NCBI GenBank assembly: GCA_037447605.1
Contig: CM074808.1
Coordinates: 3,286,001-3,350,000 of the forward strand
Length of the DNA: 64,000 nt
Direction of reading: 5' to 3'
Origin: Zygnema circumcarinatum SAG 698-1b
Lineage: Eukaryota > Plantae > Zygnematophyceae
Below, one piece after another: positions 1-64,000 of the stretch. The first letter of the stretch is position 1; every line of letters starts with the position of its first letter. The notes below the pieces were generated by a model. That model ran no database searches. It was not told the DNA's origin and saw nothing but the letters and a program-made list of their open reading frames with translations. A program made the translations under genes and the position numbers.

Positions 1-51
1 CTTCAGTTTAATCCTTCATTCAGGTCAATTGCCCTATGCTTAAAGACTCAC

Positions 52-688
52 CATCCTCCACGACTGCCACCTGCTCACTAGCTTGTACGAGCATGCATCC
101 TGTGCCGAACATATCTTTTCCCTGCCCCTCTATTAGCCGTTGAAGGCTCCCCTTGAGATTCGATTCCAACTGCAAACGAAATCCAACGTCCACTGCCTCC
201 CGTTTAGCTTCACTAGCGATCGCACGGGATGACAACATGAGACAGCTTGACCTGACAACGTTGAGGGTTAACTCGGCAAAGGTTGAAGGGCACAAAGAAA
301 AATGTCAACTAAGAGTTTTGGGTCGAGGACCACCTAGACACATGACAGGTATCGTTTGGAACGTGAAAGTGTTCTGGAGAAGGGTGTCGTAGCTACACAT
401 TCATGTAATGGTGGCCAATTCCGCTCTCAATCCTACACGTCTATGCTGGATAATACACAAACGAATGCTGTTAGTTGTAAGCATGAGCCACATACGAACC
501 GACCCTTACCTCAGCCCAGCCGGAAGAGGGCATTGCGATTCTGATGGTGAGTACAGTGCACCCCGGCCGAATATATCCTTCAAGGTCTGAAGGCATTTGT
601 GCGAGCCAGTCCATAATCTGCAACAAGAGACACCATGTTGCAGCATAACGTTAAACATCCAAAGCTGTCCGGATATCAACTTGCAATC

Positions 689-732
<44 letters not shown>

Positions 733-3135
733 GTGACGCAAATGTCAGTCGATTTACATTCCCCATAAACTAGATTGAGCTCCGGCAACATGTCGGCGAA
801 GATTTGCACCTGGTGTCGCAAACTTCGAGGGAAATCTCCAGGATTCCAGTTGTACAGCTTGAAAGACATCCGACTAGTTGTATGCTGCAAAGTGCAATTC
901 CAATCAGCCCAGGAAAAAACTCATTAACAAGGTGTCTCAAGTTACTCCCATTCTATACAGGGTGTGACAGCTAAACAGTATACCATCCCCTCGACGCACA
1001 ACAAACCGATTGATAAGACGCAACACAAATGGAAATAAAAAAAAGTGAACAGTAGCCAAACCTGAGGAGAATATGCTAGATGTTCTATTGCGAGCTGCTG
1101 TGCAGGGAACAACCCAAGGTTCGTCGGCGGGAGTGAGGAGAGTGAAGGATTATGTGTATGCTGTGTCTGCTGGAAAGCAGGCTGAGATTGCTGCTCCACT
1201 TCCTCGTTGTCAATAAGCAATCCAAGAAGCGAGTGGTCCGGGTCGGCCTGCCTCCACTCAGTGCCAAATCCTGTACCAATTACTGGATAGGAGTTTGTTT
1301 CTGACACGTGCTGGTGACCTGTTGAGAACAGAACTTGGACCGGAGGAAGAATTCGAGATCCCTGCAGCATGCTAGAAGGCATCTCTTGTGTAGGAGGAGA
1401 GGGATTCAAAGTGGCTATATAAGGTTCTCCGATCAATTGATCTGACGAAAGTCCAGCTGGCGACATGTTGTCAGGTTGCCAAGGAGTGGCACTTCTGCTT
1501 GCAATTGGCTCTACGTAACTAGTCGCTTTCACCGAGCTGCTGCTCAAAGGCATTTCTGGCAACATGCTGCTAGTGCCACTTGTCATTGTGAAAGCTTCCT
1601 GAACATCACTAGCATCTGAGTTTGTAATTTCAGCAAGCTGACAGGCTTGCCCTGCCAACAGTGGAGATGATTCGACTTGAGGGGCCTCTGAAGTTGCTGC
1701 CCCAATATCCGTGGAAGCTGCTGAGCCTGAAGGAGGTTCAAGGACACAATCACTAGAAGACAGAACTTCACACGAGAGCTTCCCCTCTTGAAGCACGCTT
1801 TTAATCGAAGTCTCCTTCTTTGCCTTCTTCAATGTGCTCACTTTCCCAGCCACGTCCTCAACATTCTTGCGGTTCTTCCTTGATTCAGAAAACTTCTTCC
1901 GCGTCTTGGGGGTCTCCCCTCCATCAGACGATGCATCGTTGACTTCTGCAACCCCATACCATATTGCCAACTGTCAGTTCTTGGCAGAGCCCGACACAAT
2001 TGTTCCTAAGAACCATCGACAAGAACATTCCAGCATTCCACACACCACGCTACGAAACTGCACTTGGCAGGGAAAGGTCCTCACCAGGGACAGAGCTGGA
2101 TGGGCTCTGCTCATCATCGGAGCCTTCTCCTGGCTTTCTTGCACCTCTCAGTTCGCTCTTCTTTTGGCGTCGGCGGTTGTTATGCCTCTCCAGCTTCCGA
2201 CGGCAGCTTCTTTTACCCTCATCAAAATCGGCCAAAGGGTGGAATCTGCATAACAATTATTCACACAGAAATACACCTCGCTAGGGAATTAATGTAGGCA
2301 ACGCTGCATCTGACTGCCAGAGAAGCAATGTCAGCTAAATACTGAGGATTCAGCCCATCTAGTACAGAATGGACTAAAAAGTGTAGACCAGCTGGTGAGA
2401 GAGCCGCTGACAATCTCTCAGAAATTCAAATCGACCAGGGAGTTCGTGAAACACGACTGGGTTCTATTGCAAAAAAAATGGCTAACAGTACCTTCCGCAC
2501 TGCTGGCAGTATCTCTGCACAATCCCGCAATGAAACACTGTAGCCGCCTTCGCATGCTCCTCGCACACTCTATGGCGCTGATGATACTCCTTGAGCTTCA
2601 TTATATCCGCTGAGCAGTCCAAGACCTGACAGGCTGGAGCCGCCAGACTCGTCAGAATTTCAGCGCGCCGTTCTTTAAGTTGTCTTAGAAAAAACTCATC
2701 CGATTCCGTGCAGGCGCAGGGAACTCTTCCTGCTTTAAGGTTAGGGCAATCAGCGTCCACCATCATGCTCGCAAGAGATGCAGAATTTCCAGCAAAGCCC
2801 CGCTGCAGTTCGCCTCCCTTCTCCATACCCATTCCAGTCCCTGCATGCATCTCCCCTGCATTTGAATGCATTCCTCCGCCATTGAAAGTGCTCAGATCTA
2901 GCAGCAACTTATCCTGGACGCCTTCCTCCTGCCCAACGAAGCTCTGTGCTGCGCCATAGCTCCTGATATCACCTTCAGTCAGATAGCTCTCCTTCCCTTC
3001 CCCTCCATTGCTTCCATCTGCAGGCTGCGCGAGCAGCAGCAGACTATCCCATTCAAAGGAGCTGGCGTCCCATGGCGTCCGGCTGTGCGGTCTCGCCCCT
3101 CCTCCCTGCGCTCCCTGCTCCCAAGAGAACGCCAT
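52..3135 (-). CDS. SPL7: SBP-box transcription factor, SPL7/CRR1-like clade; 3' end runs off the window start
   Basis: Exons 3135-2492, 2245-2059, 1970-1062, 884-810, 617-510, 169-52, all GT-AG and in frame. SBP domain CQVLDCSADIMKLKEYHQRHRVCEEH...YCQQCGR|FHPLADFDEGKRSCRRKLERHNNRRR with the usual intra-domain intron. Pre-SBP motif GRVPCAC and downstream RMSFKLYNWNPGDFPRSLRHQ|IMDWLAQMPSDLEGYIRPGCTVLTI match recalled SPL7-clade sequences. Confidence 0.9.
692..732. repeat. (TA)n microsatellite in an SPL7-like intron
   Basis: About 20 TA units with one interruption, read directly. Confidence 0.95.
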
Positions 3136-3543
3136 CCCCTCTCTTCCTTCCCTATCAGCCCCTCCCTCTCAGCTCCAGGCCGCCTCCGCCCTGCTGCTTG
3201 GCAGCCATGGCTGCTAACAGGCAAGCGGTTGAAGGTCACTGCCTAAGTCTGCATATTTGGCAGACCCGCAACTTATCATCAAAAACTAGAAACCTACTTC
3301 CTTAGGGTTTCCAGTTTGGTTTTTTTGGTTTTTTAGAAGCTTTAAAATACGGCCAATGGGCAACTGTCATGCCACCTTTTTTGCTGACGTGGTGTCACGG
3401 CATTGGCTGAATTTCAACCTAAGCGTGGTTTCCAGTGGATGTTGACCAAAATTTCGATTGGTAATCGAACCAAAGGGGGTGTTCGGGCTTACGAGAATAT
3501 TTAGACCAATCGCAGGGCAGGATTGAAGCCCGTGAAGATCCGG

Positions 3544-3927
3544 CCGTACCCTCCCCCCAAAGTGACGTCCAGGATTGGGACTCTCCGTACGGATGCTGAC
3601 GTTTTGTCCCCCAATCGGACGGTCCCAGAGCTCGCCGTACGCCTCCACCGTACGAAGAACCGACTGATAAAGACCGCCCAAGACTTCTCTAGACCGCAAG
3701 ATTTGACCACGTGACTCTTTCACAGCCGTCGATTTAAGCGGTTCGGAAGTCGCGCAATAATTGAAGCACCAAATGAACTAATTCCAGAGAAGTAACAGTT
3801 CAGAATTAGTATCGGCGTTTGATTGAAATTCGTACTATTTCAGAAAACATAGTACTAATTCTGATAAATCTTTTTATAGAACCCCTATGATTTTTCAAGA
3901 AGCCCTCTTGAAAATGACGGTGTACGG
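3544..3927. promoter_or_regulatory. Cluster of SBP-type GTAC cores (CCGTAC x4) upstream of the SPL7-like gene
   Basis: CCGTAC at 3544, 3585 (CCGTACGG), 3635 and 3648; further GTAC at 3832, 3852 and 3922. SBP domains bind GTAC cores (established). Function is inferred. Confidence 0.5.
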
Positions 3928-4007
3928 ACCTGACGGACACCCCCCGGAGGTCGCAATCTCGCACGCGGCAACCGGAAGGTCAAAAACCACTGCCCCATGC
4001 GACCGCT

Positions 4008-4255
4008 GCACGATATATCGTAAAATATCGTTATGATCCATATCGAGGTATAGAACGTGACGCACGATATATCTTCAAATATCACAATGATTCGTATCGA
4101 GATACAGTATGATGCACGATATATATTCAGATATTGGCATGATTCGTATCGAGATACAAGACTTGGTGGAAGATATATATTCAAATATCGTCATGATTCG
4201 TATCGATATATATAGGACGTATAAAAGATATATCGGAAAATATAGTATCGTATCA
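4008..4255. repeat. Degenerate ~54-bp tandem repeat, about 4.5 copies
   Basis: Units start at 4008, 4062, 4114, 4168 and 4223; consensus approximately GCACGATATATnTTCAAATATCnnnATGATTCGTATCGAGATA. Confidence 0.85.
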
Positions 4256-4308
4256 ATTTCGATGTAGCAGCATATCGATATTGTACTTCATATCTTTTCT
4301 CTCTCTCA

Positions 4309-4311
<3 letters not shown>

Positions 4312-4341
<30 letters not shown>
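4312..4341. repeat. T30 homopolymer
   Basis: Read directly. Confidence 0.95.
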
Positions 4342-4346
<5 letters not shown>

Positions 4347-4584
4347 TATTTAAAGACACATTGCATTTGATGCCTGCTGACGTTTGGGCTTCGACATGTC
4401 CTTCAAAGGGAGAAGATGTGGCATTGTGGCTCAAAGGTCCTTTGAAGGTCATTGAGTGTTGCTTCGCCATGTATTGTAAAAGCTTGCTCGGACAAAGTTC
4501 TGGTGGACGAGCTGCATGCATGGAGAGGCCGAAATGAGTGCGGCTGAGAAGGGCTTTCACTGAAGCTGATAAGGACGAAGGGCT

Positions 4585-6723
4585 ATGGCTGCGACTGAGG
4601 AGGTCAAAAGAGGGGCGGAACTAGCGAGAGAAGGCAAGGTTTTATTGGAACGATCAGACTGCACCTACACGCATTGCTACTGGTAATGTCACTTAAAAAA
4701 GTAAAACTGGCTCGTACTTTTGGAAAGTCCTGTATTGGATGACAATGTTAGCTTCTTGAATGAGGCATCAGATGCAGCTGAGAGTTGGAGTGTTCAGTGC
4801 ACTATGACTGGAAGCTGCATCGTCACAGTAACGTAAAACAAGTAACTTTCATCTCAAGAGGTTGAACTTTCACCAATTGTGCTTGTCAACGGACATCGGA
4901 TACCCCGTGGTTCCGCGTATTGGACGCAATGCTTAGGTCATTTAATTAGTGCTTTTATCAATATTCTGCGTGCTTTATACTAAACAAGATATTTTATTCC
5001 CGAGCTTGAGTTATTTTGGGGTCTGGAACAGTGAGGAGAATGTCTACATGCTCTGCAAACAGCTAATGAAGTGTGGTGTGGCTCGATCAGACGCTTCAGA
5101 TTTGTTGGTTGTTTTTATTTCCAATCCGTCTCGTAAGGTAATTTTTTATACCGATTGAAAACTGGATATTTGGGTAGGAGTAGCTAGCAGTTACTCAGAA
5201 CTCCTTATCCGCAATTGTTTTTGTTGTCATCTTCAAAGTTGTACCCTTAATCATCCTCCGCTCCACAGGCAGGATGAATGTGATGTCTGCTTTTGAAGGC
5301 AATGGTTATTTGAAAGGCGAAACGTAACAAAACCTGTGGCAGCATGGAGGGACTTGCGACTGATTGACTGATAACATCGACTTCATGGTTGTTGGCAAAC
5401 CATCGATTCGCAAGTAAGTTAAGAACTTAAGAGACTGAAAGGCTGACCTTACTGTGCAGATACCCTTGTGGAAACAGCGAGGGGCCCCGCCAAACGAGTG
5501 TGTCGTTTGGGACTATCATGTGATCTGTATTCAGGTGAGTTCCTCTACAGAGGCAATTTACGCATACCTCAAAAAGAACTAGGAATGGGTTTTGAGCAAC
5601 ACATCCAAGGAGGTGGCCGAGTCTTCGCTGCGGGCAGCTTCAATGGCTGTTGACAGCAATTGACACGCAGCAATCTCTAGTGATCGCGAGGCATTGCTGA
5701 AATGATCTTTGCAACTTGTGTATTCTTGGGACTACTTTGTCCTTAGCTGCTCCTGAGTTTCAAAAGACCATTTTTGTACACATTTTCTTTGTAAAACTGT
5801 TACCCGTCTGTCACAAGCTGATGCCAGGATTTGATCACAGGTCGGATCAATAGGAGAGGATCGTGTTCGAGTTTGGGATCTCGACACTGTACTTCCATTC
5901 CCCGTGCTTTTCCAGCGTTATGTGCAAGAGGCCTTTTGGGGTGGTGTCCCACATCAGCTGCTGCTGGGTGATGAATACCAACGGTATGGCGCTTGGTTCT
6001 GTACCCCAAGTCCATTCTTCCTAATGAATATCCCCATGTGCTTTTCGACCTCTAGATTCTGCATCAATATTCGATATATGTAATCGTGAAGAATTGGAAA
6101 TTAATTATGAGTACTTTATTGTGGCTTTGCAGGTTGTACCGAGTAGTGAATGTGGATCAGTTCCTACGATTCTTTGCTTCTAACCGCTCACACATGCTGA
6201 GCCCAGGGAATGCAAATTGGTTGCAACCTCCCCCTGCCTATGCTTGCATTACCGCTGAAGGTAAGTTAAAAGATGCACAAAAGCCCTTTCGCTCTGCTGT
6301 GACAATCCACAAGAAAAAAAACAGCTTGATTGCATATTAAAAATAATTTAAAAGATTTGATTGGATAAGCGAAGCTTCGCCTTCTAGGAGCAGCCTTGAG
6401 GCCTGAAATTTCTCTCACCTAAAGTATTATTATCCTGCTTCAACTGTGTCTTCTCCCTTGTCCTTCCCCATTCCATAATAAGCAACATAAAATCCCTTCT
6501 CTTCTCTTCCTCTTCTAGTGCGTTTGAACTGTCCGCTTCCTTCCTAGATACAAAATTAGGGCTTGGTGCAGACGGCGACGTCAACAATCTGGAGGAGTAC
6601 GTGCGGATGTCTCCAGCCATGGTGGAGGAGGTGCCTGAGGAGAAGAGCCTGTTGGAGGCTGTCGAAGGGAGGATGAGAGGGCTGCTATTAGATGAGCAGG
6701 GCTTGCTGAACAAGCTGCTGTGA
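4585..6723 (+). CDS. NTAQ1: Protein N-terminal glutamine amidohydrolase (Arg/N-degron pathway), 233 aa
   Basis: Exons 4585-4682, 5032-5137, 5460-5534, 5841-5983, 6133-6260, 6572-6723 (702 nt, GT-AG). Motifs YC|EENVY, VVFISN, IPLWKQ, VVWDYHVICIQ, VWDLDTVLPFP, FASNRSHM and WLQPPPAY. The Cys-His-Asp triad is intact. Confidence 0.95.
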
Positions 6724-7605
6724 AAGCGGAGCCAAAAAGTAGGCTTAAAGTTCCAGACCACTGGAGTCTTTCAACAATTGGCGATTCCTCTCCTGGCAGT
6801 TCCATGCGGCACGTACATTCTCTGCTTCCAGGTCGCGTTCTGCGCATGAAGTTCTGCCTTTTTTCGCTGTCCGGGAGGAGGAAGGGGAAGGTCCACGCAA
6901 TTCGACATTAATTTGGGAGAAGTTTGGAACGAGTGAAGTTAAGTTGTAAAGTTAATACGAGCCGGTGAGGACGGAGGTCAGAAGCAAGGATTTTGAAGAA
7001 AGGTTAGATTGAAAGTTTGGCTGATTGTAATTTTTTTTTCCATTCTTAGTGCAGATTATCATGTCATTACAGGGCACCCAAACAAACGTCATACAACACA
7101 AAGCTTCAGTCGCGTGCCATCATTGTGCCTATCTTTTGACAAACGAACAAAGTTTACAAAAAGCTTGCATAATGGTTTCCAAAAGGTTGCTTTAATACAT
7201 GCAGCTCGGTCGAATGAGCGACTCGCACATACTGTAATCCTATGTTTACAATTTCCCCCTAAGCGGCCGCCAACTCTTTCACTGATTTTGGGATCTGTGA
7301 TTTGGGCCCCACTTAACTGGCTGCCGATAAAATCGTTTGCTCGAACAGAAAGAATATGGCATGGAAATGTTGCGAATGGGCACAACGTAAATCGTTGCCT
7401 GCTGATGCCAGTTGTCAATCTCCTCCACGTGTTGCAGAGAAGTCGAGACATGCAACCCCCTATTATGCTGCTTTCGTTTTAATACCCCCTCGATACAACA
7501 CCTCCGATAGGCCCCGTAAAGGAAGGATCACTATACCGACATATGACATTAAATGATCCAATGTTGAGCGGACCACAACTCACTGTACATGGCGGCTCTC
7601 TGAGC

Positions 7606-10513
7606 TCACTCGTCTTCATTACCTGAAAAGTTGTTGTCCCAAAAATGGTCACACAGCCCCACAGGCGTACCATCCCACAGCCATTTGCAGGAAGGCCATG
7701 CGCTCGCATGCTGTTCCAAGACCTCCTTCTTCACCCCGAGAAACGGCAGATTGAGCTGTCGTAGCTTTGGAAAGTACGAAGGCTTCAGCCATTTCAAAGC
7801 TCCTCCTGTTATCCCCCCACTTTTTGACAGATCAAGGACCTTCAGGCTGCAGAGCAAAGGCTCACTTGGTTCCCCCTCTGGTTTTAAAGAGTGCTCAGAT
7901 TCTTCTTCCACAGTCCCATTCGCTGAGCATTCGATCTTCGAAATACTTGTATCATCCGTCGAGTTATTTACATTAACTTCGCAAGTGGCAAGTGCGACTA
8001 TGGCACCATCTCGAATGCACGGGCAATGGCTCATGTAAAGCTTCTCCAAAGCGACGCTGTTCCGTGCTAAGGCGAGTGGAGTTCTGTCGGTCAGTAGAGG
8101 AGATAGTGAGAGGTCGAGCTCCCGGAGGGAGTCTTTAAGATGGCCGGATACCAAAGCAGCCATGCCCAAATCAGTCACATTTCGGCAACCACGGAGATAG
8201 AGGACCTGCAAAGGCGCCTTGCCTGAACCTAAATGGACGAGCCCCATATCCGTTACACTTGTTTCGTCGAGAACGAGGAAGTTCAACTTAGGAAGAGCGG
8301 CAATGGCTTCCACCCCGTAATCTCCCACACTGGCGCATGTCTCCAGGTTCAAACTCTTTAATCCACTGCAAAAAGAGAGGTTGACTAGGGAGATGTCTGT
8401 TACAAAGAAGCAAGAGGCGAGGGAGACTCTCTCTAAGGGGGGAATTTTGTCAAGGACCAAGATATCAGTGAATGCTAGGTCCGTAAGCTGCTTAGTGAAG
8501 GGTAAATCTAAGGTCGTAAGCCCACTACAGTTTGAAAGTAGGGCTTGAAATGGAGCATCTGTCACGCGTGTGAAACCTTCCAGGATGACACTTTCAAGTT
8601 TCCGACAGTCCTGAGCGAGAAGTAACAGACCGTTGTCAGTTACATATTCGAAAGACAAATCAGTCTTTTCCATACATCTGGCAAGGTAAAGATGTTGAAG
8701 CTCCTGACAATAAAACAATTGTGCTACGCCCCAGCTCGATAAATCGCTACCAAAGAACGGACGCTCTTGAGGCCAATCCACAAGTTCGAGCTTCTTCAAA
8801 TGACTGAGATTCCGAGAAATTACGATTAGCAACGAGTCATCAATCATGGCAGGTGGTGGAATCTGAAAAGAAAGACTTTCCAGCTTACAGCAACCCTTGC
8901 CAGAGCCTTCGTAAACCTTTCTGCTGCCGGTTATGATCAGGGCCGCCTCCGCAGTGGAATGGATATACATAGAAAGGGAAAGTAGACTTGACCGTAGATA
9001 TTGGGCAATAGAGATCGGCACCTCCTGGCCAAGAGGAGTATCAGGTGCGCCTAGGGCTAAGGCCTGCAGAAGGGGAAGCATAGAACAAATACATTTTTAG
9101 AGTCCGTAGAGTTATTGCCCGTCAGAAATCCAGATTTCCAACTTTTCGTGTCAATCTTTCGTTTATAGCAGCCTTCTACTCAGAGTCGAAGTCGTTGTCC
9201 TCGATTTCTTCGAAAGTCAACTGGGCAAGGTTTCCATGCCGAAGAGCAGAGACAGTATATCGATGTTTGCAAAAAGTTTGCAATAGTTGGTTAGGATCAT
9301 TACAGAAGTTAATGTGTCTGGAATCACCTCAATTCGTGAGCAGTTCTTGAGGAGATGGACCAAGGCCTCTGTGAGCAGGTCATGCGGCCCTGATGTGTCG
9401 CGACTTGACGGCAAATACGGCAGCGAGAGGGACCTATCCACCAGATTCCACCAGGATGATGAAATAAGAGCTCATCCACTTCCTTTCCCTTCCCTCTCTC
9501 CCAAACTCTGTGTGTTCACCCAGCTGATTCACCGCGTAGAGTCTAGAGCACCGCAGGATGCTAACCTCCATCAAAATTGGAGCCATATGAGGGTGCGATT
9601 GATTTAGCAGATCGCACCTCAGGTTAAGGCACTTATTGCCAATATCGTAGAGCAGCTTTATGGAGAATCTTTGCGTGCAAAGCATATCCAAATGCTGCAA
9701 GGAAGGCTTGACCACGGATGGCAGGGCGCCATCATTAAGCGAGCGACAGTTGAGGGTGAGTTTTTGGAGGACATCGTTTCCAGCTAGAAGCCGCCGTATA
9801 CATTCGTCATCGAGAGATATCTTCTGCAACAAAATTACAGCTCAGTTTGTGTGAGCTTCTGTTTGTTGCAATTAAACGCTAGTGCGGTTCATCCGCAACA
9901 AAAATCACTCCGAGGAGGCTGAGATTTTCAAGCGTGAATTAAGTGCGAACATCACATTTTTTGCACCACAAGAAAAGCTTCAGTAGACCTAGATCTCTGC
10001 GCTTTCCACCAATGAATAAGCATACGAGGACCAATACTACCAAGCCCTATGCGCACGAGCTCCCGGAAGCTTCACTAATGTATGTGCTCAATGAAGCTAA
10101 GACAAAGCTATCCAATAGAAAGCCAAGAAAATTCTAAAATCGACACGAATACAATTTACTTGGAAACTCTGTTCTGGATAAAGGAGAGTACAAACGGAAC
10201 CAAATTCTCAGAATTTCCTCAGAGATACTTTTTATGCATAGAAAAAACAGACTTCGCAGGGCACCGAGAGAAATAGTTTGCCTAGCTGAAAATCCCTCAC
10301 AAATCTCCTGCATTTTTCTTCAGCTTGTGGCAGGTGACTAACCACGAAGTTCAGCGATATTGACGAGCCGACCAGCGAGTACACAGCAGCCCTAAGAGAA
10401 CGACAGCTCGCAGCAGCCGAAAAAAGAGAAGTCTCGTCAACCCGCGCGAATATCGCCTCCAGCACGCTGAGGGGCAGGTCGTCCAGACGCGCTCCGCGCT
10501 TGCAGGCCGCCAT
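7606..10513 (-). CDS. F-box/LRR-repeat protein, FBL10 (At2g17020)-like, 646 aa
   Basis: Exons 10513-10343, 9823-9618, 9433-9328, 9063-7606 (1941 nt). N-terminal F-box LDDLPLSVLEAIF, cysteine-containing LRRs (VTDNGLLLLAQDC, LEGFTRVTD, LRGCRNVTD), and C-terminal GGIT..LKWLKPSYFPKL resembling FBL10. Confidence 0.88.
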
Positions 10514-10899
10514 GGATTCGCTTCCGTCAAACCATCGCCTCTTCCTCTGGAACGTCGTCCTCCTCCAGGTAAGCGCTCCTGTTACCTTACAGGAGATTCG
10601 AATGAAAAAGTACGTTAAGGTACGGTACGAAATGCACGAATTCCTACCTGTTCACAGGAGTGGTTTCTAGATGCAAGTGATTTTTTCATGGCCGTGATTC
10701 TGTCTCCCTGCTTGCACTGCCACTCATACCTTTTGTAGAATTCGAAGTCTCTTTTTAGAGTGCAATGTTGAGTTGAGTGCATAACACTTCGCATTCCTGG
10801 GAGTTGGTTGGCTTAAAGAATGAGATTGGACTGCGATTAATCATGTGATTCCTTCAAAGAAGACTACTCCTGAGTTCGCCATGCGCAGTGTTTTGAGTT

Positions 10900-11174
10900 A
10901 TGGTCCACAAATGTGGGGATGTGGGTCCTATGTGGGTCCATAAATGTGGGGATGTGGGTCCTATGTGGGTCCATAAATGTGGGGATGTGGGCCCTATGCG
11001 GGTCCACAAATGTGGGGATGTAGGCCCACAGCTGTGGGGATGTGGGGCCTATGTGGGTCCACAAATGTGGGGATGTAGACCCACAACTGTGGTGATGTGG
11101 GTGCTATGTGGGTCCACAAATGTGGAGATGTAGGTCCACAGCTGTGGGGATGTGGGTCCTATATGGGTCCACAA
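10900..11174. repeat. Minisatellite of 11-bp monomers arranged as 33- and 22-bp higher-order units
   Basis: ATGTGGGGATG-TGGGTCCTATG-TGGGTCCACAA 33-mers interspersed with 22-mers (ATGTGGGGATGTAGGCCCACAG type). Confidence 0.95.
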
Positions 11175-12106
11175 ATTCACATTGCTGACACTACTAAACA
11201 TTTCTTACCTGCTAACTTGCCCTGGGCGCATGGCTCGAAAAGCAACTAGTGTACCTCAATTCCTGCAAAGCTGCCCCACGAAGGCCCAAACAGCCTCCGA
11301 TAGCAGACGGCTGTTGATGTGAACCAACCGACGACTCATGTCACTTAGCAAACCATTCAGCCAATCCCCTGCAGCAAGCCGTCTGCCCTACGCTCCGCAG
11401 ACAGTCCCTACCCCCTCCATGAGACCCCCAAGCAGAGTCCCCAACAAAGCGCTTTGGCAGGCAGGCTCCACACTAAGGGACAGCAAAAGGAGCAGGCCTG
11501 CAATAATGACTGAAAGTGCTGATAAAGGAGCCCTTGCAGATTACAACCATGTACAGTTCAGCCCAGTCTTCACTGCAACCTCCTAACTATCCCTCCTTTC
11601 CCTGCCTCCTTCCCTCCCTCTCCCTTTCCCTCTCCCGCTCCCTCCCACCCTGCTTAGGCCGGCTCGCCTCTTGGAAGAGACAAGCCGACTGAAGCCCACC
11701 TCCCGAACACTAAGTGCAATGCCACCTGTCACCTTTTCCCTAGTTCAGCCCATTACAGCCTTTCAACGAGCCACCCGCTTTGAAAGGAAGGCCTCTTTTC
11801 CCTCAAATTCTGAGCCCCTCCCGTGAAGGAGACACCGCCCCTCCCGCCTTCTTGTTGCTAGCTGCACAACCTTCCTCTCTCTCCAACAACCGCCACCTGG
11901 TGAAGACAGCAAGTTCTCCGCCTACCTTGCCCAGGGCCGAGGGAGGATACCCCGCTACCAGTAATCTGCTCCAAGACTTAACGCTTGAACAATAAAAGAA
12001 AAAACAAGAACCCGGGAGCAAACTGTGCACTCGATAACCACTCCATCCATGTACATTGCATACGATGCTCTGCCGTGTGTTGCTGGCAGGACGCCACGTG
12101 TCCCAA

Positions 12107-15100
12107 TCACCGGCCATGGTGGAACCGTACAACAACACACGTGATATTGTCATTGCTCCCTCTGCGGAATGCCTCCTCTGTCAGACGCCTTGCTGCCGCC
12201 TCTGCGTCGAGAAGCTTATGTACCATCGTGACAGCATCCTGAAATGGCAAACGGAAAGCATGCAGGAATTTAGCACCACTTATGATGTCCACGTAAAGCT
12301 TCCCTCTTCACTGCGTTTGTACTGACAACTGGTAACTGCTGCAATGAGGCACACTCAGTAAGGTCCGTGTTCACTGGCTACAAGCAGTGAGCGTGATCGT
12401 TCAGTGCAGCATGCTTTCACCGCAAAATCCATGCAGCCGCTATATTCAGGTCAACATTTTTACAGCAACTTCACCCACAAAAGAAAAACAACAGGAAAAA
12501 ACAAAAACAGGGAACAGGCAACAGAACAGGCATCTATTCTACATGAGAAAGTCGTTTATAAATAAAAAATGATGATGGCGTCATCGATCATGCAATCAGG
12601 CAATTGTAATCGTAAATGCTCTTCTACTGAAAGAGAAGAGCATTCTTCTCTCTTTTACTGCAGCGTGGTAACTGGAACAGATGTTGAACGAAAAAAGTGA
12701 CAAAAGAGCTAGAAACTACTTTTACCGGACAAAATCCATTTCAACCTTCAAAATTCCTATCATACCTCCTTCCAGCTGAAACATTTCTAATGCACATGAG
12801 CCTTACAAAAGTTTTGAGAGTCCTAGCAGGCATCTATCCCACATGAACTGTCGTTAACTGCACGTGTTTTGAGTTCTGTCAACAAATGACCTAATGTAGG
12901 CAAACGATGAAACACTGCATTAACACCAGCTCAATGATTGTGTGATTAGAATCCTCACCTGGTCTTTCACAACATCCCACAAACCATCACTGGCAAGCAC
13001 CAGAAACTCGTGTTCATCAGTGATAGTCTCCTCCTGCAAAGCCCACTCTTCCCTGAATGCTAAGTTTCTGCACCATAATGAAACCATCAAACCTCCCAGA
13101 ACATGTTGTATAATGAAGCTGCACAGGATTTTTGTCCTCTGCATTGGCAGAACCCTTCTCAAGTGGCTGCTGACATACAAAGAAGGCCCACTTAGAAGTG
13201 TTTCAATCTCCTTATCCTCAGAGGCCTGAGGTAAGCATGTTGCCACCATATATATCCATGGCCATGGCTATTGCTTTCACCTGAATTTCGGGATCAGGCA
13301 CCACATAACGCTTCAGCAATCTGTCACCAAATGCCCGAGAGACTGCAAGAACACCTCCGACCCGCCATGTTCCTGCAGGAACAGCACAATCGCAGACAGT
13401 TTAGATGGAAATAAGGAAGCCGTTTTGCTGGCATTGATAGCAAACACAAGTGAAGCAATAGCGAAACCATAAGCAACAAGAGTGGCGTAATTCTTGATAC
13501 GAAGCTGAAATGAACTCCCTGCATGCCATACAAATAGCCAGCTCAATTGCAAGGATAGCCAAATCCTGCTCTTAGATGACAGAAAAATGCATCCAGCAGG
13601 AAGGAGGTCAAGAATGGGGATTCACCTGCCCACATCACTGAGCCACCTGCTTGTTCGATGCGTTCTCTCTCATCAGTTCGGTTCGGTTTATGGTCGGTTG
13701 ATAGAGGGTATGCTGTTACAAATCAAACAGGTGCCGAACGATCATCAACCATTCCGCATCGACGAAGTTTAGCCCTACTGGTCTTGCACATGTTTAGAGA
13801 AGTAGGGTACAAAAGAGCAAAAAATATGACAACAATCCTACCTTTTCCATCTCTGCAAACTACTGCCCGGGAATCTCCTACGTTAGCGACAAGCAGCTGC
13901 TTTCCCACAAGAACAGCCGTTGATGCTGTTGAACCAGCATCCCGATTTTGTCCATTCTCAGCTTTAAGATAAGCAGCATCCGTTTCCTTGAATGTTTCAA
14001 CTGCAATATCAGAGAGAAAAAATAACATGTAAGAAACACTACAAGAAACGAGTGATTGAAAAGCGGCCCCCTCCAATGAAGTCCCTTACAAAGACTCCCC
14101 AATTCAGGCAAACAAGCTTCAGTAGGACCTTAAAAAATGAAACCCTAACCTTCACATAAACAACCTCGCTGTTGCCAAGATGACTGTCTAATAGTGCACA
14201 TGAAAGCCAGCACTTACACAGTAGCTTGCATTATCCTCCACAAGCAAGAGACTGCCCTCCTCTCCTTTCAAGCTGGAAGAGAGTTGTTGAGCAAACGGCA
14301 AAGATGAAAGTATGCATACCAATAGCAAGTTTAGGATCTTCGGCGAACTTGGTATGCTTAATAAGATTGTCAAATAAATTTTGCTTGACGTATTCAGCTG
14401 CCCGTGACCCTCCATGCCCTGCAATCATGGAAGCCACTTCGTAAGCAACTCCAGCATCATCATGAATGAAAGTAACCTAATTTCTTCATCGGTCAGAGCA
14501 AAGGGCAAGAGTGGCCAGCACCGAAAACCACAACCTCTACGCTGCAGCAATGGAGCCTGAAGTAGACTGGGAGAAAGATATCCCTGCAACAATTTTCAAA
14601 CCTCAAGTTTTTGCAGGTAGGGTAGAGAAAAACTTGAAGGGCGTACCGTCAAATACACCGAACAGGCCAACCACCTTGCCACCAACTTTGGCTATTTGAG
14701 CATCCTGGAAATCCTCCATGGACGGCCTCTTCCCGCGCAGTTGCGAGAACCCAAAGCTGAAACTTCCATCCTCACTGGCCATTGCCACCACATCCGGAAC
14801 ATTCCCAGAGTTAATGGTGATTCTCTCCTTCACTTTCCCCCGACACAGGCAGCCATCCCTCCATCCCTCACCTCACATCCCTTTCTATCTCTTGCCAAGC
14901 ACCCACACGTCTCCTACACAAACCCTAACTGACCTTCTCTATCTCACCAGATCTCGTATCCCCCGCTCTCCCCTCTGTGCATCCTTTCTCCTGCTTTCAC
15001 TTCTTCCATGTCACTCGTCATGAGATCCTCCATCATTTCCCCACTCAAAACTACTTTCCCTCATCAGAATTTCTCCCTTCCCTCCCTGCACACAGCCGTA

Positions 15101-15331
15101 CTGCAGTCCTACGACCTCAACATGCAGCCATACGCCGCTTTTTCTCATTCCATCCCTTCTCCTTATCCCTTCCCCATCCCACAACCCTCCCCTTCCCACC
15201 TTCCGGCCTTCCCAACCCTCTCTACCTCCCTTCCAGCTCCCCGCCTCTCACCTGGTCCCTCCTCCCGTGGTGGGCGTGGAGCCGCCCCCGCCCTCCTTCT
15301 TAGCAGCGAGCACGGCGCTCATCGAGTTCAT
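12107..15331 (-). CDS. Protein phosphatase 2C, clade F (WIN2-like), 283 aa
   Basis: Exons 15331-15252, 14774-14647, 14418-14320, 14000-13842, 13712-13626, 13372-13281, 13033-12959, 12238-12107 (852 nt). Motifs [56 protein letters not shown] and [11 protein letters not shown]. Confidence 0.95.
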
Positions 15332-15524
15332 CCTGCACCGCTACTCCTGCTCCTCCTTTCCCTGCTTCGCCTGCTCCTCCTCCTTCTCCTTCTCCTGCTC
15401 CTGCTGCCGAACGGGCGCCTGCAGACGCCCTGCGCGCATGCCCGCCGGCCGCCGCTCTCGCAGGCAGGCAGGCAGCAGGAGGTGATGGCGCGAGAGGGCG
15501 GGCGGGAGGCGCAGGGAGGAGGGC

Positions 15525-15592
15525 GGGGGGAGGGAGGGAGGGAGGGAGGCAGAGAGGGAACTAGGGAAGGAGGGAGGGCGGGAGGGAGGGAG
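15525..15592. repeat. (GGAG)n-type purine tract in the PP2C 5' region
   Basis: Read directly. Confidence 0.8.
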
Positions 15593-16731
15593 AGCGGCAG
15601 ACCGACAGCTGGAGCGCCTCCGGAGGGCGCAGGGCGGGGCGGCACCGTCCCGTCCCGTCCCTGCCCGCCAAAGGCGAGGGCGAGGGCGAGGGCTGCCGGC
15701 GCGGGGGCCGTCCCGCCTGGTAAATACTTTCCCGGTTTTTAAACTTGGGACATTTCACATTTGGGGGCGGGGGGGGTCTGGAAATGGGTACGGTATGGAT
15801 GGGCGCTCCCATGAGGATGGGAAGGGCGAGACATGGATGATGGATGGGGCGGTGGCTGGGGAAGTGTTGGGATGGTGGGAATGGACGGATGGGGGGGTTG
15901 TTACTCGTTCACGAATGTTGCTTGATTGGAGCTCGACAACTTAGATGAGTCTGAGCAGGATTGCGAGGGTTTGTCAGTGGTATAAGACGAATGGATGTGG
16001 GTGGGGTTGGGTCTTTCTTGATGCTGTGGTTTTGTGGTAGATTATAAAGCATTAGGTGTTGTTCATTGTATAGAGCGAATGTTTCTCCAGCATTGTTGCA
16101 CATGGATGACAGCATATATCCCATATTCCGGTTTGGCACGGAGAGTGCTCTAGGGCAGACTTTGAGGCGGAGAACTGGGGCACCCAAGCCTTGAAAAAAT
16201 GCAGCACAGACGAAGCTTGAGAACTTCAAAGAAGGGGAGTTGGGAGAGGAGAAGGCCCTCCCCTCCCCACTGCGGTCGTCTTTCTTTTCCACTCCCTCCC
16301 TTAAGGCGACACTCCCCAAGGGAGGTACAGTAGGGGAACAGAACTTCACCCCTAAAAATGTGGCTGGAATAAATGAATTAAGAAGGGGCACCTTGTGCAC
16401 TAATTGGGAGTACAAGGACCGGCCTAAACTTTGACCTGGCTTGACCTGGCTAGACGCGGGCGCTCTGCAGGCTTGGCAGCCCCCTCAGAGGACTGCAGAC
16501 TCCACAGAAACTGCGGCGTCATCCCATGACAAGGAGTGGCCCAAGTGAAAAGAATGGCTGGAGACCTACAAGATAATCTATTGCTGCTGCTACTAAATAA
16601 GACATATTTTGCATGAAGATCCTAAGGCTGAAGATGTGGCATTGATCTCACGATGTCCTAAGTCTTTCATCCCTCCACACAGCTTCTAGAAGTCGATTGT
16701 ACATGCGTTTGGCACCTGTGAAAATTAGAGA

Positions 16732-19700
16732 CTAGTCTCTGCCATTAGAAAGCAGGGGTGCCCGTCCATTTTCATGCTGCTCCTCGGTATACACTAAAGA
16801 AACCTGCAGGGCAGAGGAAGACAAACCATGGTCACAAAATAAGTGAATATGACTGGGGATAAAGTTTTGCTCTGTTGCAGGAGTGGGGATGCGACAGGAG
16901 ACAACGGATCGGACAAGGAGGGGTTTTGGGTGTGGGTCTCCCCCACTATATGTAAACTTAGCTTCCGGCCCCTTAAAAACTCGCAAGTCGTACAAAGTGA
17001 CCATATACGAAGTCAAATCAGGGAACCCTTAAAGCAACTTGAGTATGCAAGCCATCCAGAAATTAAACTCCACCCGTTCTTCCTATCTAGAGTGATGACA
17101 ATGACGTCCTTTGAAGTAAATCTTTGTTACTGCTATACTTGCGGTCCAAATCTTGAAAAGAAACGTTTTTTCTGTTCACTCATGTGAGACCCTATAACAA
17201 ATTTGGCTTCAGACATCATTACCAAATTGAACTCTTTCAGGTTGGAACACCTTCCTCTCAGGCTTACTGCATACAATATCTCTCTCTCTCTCTGCAATAT
17301 TCAGAGACCAATCCAATAAATGTTTATTTTTTCGTGCAGGGAACAACCCAATCCTCCTTTCCACAGGGTAGCAAGTGCCCCACACCCTCTTTCTTTCTTC
17401 CTCTATCCCCTTCTCAATTTCCAGTCATTGGAATCAGTTTCTTGCAGTCAAGACCAACTATCACCTACTTCAGTTTCAGCTTTCTGAACTACAGAGTCTA
17501 CAATTCATCTTTCTTTACAATCGCACTGTCAAATACAGCACCACCTTTTTTCGTGAAGGGCTCAAGCTGGAAAAGCAAAAGAAACAACAAACAGGTAGGA
17601 AACGCACCTGTGACCCATCCCTCGTCAACATCATGTGCTCAGGTGGTGGTAGACCGTGGGGGCTGCCCTTCGGTAAAGCACCAGCACTTTTCATCCTCTT
17701 CCGTGCCTCCAAATACTTTTCATAAGCATACCATCCGATTCCACCAGAGTTTACCGCCAGCCCCACAAGATTGGTAACGCTCATCTGCAACTCCGCAGGA
17801 ATCTATCATCAATAACTTGTGTTCCTACTTTCAGTGAAGAAATGAGTGAGCAAGTAGAACAGCTCCCAATCAAGAAGTAGTCGAACACAGTTTCAAGCTT
17901 CTAGTCGCGGTTGAAATTAGAGAGCGTTGGCTGATATTTTATCACCATAATTCCCACCCTTCCACCATAGGAAGCCACAATACTTTAAAACGCAAGCTCA
18001 TTCAGACACCCTTGCCCTGAATGCAGTGTTCTACATGTTCAGAAAGCGGCTAGCTGAAAGTCATCCACGAACCGCTATATTTACGTTGACCCAAGCTTCT
18101 TCCCTATTTCAAATGCTATTATGTGACGTTTTTAATTCATCAAAATTTGACAGGGACAAGCTTGGAGGCCACCACTTACTCGCACGTCGCCAAATGCAAA
18201 GAGACCACCAAACCCTTGCAAAATGGATTTAGTCCGGCCTGCAAAAAACGACGGAACAGTAAAGAACCATTAAGTGCGGAGGATGTGGGAATTGAGGCAT
18301 CGTAAATGACCATACACTGAACCATCACTTGCAAAAAAAAAAAACCTGAAAATGAATGACATGGGATCATTGTTGCTTCCTTGCTTTCAAGCTGACTTCC
18401 AGAGAAACGATTCTTCTTTCAATAAAAGGCATACTGCGATCCGCAAAAAGGACGTGAACAGAGCAAAAACCTGACTTACCAACGATTGAAGTTGTCAGAG
18501 AATCATTGACGAGTGTACAGAGGTAGGTAGCCAGATTGAGCACAAACGCTGACGCGCACGAGGTAATGAAATAAAACATAAACATGGGGTCGCGTATGTG
18601 GGGGAAATCAACGAGCGCCGTAGCCTCGCCATTGAGAAGCACAAAGAGGAAGGAGAATGGTAGAGACCAGCAATTGTTATAGAGTAGCAGCGTGAAGGAA
18701 TCAAGCTGTAATTCATCCCCTAGCTTTCCTACTATCACCACATATGCAGCTGTTGCCACAGCGGAGGACAGCGCTAGGATGTATCCGGCTAAATCAAAAG
18801 TAAGGTCTCCCAAGCCGGCAATAAGGCCCCCAAAAGTGGTCATGTACACCGATAGCTGAACTCGGGTGGATGCCCTTTTGTCCCGCATTATGTAGTCGAG
18901 GAAAAGCACAGAGGGTGTTGTAGCACTCTTCAACACCCCATACATGGGAATGTTGACCCGGTTCAATGCTGACATGTCTAAGACGAGTTTTAAAAGGAAG
19001 GCGAAAGATAGCAAAAAAACCTGTCAATGCAGCCATCAGGGTTTCAAAATGAATTAGAAATTTCATAAACGTAACTTCTGACATTCAGTATCACCTAGCT
19101 GCTCACCAATGAAACAAAGGCCATATTCAGAAGTTTTTTATTGTGCAGCCAAACTCCTAAGCCCTCGGCCAATCCAGGATCAAGTGCAGGTCCTATAACG
19201 CTCGAAGCAAAACAAAAAACGATCCGTACTAGAGACCACACCTACATCCTCCAAACGGCTTCCAGCAGCTGGCATTATTCAAACCAAGCAGCGAATTGCG
19301 CTTTGACAAGGGGAATCAGACCTAGCAGCCCAGGCACACGAGGTACACAGCAAAAAATGTACGACTGCACCAATGCGCACTTGACTATCGTCAGCTAAGA
19401 TTTACATCGTGGGCAGAATTACAGAAAGATCAATTGCAACATTAACAAATTAGATCAGGTCCTCCAGTGCAGAATTTGTAAAAGAAATTCGCAGTTTCCT
19501 GCAAGTCTATTTTTATCTCAATACGGAAAGAGTGAGAGAGTGTAGAGGAGGGAGAGACCAGAAGAAAGGAGAGACAGACGGAAGGAGATGGAGGAAGGAT
19601 GATCTTCTGCGCCGCTGTCCCTGCTCAACTGCAGGAATTCTAGGCGATTTGACGCATCTAGTTTTTTTGCAAGTAGATAAGAATTGCTCACCCGTTTGAA

Positions 19701-20195
19701 GACGTAAAACTGAAAATTGCCCAAACGAATCAGTCCCACATTGCGCATCAAAATGAGCAATACAAGAGTGAATATTGTTTGGCCCAAAACTAGAGTATAC
19801 GGATAATTAAACTTGTAAACATGGAAAATTGCCTTGTTAATGAACACACTTGCTACGGACATCCCCCCTGCAATTGCACAGAAGAGCGGAGGAACAGCAG
19901 TTAGTTAGAACAGTGCTCGATTCAACAACCACTACGTAGACGCAACTGTTTGATCTTCTCAGTAATCTAGTTGATATTTGACAGCAGGATCTGTTGAGTG
20001 AAGGATCAAAAGACAAGGTCAATGCCTATGCGAGCTGTACAGTCTATGAGCAGGCAATAAACACGCATATAGTTCTTTCGTGCAAATCGGCACGATCTTG
20101 GCTCAGCGACAGCTGACTGACACACAGCCATCAGTCATCACGCAGATTTCCTTACCATAGAACAAAGCAGTCAAGATGCCCTTATACGAACTCAT
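16732..20195 (-). CDS. Nucleotide-sugar transporter, SLC35D / UTr7-like, 354 aa
   Basis: Exons 20195-20156, 19867-19692, 19020-18480, 18238-18180, 17784-17608, 16803-16732 (1065 nt). Motifs SVFINKA, VNIPMYGVLK, GDLTFDLAGY, LCTLVNDSLTTSIVG and NLVGLAVNSGGIGWYAYEKY, with about 10 hydrophobic segments. Confidence 0.9.
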
Positions 20196-20845
20196 GGCTC
20201 CTCGAAAGACTATCTCTCCTGAAGCCCTCAGTGTTTAAGAGTTCCCCAACGACCTTCACCTCCCTCTTTCCCCGACCATTGCCTTCCCTTTCCTCTTCTG
20301 AATCTACCTCCACAAGAAATCCTCCTTCTCAACCGCTTTACCAAGAATCCGGACGCTGCTCTGCCCGCTCCCCCTTCCCTTCACTGCAGTGAAATACCAT
20401 CACTCTCCACCGCGATGGTCCCATGCTCATCAGCCATAAATAGATCCTCCAGCACCCTCCTCTCTACTAGCAGCTCAGAAACTGCACACGCCTGCCAGGC
20501 TTGGTGCAAATGCTGCCGCGATCACAGGTGCCTGAGATGAGCCCCTCCCGCCTGCCTTCTCCCCGCGCCGCGAGAGAGAGATGCCGGCGGATGCGTAGAG
20601 AGAGGGAGATATGGAGAGAGCGGGAGATATGGAGAGAGAGAGAGAGTTACGACGGCCTGCGGAGGGCGCAATTTGGTGTCGGCCAGTTCGAAGCGGCTTC
20701 GTGTGAACGCCACTTTTGTACAACGACGGGGTCTGTCGCCATAAATATTGTACGGGTTTTACGAACTATCGTACGGACATATACTGTCGGATACGGAGGA
20801 GTGGTGGGACAGGTGTCACAGGTCACACGGGCGGGGAAGCGATTC

Positions 20846-20869
20846 TTTTTTTTTTTTTTTTTTTTTTTT
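20846..20869. repeat. T24 homopolymer
   Basis: Read directly. Confidence 0.9.
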
Positions 20870-21507
20870 CCTATCTAAAAGGCTTTTGACAAACGAGCGT
20901 TTCAAACTTTCTGATTTTTATTTTTCTCGTTTATTCATAGTTGGTTGAACACGTAAATAATTCGAGGCCGTGTTCAAGTTTAATGGTAGTGGACCCAACA
21001 ACTAGATTCAGGCAAGGAGCGAAATTCCACCTTTCAGTAAGATCCGTTTAACCCTTCATGGATGTACGGATGGAGTTGACTCGAGGTTAACAGACCATCG
21101 ATATGATCCAAACCGATTCTGAATCCATCCCGATCCGACCCTACAAGGTGGAATCCGCACGAACGAGTGGACTACCGGTCCTCACCATTTTAAAAAAGGA
21201 AAAAAAGAAAAACAAGGCGATTTGAGGCCATTTTTCTATTCGATCGATCCCGAAAATGCCCTTTACTATTGTTTGGTACGGACAAAACTCGACGACAAAG
21301 CATTGCCTATAGGCAACGCAACAAAAAAGTTAAAAATGTGCAGCTAGAAAAAAAATCAATCTTCGGAATCTGAGCCTCTGAACTACCGTATCGTAGTTTG
21401 AGAAATTCATTGTCTGAAAACGCATTCATGTTGTTCAACAAGGTCACCTTTCATGGTAGGTCGCCGGTCGGGGCCGGCGGCTTGTAAGGGCCGGCGGGGC
21501 CGAGCGG

Positions 21508-21560
21508 AGGGAGGGGAGGGAGGGAGGGAGGGAGGGAGGGAGGGAGGGAGGGAGGGGGGG
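21508..21560. repeat. (GGAG)n microsatellite
   Basis: Read directly. Confidence 0.85.
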
Positions 21561-23263
21561 TCGGGTGGGAGGTCGAGACCTGGACCCTGTGAAGCAGTGG
21601 TAGGTGAAGTTGGGGACGGGTGCATGGGAGGCCATGGTTCGCTCCCATGTGGCCATGTGGGTTTGAAGCGCATCGTGAAGTAGGAGCAGCTCCATGGTGA
21701 TTGTCGGGAGATGATGGGAGGCTCGTCATGCCAGTACATAGTAGGTCGATATGGCGAGGCTTGTTCGGTATGAGACGGGTCGGAAGCTCCAGGGAGACAA
21801 GGTGTTGGGGTTCATGCTTAGATGTCAGCGGTGAGAAACCACGACCTACCACTTCGCTTGAAAATGAGATGGGTTAATAGGGGAAAATCGAGCCGATGGG
21901 CGAAGAGTACAACGGTTGCGAGGACTATGCGTTGAAACTGGAGTGAAGATCCTTCACCAAATGTTTTTTGAGATTTTCCAATAACGCAGAATGGTATCCG
22001 TGGATGTTCTTCACAACTGCCTTTCTTTAAGATATCAAAGTAAGAGTGATTCAGGAAATACCCAAGGGAGTCTGTGTAGGCCAGTGAAATTCAGCACATG
22101 AATCCTTGTCTTTTTTAGAAGATTTACGAACTTTCTGTACGTCATTCAGGCCCTGCCACACCTCATGCAAAATCTGAATACGTGCATTCTTATCTTTACT
22201 CCAACGACTGCAAAGAACAGAATGGGCGATGGAGAGCAGGCAGGGCAGGAGAAAAATCGGCAGAAGTGGGTAGGAGTAATCAAACAGGAGAGGTGGAGAT
22301 GGAAGAGGGTGAAGATGGAGGGAGGGAGGAATTGACGGGAAGGGGAGAGACGGTGAGGGAAGCAGACGGTGTGCACGTTAGCGAAAGCGTCGTGGAAGTA
22401 TTGGAAAATTGCTATTGAGCCACTGTTGTCCAAGGCAACGCCGTAGCTAAACTTTGAATTAAGCCTACCTTCGAAGTTGTATTGAAGGGATGAGGAAGAG
22501 AGGTCATAGTGCACCAGTTGAGGATTAGGACATATACAGTCTGAGCACGAAAAAGAAGCCGCATTAATCGCCTCCTGAAGTAGACCCTTGCCCTTGCTGT
22601 CTGAACAAGTACTCCACATTGAAACAGAAGTACGCACCAAATTCTACCTGACATGCTGAATTCAATCAGCGGAGGTTATGCCCGTGCTATAATTCTCTGG
22701 AATAAAATCTCACATCCCATACAAAGATATCACCCGTGGACCCTACACGCAGGGCAAGAGTAGCAGTGTTGTGCGGAAAGTGTTAGCCACGATAAGAAAA
22801 CAGTCTTTCAGCGAACAAAACCTTCTACAAACAAAACGTTAGGGGAGAACCTGGCCAGCACTCTGTCGATCCTCCTGCTCGTTTCATACTCAAATAATCA
22901 CGCCTGCAGAATGACTTTCATCCATCACATGCGCAACACAATCCTGATTTGTTTCCGAAATGCTCGAACAAAGGTACCAGTATTGTATTCACACTGCTCC
23001 GAAGCCCTCACATGGACAGGCATCAAAGGACATGAAAACCCAGGCTTCAGAATTCTGGGTTAGCAGAAACACTTCAACAACGCACTCTCATCGATTGACC
23101 AAATTCTAGAAGATCACAATATCACCGTGGGTAGGTGCTCTTTGACTGAAATCGAATATAGAACACGTCCACTCTCCTTGTCATGCCCTCCTGCTAGGTC
23201 CAATCAGACCTATACTGCCTCCTTGCCAAAGAGAAAGGCTCCACTCTGCAGCAACAGCACAGC

Positions 23264-24357
<1,094 letters not shown>

Positions 24358-24799
24358 GGCTGCTGCGAAGTGTTGGTCGCCCGAGAGGCCGCTTGAGGAG
24401 GCGGCGGCGTGCGCTCTCCCGGAGAGGCTGCGGCTCGCGGAGGCGGAAGAGGACGCGCTCGGGGCGAGGGGGACCCTATAACTCTGGCCGGCCCGGGCTT
24501 TCACATGTGGCCCAAATTTGTTCCGTTCAGATTTCGTAGCATATAACACAGAAATATATGTCGAAATTGCGTTTGAAATTGTAACAGGAACAGAAACCTT
24601 ACGCTGCATCGTACACGTGAAGTGCATGTTCACAAGTACAGCCGAAATAGGCAAGAGTACATAGAACTGCTAGAATTTGTGAAACGCTTAACAGAACTGT
24701 GAAAACAGCGACATGGAACCTTGGAACAGGACTTTCTTACCCTCTCCTGCCAGCTTCCCCCGCTCTTCCCGAAGGCGAGGTCCAGGGGAAGGGGTGGCC

Positions 24800-27694
24800 A
24801 TGGCGGAGGCGGAGGGCGCGAGCAAGGAGCCGCGAGTGGTGGCTCTGATCATCAAGAATCCATCAGCCGTTACAGTGGGGGATTTCCGCATGGAGATGCC
24901 GGTGGAGGCGACCGTGCTGGCTGTGAAGCAGCGGTTGCAGCGCGATTACACTGGACATCCGGAGCTTGCACGGCAGAAGCTCATTGTGGGAGGACAGATA
25001 ATTAAGGATGGAGCACCGATCCGAGAAGTTTTTAAGCTGGTGTGATCTCTCGCTCCGTCTCACTCTGTCGCTCTTTCTCCATCTCCTCTCGCTCTTCCAC
25101 CCTCCCTCCCTCTCTCTCCCGCACTCTGTCTACAGCACACACTTTCTACATTTTAATGAATTTAAATTTACATTTTCTCTTCACTTGTTCTTCATCTCCC
25201 TTGTCCGCCCCCTCTTCCGTCTGCCTGTTCTTAGAAGCACCTTCTCACTTGAACCTGAGGGCTTTGCGGATGCGCTCTGGCAGAATAACTTGGCGGAACC
25301 TCAGGTGATGCATCTCGTAGTTGCAAAGCCTCCGTCAGAGAGCGCTCCTTCCTTAAACAGCTCAATTCCCTCCCAGGCAACCCTAGCCTCTCTCCCTTCG
25401 TCTGCAACGCCCGCCGCATCGCCTTCGACCGCCTCTTCTTCTGGTGCAAATGCGCCCATTCAAAGACGGATAGCCCCCTTCTCTGGTGCAGTTGATGCGT
25501 CTGCAGGTAGTGACACTTCGTCAAGTGCAGGAAGGGCTCCCTTCGTTTTCACTGCTGGGACTGATTCGGGATCCAACCGCCGGCAAGGAGTTCCAGCTGC
25601 GGGTCCGTCTCTGTATGGAAACCCTCCATCTTCATCCGCTTATTCTCCTGCCGGAGAACCAATGGGTCAAAGTAATTCTACAAGTATAGGAGGAGCTGGC
25701 CCATCATCCTCGGCAAGTCCGGCCACGGATGGCAATGTAGCAGCAGCAGGAGCGGCAGCAGCCTCTGGAGGAAGCCCAATGCAGCCAGGAATTGATGCCA
25801 CAGCATTTCCTGCTGGGCCGCTACCTCCGGAAACTGTCAACCTGGCAATGCTTCAGGTGCGAATTTTATGGTTCTTATGCTAATTTTTGCCACATATTAG
25901 TCTTTCGGTTTGATCTGAGATGCATCAACTGCCATGTATCAACATGTGCTTATGCAAGTTGTTACGATTTGCTGTCGGGGATTTGGCAGATGATGTATGG
26001 GGGAATGATGCTACACCCGTGGGCGTACAGCCCCGCAATGGCTGCATATAATGCAGCATTGCTGAATCCTGCAGCTTTTGGAGGGCTCGGCCCGCACTAT
26101 CCAGGGTTCATGCCGCCCATGTGTCCCCCAGGAACGTTCCCCGCTTACATGCCACTACCCGGAGACCAACAGCAACGACAACAGCCAGGTGGCGTCTTTG
26201 CGATGGCTCCCCTTCAGGGAGGTGCCATGGGAGCTGCCGGATTTGGCGCTATGCCCTTCAATATGCCCTTGTAGGTGGCCGTTTTTCTGGCACGTTTTCT
26301 CAGTCCAGTTATCATCTCCATCATTTCATACGGCCTTTCAGAGCTACCTCCATTGGAACAGAAGTGTTTTTGGCCAAGCAACGCTTTTATGAGTTAATTG
26401 GAGTAAAGAGTGCGGGACTGTGCAGGGATAGACCAGCAAGAGCCTGGATGCACAGTCGCTGATTGTTTTTCTTCGTTTTGTTTGTTGAGGTTTTTGGCAG
26501 AGGGGGTCCACTGCAGGCAATGCCTCCAGGGATGGCTGGTGGAGGTCCCATGGGCCCTCCACTTGCAATGAGAGTTGGAGCAGGCGGAGCACAACCACCA
26601 GGACCGGGCGGTCTCCGGCAAAGGCAAGGGCCTGCAGTTGGAGCAGCAATTGCAGTTCAAGGTGGTGGAGGGGGGCCTCAAGCAGTGTTCGTTCAGCATG
26701 TTGGCCGGGAGGGAAGGCCGTTTGCTCGGCGAATTCGCATCCAGTTGCGACTTGACCTCATGCTGATCGCCAAACTGGCAGTTCTTGTATTCGCATTCAA
26801 TCAGGGTGGCGCCTTCCATAGATTTCTGCTCCTTTCTACCGCTGCTGTTCTCTTCTACTTGTGAGTGTCAACCAAAGTTTTCTCACATCTCAGAAAAGCC
26901 AGATGTCAAGCAAAACGGTGGAAATTTTTCTAAATTGTCATGGAAGGTTGTGCTGCCAACAGCTTGACATAGTCATTGCTGCCGTAGTCATTGGCAAGCA
27001 ACCCTAAATAGAGGGTGAACTTAAAAACGCAGCCACGAGCACAGGCTGGACAATTCTGGATTATATTAGCACCCCTCCAGGTAGAACATGGTGGTTTCTT
27101 GGGCTCTGGCTTAGAACTCAAGATGCCTGTCGAAAAGAAATAGCTGAAGTTCCCAATGGCGGAGAGATGCAGGTATCAAACAGGAGCGTTGGCCCCATTA
27201 GTACGCTGGTTTTCTCGGGGCACACGACAGATGCTGGGACGGCCGCTGCATCCTCCTGCACCACCTGAGCCAATGAACCCTGGTCAAGGTACGTCTATGT
27301 CGATCTGCGTCCCAATCGCACATGTTTGTGCAGAGCAGAAATCCGAAGGAGAACGGTGAAATTGATCAGATTGTGTGCACTTTTGTTTATGAGGATGTGA
27401 GTGTGGCTTGACGTTGCCTCAGACTGGATTTGGGGCTTGTGAGCAGAAAATCGGGAGGGGGCAGAGGGAGGAGCTGGACCTGCCTTGGATGGTGTTGCAG
27501 CAGCAGCAGCAGAGCAGCAACCTCGAGCTCAACAGAGGGACCGGTGGGGCGTTCTGCGTGAACTTCAAGTTTTTATAATGGGATTTGTGGTGTCTCTCCT
27601 CCCGGGCTTCAATCCTCCTGACGAGCCTCTCTTCCGAGAGGCAGAGGGCGGCCCACAAGCTCCTGCAAATGCCAATCTGCCCCACCAGGATTGA
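24800..27694 (+). CDS. ER membrane protein with an N-terminal ubiquitin-like domain and an EBS7-like C-terminal membrane region (HERP/Usa1-like architecture), 605 aa
   Basis: Exons 24800-25039, 25284-25856, 25990-26270, 26501-26860, 27173-27288, 27447-27694 (1818 nt). UBL: LIIKNP...ATVLAVKQRL...QKLIVGGQIIKD...VMHLV. C-terminus: LDLMLIAKLAVLVFAFNQGG, FYLYQTGALAPLVRW, WGVLRELQVFIMGFVVSLLPGF. An alternative in-frame ATG lies at 24713. Confidence 0.85.
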
Positions 27695-28759
27695 GAACGT
27701 GTACCAGCCATAAAGAACGAGACAGAAAATTTGGCAATATTATTGATGGAAAGGGGCGGGCTTTCGAGACTGGAGGCTCTCTTTGAGTTTTTTCCAATGT
27801 TCACTTTGTATGGGGCAGGTTAGCGCTCAATAATGTATGGGATGCTCCTGCACAAGCTCCATGTGTTGGCTCAGTTGTTGGGCTTTCTAGAGTTTATGTA
27901 CTATTATGATCTATGCTTCCAGAGGAGAATTGCACAACATCATGTGCTGATTCTATGTGATCACAGTGAGCCGTTTCTTTTTTTTTGGAAGGACCAGCAA
28001 TTTAGGGATCCAAGTGGACAAGTTCCATGCTTCAGTATTTGTTGAGGCTTTGGGAAAGTTTTCTCACCCTGTCGGAGATATCTAATTTGCAAAAGGTTTT
28101 TCCAGAACAGTACCGTATGGGATTTGATGGTGTATGCAATCAACATTTACAGCCAGGAAAAAAGGTTTTTCCAACCACATAGCTTATCTGAAAATAGCCT
28201 GGATTCTGGATTTCTTTTTATAGGTGGAGGCGTCATACATGTGAATCTTGAAACCAGTGAATTCATACGAATTAGCACGGCATGCCTCTGTATTTAAAAA
28301 GCTTGACACAAAGATTGGAACAGGCTTCTCTACTACTGTGCCATCCGCCTGCCAAATATGAATGTGCTGTAATTTCTAGGATTTCCAGTTGCTGTCATTC
28401 CAGGAGCTGTCTAACAACAAGGGCTTGCCTCTAATACATTTGTCTAAGAAAAATGAGAAAAATGAAAAAAATTGGTCGACTGAAAGTGAAAGACTACTCT
28501 AAACGAACATCCCTGTTTTCACCATCCCTGTGACCAACCAAGTCCCATATGGGGATACAAGTGGAGTTGAGATTGATCTGGATTCTTGCGTTCAGATCAC
28601 CAGCACGTCGTTTAAGTGTTTAGGGTTGCCATAGAAAGGCTTTGGGTGAAAACCAGTCAACCAGTCTTCTCCGATTCGTTGCTGGAAGCCATTTCCTGTC
28701 CAAGAAGCCGCGGGATCCTTGGTAGTCCCAATGCGATAAGACGAGCCAGAAGAAGACTC

Positions 28760-30218
28760 TCAAGTCATATAAAGCTCGGGTCTAAGCACGCCCACGTAGC
28801 TCAAACTGCGATACTTCTCCGCAAAGTCAAGGCCATAGCCCACCACGAATTGGTCCGGACACTGCACCCAAATTCCAGCTTTCACAGTGTGTTCTCTCCT
28901 TTGACCACCGTGCATGCAAAAGTGCTTAGGACTTTGGTGCAAAAAGGAAGGAGAAAGTAGACAAATAATTCAGTAAAAGGATACCTATAAGAGCTAGGAA
29001 TGGCATATTCCTTGTAATTATAAGCGCACAAAGGCTTCTACCTTATCATGCTTCTACCTTGTCTTGTTTCGAGAGTCCACTGTATCATTCATTGCTGAAG
29101 AAATATATGCTTAGTGAAGTAAGATGTTATGAACATAAGGCTAAAGCTCAAAGATTAGGCAGAAATTGAAAGGAAATGAATGCCGGGTCAGCTGGAAAGG
29201 AGGGGAGGTCGAAAAAAGAGGGAGGGAGAGTGTGTGTGAGGGAGAGAATTCAAAAAGTTAAATTGAACCAGATGCAGTGGAAGGATACCAGTTCAGATTT
29301 TTGGTAAAGTGAATTCTGACCTGAAAGCCGGTGTAGAGCTTCCCACCATCTGAAAGGGTGACGGGAATAACACGACGTTCGGGTTTATCGAGCAGCACGC
29401 ACACCGACACAGATGCAGCTTTCTTAGCCTCCAAGTGCTTCACAAGCGCAGAAAGTGTCCGTCCGGTATCCAAGATATCCTCCACCTGTAGATTCCCCCC
29501 ACCTTCTCTTAGCGAACACGTTCACATTCCGAACCTTATTCAAGAAGGGAGAAAGTAGTTTTTTTCTTCGATCACGCTGTGATTTCTCTTTCGGCAAAAA
29601 CCCTTGGATCGATGACAGCCGCTTACCACAATAACATGCATCCCCTCTACGTTGATCTTGAGATCTCCCGAAAGCTGGACATTGCCGGAGCTCTCAGTTC
29701 CGTGGCCGTACGAGACAGCACGGATGAAATCCACCTCCAGCGGTATACTTATAGCTCGGACTAGGTCCGCCAAAAACATGAAAGCTCCCGTTGCAACCTA
29801 CACCGTTCAAAACCAAACTGACCTTCAGAGTTTAAAGAGGCAAAAGCAGTAAATGGGACTTTAAGGTTTCTAAATTTAGGGTTTCCGAGTTCCTTAAACT
29901 TGCCATTCCACTTTCCTGTCTCTCCAGAGACTACCATCCACATGCCTGCCGTCTAGTAGTATAAACACAGCACAGAGACCCCTTTCTCTTGCTTACCCCT
30001 AAAAAAGGGGTAAGCAATAAAAAGGGTCTTCCAGCAATCCAACAGTCTAAATTCTAATCCCCTTTCTTACTTACACCCAGCACTGCCACCTTCCGCCCCA
30101 CAAAGTCACGTGAGATCTCTTCACCGAGCTCCGCCACTTTTTCGTGGATCGCGGAAGCGGAGAACAGCACTGTGGCAATGTCTGCATCTTCTGCATGGAA
30201 TCCAAAATCCGGCGCCAT
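28760..30218 (-). CDS. HPRT: Hypoxanthine(-guanine) phosphoribosyltransferase, 193 aa; possible N-terminal extension from ATG 30467
   Basis: Exons 30218-30075, 29797-29627, 29485-29321, 28861-28760 (582 nt). PRPP loop [17 protein letters not shown] flexible loop, and [16 protein letters not shown]. Confidence 0.95.
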
Positions 30219-31192
30219 TTTACAGCTGCTCTTCAAAGTAGCCGCCGTTGAAGGGGGGGCATACTGCCTGCGAGTTGGGCCAGATGGGGCGTGGGAGAGA
30301 GAGGGGGAGAGGGAGAGGGCTGAGGGGAGTGAGGAAGTGGCAGTCGCGGGGAGTCCACGCTGTCGTTGCTCAGTGCGATTACGCCGCTGGCTATATGCTC
30401 TGACGACACTGTTGAACTGAGGCTCTCTGTAAAGGACGCTGATGGGGTGCTGCCCAACTGCCGCCATGTGCTCAGAGATGCATCAAATGAACGACCCAAT
30501 GAAGACGAGAAGAGCTTCTCAAACGCCGGCCTCCCACTTTTCATGTGATCTTTGCTTCCCAGCGGACGCCCGAGATTCGTCTTTTGAAATGAGGAAGAGT
30601 TTATCTTGTGTACATCGTTTAATTCAAGGACGTGTCTCCCCACGAATCGGTGCTTTTGTTCTGAAAGGGGGACCTAAATTGCTTCTACTGTGCTGCATTT
30701 GAAAAAAATGGGACTTCGCAATTTTGATTTGATTACCCACGATATGGACTTACGGAAACGGTCCATGAATGGACGCTTTGGCTACAAACTAAAATAGCGC
30801 ATTTTGGAGACCTGTAAGCCTATTTCTGCCTTATTTCTGGACCAAGCCTTGCCTGCCTTCAGTTTAGAACCCCTCCGAACTACCAAATTTCTGAACAAAT
30901 CTACCCAACTACTAAATCTACACACATTCTCTCCAAGCGGCTAAGCACGCGAGACCTGATTACACCCAAGTTAGCTTCACGCAAGTGGCCAATTTATCTT
31001 GTCCAATCTCTACCATAAGAACCATACATAAGAACTCTCCCCTGAACCCTAAAGCTTGAACCCGCACTCTAATCTTACACTCTGACCGAGCAACGGCTCC
31101 ATACTCTCTCGAGTCCAGTTTCGTCCTGTCTTCTTTTAACTTTCATCTCTTATCTTCCCAAACCCTGAAATTCTAATCTCATATATGGCACT

Positions 31193-34100
31193 CTAGGCAG
31201 CCGCCATTGCTCCTTTGAAGCTTTGAAGGTTCTCCGGCTTCACCAGCCACCCCTCAAAAGGAGAAGTCGGCCCGAGCAGCACTGCACGAGCCTCGGCGTA
31301 AGAGAGGGCAGCCCTCTGCAAGCAGAAACCATGGTTCATTCCATCAAGGACTCGTCCATGGCTGCCATGCAGAAGGAGGTTTACAGAGGAAAGTCCGGGT
31401 TCTCCTGGCCAATTGCAAGGCAGCAAAGTAGGGGCAAAGCGGCTACTTGCCTTAGCGCTGCTGTAGGAGAGAGTCGCCATCTCCGGCAGTCCATCCCATA
31501 GAGAACAAAGTGCTTGAAAGCGGTCGAAAACAGCAGCCCTGTACCCTCGACACTCTGTTATGTGGCATGGTGAGCTCATGTAGACAATGACTATGCATGT
31601 GCTTTTATGCATCCATACAAGTTACACTAAATGTCTTCCGTCGAACACCATGAAACCCAAGAAACCACCCCCTCCCGCTACCCCACCTCTACCTGCATAG
31701 AGCCGATCGTGTAGCTGCAGAGAGAGCTCCCTTTCGGGACGTTCCCTGACGGCGGCCCGTCGTTCCCAAAAGCACTTCATGGCGGCCGCTTGCATCCCAA
31801 CTGACTGAAAAGCTGCGGGAGAAAAGGTCCCATATACAGAAAGAAAAGGTCCTTATGTGAGGCTAGACAGGGAGCATGACTGCCATCAGCTTTACCATTT
31901 ATATGTCAGCCATGAATGTAGTTTTTTCTATGGTTTTCGCACCCGCATGCTATCGTTTCTGCAGGTACTGCGGGGCGAGATATTTCGTCCAAGGAAGGGC
32001 CTCCTCTCCAGAAGTTTGGCTGCAAACCAGAAAATCAGAAAACCAGAAAACGTAATGGCTGTGAATATACGTTATAAAGAAGAATGCTAAGATCCCCGAG
32101 AAATCTTCAAACTCTGAAAGGGACAGGGGCATTCAAACGAAAGCCAACCTCATTCAGGCGAAATGGTGGATGAAGGTGCCCACGGAGGCTCAAAAGTCGC
32201 CCAAAAGTTCCTCGATGCAGAGCAATAATTTGTGGGTGCTTAACTTCTATCAAGTCCTCCCTCTTCAAGGAAGCAAAACTCCTTTCAGTTGGGAATGAGG
32301 GAGGCCTATCTTTGAATATGGGATCTAAAGCCACGGTGATGGAAGAGAGATAGATTGGCTCTGCAAGAAAGTGGCTCAGAAGTGCTCCTGCACTGCCCAT
32401 CAGCCCATGGAGATGCTCACAATTTGCCACTCCCCCCTTTTCCCTGCGATCCGATTTGGCCCCTCCTCACGGTTCAGGCAGTTTCTGAACTTGCCTTCAG
32501 TTCAACAGGTAAAGAAGTTTTTTTTCTGGAAGTCCTGCATATCCATATCCTTTCTGTACTGAAGCATTCATCCCTAAATCCCACCATCTCACCCTGCAAT
32601 CCGAGCACGTTCCAACGTGCAATCTTGTCGCTGCAAGACATGCTCAGAGTGGGGTCCCCTCTCCCAGGCTTTCTGCGAAGCACTCCTTCTGCCTGCAGAC
32701 CCTCCTCCTCCTCCTCCTCCTCCTCCTCCTTTGTGGCCCCTCCTCCTGCCCTCCTCCTCAGTTCAGACCTTGGAGCCATGGCCGCCATGGCCGCCATTGC
32801 AGTCGCATGTTCGCTAGCACTACTGCGCTCCCCTGCTCGAGAATCTTCTCTCTTTGAGTCTATGTGATGTCTGGCAAGCTTTGCTCCGGTGCGCTTGCTG
32901 AGAGGTTTAGGGTTTCTAAGGTGTTTCTCAGTGGTTTCCTGATTTGTGAGTTCTGCATGGTGCGACGAGAGTCCAACAGAAGGGGAATTGCTAGTGCTCA
33001 TCTGCAAGAGAAAACAGCCCTCCCCCAGATTGCTTTTTCAGCAGCCGGAGTAAGGAAAACGTAGCAAACAACAACGAATCAGAAACGGAGTATTGACCGC
33101 ACCTCACCTGCCCTAGCAGGGTCAACTATCTCTTCTGCATTCTCCCACTGATCAACGCGGTAAATCGCCGCATCGCCACCTGCCATGTTCAACATCTGTT
33201 ATCACCAATCCAGCTTCCTGCAAAAGCAAGCATCCATTCACTTTTTCTCTCTCTATTTCTGTCTGTCTGTACACTCACTCTCTCTCCCTCTCGTCATTCT
33301 CCATATCTTGCTCTTTTTGTCTCTAGTAACTCTCTGTCTCAGTGCTTTAGCCTCCTCCTAGGCACATGTGAGCTGCACTTACAAGGAGGCTGACTGCAGT
33401 AGAGATGCAGTTGGACTCCCTGACGGAGGCGGCACGTGCGGAGCGGCTGCCCTACTGGCTGCGCCCATTCGAGAATGGAGGCAGCATCAGGCGGGAGATC
33501 GCCTCTTGCCATCTGCTCCAACTGGCTATAGAGCCACCTGGGAATCCAAACGAATCTACTGCAGTATGTGTCAGCGTTTGGAAAGTGACACGAAAATTAG
33601 AACATGGTTTCTCTACTCCTGTACCAGCCGGTGATAGTTGCGTGCTTTATGCGTTTGTCTTGTTTCGTGGGAAGAATATGCTAGAGAACAATGGCCAGCT
33701 CTCCGCTTTCTCAAAGTTTCGGGATGATATCTTCTTTGATCAGCATGCATCCTAGAATTTTTCTAGGAAGAAGTCATCAAATGTATGGAGCCCCTCCACT
33801 GTAATCATTTTGGAGTTAATCGAAACACTGCAGCCTAAGACTTTTCATCATAAGGGACTAGGAAGAAGTGGGCAAGGAACTGCGACTCCTAATCCTCTTT
33901 TCAGAAACAAGACATTAGCAAAAAATTGGAATACATGATTGAACGATTCTTTGAAGGTATTGTGTTTCTGTTCGTGGTTTGGTTTGGCTTGGCTTAGTTT
34001 GGTGAATGAAACGGTCAAATCATTCTGACATAATTCATGAACTAATTTGTGCATCTGCAGAGTGACTCTTGATTGTTAACATTTGCAAACTAAAAGTTAG

Positions 34101-34916
34101 AAGGAAAACACTTCTCTAAAATACCATGTCGACACGATCTATCTCACGAGTCCTCTGCTATCTTTCAAACTCTAGACACCACAAATCCTACCCTTTACCC
34201 TTTACCCTTTTCAATGCCACTTCCATCCCCCTTTTACAAAAAACTATCCCAATGTAAACAAAGGACCAGGAAATTTGACGTTCTTTCCCCACTTCCTGCA
34301 GAGTTTCCAATTTTTTACCCAGGAAAAAATAAAATAAACAACAACAACAACGAAATGAAAAAAAAAAGCTTCACCTTAACACTAAGGCGAGAACTGAGAG
34401 AGAAAGGGAGATGACCTCAAAAAAGCCCTCCGAGCCACCACCTCTGCATGGGCATCGCTCACAATATCACCCTTCTCGCTAAGCCTGGTACGCCCCACAC
34501 ACTTTGTCCCCGTGCCAAGCGCTACCACCTCCAGCCCTGCTCACCCACATCCTCTCCCTCTACGTTCCTTCAGCCATGGCTGCATGACCCATCCATTTTT
34601 CTACTGCATTCCTCCCTACGAAGGCCTGAAGCAGGAGCCGAACAACTAACACCTTCAGAAAGAAGCCAAGATTCTGAAATAGGAGAAAGTACTGCTGACC
34701 AGAAGATCCCTCCCTAGAGAGAAGAAAGGCCGCCATAGCTGTCACTTCTCCTCCTTGGGGCTTCCCAGTTCGGGGAAGCTCTCGATATCGTTGCAGAGCT
34801 GCCTGCGCCACCCGCTCCCCAAAGGAATCCCCCATGTCTGCCCTCTTTGCGATAACGTCAGCTCTGCCTCCTCCCTCCACCACGACGTGCCCTGCAGCTA
34901 CCTCCGCCTTCGCCAT
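31193..34916 (-). CDS. TAD1: tRNA-specific adenosine-37 deaminase (ADAT1/TAD1), 541 aa
   Basis: Exons 34916-34700, 34536-34416, 33537-33383, 33179-33103, 33001-32593, 32387-32149, 32019-31943, 31812-31693, 31538-31451, 31315-31193 (1626 nt; last intron GC-AG). Motifs [56 protein letters not shown] and LGTTGRRQG. No dsRNA-binding domain seen. An alternative start lies at 34835. Confidence 0.92.
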
Positions 34917-35122
34917 GGACTGGGGAGGGTGCCTTTGGAGCTTCGCACGTGCGAGCCGAAGCGGGCGCTGCTTTCGCCGCTGCCAATAATTGGAAGTGGC
35001 TTTCCGCACTGTCGGCCCTCTTCTCTTGCACTTCCCCCCCTTTCTCTCTCTCTCTCTCCCCCTCTCTCTCGTCTCTCCTCTCTCGCTTTCTCTCGCTTGG
35101 CCCGTCCCAATCCTTCGCAGCC

Positions 35123-37692
35123 ATGGCTTCCTCTGCTGTTGGCAGTTTCCTTCTTTTGACGTTCCTTTCAGTCGTTTCTGCAGCGGTGAGAACTGCTTCC
35201 GTCCTGAATTTGTTCGTTTTGGGAGCATTCTTGGAAGCCAAGGCCTTGCTAAGCAGCAGGGGAAAGAAATGTGACTAAAGGTTGGGAGATGTTGACGCAG
35301 GTGGCAGCAAACGTGCTCTTTGTGGACAATGCAAACGGCGCTTACCTGCGCTCGAGTGCATCTCAGCAGGTGTGGCCTCCCTTTTCACGACTTAAACAAT
35401 CGTTAATGGTTAAAAATAGGGTTTCGTTCCAGGGCATCTTCCAGCAAAGAACTGTCGCTGGATCCCGCTTGACCTATTTCTTTGCCAAATGAGCAGGTTG
35501 ATTTCTTCTCACCGTCAACCGTCGTTGCTGCAAACGCAATCCTTCTTGGAATTGGCCCTCCCACCAGCTTGGATGTCAAATCTGCTGCCCAGGTAGGCCT
35601 CGTTTCAGTTATTGGAGCGATTCTAGGTTGATCTCTTAAAGAGGATGTGCAGCTCGGTGAAGGAAAGGGGAGGAACTGCGCGTAAGAACAGGTTTTAGAT
35701 TTTCAATGCGTTTATTTATTGCAAAGATGCGAAGAACTTGACAACTAACTCTGTATGTTTGAGTTTCTTGTGTTCCATGGGCAGCTTGATGCCCTCCTTG
35801 TGCCGGATGTCTTTAAGCGTCCGGGATCTGTAGCCATTTTTGCAATTACCGGGCTGCCTTTATCAGGTATGGTTTTATTTGAGCTAGCATTCTTTACATC
35901 TGTTACGTGAGATACACCTATTTGTCCCTATTGAAATGCTTATGCACGCTACTCTGGTCAAGCTGTGCTTTCTTCTCGCTGTAAGCAACAGAAATGCTGA
36001 TCATTTATTCGTTGTTGAGTTTGATATCGCATGTCTGTTTCTTTTCGTGATGTAATCTGTTTTGGAATACAGCAACCCTGGCCAGCAAGTTGGAGAATTC
36101 TGGTTTGACGAAAGTGGTGCAGCGTAGCCTCGCTACTCCTTTACAGGAAGCAGCAGAAAGCAGTGCAGAAGAGACTCTTGCAGCTGCTTCGCTTTTGCAC
36201 GAGTTGGAGAAGCTACAGAGCACAGCAGATGAAAATTTGCAATTGCAGTTCCTGAGCTGCCAATACTGCAATGGAGATTGCCTGGATAAGGAGCTTCTTA
36301 GTCTGGTGAGACTGCATTTCCCAGTTCGTGGAAGCACAAAATAGAATTTCCGTATGATGTGCGGATTTTGCAGTTCAATGCTTGTTTTAAGGATTAAGGT
36401 CAAAGAGGAGAGAATGAAGTTGTACATTGGGTTGTGGTGGTTGTAAACAGGCTGAAATGATAGGTGGTAAGTACATCGTCGGGGAGAAGGCAGGAACTGG
36501 ATCCTTTATCGTGAAGGGATTCGAAAACACTCCCTTGGAGATGGTGGAGGTACGTGAGCTTTCAGGTCTATTGGAGCATCTATGTGGCTTGCACATTTCA
36601 TTCCGACGTCTGCGTGCAAGACATCCTGTCAACATGGCCTTAGGTTAGCATGTTTTATTGCAGGTGCCTGACAGGGCTCTTCTTTCTGAAGTTGTCTGCC
36701 TACTTCGGAGTACCCGTGACAAAGCGAAAAAAGCAGCAGCTGTAGACCCAGAATTTTCTGCTCCCAAGCTCGTCTTTTCATCCCTGACAAGCTTGCAGGT
36801 ACCGCAGTCTCTGCTCACTATCATATATATCTCAATGTCTTCTTAAGAGTTGTAGATGTTTCTGTAGTGATTAGGGATTCAAGGCGTTCATGCTGCTGAA
36901 TACAGATCACAACGGCACATGACTTGTGCAATGTTGTCGTAATCATGAAATGTTTCTGGCATTCAGGAAGATCGTCTGTGTCTGTATTTATGGGCTGTCT
37001 TGGCTGCATTGAGGGCTTGGGTTTGCATTTTCCATGGGAGCGTGACTAACCACTCTTATTTCATCTGAAGCAGGGGTTAAGCAAGGCTGTCAGTGCGGAT
37101 TCTACGAAAGTGGAAGCAGGAGCCTCCTTGTTGTTGGACGCCGTTTCCCACGCCGTGCTCTGCCTCCAGAAGCTGCATAATGGTGTGATTTTGTTTCGCT
37201 CAATGTTTCTGGCAGCTTGGTTTATGCTGATGTGCATCCTATAGGGTGACCTTAGAATATCACATTTACCATCCAGTCTATCTATGAAGGTGGATCTCAC
37301 TGCAAAAAACACTTGATTTTTTGCTCCTTACAGGGCGGCTAGCTGCGACTCTTGCTCTGCTGGGTGATGCTCCTGAATCGACCATTCAGGGATGGGAAAA
37401 TGAGCGAGCTGTGCGCCGGCTTCAAGAAGCAGTTCTTCCCAGAAATGGACTCGTGGCTACCGCGATATTGTGGGCAACAGGACTCATATTGATTATTGCA
37501 GTGCTAATGGCGGTGAGTCCTTTGGATTCTTGCAAACCCTAAAGCTTTACACTCTCAAAACTGGGAGTTCCCTCTCCACCCATTCTGCAACATAATGCCA
37601 CAAAATTGTGTCTCGTGTCGCAGACATGCGCTATGTTTGGGATGCCCTTGACAAAGGACACACTCCTCTATTCAGGCGTTAAACTCGACTGA
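35123..37692 (+). CDS. Type-I membrane protein, At3g24160 (PMP)-like; putative ATP6AP2-type V-ATPase accessory protein, 377 aa
   Basis: Exons 35123-35185, 35301-35369, 35497-35592, 35785-35866, 36073-36305, 36451-36549, 36664-36798, 37074-37182, 37334-37512, 37624-37692 (1134 nt). Signal peptide MASSAVGSFLLLTFLSVVSAA, VLFVDNANGAYLR, LLVPDVFKRP, a single C-terminal TM segment, and tail MPLTKDTLLYSGVKLD. Confidence 0.88.
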
Positions 37693-38864
37693 CCAGCGAC
37701 CTAATCAGTGTAGCGAGCAGTCATTCAGGCGTTATGTACAGCCACAACCCGACATGGATAGAGTGAACCCCATTTTCTCTTTCTGTACTCCGTTTCTAGG
37801 GCTCCCAAGTAGTAGGGGCACAGAAGAATCGAAGGAAGGAATTTCGAAGATCGCAGAGGTGCACCTCTGTATGTTGCTGCCGAGCATTTGTAATATTTTA
37901 CATGAATTAGCCGTTGGGAGACTAACCACGAAAGCCGGAACTGTTAGATGCACTTTTGTGGATGGTGTGGAAGATCTGATGATCCGGTTAAAGAGTTTCA
38001 ATTGAAAGAAAAAAAAAAAGGGTTAAGTTTGCAGTTTTCAGCTTTTCAGTTTTCAAGTTTTTTGGGGCAAATGGGGTTGTTACAAGGGGTGTGACCACCG
38101 GGAGATGTCAGGGCAAGGAATTGTTTCTGCCAGTCGGTTGACTTGACTTGGTAAGGCACCCAGTCTACCGTGTCCTGCTTTCTATACCCAGCTATTGGCT
38201 CTCTATTTAACGCATTGGAAAGCAACAGAAAAAATGGAAGGAAATAAACGAATAAGGATGTGGCATTGATCTCACAATGGAAAGATATTGATCATCTGCA
38301 GTAGTGAGCTTATGCTCAGCACCATTGCCTTATAAATCATGACTTCCTTTTCTTATATATTAAACAAGTTTCACGGCTGTACCTCGGCATAAATATATCT
38401 CGCAAACATGAGAAGCCATGTTTAAGTCTCAAAGGCTGTGCCGGCAAGAGCAGCACTCGTTACAATTACAAAAAAAAACAAAATAATAATAAAAAACGTC
38501 CACAATACATCTCATAAATGTCCCTGCATCTGCAATTCTTTTCTTCCATCACTAGAGCCACTACTTCATGAATCATAGTAATGCAATTCGAAATGAGCAA
38601 GAATTGAGATAATGCCCCAACTAAAAATTCCTACGGGTATGGCGTACAACATCTCAAATAAACTCGGTGTCGAAAAATGCGAAAAAAATGACAGTCCGAT
38701 AACCTAATTATTGTGCACCTCGCATTCCCAGGGTTGCTCAGTCCAAGCAGCAGCTTGCATGCTTGTTCACATGAGACAGAAAAAATATAGCCATCGCAAA
38801 ATGCCCACCTTAATACTAGCCGGTGTCCAGTAGCTGGAGAAAAAGATGAACCACGGGAGTGCCT

Positions 38865-42803
<3,939 letters not shown>

Positions 42804-44717
42804 CTGATGTTGGCCGCTGATCCTGTACAGTAAGCACACCAGCAACCAACCCTAGCCGGTCACCTTCCAACCCTAACTCCCTCCCTCCCTCATCCGCATT
42901 CCCTGAACGAGCACACTCCCGCCTTTCTGACGAATACCCGCAAGCCTGCCACGTTTCCCAAATACCTCTTCAAATTGCAATAATCAAATCAGACTAACTT
43001 TTAAGCGCCTCCAGGAGCCTCTTGCAAAGCGCCAACCCTAATCTGCAGCGGTGCCAAGCAGGTGCAGGCAGGCAGCCTCATAGCCTCCAACGCCGCCCCC
43101 GTCCAAATTTGGGGCCGCCAAGAACTTTTTCTTCCCCCAAAAAGGTATTCAAAACATTTCAAAGACTGGCCTTGACATCGGGCAGGAAAACAATGTTTCT
43201 ACCAACGTACAAATCGGCAAATGAACGTTGGCCGTACGGTACGAACTTGACGTACGGAGACTATCTGAAAGTATTACGAGATTGGGACTCTGGAAAGCGA
43301 ACCGGAGTGTGCCACGTGGTGGAAAAACATTTTTCTGCCCGGAGTTAAAGCCGACGGTTCGTTGACTCGATAGACGAGCCCGCTGACGTGGAATTTTAGT
43401 TGACCATAATTTCTCCTCCAGATTTTCGAAATCTGTTGTCATCGACCACTTCAAAAGCCGTATGAAATAGGACGAATTCGTACGGAAGTACCGGCCCTTC
43501 AAAGCTTTGGGACCGCCGTAATTTGGGAAGATGTGGGAAGATTGAAATCGTTTCTGACGTACTGTACATGTCATCATCCCAGGCACCCATTTTCCAGCTG
43601 CAAACCTTGGTTGGCGCCGTGAGCGTGACGTCATGACACTCGACAAGGGGGCGTAAAACTGACAAGAGATATTGACTGCCACGTGGCGAACATCGAACGA
43701 AGAGATCTGACCTCATATTAGCGTAATTATAGATCGAACGGTATTTTTGCGCCACGTGTCCGTACCGTATGAACCGTACGATACGGCAAAACGGACCACC
43801 CTGCCCATGGTTGCGGGCCCGGAGTTCCATTCGCATGGACCGGCTCCTCTTGGGGCCCCATGTTGACTTTGTGCCCATGTTGCCAAATTCATGACCATTT
43901 GAAGAGCAGGAATTGGCATTGGTCTCACGATGGCGATGCCCATCAATCGGTACACGGACAACAATAACTTGGAGAACCACGAGGAACCGGACGTAAAATG
44001 ACCTCAGGACGAAAGAAAAAGCCTGAACTCTCCTCTCTCTTGGACTGGTCTCTTCTCTCTCTTGTAGGCCCAATAACAACAACACGGCTTTAGAAGCCGC
44101 CGGCGAAGGTCGTCGCTGTGGGTCACGTCGCGCGGAGGGAGGGAGGGCCGCCGGATGGTCGCCAACAACCGTGGCGCGTTGCAATGGGCATGCACGCGCT
44201 CCTTACAAATCGCCACATGTAGAGCGGCAATGCCTTCATGATGCGCAATGTCGGACGACCAAATCACTTTGAGTTACATCTGCCAAGTGGACTGCCAACA
44301 CAACATCTCCAAAGCGCATCAAGGCAAGACTCCTCGTTCTGCATTGGCGATCGATCGAGGAGGCACAATGTGGTTCGGCTCTCTCGCTGCACAAGAAAGC
44401 TCGCCTCCTGCGCCGCCATGACAATCACCTCGCCACAACATCATGAGCCGGGGTGCGTTCACTGTCGCGAGCACACTGCAGAAGGTAGTGCCCTGCACGT
44501 CAATCAAGCGGCCACAGACGCAACGAGGAGAGGAGAGGAGAGGAGAGAGGGCGGGAGCCCGATGTGCAAGCTGCAAGCTGCAAGCTCGCCCCAGGGCGGC
44601 AGAATTCCAACGGCATGGGCGACCATCCTATCGGACGGCTGACGACTCTCCGGACGATCGTCCAGATCACCCATCTTGCGAAAGGGGGAAAAAAAATTCT
44701 TGGCAGAAATGCACTCC

Positions 44718-44847
44718 ATCCTGCGGTTGAAAAAATGGACCTCATCGTACGGTTGATAATCTTCCAATCCTACGACTGCAGTTCACTTTATCCTACGGCT
44801 GCGATGTATTATATCGTGCGGCTGCGATGGGCTCCATCTTGCGGCTG
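44718..44847. repeat. Phased array of six 12-bp motifs (ATCnTRCGRYTG) with non-repeating spacers, 23-bp period
   Basis: Motif starts at 44718, 44744, 44767, 44790, 44813 and 44836 (spacing 26, 23, 23, 23, 23). Confidence 0.8.
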
Positions 44848-44954
44848 AGACCCATCTCCGAGCGCGCGCCAGATGTGCGCCACGTCGCTGATGCCCTGCG
44901 CGCCCCTCGTTTTAGGGTTCCCCCGGAATCGCAGACGCGCATCCAGCCCTGCCT

Positions 44955-44995
44955 TTCTCTCTCTCACTGTCTCTCTCTATCTCTCGCTCTCTCTT

Positions 44996-45035
<40 letters not shown>

Positions 45036-45045
45036 GCTCTCAGCT
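44955..45045. repeat. (CT)n tract, probably the PSB28 5' leader
   Basis: Read directly; the assignment to the leader is inferred. Confidence 0.75.
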
Positions 45046-45554
45046 CTGCCTATTCTCTCGAGTCAGGGTCGACCGCGGGGCGCATACGGCACTGCTGAAG
45101 AAGGTGTGGAAATGGCTCCAGTCACTTTTCACCTTCTCTGTTCTCCCTCCTGCTTTCTAGGTGCATTTCCTCGAAGCTGAGTATGAGCGGAGTGTAGATG
45201 GGAGGGTGGAAGTATTGAGCGGCATTGCAGCTGTGTAGAAACTGTGTCCACTTTTTGGCAGAGTCTGGAGGCTTGTAATATGGGGCTGAGACTGCATGTA
45301 GAGTCTTCTGCACTCTTCTCCATTTCCCTCTTCCCCTCTCCTCTACTTTCCTTCTTACTCTCTTTCTCCTTCTAGTGGTGGAATATGGTCCAAACTCAGC
45401 TGCAATTCGTCGTCTTTTGGAAAGCAAGTGAAGTGAATTTGCCGCGAGTTTCTTTTGGTGTTTGACTTATGGTTCACTGGACTTGATGTTCTTTTTATTT
45501 AGTTGCGGTTCTCTGAATTTCAAAGAAATTTGTGCAGATTAGTGCGTAGACGCC

Positions 45555-48037
45555 ATGGCTGCTGCAGCGACAGTAATTTCTTCTTCCTGTGTCTTCTCCG
45601 CGACTGTTTCGGATTCGGCAAACTTTTCCAGATCGAATGAAAAAAGGATTTCTGCATCAAGTGTGCGGGCATCAAAATGTATATTCTATATGCATTTCTC
45701 ATTTTTGCGCTCTTTGAATCCTTGAGTTTTGTGGAAGACGCTCTATTTCTCAAGAATGCGAAGATTTACGTCAGACTCGTAATCTCCATACTTAATGGGT
45801 CCTCTGCATTGCCATCGTCTTGATGAATTGGCATTGCTGGGTTTCTTCCCGGTTGCTTGAAATTAAAATGCTTTACACCAATGCAGGCACAAAATCCTTT
45901 GTGGTGGGCCCCACCCATGGCTCCTCCAAATCCGTGTTTAGCGGAAGCTTCCGGAACGTTCTTGAAGGGGCAGTTGCTAGCATCCCTCGGAGCTCATCTG
46001 CTAATCGGTACCATTCATTTATTTCCCCTTGAAGTCACAGCCCTTTTCCTCAGAAAACGATAAAATTGTCACTTTGGAACGATGCGATGATGGCATTGGA
46101 TCATGCTCCTCAAGATACATTCTCGTTTTTAACTTCACCTTTTTATGCTGATTTTCACCTTGGGATTGAATAGGCCCTGCGTGGTAATGGAAGGCGCTGT
46201 GATTCAATTTATTCGCGGAATCGACGAACAGACTGTCCCAGATGTGCGCTTGACACGATCTCGGTAATGTTCTTTATGTCTTTGGGATGTATTGTTGGTG
46301 CCTTTTGGATTTTCTGTGTATGGGTAGGTGGGGATACTAGTACATAAAATATATAATGAGAAACACTATTATTCTCACTTGCGGAAGTCTTTTCTTTTGT
46401 TATTTTTTATTTTGAGTGTTTGTTAAAGGAAGCTTTGAATTTTTTTCGGAGCCCCTTATCTGTTTGGGAATACTGAGTCCTGTGTGTTTTCCAGAAATTC
46501 ATATTTTGATCAATTCTGGTGCTGCCTTGACACAGCAATTCGCTTTTTTTTCGGAGAGGATGTTGAATATAATCCGGAAAGCATTCAAAGGGTCGAAATG
46601 ATCCAAAATTCTTATTCTAATTTCAATGAATTACAGATGTCTTACTGCCGTCCTAAAGAATGAAGGCCATTCTGCACAAGCACTCAGTGAAAGTTACATC
46701 CCCATTCCCACGCACCAGTTCAAATTAACCGATGCGGCGGTAACTTACTACGTTTTTATTCATGGTTGTGACTAATTAGCACTAAAATAATTTACTAGAC
46801 AATTTAGGTCAAGGGTATGCCTACCCCTTATTAGAGTGTAAGGCCAATGTATTGCAAACTTGGAATTCACGCAAGTGGAACAAAATAGTTTGTAGTAAGC
46901 GACATTTAGCCCGAAGTCAAACATCTTTGGCCTTCTTCTAGTCTCCACTTATGCGGGTCTATAGCTGCTGAGAGTGTTACTGTACTTAAGTGCCCTTCAT
47001 GATTATTGTATTGTTCGCCTGCTATTCCCCTTTTTCTAGCTCAATCTCCTGCTCCCTTTCCCTTTCCCAATTCATTCTCTCCTTTCTTCCTCTCCTTCTG
47101 CTCTCCTTTCTCTTCTGTCTCCCTGACACCCCCCCCCCCCCCCCCNNNNNNNNNNCCCCCCCCCCCCCCCCCGTTTCCTTCCACTTCTTTCCTTCTTGTC
47201 TTCCCTCCTTCTCTCCTTGTCATCTTCTCGCCTTTGTCTTCCTGCCTTCTTTCGGTCCCTGTCTCTTTCCCTTGTTCTCCCTTTCCTCGTATTCTCTCTC
47301 CCATCCCCCCTTTTTCTTTTCGCTCTTTCTCTCTCCCACTTTTACTTTCCTCATCCATGTCTTCCTCTTTATCTTCTCCACTTACTCCTTTTACTTCCCT
47401 CTCTCCATCTTTCCACTTTCCCCCTTTCACTTCCTTTCACCCCTCTCCCTCTCCCCATTGTCTTTTGCGTTCGATCTGGGAAAGGGTGAAGAGTGCGGAC
47501 AGAAGTGCCGGCTGGCTTTGTCCGCGATTTTGTCAATTTTCAATGAATGCAAAGGGATGTGAATTTGATGTGCATTTTGATGCTGTGGTGATTCTGAGCA
47601 GGGATGGCTCCAACGGAACGGCAACATTTGTATTTGACCAGCCATCCGTGTTTGATTCTTCACGAGAGCTGGGCGACATCACCGGCCTCTACCTCATTGA
47701 TGGTGAGGGCATCATCCAGGTACTCCTCCACCCCCTTAGGCCTCAACAATGCTGCATTTACTGCAGTATCAAATTGTGCAGCCATTTGTGAAGTGGGGTT
47801 GAGGGAGTGGAATACTGTTTTGATCAACAGCTGCTTCACTTAGTGTGTATCTCCTGAGTTTGAGTTTGAGCCAACCTGTGGGTGCAGTCGGTGGATGTGA
47901 GTGCCAAGTTTGTGAATGGGAAGCCGGCAAAGATTGAAGCCCGACACATCATGCGAAGCCCTCGTGATTGGGACCGCTTCATGCGCTTCATGGAGCGATA
48001 TGCAGAAAAGAACAACCTCGGATTCGTCAAGAAGTGA
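45555..48037 (+). CDS. PSB28: Photosystem II assembly factor Psb28 with chloroplast transit peptide, 194 aa
   Basis: Exons 45555-45660, 45887-46007, 46174-46263, 47602-47719, 47888-48037 (585 nt). [21 protein letters not shown]|[14 protein letters not shown]...FVNGKP...[12 protein letters not shown], preceded by an Ala/Ser-rich presequence. The first exon boundary is less certain. Confidence 0.93.
47146..47155. other. Assembly gap (10 N) inside a poly-C run in PSB28 intron 3
   Basis: n characters in the sequence. Confidence 0.99.
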
Positions 48038-48678
48038 GGGAGCGCATGCTTGGGAAGAAGGAAGGGACCCCTCTCTCCAGCGAGGGAGGAGGGAGGGAAA
48101 CTTCAGACGTGGGAAACGAATGGCTCCAAATGATTTAACTTAATTGAGTGATGCTTTCAAGTAGACAACATTCAGTAAAGTCTTTTTTAGTTGGAACGAG
48201 AATTGCTGATTCGTCCCGTTTTAAGGGGCGGTGAGTGCTCTTCTTACTATGCGATTGGCAGAGTGAGAGTAGCGGCTGCATTCCTCCGCTTTAGGGGCGA
48301 GAGAGAGATAGGAGCCTCCTCCAACGCGCCTGCTAGGGAGCCGTAGCTCAGAAGAGTGACGGTAAGCCGGTTAGCCGTAGCTTTTGAGGTGTAGTTATAG
48401 CAACCCAGGATGAGGTCTATTGTAGGCAGTGGAAATTCTTTCTTTTTTCCCATCCAATTCCGGCGTTCACTTAATGGCTGATTTTTGCAGTGAGCTGTCG
48501 ACCTTCCCCTCTTATCTCCTTTCTCTCCCTCTTTCTCTCCCTCTCCTCTCCCCAAAACCCTCCCACCCTCCGTCCTTGAGAACATTATATAACATTATTA
48601 TATTGACTTTATTGAAAGGTCATCAGTGATTGATTCACACGCTAACTAACCACTCGCTTAAGTACTCAGCTATTTCTC

Positions 48679-51600
48679 TCATTCATCTTTAGCTTCAGCT
48701 TCAGAATCTGACGTTTCGTACTTTCTGACAACTCCAAACACTTCAAGAAGGGCTTCTTTGATGTCCTCGCAGGGCCTCAATACGAGGCCACTCCTGCCTC
48801 CAGTCTCATCATCTCCCATCTCACTGCCTCCCCCGTCCTCTCTGTCAATGGAGGAGGAGGCGGAGGGCGGTACGATGCACCGCTTGAATCCGAGCTTCGC
48901 AGCCTCACTCAGTCGCCGCTCAAGCTGCCCTACCTGCAGGAGTACACATGCATCCAGTTTGAGATAGAAGGACACGAGGGAGGGAGGGAGGGAGGGAGGG
49001 AGAAGGCAGGAGAGGGAGGGAAACGGCAGGAGAAGACGAGAAGAAGGCGAAAGAGGGCAAGGGCTGAAGGGAAAGGAAAATAAACGACGAGGGAGAGAAA
49101 GGAGAGGAGAGCGTGTTGGAGAAAAGGAAGGGCGAAATGTTAAACCAGCCGGGGGAAGGAGCTGATAAAGAACAAACAAACAATACATATACATGCTGCA
49201 TTATCTATTGGATTTTTAAAAATTGAGGGTTTTTAAGGTTTTCTTACAGATCGTAGTTCTCCTCCGAGGCCGACTTCCCCAACGTACACCGTATCCAAAG
49301 GCAGAGGCTTCTCGAAAAAGCTGCAGCACGAATGAATCACAAATAGCAAGCGGCCATTACTGGTCTCTCTCGCAAAACAATAAAACTGAATTGAAAGTGA
49401 AACTAAAACTGAAACAACAAGGACACCAGGCGCACACCCATCTTTCTCTTCCCATGTTTCTCTATACGAAACAGTGGACTCAACGAATGAGCATCAAGTG
49501 TTCCTGCACTTCATTTCAATATGAAGCGTTATTCTATGGATACCTGCTGGCAATGGCCATAGCCACAGCAAGATCAGCCGCCGGCTCCTTCAGCTGAAGG
49601 CCTCCCACAACGTTAATGAAGATATCCTGAACATATCCCAACAACCCCATCATGTCAGGATGTTGCAGCCCATGCTGGCCATTTCTGAGCTTCCAACCAC
49701 GAGCAGTTCCTACCACGATTAGTTCAGAACTCAGGTTTCGAAGTCATGGTCATGATTCTAAGTTCCGACTGTTGTGATTAAGATTCGAACAATTTGGTTA
49801 CACAAAAAACAAGACTCAAGCTATTCCCTCAGACCTATTCGACTCCCCCACAATTACAGATCCTCATTTTTTAGTGATTGAAAAGCTTCCCAATGCTCTA
49901 TTCCCGAGGGTTCAGGGTCAGAGACCTGCGTGTAGAGTTTTAACCCCGCCTGCTTCTGCAGAACAGCGAGGAGGAGGGCCAACCGCTCCCGCTCAACGCC
50001 ATTGGCTGTCCGCCTGCCAGGTGGCTGCGCCACACGGGAGGAGAGGGCCTGCACATACAAACCACGTGCTCCATGGGTTCATTTCTCTCCCTCTGCCCTT
50101 CCCTTTGTCTCCACTCCTTTCCGGCTCTGCTCTTCTCTTCCCTCCATCCTTGTCAATTTCGCCCTCTCACACTTCCCCATATCCATGGCCTCCGATCCTC
50201 ATCCCCTTCCTCTCCCTAATCCTCTCCCTCCCTCCCTACCATCCTTCCCTCCTACCCTCCCTCCCCTCTCTCACGTCCCTCTCTCCCCTGCTTCCCTCCC
50301 TCCCTCCCTCCCTCCCTCCCTCCCCTCCTTCCCTCCCTCCCTCCCATCCTTCCCTCCTACCCTCCCTCCCATCTCTCCATCCCTCTCTCCCCTGCTTCCC
50401 TCCTTCCTTCCCTCCCCTCTTTCTTTCCTCACCTTCTCTCCCTCCCTTCCCTCCCTCCCTTCCCCTCTCTCCCTCCCTCCCCTCCCTTCCTCCCTCCCAT
50501 ACTTCCCTCCTACCCTCCCTCCCCTCTCTTCGTCCCTCTCTCCCCTGCTTCCCTCCCTCCTTCCCCTCCCTCCCTTCCTCCCCTCCCTCCCTCCGTCCCC
50601 TCCCTTCCGCCCTCCCCTTACTCCCTCCCCTCCCTCCCCTCCCTCCCTCCCTCCCTNNNNNNNNNNTCCCTCCCTCCCCTCCCTCCCTCCCTCCCCCACC
50701 TGAACCTCCACGAGCAGCGGCCTCCTCCCCTCCATGACGACTGCCACCGCGGCGGAGGCAGCGCTGCGCCTCTCCCCGAGGAAGAGCGCGCTCGGATTGG
50801 CCACCGGAGAGAGGCCGCCCCGCCCCATCTCAAACACGCCCACCTGCGGGAGGGGGGGAGAGAGGGAGGGAGAGAAAGGGAGACAGAGACAGAGGAGGGC
50901 GGGAGAGAGAGAGAGAGAAAAGAGAGGGAGAGAGAGTGAGGAAGGGCGAGAGAGAGTTAAGGACAGAGAGAGAGGGGGAAAAAAGTGCATTGAAATCCGG
51001 GCAGACCCACATAGTCCTCCTTGCTTCCTCAACCTTGCAGAGGCCATGAGGAGGGGGGAAATTGAGAACAGAAGGAGAGGGAGAGGGAGAAAAATCACCT
51101 CATCAGTTGCTCCATACCGATTCTTGATTCCGCGAACAATGCGATGGCTCTGCAGGCGTTCACCCTGCACATTACTCCCCCCTTTCCCCTCATTAACAAA
51201 AAAAAAAAAAAAAAAAAAAAGAAACGGAGCCCTAGAGAGGGAGTGGAAAGTCAATGATGATCTATGATGACAGAGACGTGGCCCTAGCCATCATAGAGTG
51301 GGTCTAGCTTGCTTCCATTGCCAATTGTGAAGTTTGGGGTTTAGGGTTTATGGCGGTGCATTGCCTCCATGTACAGCACAACGTCCACGATATGTTCTAA
51401 CACGCGAGGACCCGCAATTTCACCCGTCTTTGTGACATGGCCGACCTGAAAATGCAGGACAAAAAAAAAAAAAAAACGACAGAAAAAACAGAACAAGACA
51501 AAAGCAGCTTGTTGAGGTGGACACGTGACTCGTCTGCAGGGTCTATTAACACTCTCTGTAAAGCAACCAATCAGATCAAAGCTAAGAATCCTAATCAAAG

Positions 51601-54242
51601 AGGGTGCGAAAGAGAGGGAGAGAGAGAGAGGGAGAGAGAGGGTTACCAAAAAAATGGATATTCCGCTCCGTTTCGACGCATGCAATAGTGCTGTGGCGCA
51701 CTCCCTCACCTGAAAACAGTCCCCGGAAAATGCCAATAAGGGATTTTAACGAAATCGAAAACCAATGCTGCAGATAAAAGGAGATAGAAAAGGGTAGTTT
51801 CCTGCATTGGACATGGAGTCTGCTCACACCTGACTTGTGCTTCCTGCGCTGCCTGTTGCTTCTGGCAGGTAAACTGTTTGAATGGAGTCCACTACCACAG
51901 CCCGAGGGCCCACTCGTTGGATCCACTCCAAGATGAGCTGGATCAACACAGTTGATTCAAACAAATAGTCCTCAAAATTGATCGAAACATCCCTTCCCTT
52001 TCCTTTTTTTTTCCTTTGTGATTTTGCATTCTTTCATAGCACTAGTGATACTGTGGTTTGGTCTTTACTTTGGTCATGTTGATCTCCCGACAAAAAGGTA
52101 GACCTAACACTCTAATCCCAGATCAACTTCACTCTATCAATCTTATTGTCCAATCATCCAAGAATTAATGACGTCAGATCCTTTTGCCAATGGCCGACTG
52201 CCGCAGTGTGAGAAAAAGTCAGTAACCAACCTCCATATTCGTAGCACTGTACAGAAATAGGTCCTCCGTTTCTATGCCCATCCGTTCCGCTCGATTGGCA
52301 ACTTGTTCAACACTCTGCATAGCACGCCAAGCGAGCATTCAATTTGGAGTTTCTAGGAAACAATTTGCACTAAAGAAGAAGAGAAAAATCAAAGAAGCAA
52401 ACTCTCAGCTTGTTTTCATGACTTGAGATGACAATTCGTTCACATAGCCCTGCTGCTAAACGATATACTCCAAGCACTTTGTTTTACATCAATCTAACAA
52501 AAGCCATCTTCCATGCTCATGGCAGTCTAAGTCCTACTTAAAGACCGCTTAAGAACAGCATCCATGTGGATGTAATGCTTGACCTACCTCCTCTCCCGAA
52601 ACATAGAGCACAGGTGCAGGACCATCCCCCTCCCCCCCTTCCGCAAGGAGACCTGCAACCTGGAAAATAGCAGTGGAAACCCACGTTTTCTTAACAAGCA
52701 TATACGCATTTGACTTCGACAACATAAAGCTCTTAAACTTGCCGAGTTCTAATCCATCTCTGATTCCTTGGCAAATTTCCTCATCTCTTCTGTCTTTGAA
52801 AGTACTTGTTCATTTCGTTCTATGTGAGGAATTGTGCTTTCATGAGCAACCGTAGCAGCAGGTCTGTCTGTTTGTGAGTTACCAAGAGGTCAATGGCCTG
52901 CCTGAAGGAGAAGTGTGCTCTTGCCCACTCCCGGGTCGCCTCCCACCAAGATGAGAGACCCTAATTCACAGCCCTCCCACTCCGGGGTCAGAGCACAACA
53001 CAGAGATTCTAGCCACTATGGTCCACGTTGCATCAAGTAAAGCTTTGCGAGATTCCTATATCTCTCTCACACTCCCTCTTTCTCTCAGTCGCTCTTAGCC
53101 GTTCACTTTTTCTCTCTCCATTCGGAAGGTAGCAATCCTATGGGTTTTTGTAGTGACTGGTGGTGAGATTGCCCAGAAATGTTACAAAGTGAGTAGTTGT
53201 CACTACAAAGGATGCGACTTGCAAACTCTAAAACTCTATGAACACCAAATACGTAAAGTACCGGGAACAACGCCGCCTCCAAGAACACGAGACAACTCCT
53301 TTCCCCCTTCTCCATTCCTGTACGCACAGCCAAAATTACGTTTTTCTAATGCGATAGTTTCGTAGAAGTGGTCCATGCATGGAGTTCAACACCGGTACTT
53401 GCGCTCATACTCAGATGTCCTTCAGTATGTTTACTACATTTCAAGAATATAGACAGAAAGTAGCACCAGGACTTCCAACACTGGCCAGGTGAAGCTGGAA
53501 GGCAAAATGACGCAACACCTCCTCCCCCTACAGTGTGCCAAATTCGGATTGCAGCCTCGCCTGCAGAAGTTGTCTCTCATTCACGTAAAAAAAAAAACGA
53601 CACTGGCTTTAACTTCATAATTTTCCCCCCTAGATCTTTTTAAGTCCATATGAAAATGTCTCGGAGCCTATATAGTGCATTTAGAAATACTCACAATATC
53701 ATTCGTGAACTCCTCAATCTGGGACTTGACCGGATTTCCGCCAGCCTTTGGGGGCCTCCTTGTGCATCCTCAACCCATGATCCCTTTGTTGCGCTTGAAC
53801 GTAGTATGCTGTTTAAGTCACCCTCCTCTTTTCCAGCGGAATTCCCTTCAGTTCTCTTAGTCCTGCTCTTTACAGCACTCATACTGTCCACCGCTCTAGC
53901 AGCAGCCCCCCCACCTTTAGAACTTCCACTCGCTCCCGACTCCGCTGGCAAATAGAGCTGCTTCAGGGTATTATACGCTCCACATTCTTTGCACTCTCCC
54001 CACCACTGGGGAAACCCTTCACCGCATTCTTGACAAACATAAATTTTCTTTACTTTGCCCTTACTTCCAGCTGCGCTGCTAGCGTAAACCTTAAACACTC
54101 TACTACATGCAGATTTTCTCACCGAAGGAGCTTGAAAGGCACTCCCAGCTTCAAGACCGTTCCAAGAGCCTATCCCTGCTGACGGCTGCGGCAAGAAAGC
54201 CGTCCAAAGCTGGCTCTTCGCAGCTCCAAAATGGGGATTCAT
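48679..54242 (-). CDS. RADA: Organellar DNA repair/recombination protein RadA/Sms, 604 aa
   Basis: Exons 54242-53695, 53317-53262, 52960-52902, 52659-52588, 52314-52231, 51937-51830, 51709-51647, 51445-51365, 51164-51099, 50843-50700, 50048-49926, 49626-49544, 49320-49248, 48933-48679 (1815 nt; two GC-AG introns). C4 zinc finger YVCQECG...WWGECKEC, Walker [10 protein letters not shown], Walker [14 protein letters not shown] motif, Lon-like C-domain ([18 protein letters not shown]), and a transit-peptide-like N-terminus. The start codon is uncertain. Confidence 0.93.
50150..50700. repeat. Pyrimidine-rich (CCCT/CTCC) low-complexity intron tract containing a 10-N gap at 50657-50666
   Basis: Read directly. 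Confidence 0.9.
51198..51220. repeat. A23 homopolymer in a RadA intron (T-tract on the sense strand)
   Basis: Read directly. Confidence 0.9.
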
Positions 54243-55856
54243 TGCCTTCACTAAAGTTTGAGAGCTTCTAAGGTAACACAATTTCTGTGAGATGTTGCAG
54301 AAAAAGGTAGAGATACATCTGTCAGAACGACTTCTTCCTGCTTGCAATCGTCCACATTGCCGGCTCGGCAGATTTACGAAACAAGCGTTGTGCGTTTTTC
54401 TCTGAAATGAGAAAGGGAAAGAGAGTCCCCTGATTCTGCTTCTCTGCCAATAGCCTTCTAATACTTTCAACATAGCAACAAGAGAGAGGTTTAAACCTCG
54501 TGCCTCCTTCGAAAAGCACTTAACATTCTGTCCGCAAGGTATAAGCAAAAAACAAAGCGTAAAGAATGGGGACTGTGGAGCTGGAGATCATTCAGAATAC
54601 ACAATGCATTGTGTTTTCTGGCATGCGCTGAAGAAAAGCAAAGAAGGCTTTTTTACTGATGGTCTATGGGGTTGCAAACTTAATGACGTCAGCCCTAAAT
54701 CTTTGATCGCCTGTGGCTGTCCGTCACTCGTTTCCCTCCCATTGTTGTCACATTCGAAAAAGATGCTGACGTCAGTTGTTGCTTCTGCCAGAAATTACTG
54801 CAGTGTACTGATGATGTGATTGAACTTTGGTTGTTGACTCTTCAACGCCATGGTCGGTTTGACAAAGAATGCTTAGGTTGCAGAAGTTCTATCATCACTG
54901 TTGTCATTTGTTCTGGCGCTGTCTTTCTGGATACAGTATCCTTTTCTTCTGACAGTGAACGCGTAGTCGACGCAGCACTCAAGTTGTTGCATGGTTGGAA
55001 CTCCTCTCTATGTTTTCACATGCTGCTCTGCGATGAATTCGCAATGTTCACTTGCTGTTGCTGTGCACAAGCTTAAAGTTTTCAATCGATCTCAACTTGC
55101 AGCTGACGATGACGAGATCACAGCTCATTTTGGTGGTAAGAAACAACACAACTTTGACTGATTACGGGCTTTGGATCAAACTTTCCATATTGTAATGTTC
55201 CTGATGTCGTAAACCAGGCCAAGCGAGCGTCAGGAGTTCGTTAAAGATGTGTGACCGAGTCTTCGGCAGCATAGTCTAACCCATTTTTGTCGAAGTCAGA
55301 AGCCTTGAGGGATAAGCATGAGGATCAGAACATAATGTAAATGAAGATGATGGGGAAGAAGCAGAGACAGAACCAAACCAACAGATAAGAAGAATCAAAC
55401 ATCCGCACTGCTATATTGGCTTAGACCGCTTCGTAATGAGAAGCCAAGAATAGGTACAATTTAACACAACCGTCTAAGCGCTCTAAATAAAATTCACAAC
55501 ACAAGAAAAAAAACATACAGTAAAAGCGCATTTGGTGCTTTTTTCTGTGCTCTCCACTTCACTAAGAAACTTCTTTCTTACTCCTAAATGTAGAGCCTGC
55601 TGAACCGGAACCTAAAAACCCTAAAATCCCTCTCTTAAGTACAATTGAACCTCTCACAGGGCCATAATGTCATTTCCTCAATTCAGCCCTCTATTTTGCA
55701 GTGCTCCCGAAAAAGAAAAGCGCCTTCTGCGATACTCGAATATGAAAGCGTTAGACTCCCTGTCAGGTAAGTCTTGCAATGATTTTGGATTTTTTAGGGT
55801 TTTTAGGTACTCTTGCAGGTCTGCGACAGTTCGCTCAAAACTTCAACGGGCCTCCA

Positions 55857-58800
55857 TCATCCATTGATCCATGGGTGAGCTGCATCATGACGATTAGCAA
55901 TGGGACGCATGTCAAAAAAAAAAAAAAGGAGTGAAGAATTCATACTGAGTGGAAGCGAATGGAGAGTTAAACTGGGAAGAGAGGATAGGAACAAATGAGA
56001 AGTGGAAGAGAGAACTTTTTTTTTCTTCTCAAGGGGGACGACGGGAAAGGACGAGAAAAACAAGAGGGGAAAAGAGAGAGCAAGTGGAGGAGCGATAAGG
56101 CAGCAAATTCAGCTACAATGCAGAGAGCAGATAGATGGAGCTTCCTTCTCCGGCTATTCCCTTTCTATCTTTACCTCCTTTCCTCCACCCTCTTCTCCTT
56201 TTCCGTCCCCTTCCCCCATCTTCCCGCCTCTCCCTCCTCCCCATATCCCATCCTGCCCCGTCCTCACTCACCCTCTCTTCTCTCCCCCCCCTTTTCTCCC
56301 TCTCTTGTCTGACCCTCCCCCCTCCTCTCCTTCAACCTGCGCCCCCCCTCCCCCCCCTCTTTCCCCCCTTCCTTCCGCGACCCTCTTCCTACCTCGGTCC
56401 TCCCCTCCCCCTCCCTCCTTGCTCACCCAAAATCTCCTTCGGTGTGATGCGCTGCTGCGGGTCGAGTGTGAGCATTCGCCGCACGAGATTCTTCGCGGGA
56501 GGCGAGATGCTCTCCCACACTCCCCCCGCGAGCTCGAGCGGTCGACTCCTCATCAGCTCCAACGCGCCGTCGTTTTGGTTGATCGCCCAAAAGGGCGGCC
56601 CTCCTGTAAGCAGCGCGAACAGCACCACTCCCGCACTCCACACATCGCCCTGCGGACCATATCTCCCCTCCAACACCTCGGGGGCGAGGTAGTTCGGAGT
56701 ACCCACCACATCCGTCAATGGCATGCCTGCCATGGCGGCAACCATCCAAACCCTCAAAACCCATCAGGTAACGAAATGGGAGCGAAAAACCTCTCTCACT
56801 TCTTTTTTTCAAAGTTTTGACCCTTTCAGAGTCTCCCTTGTGGAGGGTGGAGGAGAGGGTCTGAATATGGGAACGAACCTTGCTTGAAGAAGACGGCGAC
56901 GCCGAAGTCGATGAGTTTGATGGTGACGTCATCGTCCGCGGTGGCGAGCAGGATGTTCTCGGGCTTGACGTCACGGTGCATGACCCCCAGCGCGTGGCAG
57001 CGCTGCAGCGCGCCCGCGAGTGTCCGTACGACGGTCGCGGCCTTCCCCTCCGAGTAGCGCCGCTTCGCGCGGATGCGATCGAACAGTTCGCCGCCCTCGC
57101 ACAGCTCCATCACGAGGTGCACGTGCTGGGAGGGGGGAAGAGGGAGGAAAGGGGGGAGGGGGGAGGGATGAGGAGGGGGGAGGGGGGAGGGGGGAGGGGG
57201 GATGAGGGATGGGAGGGATGAGGGATGGGAAGAGGGTGGGAGGAGGGGGGAGGGATGAGGGGGGGGGGAGGGATGAGGATGAGGATGAGGATGAGGGATG
57301 AGGATGAGGATGAGGGAGGAGGGGGAGGGGGTACGGGGTAGGGGGAGTGGGGGAGGGGGAGGGGGAGGGGGTTAGGGAGAGGGGGGAAGGAAGAGGGGGG
57401 AAGGAAGAGGGGGGGGGAGGGTGGGGAGGGGAAAAAGGGAGAGGGAAGGGGAGGGAGTGAGGGGGAAAGGGAGGGAGGGAGGAAGAGAAGGGAGGAAGGG
57501 AGGGCGAGTGGGGAGGGACAAGGTTGAGCAAAAGAACAAAGGACATAAGCGTTGTCAAGAGTCAGCAAGGAGGCAACGGTGGAGGACTCTCCCCCTCCCC
57601 TCTCCCCCCTACTTCCCCCTCTCTCTCCCTCTCCCTTTCCCTCCACCAACCTGAGAGTCTTCAAAGGTGTCTCGCAGCTGCACGACATGCGGGTGCCCGT
57701 GCAGGAGCTCCATCACAGTCACCTCTGTGCGCACATCCTCAATGTCCTGCCACCTCTGAAGGGCCCGAACCAATCCGAACCAAAAAAAGGATCACATAGT
57801 GGTAAACAAGCAAACATAAAACTCAAATACTTCAAAGTCTTTAAACCACTGAATAAACCACATGCGAACAACAATCACCCATAAGAAGAAAAAATGATCT
57901 TTGCCCTCACCTGCAGCCGCGCCTTACTGATGGACTTGCATGCAAGCCTCTCTCCCGAACTCCGACTAACGCATATCCGAATCACTCCAAACCTCCCTCT
58001 CCCGAGCTCCTCCGACCCATTCAAAGCGTACTTCTCCCTCACATCCGCGAGAGGCCTCTTCAACACATTAATAGACTGAACAAAGTTTTTGGAATCTGCT
58101 TTCCCCCACGAGCCCTTAGCCGCAGCCGCCATGGCTGCCGCCTGCACCAACGCATGCAGGTCAGGTGCCTCCTTCTTCCCCACCGACCTCATGTCGGAGC
58201 TTTTCCTCCTATGATGCGTCCCTTTCTCTCCCTCCTCCCCACCACTCCTCCCTGCACTCTCTCCCACCGTTTTCCCTCCCCTCTGCTCCCAATGTTCCCC
58301 CATTTCCTGGCACTGCGGCCGACTGCCCCTCAGAGACCCATTTGCGCTTTTCGTCCCCTCTCTGCTGCTCAACATTTCCAGGCTTCTCCTCCTATCTTTT
58401 GCCGATTTTTGGGGTTTTAGAACCTTGTGAGGACCCTCGGAAGAGAGAAGCTCAACGCTTCCCCTCCTTTGATGGCGAGGGCGAGCAGCAGCGCTCATTT
58501 GCTGAACCCAAGACCTCTCCGCCTTTATCTCCTCATGATGTTGGTGACTCATAAGAGCAGCTGCAGCAGCAGCACCCGAGGTCCTCCTCCCAGAGCTCGA
58601 GGGGTCTCTCTCGACCACTCTCTCCCTCTCCCTCTCCCTGTCGTATTGTTGTTCCCTGTCTCTCTCTCCCTCTCTCCCCCTCTCTCTCTCTCTCTCACTA
58701 TGCTGCTGCTGCTGCTTCAAAGCCTGCTCAAACGCATTCTGGCCATGTCTGCTCATTTTCTCTGCCGATTCGTTTCCCGCGTGCTTCAGATTAGAAGGTG

Positions 58801-60067
58801 AACGCGTTCCCACGGAAATGGAATCAGGGCTTCCCCCCAAAGCGCGAGGGTCGAACTCCGAAGCTTGGGGGGAGTAAAGCATATGATTAATATCAGCCGA
58901 CCGAGTTCGAGTAAGAAGAGAATTTTTCTTAGGCTCTACCGATTTTTCTCGTTCCATTCTTTCACTTCGCCTGAGTGCCCAGTCCTCGGGTGCCCAAAGC
59001 TGCTTGTCCGGCTTAGAGTCAGGTTCTCCCTCTCCCTCTCCCTCCATCTCCACACTCCGCCGTCTCCCTCTCTCCCTCTCCCTCTCTCTCTCCCGCAGCC
59101 TCTCCCCTCCCTCCCCACCACTCCCAACTTCCACCGACCTCCGCCGCCCTGCCGCCACGCGCTGACTGAATCCGTATTCCTCGTCCGAAATGGCGACTTC
59201 CTTGACTTGCTTGACTTCCTTGACTTGGTCGACTTTTCGGACTTGGTTGACCACTTCCGAGCGGCTATAGTCCCTGAGCGGGGAGGAGTGCTGCAGCTGC
59301 GCGACGGAGCTCGTGGTTCTCCGCAGCCCTGAACCCTGAAGCTGCCTCGCCGGCGATTTGCCGCCTGCCCCATTCCTAGAATTCTTAGCTTTTTTTGGGT
59401 TTTTCGAATTGGCAGACGCCGGAAGGGAGGGCCTAAAGCGTCTGGAAGCGTTTTCTTCTCCGAGTTCAGAGGCAAAGGTACAGTCAGCATCGCTGTCTGA
59501 CGTGTATGTAGTCGACGAATCCTTGCGTGACAGCTGTCCCTCCCATCCCGGCGAGTCCGACCAGCTGCACTCCCTCCTCCCTCCCTCTCCCCCTCCCTCT
59601 CTCCCTCCCTCCCAGAGACTGGGATGCTGCCTCTGAGGAGACTCCTTCCAAGCTCCGAACTCTTCTGGAAGCTTCTTCTTCTGCTTCTCCTCATCGCCCA
59701 CTCTGCCGCCGCTCGCCAGCTGCCGCACCCTCATTGGCCGATCCTCATCATCCAACGGCGGAGCCGCCACGGATCCGACGGCTGCCATCGTCCGGAAGGG
59801 TTCCAGAAGCTCCGAAAGGTCCGCCCTCCGCTCGTCCACAGAGCGCCGCCGCGCGGAGGACGAGGAGGAGGGGGCGGTGGGGCCCACCTCCACCGACCTA
59901 CGGCGGGGCCTACTAGGCTGCTGGAGGGGCTGCTCCTCGCGACACGTGGCAGCTGATGTGGCGCGGTCGGGTGACGTGGCAGTTGAGGTGAGGGCGGAGG
60001 AGGCGACGGCGGGGTCCGCTCGCTTGCTTTTCCACCCCTTGAAGAGACTCTTCATGGTCACGCCCAT
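55857..60067 (-). CDS. CDPK/PPCK-superfamily Ser/Thr kinase with a long disordered N-terminus and no EF-hands, 943 aa
   Basis: Exons 60067-57911, 57755-57651, 57125-56879, 56726-56427, 55879-55857 (2832 nt). Motifs LGRGRFG, LACKSISK, HLVMELCEGGELFDRI, HRDVKPEN, DFG, GTPNYLAPE, DVWSAGV and ISPPAKNLVRRML; ends AHPWING-stop. Confidence 0.88.
57127..57520. repeat. G/A-rich low-complexity tract (kinase intron 2)
   Basis: Almost purine-only on the + strand, with many G4-G7 runs. Confidence 0.9.
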
Positions 60068-60720
60068 CTCTCTCTCTCCCCCTCTCGCTCTCTCTCCCTC
60101 TCCCTCTCTCTCCCTCTCCCTCTCTCTGCTCTCCTCTCCCGTCCACTTCCACTCGCCCTCTCTTCTCCCTTTCAGCTCACACTACGCCACATTAGAGAAT
60201 GTCATCGTTCCAACACGCCTCTCTCTCTCTCTCTAAACCCCTCTCCCTCTCTCTCCTTGTCTCTATCTCTTCCCCTATTTCCTCTCCGTCCTCTCCTTCA
60301 CTCTCTCCTGTTACTCTCCCTTTCGTATGTCACTCTATCTCAGTCTCTCCCTCTGTCCTATCTCCTTCCCTCTATTCTCTCTCCCCCTCCCCTCTCTCCC
60401 TCTCTCTCCTTTAACTCTCCCTCTCCTCTGTCTCCCACCCTCCCTCCCCCCTCTCTCCCCCTCTCCTCACTCTCCCCCTGGCTCCATTGTCACTCTCACT
60501 CTCTCTCTCTTTTCCTCCCTCTCCTTTTCTCGCCTCTCTCTTCTCTCCTCTGTACGTAGTCTCCTCCCACTCTCTCCCTCTCCCTCCCTCCCCGCTCAGT
60601 CACCTCCCTCCCTCCCTACTTCCTTCCCTCCCGCTCTCTCCCTCCCTCTCTCCCTCCCTCTCTCCCTCCCTCTCTCCCTCCCTCTCCCGCTCCCACACGG
60701 CGAGTGGCCCCCTCCCTCCC
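60068..60720. repeat. CT-rich low-complexity tract upstream of the kinase ATG
   Basis: Read directly. Confidence 0.85.
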
Positions 60721-61816
60721 CCTCGCGTGCGTGTCGGCGCATTCATGGTCCAGGCGGGCCCCTCAGGCGCCGCCGTTTGTCGTTTTCGCAGCCTCCCGTG
60801 CCACCTCACTCCTCCGCGCGCGGTCGCTCTTGTCGCTTTAGGCCCCCGTTACGCGCGTGCCGGTGCCGCCCCGCCAGCTGGCGTCCCCTGGCGTGATTAC
60901 TCGTCAAACGGCCGTAACGCCGAGAAATGTCGGTGGGTTGTCCTTTTCTCGATCCAAGATATTTGTCGTATCTCAACTGCCGCGTCGGATCTTCCCGCCA
61001 GCTCATCGCGCTGAGCAACTTCCACCGCCGTATCTAAAACGGGCCGTTTTCATTGGTCTATACCTGTACGTAGATTTTTTGGAGATCTTTACAAGCCATG
61101 TCACCTGCTAATTTTTTTGTCGTTTAGCCAAGGATTCGTTTGTTTGATAGTCCTTCAAATTCTTGTATTTTTTCTAAAAGGTAAATTAACAATTCACTCG
61201 ACCACCTCGAATCAGTTCATTTTCAGAGGTCAAGTATCCGTCGCTAAAAATTCTCTTATATTGTCGTTTTTACGTGGCCGTACTCTATTTTGGACGAGGT
61301 GGCGTCAGCGGCGTCAGAGCCAGTCTCAAAATATACGGATGGTTTGCCCCTGGAAACCTCCACGTCATCGGTTTGTTGTACGGACAAATCTGGGCAGCCT
61401 CGTGTCGCAGACCCTAACAACCAAATCTCAACGTCCAATCAAAATCGGTCTACAGATTTCATAGGTCCCTATAAAGTCCTTTTCCCATACGGAATCGTAT
61501 GGACCGTACAATATGGTACGGTACGGACGGCACAAGCGTACGGCGCGATGCAAACGGAAGGGGACCGGCCCTGGGAGGTGGACCGAATGGTTTTAAAGTC
61601 AACACGTGTTCTATGTACATGAACGGTTCCAGGTCGCCGTTGCGAGTTCCATGCCCATTCAGCGTTTTATCCTTACAATAAAACGTTTTATCCTTACTGT
61701 CTCAGAGCATGGGTGAATAGGCCAAGGGGAGACATCCCCTGGGGCGTCTCTATGTGGTGGCAGGCCATGCAATGTGGCGGAAGGTGATGGAGCGGTCCTA
61801 GACTAATGCCATGCCC

Positions 61817-61975
61817 CATCACATCACATCACATCACATCACATCACATCACATCACATCACATCACATCACATCACATCACATCACATCACATCACATC
61901 ACATCACATCACATCACATCACATCACATCACATCACATCACATCACATCACATCACATCACATCACATCACATC
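61817..61975. repeat. Perfect (CATCA)n pentanucleotide microsatellite, about 32 units
   Basis: Read directly. Confidence 0.98.
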
Positions 61976-62811
61976 GCCGAGAAGTCATCCGATTCAACAT
62001 TGATATGTTTTGCATGTCGGTTCATGGCCAGCTTTTTCCTACGACCCCCGGAAAGCAGTTCATCGCGAGCATCATAGTGGACGGCGAGTGCAAGCCAACA
62101 CTCACAGGGCAGGAACCAAACGACTCACAAGAAGTCAAAACAACGTATGGGCATTGAGCACAGGTTCCCTCCGTTCAAGTACTTGTTGAACCGTGCGATG
62201 TCGGTGGTTATTTCTCTAGATGAAGTACAGAAGAGATAAGAGCACTTGCCGAGCCCCAACTTGAACTGCGCAGACCGACCCCACAACACACAAGTGCTGC
62301 TGCTCACTGCTGCCAAGATGATGATACGCGTCAGCATTTGGCCACCATCCAGCCCCCCCCACCATATAAATAGCCGCACAGGCCTGCCCTCAGACCCCCC
62401 TCGCTCGCCGCCTCCTTCCACAACCCATCGTCCGCCTCCAATCGGGCCCTCCCTCGTCCCTGGTCGGAGTCCGTCAACGGTAGGAGAGCCTCTTATTTGC
62501 CGCGAATACACGAAAAAAAAAAATTCAATATCAAATTCGCAATTTCGCCAACCAAAAAATTGCTCCGCACGGCCTGCGAACCGTCAGCTCCATCCATTTA
62601 TTTGCACATTTCCCTTCTGCGTGGGAATGCAGCTTTGCTGTTGAAACTATGTTCCTGCCCGACCTTCAAAATGTTCGTTATTTTGAGGGCCCATCCTCCT
62701 CCAACTCCATCCTCTCTTGCTGTAACAGTTTCCCAGCTTTCCAGACAGAACTGTAACAGAGACTACATGGAACCCTAATTCTCAGTTGCTTCTCAGTTCC
62801 CTTTCCGTCCG

Positions 62812-64000
62812 TCACACGCTTCTTGCTATGCTTTCGCAGACACTGTCTGCAGTAAAGTCGTCGTCCTCTGAACTCAGTTCCGAAGGGGCCAAGGAAGGGA
62901 GCTGGTGAGGGGAGGGAGAGTTCAGCCGCAATTCAAGGCGAAGTGCAACTTCCAAATCGCGAACAACTTCATTCATCCCCGGCCTTAGCCCCCCGGGCTC
63001 CTGGAAGGAAACCCAACCCCCCCCCTTCCCAAAAAGTATATGAAAGGTGAACATAAAATTGAAGTATCCGATTCTTTTCATCGTCCCGAGTGCACAGAAT
63101 GACAAGAAGAGAGGAAAAAACAGAGTGTCTGTTCACATCTCTGCGAAAGCCTTTACCTGCAAACAACGCAGAACGAGTTCTCCCACAAGCTCCATGGAGG
63201 CATCTTCATATGCTCCCAGAGATTTGTCCACAATAACATCCATTACTTGTTCTTGCAAGTACGGCCGAGCCCACTCTACAAGGTTAATCTGCCAAACAAC
63301 AACAGAACAAGGACATTCAGTCTCGAAATACACATTGGCAAGGAGAAATCTCCCACAAGGCAACAGCAAAATTTCCAAAATTGGCCCCGAAGTACATCTT
63401 GTTTCTCCGCACCTGGTTGCTCTCATATGGCAGTTCCAAGTCGATGACTTTTCGCCCTGCAATGAGCTCCAACAGCACTACTCCAAAGCTATATACATCA
63501 CTCTTCTCTGTCAGTTTCAGCCACTTGTAGTATTCGGGGTCCACATAGCCAAAGCTGCCTCTCACAGCTGTGCTCACATGCGTCTCTCCTTCGAGAGGCC
63601 CATTCCGACTCAACCCAAAGTCACCCACTTTAGCATTTAAGTCCTCATCCAACAGTATGTTGGTCGATTTCACATCCCTGCAGCGGCAACCACAACATTA
63701 CTCCCCTGCATCATCGATATCTCCCACTCGCAGCAGAGAATCCTCCACAAAACCCTCTGATTTTCCCTACCTTTCTCTTTTGCCCTCCAACATCGTCAAC
63801 ATGAGTGTGAGCATTCCCTACCTTTTTCTTTTGCCCTCCAACATCGTCAACATGAGTGTGAGCATTCCCTACCCTTTTCTTTTGCCCTCCAACATCGTCA
63901 ACATGAATGTGAGCATTCCCTACCTGTGTATGAGAGGAGGGTTCAAGCCGTGATGGAGATAGTCGATTCCCCTTGCTGCCCCAATGGCTATCTCCAGCCG
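62812..64000 (-). CDS. RLK/Pelle receptor-like kinase, C-terminal kinase portion; 5' part lies beyond the window end
   Basis: Exons 64000-63924, 63677-63413, 63288-63157, 63000-62812. [16 protein letters not shown]...IHR|DVKSTNILL...KVGDFGLSR...[19 protein letters not shown]...[14 protein letters not shown]...NLVEWA...RPGMNEVV. Confidence 0.93.
63763..63924. repeat. 51-bp tandem repeat (3 full copies plus a partial) at the 5' end of an RLK intron
   Basis: Units start at 63763, 63814, 63865 and 63916: TTCCCTACCTTTCTCTTTTGCCCTCCAACATCGTCAACATGAGTGTGAGCA. Confidence 0.95.

Follow-up and report, generated by a model that had tools for sequence, protein, structure and literature searches.

Introduction

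Two questions meet at this locus: which protein is the scaffold of Hrd1 and Derlin in plants, and what is the origin of EBS7? According to papers published up to mid-2026, plants are without a Usa1 or HERP homologue, and the "plant-specific" or "green life-specific" EBS7 stabilises Hrd1 instead (PMC6677890, PMC12940902, PMC13328587, bioRxiv 10.64898/2026.01.25.701614). In the literature searched, no paper ties EBS7 to HERP. A gene found in a window of 64,000 nucleotides from the alga Zygnema circumcarinatum, which is the whole stretch of DNA analysed here, carries a HERP-type ubiquitin-like domain (UBL) and an EBS7 body in one natural protein, a combination that would represent the missing intermediate, and the two questions merge into one testable hypothesis. 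An earlier note, made on this DNA from its letters only, had proposed that EBS7 is a HERP orthologue minus its UBL, and here we examine the gene, its transcripts and its relatives in the light of that proposal.

Gene structure and transcripts

The gene (24800-27694, plus strand) is composed of six exons, which together give a CDS of 1818 nt without interruption, encoding 605 aa, and all five of its introns are of the GT..AG type. The six-exon reading given in the earlier note is borne out by transcripts, as each of the five splice junctions was found as a GT..AG skip in transcript contigs (four runs from three studies) at depths of 75-560; the contigs that retain introns have depths of 10-40. 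The junction of the UBL exon with exon 2 (25039|25284) is present in four runs, exons 1-2-3 are joined in one contig (X1 record 1) and exons 2-3-4 in another (X6 record 20), and the joints 4-5 and 5-6 occur in all four runs, so that the UBL exon is spliced to the membrane exons, as had been supposed. Transcript coverage begins at about 24775-24791, which makes the ATG at 24800 the probable start codon, and the start of the orthologue of a related species (P0001) resembles that of the window protein; before 24712, three of the runs have a depth of zero and the remaining one a depth of 2.2. At the other end, two contigs pass position 27950 with 914 more bases. The features of the gene are collected in Table 1.

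Table 1. Features of the UBL-EBS7 gene in the window
Feature	Position	Strand	Basis
5' UTR, approximate transcript start	24775..24799	+	contigs from 24791; one loose end with Illumina adapter at 24775
Exon 1: aa 1-80, UBL strands 1-3, helix and short 3-10 helix	24800..25039	+	Pfam, AF2 model, junction
Exon 2 start: final UBL beta-strand NNLAEPQVMHLVVA, aa 81-94	25284..25325	+	matches model strand E87-93
Exon 2 remainder: disordered Ser/Ala/Pro/Gly-rich linker, aa 95-271	25326..25856	+	composition; Pfam blank
Exon 3 start: Met/Tyr/Ala-rich segment MMYGGMMLHPWAYSPAMAAYNAALLNPAAFGG	25990..26085	+	kept in P0001, Chara, L002
Exon 3 remainder: first half, cytosolic pre-membrane region, GGVFAMAP ... 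MPFNMPL	26086..26270	+	alignment with 8 land-plant members
Exon 4 first part: Gly/Pro-rich, reaching the basic juxtamembrane motif	26501..26726	+	alignment
Exon 4 end: RRIRIQLRLDL motif, hydrophobic segment 1, short NQGG loop, most of segment 2	26727..26860	+	alignment, hydropathy, AF2 helices
Exon 5: end of hydrophobic segment 2 with LYQTGALAPLVRW motif, amphipathic helix	27173..27288	+	alignment, junctions in 4 runs
Exon 6: acidic/Ala-rich spacer, C-terminal helix WGVLRELQVFIMGFVVSLLPGF (27545-27610), tail specific to the algae and ending PHQD, stop	27447..27694	+	alignment
3' UTR, runs past 27950 by about 0.9 kb judged from contigs	27695..27950	+	X1 record 5, X6 record 22

On the upstream side the nearest exon-like ORFs of at least 110 aa are about 5 kb away (18367-19862), on the downstream side about 2.4 kb (30054-30643), in a comparison that leaves aside a few mechanical ORFs between the gene and these neighbours. 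Since these ORFs are distant and all on the minus strand, the UBL exon is not part of a neighbouring gene.

The peptides on which the earlier reading was based (VMHLV, WAYSPAMAAYNAA, LDLMLIAKLAVLVFAFNQ, RFLLLSTAAVLFYLYQTGALAP and ELQVFIMGFVVSLLPG) are all present in the translation, RFLLLSTAAVLFYLYQTGALAP straddling the exon 4/5 junction, and hydropathy recovered the three hydrophobic C-terminal segments at aa 445-469, 473-491 and 557-577. The first two are about 4-6 residues apart, and the AF2 model also has two helices there. The linker (aa 96-270) consists of S, A, P and G to 65% (S36, A34, P24 and G20 in 175 aa); it gave no Pfam match in the scan of exon pieces and has no counterpart in the aligned land-plant homologues.

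The N-terminal domain

The N-terminal UBL is of the HERP/HERPUD subtype. Pfam ubiquitin is found on exon 1 with an E-value of 8.4e-5, the ubiquitin matches having 16-23 bits, below the gathering score of 25.4. The AF2 model of the orthologous N-terminus is a beta-grasp (pLDDT 77), in agreement with the ubiquitin-like fold first supposed from the letters, and the final strand, NNLAEPQVMHLVVA, is kept in P0001, in Chara and in three further algal contigs (L001, L002 and L003). Both profile and structure comparisons placed the HERP proteins at the top of the single-domain PDB chains. A Foldseek search with the UBL model returned HERP (1wgd) at rank 1 and HERPUD2 (2kdb) at rank 2 among at least 500 matches, and an algal UBL profile of eight rows, compared with the PDB, scored 45.1 bits for HERPUD1 (E 9e-11), 39.8 for HERPUD2, 26.7 for RAD23 and about 24 for mono-ubiquitin, which leaves HERPUD1 ahead of the best non-HERP UBL by about 18 bits. 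With a profile of four rows and single-domain PDB chains, the scores were 32.2 bits for HERPUD2, 28.3 for HERPUD1 and 23.0 for RAD23A. The identity of the algal UBL to the HERP UBLs is 25-28%.

The C-terminal region

From about residue 305 to the C-terminus, pre-membrane region included, the window protein is collinear with a land-plant family of about 290 aa named "Transmembrane protein", and judged by the motifs held in common it is an unmistakable member of that family, which we take to be EBS7. The juxtamembrane motif RR-x-x-x-x-x-[LI]D[LF][LM]L..KL, the FNQ.G loop and YLYQTG..P..RW are all found in exons 4 and 5. In the hairpin region, columns of R, D, L, K, Q, R, A and Y are invariant over 23 sequences, and the exon 5 motif Y-L-Y-Q-T-G..P...W is nearly invariant in both the 23- and the 80-sequence alignment. 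At aa 557-578 the window protein has the C-terminal helix W.G..[KR]E.Q....GF..SLLPGF, its E, G, F, S, L, P, G and F columns being nearly invariant in 80 sequences. A hairpin piece of 60 aa shares 45-56% identity with the remaining family members retrieved and 80% with P0001; so short a query gave only six matches and did not extend outside the green lineage.

The name "transmembrane protein" is, as we assume, the database name of At4g29960. A search based on P0005 gave 181 matches, of which 120 were listed, and among these there is no Pfam domain and no Arabidopsis sequence; neither the At4g29960 sequence nor the name EBS7 turned up in the cluster members and paper supplements searched. The soluble N-terminal fragment of Arabidopsis EBS7 (EBS7-N142) comprises 142 aa and binds the cytosolic domain of Hrd1a and PAWH1/2 (PMC6677890). 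The hairpin motif of the angiosperm members begins at residue 141-145 or thereabouts, in agreement with the published length, and together with the size of about 290 aa and the name this speaks indirectly for the family being EBS7, which would then contain At4g29960 itself; the second half of the EBS7-N142 region aligns with the pre-membrane sequence of the window protein. The match of the C-terminal segments to EBS7, as the earlier note had it, thus stands at the level of the family. As far as the alignments tell, the window protein is an EBS7 orthologue with a HERP-type UBL, an architectural variant of the family, as plant EBS7 is described with nothing recognisable as a domain ahead of its soluble region, unlike the algal proteins with their UBL and tether.

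Distribution of the fusion

The same architecture was found in several algae. The best relatives of the window protein point to a streptophyte (charophyte-type) alga as its most likely source. In the related species, an intronless ORF of 615 aa (P0001) is present on mRNA contigs of four runs with 59.5% identity, and the Chara braunii protein CBR_g52634 (GBG91601.1, 740 aa) has the same fusion with a global identity of 46% to the window protein. The fusion also occurs in the algal contigs L001 and L003, and the exon order of the window gene is repeated in these two and in Chara. In the short contig L002 the fusion is incomplete: of the UBL it has only the final strand, besides the linker, hairpin and YQTG-type exon, and the tail is missing. 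A C-terminal tail of the form PHQD, PHQE or PHHD is common to P0001, Chara, L001 and L003. A search with full-length P0001 found only Chara, words of the low-complexity linker having filled the candidates, and one with its residues 431-615 found only P0001 itself.

Land-plant members are without the UBL, as the earlier note had it for Arabidopsis EBS7: it was absent from seven members from lycophyte to angiosperm in a Pfam scan, from metatranscriptome ORFs bounded by upstream stops, and, by tblastn, from the 10 kb preceding the gene in Marchantia and in Physcomitrium. A metagenome scan with the C-domain alignment gave 13 loci, all of land-plant type and without UBL, and no bridge to HERP. In the tree, the UBL-less sequences are set apart by a single branch with a support of 96/96, and one change is sufficient to explain the presence and absence of the UBL; the tree being unrooted, one gain fits as well as one loss.

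Relationship to HERP and Usa1

Is the membrane domain of EBS7 also related to that of HERP? The PDB presumably holds Usa1 chains of the yeast Hrd1 complex, and the EBS7 C-domain profile gave no match against the PDB sequences at E <= 10, hence no Usa1 signal. The AF2 model of the C-domain is of low confidence (pLDDT 64, pTM 0.33), and the fold search with this model returned only plant EBS7 clusters in the Atlas, with TM of about 0.3, and nothing in the PDB. In the Atlas search the nearest cluster was the plant family and the second an unnamed, unverified Chordata cluster of 116 aa (0.87); limited to named clusters, the search was blank.

Two human HERPUD1 segments of 60 and 29 aa, both of unverified sequence, scored very low against the EBS7 HMM (4.5 and 0.2 bits). 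The hairpin segment was outscored by none of 2000 shuffles that keep composition and by 15 of 2000 that keep blocks, and the tail segment by 19 of 2000 of the composition type. Both segments fall collinearly on homologous positions of the profile (S.R + TM2 + YL[HY].G and F..SLLP), an alignment which we treat as a lead only.

The proposal that EBS7 is a HERP orthologue minus its UBL was thus sustained in part. What held is the HERP-type UBL (45.1 and 39.8 vs 26.7 bits), its fusion to EBS7 in algae and the single change on the tree; for the membrane domain, by contrast, the PDB profile comparison was blank and the fold searches came back with plant EBS7 clusters or nothing. Taken together, an EBS7 with a UBL points to EBS7 as the plant form of the animal and yeast HERP/Usa1 scaffold after loss of the UBL. 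We regard a common ancestry of EBS7 and HERP as likely. Somewhat less firmly, but as more probable than not, we propose that EBS7 is the missing plant orthologue of HERP/Usa1, the ancestral UBL-hairpin scaffold of Hrd1 being intact in charophytes and its UBL and tether having been deleted once at the origin of land plants.

Discussion

The explanation that competes best with this reading is that EBS7 is specific to green plants and unrelated to HERP, that exon shuffling brought a HERP-like UBL exon to it in an algal ancestor, and that the likeness to HERP is convergent, land plants having either never had the UBL or lost it. We consider it unlikely. In its favour, the UBL is encoded by a 5' exon of its own and 14 aa of exon 2, and a long linker of low complexity stands between it and the EBS7-like part; the membrane-domain profile was blank, the fold searches gave no HERP match, and on the unrooted tree a gain is as good as a loss. 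It demands, however, several coincidences: the captured UBL would need to be of exactly the HERP subtype, and the recipient would already need the HERP domain order, a hairpin anchor and a partnership with Hrd1. The unverified HERP segments also align collinearly, and a donor HERP gene would be required in these algae, when none is known in green plants (PMC6677890, PMC7838096, PMC13328587).

Membership in some other membrane-anchored UBL family, for example the Dsc3/TMUB proteins that go with Dsc/gp78-type ligases or the plant MUBs, with a partner ligase different from Hrd1, is very improbable. A weak Pfam Dsc3_N match lies on exon 1 (E 0.15, 13 bits) and an Arabidopsis MUB structure stands at Foldseek rank 11, but the HERP UBLs lead all other PDB UBLs by the margin of about 18 bits given above, and the C-terminal two thirds are clearly EBS7, an experimentally shown partner of Hrd1. 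Six exon pieces and ten full-length proteins were scanned for Dsc3_C or any other C-terminal family, with no match, and membership in Dsc3/TMUB was rejected. Hardly credible is an annotation artefact in which the UBL exon and the membrane exons come from two adjacent genes or a read-through transcript, for which nothing speaks but the long linker and the sub-threshold Pfam score, and against which stand the high-depth spliced contigs of three studies, the uninterrupted ORF of P0001 on mRNA contigs and the same exon order in Chara, L001 and L003.

Returning to EBS7 as a probable HERP-family scaffold, we hypothesize that the algal protein is anchored in the ER membrane by a hairpin of two close hydrophobic helices with both ends in the cytosol, the third hydrophobic or amphipathic helix at the C-terminus lying at or in the membrane. 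The cytosolic region before the hairpin would be the counterpart of EBS7-N142 and bind the cytosolic domain of Hrd1 and PAWH proteins; from this match, the algal protein probably scaffolds the Hrd1 ligase of ERAD and regulates its stability, a role played in animals by HERP and in yeast by Usa1. On its flexible tether of about 175 aa, the UBL may contribute a HERP-like function, for instance contact with the proteasome or shuttle factors, or control of the protein's own turnover or that of Hrd1. EBS7 would then be a HERP-family scaffold rather than a plant invention, and the UBL and tether would have been lost once on the land-plant stem.

If this is true, two published claims, the absence of Usa1/HERP from plants and the plant specificity of EBS7, concern a single gene, and the loss of the UBL is dated to the origin of land plants. 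The EBS7 hairpin would be predicted to bridge Hrd1 and Derlin, as Usa1 does, and in land plants another partner would be predicted to replace the job of the UBL, PAWH1/2 being a speculative candidate. The cryo-EM of Usa1 and what is known of HERP could likewise be transferred to plant ERAD. The consequences for annotation are small, and the value is chiefly conceptual, for the evolution of ERAD and plant proteostasis.

Comparison with known systems

Chara GBG91601.1 is a public orthologue with the full architecture and motifs of the window protein and a longer linker; a second deposited Chara model of 653 aa is without the tail helix. GBG91601.1 was deposited as a "Ubiquitin-like domain-containing protein" and is uncharacterised, and CBR_g52634 is nowhere tied to EBS7 or HERP in the literature searched.

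Land-plant EBS7 is like the window protein in the pre-membrane region (GG[IV][FY]A[VM]P ... [IM]P[LF].[FY]N.P), in the hairpin (RR[FI].[VI]..[QR][LI]D[LF][LM]L..KL...F.FNQ.G...R and YLYQTGAL.P..RW) and in the C-terminal helix, which is the same. Family members have about 290 aa in angiosperms and 335-460 aa in lycophytes, ferns and bryophytes. The window protein differs by some 300 added N-terminal residues (the UBL, the S/A/P/G tether and the Met/Tyr/Ala-rich segment) and by an added C-terminal extension of 25 aa ending in PHQD. Arabidopsis EBS7 binds and stabilises Hrd1a (PMC6677890, PMC12940902).

Usa1 is a UBL-bearing scaffold of the ER membrane with two TMs, and its cytosolic part N-terminal to these binds Hrd1 (PMC2764048). 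Its UBL is dispensable for ERAD-L (PMC2764048), which makes the loss of a UBL plausible and parallels the UBL-less EBS7. It differs from the window protein in that its UBL is internal and its length 838 aa, and no sequence similarity was detected in the profile comparison with the PDB. HERP and Usa1 themselves have only the UBL motif in common (PMC2764048).

HERP is a partner of the Hrd1 ligase (PMC2764048, PMC12940902). Association with Hrd1 and induction by ER stress are on record for Arabidopsis EBS7 (PMC6677890, PMC12940902) and for HERP and Usa1 (PMC2764048). HERPUD1 and HERPUD2 carry an N-terminal UBL of the subtype found in the window protein, which is longer than HERP by about 200 aa. 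To our knowledge, FNQDGS and LYQTGAL of the EBS7 type are not conserved as such in HERP, which presumably has S.RF/L-TM2-YL[HY][HQ].G and F..SLLP motifs similar to those of the window protein. With the third hydrophobic helix of the window protein (aa 557-577), its C-terminus could lie on either side of the membrane. The order of parts is the same in both: a UBL, a long low-complexity cytosolic region, two adjacent hydrophobic segments and a short C-terminal tail.

Gene structure and expression

The six exons listed below join into an open CDS of 1818 nt (605 aa) with canonical GT..AG borders at all introns, and RFLLLSTAAVLFYLYQTGALAP straddles the exon 4/5 junction; every peptide string quoted in the earlier note was found in the translated product. 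In contigs from four public transcript runs of three studies, aligned to window 24600-27950, all five introns were skipped with borders exactly as predicted (depth 75-560), and contigs retaining introns of this gene had a depth of 10-40. One contig links exons 1, 2 and 3, another links exons 2, 3 and 4, and the exon 4-5 and 5-6 joints are present in all four runs. The ubiquitin-like (UBL) exon is part of the same gene as the membrane exons, and gene, exons and expression are confirmed. An upstream in-frame ATG at 24713, which would add 29 residues (24713-24799), is probably unused, since the transcript begins at ~24775-24791; the ATG at 24800 agrees with the start of the algal orthologue P0001.

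Runs X3 and X6 contain low-depth contigs in which position 25116, within CT-rich intron 1, is connected to 27637 through 27 foreign letters. Each of the four runs also shows loose contig ends at 25121 and at 27514, where the sequence continues into AGAGAG.... Assembly chimeras in CT/GA-rich low-complexity sequence are the probable source of these joins and ends, not alternative splicing. The closest exon-like ORFs are on the opposite strand, at distances of ~5 kb (upstream) and ~2.4 kb (downstream), and the three neighbours listed have no relation to the UBL-EBS7 finding.

Exons of the UBL-EBS7 gene and neighbouring exon-like ORFs (window positions)
Feature	Position	Strand	Remark
Exon 1	24800-25039	+	CDS join
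Exon 2	25284-25856	+	CDS join
Exon 3	25990-26270	+	CDS join
Exon 4	26501-26860	+	CDS join
Exon 5	27173-27288	+	CDS join
Exon 6	27447-27694	+	CDS join
ORF	18367-19862	-	by eye like nucleotide-sugar transporter
ORF	30054-30643	-	by eye like hypoxanthine phosphoribosyltransferase
ORF	32474-33007	-	by eye like tRNA adenosine deaminase

A HERP-type UBL on an EBS7 body

A 60-aa piece of the hydrophobic hairpin, compared with 1.8 billion representative proteins, gave six matches, including P0001 (615 aa, same architecture, 80% identity in the piece and 59.5% overall) and the 383-aa lycophyte protein P0005. The C-terminal region of P0005 in turn found 181 proteins from liverworts, mosses, lycophytes, ferns, gymnosperms and angiosperms, with no Pfam domain among the 120 listed; the angiosperm members have ~290 aa and the database name 'Transmembrane protein', and the name 'EBS7' is absent from the database names of the land-plant family. 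The link of this family to At4g29960 is supported indirectly, and the family is almost certainly EBS7. Alignments of 23 and 80 sequences revealed three (nearly) invariant sites, namely [LI]D[LF][LM]L..KL preceded by a basic juxtamembrane motif, a FNQ.G loop plus YLYQTG..P..RW motif, and a C-terminal helix ending in GF..SLLPGF, and in the full-length alignment collinearity reaches the cytosolic pre-hairpin region (GG[IV][FY]A[VM]P ... [IM]P[LF].[FY]N.P). By these sequence resemblances to the land-plant family taken as EBS7, the match to EBS7 proposed for the C-terminal segments was borne out over the C-terminal two thirds of the protein, and we have very little doubt that the window protein belongs to that family.

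On exon 1, the Pfam 'ubiquitin' match (E 8e-5) fell under the gathering score. The AlphaFold2 model from a four-row alignment predicts the suspected ubiquitin-like fold, a beta-grasp (beta-beta-alpha-beta-beta-3/10-beta, pLDDT 77), and a Foldseek search of the PDB placed the HERP UBL (1wgd) at rank one and that of HERPUD2 (2kdb) at rank two among at least 500 matches with the ubiquitin fold; these two were also top in identity (25-28%). Independently of the structure model, sequence profiles were compared with PDB chains, polyubiquitin being set aside because its scores add up repeats of ~12 bits each. The four-row profile scored HERPUD2 at 32.2, HERPUD1 at 28.3 and RAD23A at 23.0 bits; when widened by the UBL exons of two more species, it gave 45.1 bits for HERPUD1 (E 9e-11), 39.8 for HERPUD2, 26.7 for RAD23 and ~24 for mono-ubiquitin. 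The margin rises with profile diversity, the pattern expected for true subfamily membership, and the N-terminal domain is very probably a HERP-type UBL.

Distribution of the fusion

Several algae share the fusion. The P0001 species carries it as an uninterrupted ORF in mRNA contigs of four runs, and Chara braunii GBG91601.1 is a complete fusion of 740 aa. Chara CBR_g52634 has two deposited models (P0007 and P0197), one of 740 aa with the conserved tail helix and one of 653 aa without it, both annotated merely 'Ubiquitin-like domain-containing protein'. A 73-kb metagenome contig (L003) carries the fusion, and a short one (L002) is partial, with the last UBL strand, linker, hairpin and YQTG-type exon. 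Contig L001 (GCA_948144035.1, GC 64%) combines the UBL exon with 'NLSEPQVMHLVV', the hairpin and a tail with a PHQD end. At L001:6128-6160 the UBL exon reads RQS*SSAGQ against RQKLIVGGQ in relatives, and two indels (-1/+1) separated by 17 nt would bring the reading frame back. The break reflects either an error of assembly or the onset of UBL decay. The deposited model P0003 omits that region and is truncated.

Pfam detected no UBL in seven land-plant members from lycophyte to angiosperm, nor was one present in metatranscriptome ORFs of moss, liverwort-like, conifer and angiosperm types, which are closed by upstream stop codons. With three algal UBLs as queries, tblastn gave no match in the Marchantia and Physcomitrium genes plus 10 kb upstream; the same search recovers the UBL in algal loci at E 1e-14 to 1e-18. 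By all three lines the land-plant members lack a UBL, as the earlier note had it for Arabidopsis EBS7. In a maximum-likelihood C-domain tree, a single branch (support 96/96) parts the 20 land-plant sequences that lack a UBL from the five UBL-bearing ones, so that one change accounts for the character; the Chara row of this tree was cut so as to exclude the hairpin, and the branch leading to L001 is very long.

Proposed relationship to HERP and Usa1

Publications up to 2026 term EBS7 plant-specific and describe plants as lacking a Usa1/HERP homologue (PMC6677890, PMC12940902, PMC13328587, bioRxiv 10.64898/2026.01.25.701614); Chlamydomonas is likewise said to lack one. No publication linking EBS7 with HERP/Usa1 was found in the literature searched. 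The Chara protein is already public, but under its generic name only, and the UBL-EBS7 fusion is a new architecture within a known family.

The relationship turns on a possible homology of the EBS7 membrane domain to that of HERP or Usa1. Fold searches with the C-domain model, of only moderate confidence (pLDDT 64; helices 19-42, 49-68, 72-86 and 132-155 of 186 residues), returned solely plant EBS7 clusters or nothing. The EBS7 profile had no match in PDB, and no full-length HERP chain was among the UBL profile matches listed there. Two short HERPUD1 segments, provisional in sequence, fell on homologous positions of the EBS7 profile (S.R plus second helix plus YL[HY].G, and F..SLLP) with very low absolute scores of 4.5 bits (hairpin) and 0.2 bits (tail). 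The hairpin score was reached by 0/2000 composition and 15/2000 block-preserving shuffles, that of the tail by 19/2000 composition shuffles; this collinearity is suggestive, a lead only. In the ESM Atlas, the second-nearest cluster to the EBS7-like C-domain (P0001:425-615) is an unnamed one of 116-aa chordate proteins (score 0.87, 187/256 features shared), candidates that could be HERPUD C-terminal fragments.

From the earlier proposal that EBS7 is a HERP orthologue that lost its UBL, what stands is a HERP-type UBL on an EBS7 body and land plants without it, and common ancestry of EBS7 and HERP is likely. The fusion makes the reassignment of EBS7 to the HERP family likely and directly testable. 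By analogy with the published Hrd1 biology of EBS7, Usa1 and HERP, we propose that the algal protein is probably an Hrd1 scaffold in the ER membrane bearing its HERP-type UBL on a tether, and that land-plant EBS7 probably descends from such a scaffold, its UBL gone. Hrd1 stability requires EBS7, whose N-terminal soluble part binds the Hrd1a cytosolic domain and PAWH1/2 (PMC6677890, PMC12940902). The UBL of HERP, a protein of rapid turnover, is required for some substrates, and that of Usa1 is dispensable for ERAD-L (PMC2764048). Usa1 resembles EBS7 in that it contacts Hrd1 through the cytosolic part preceding its two short TMs (PMC2764048), as EBS7 does through its N-terminal soluble part.
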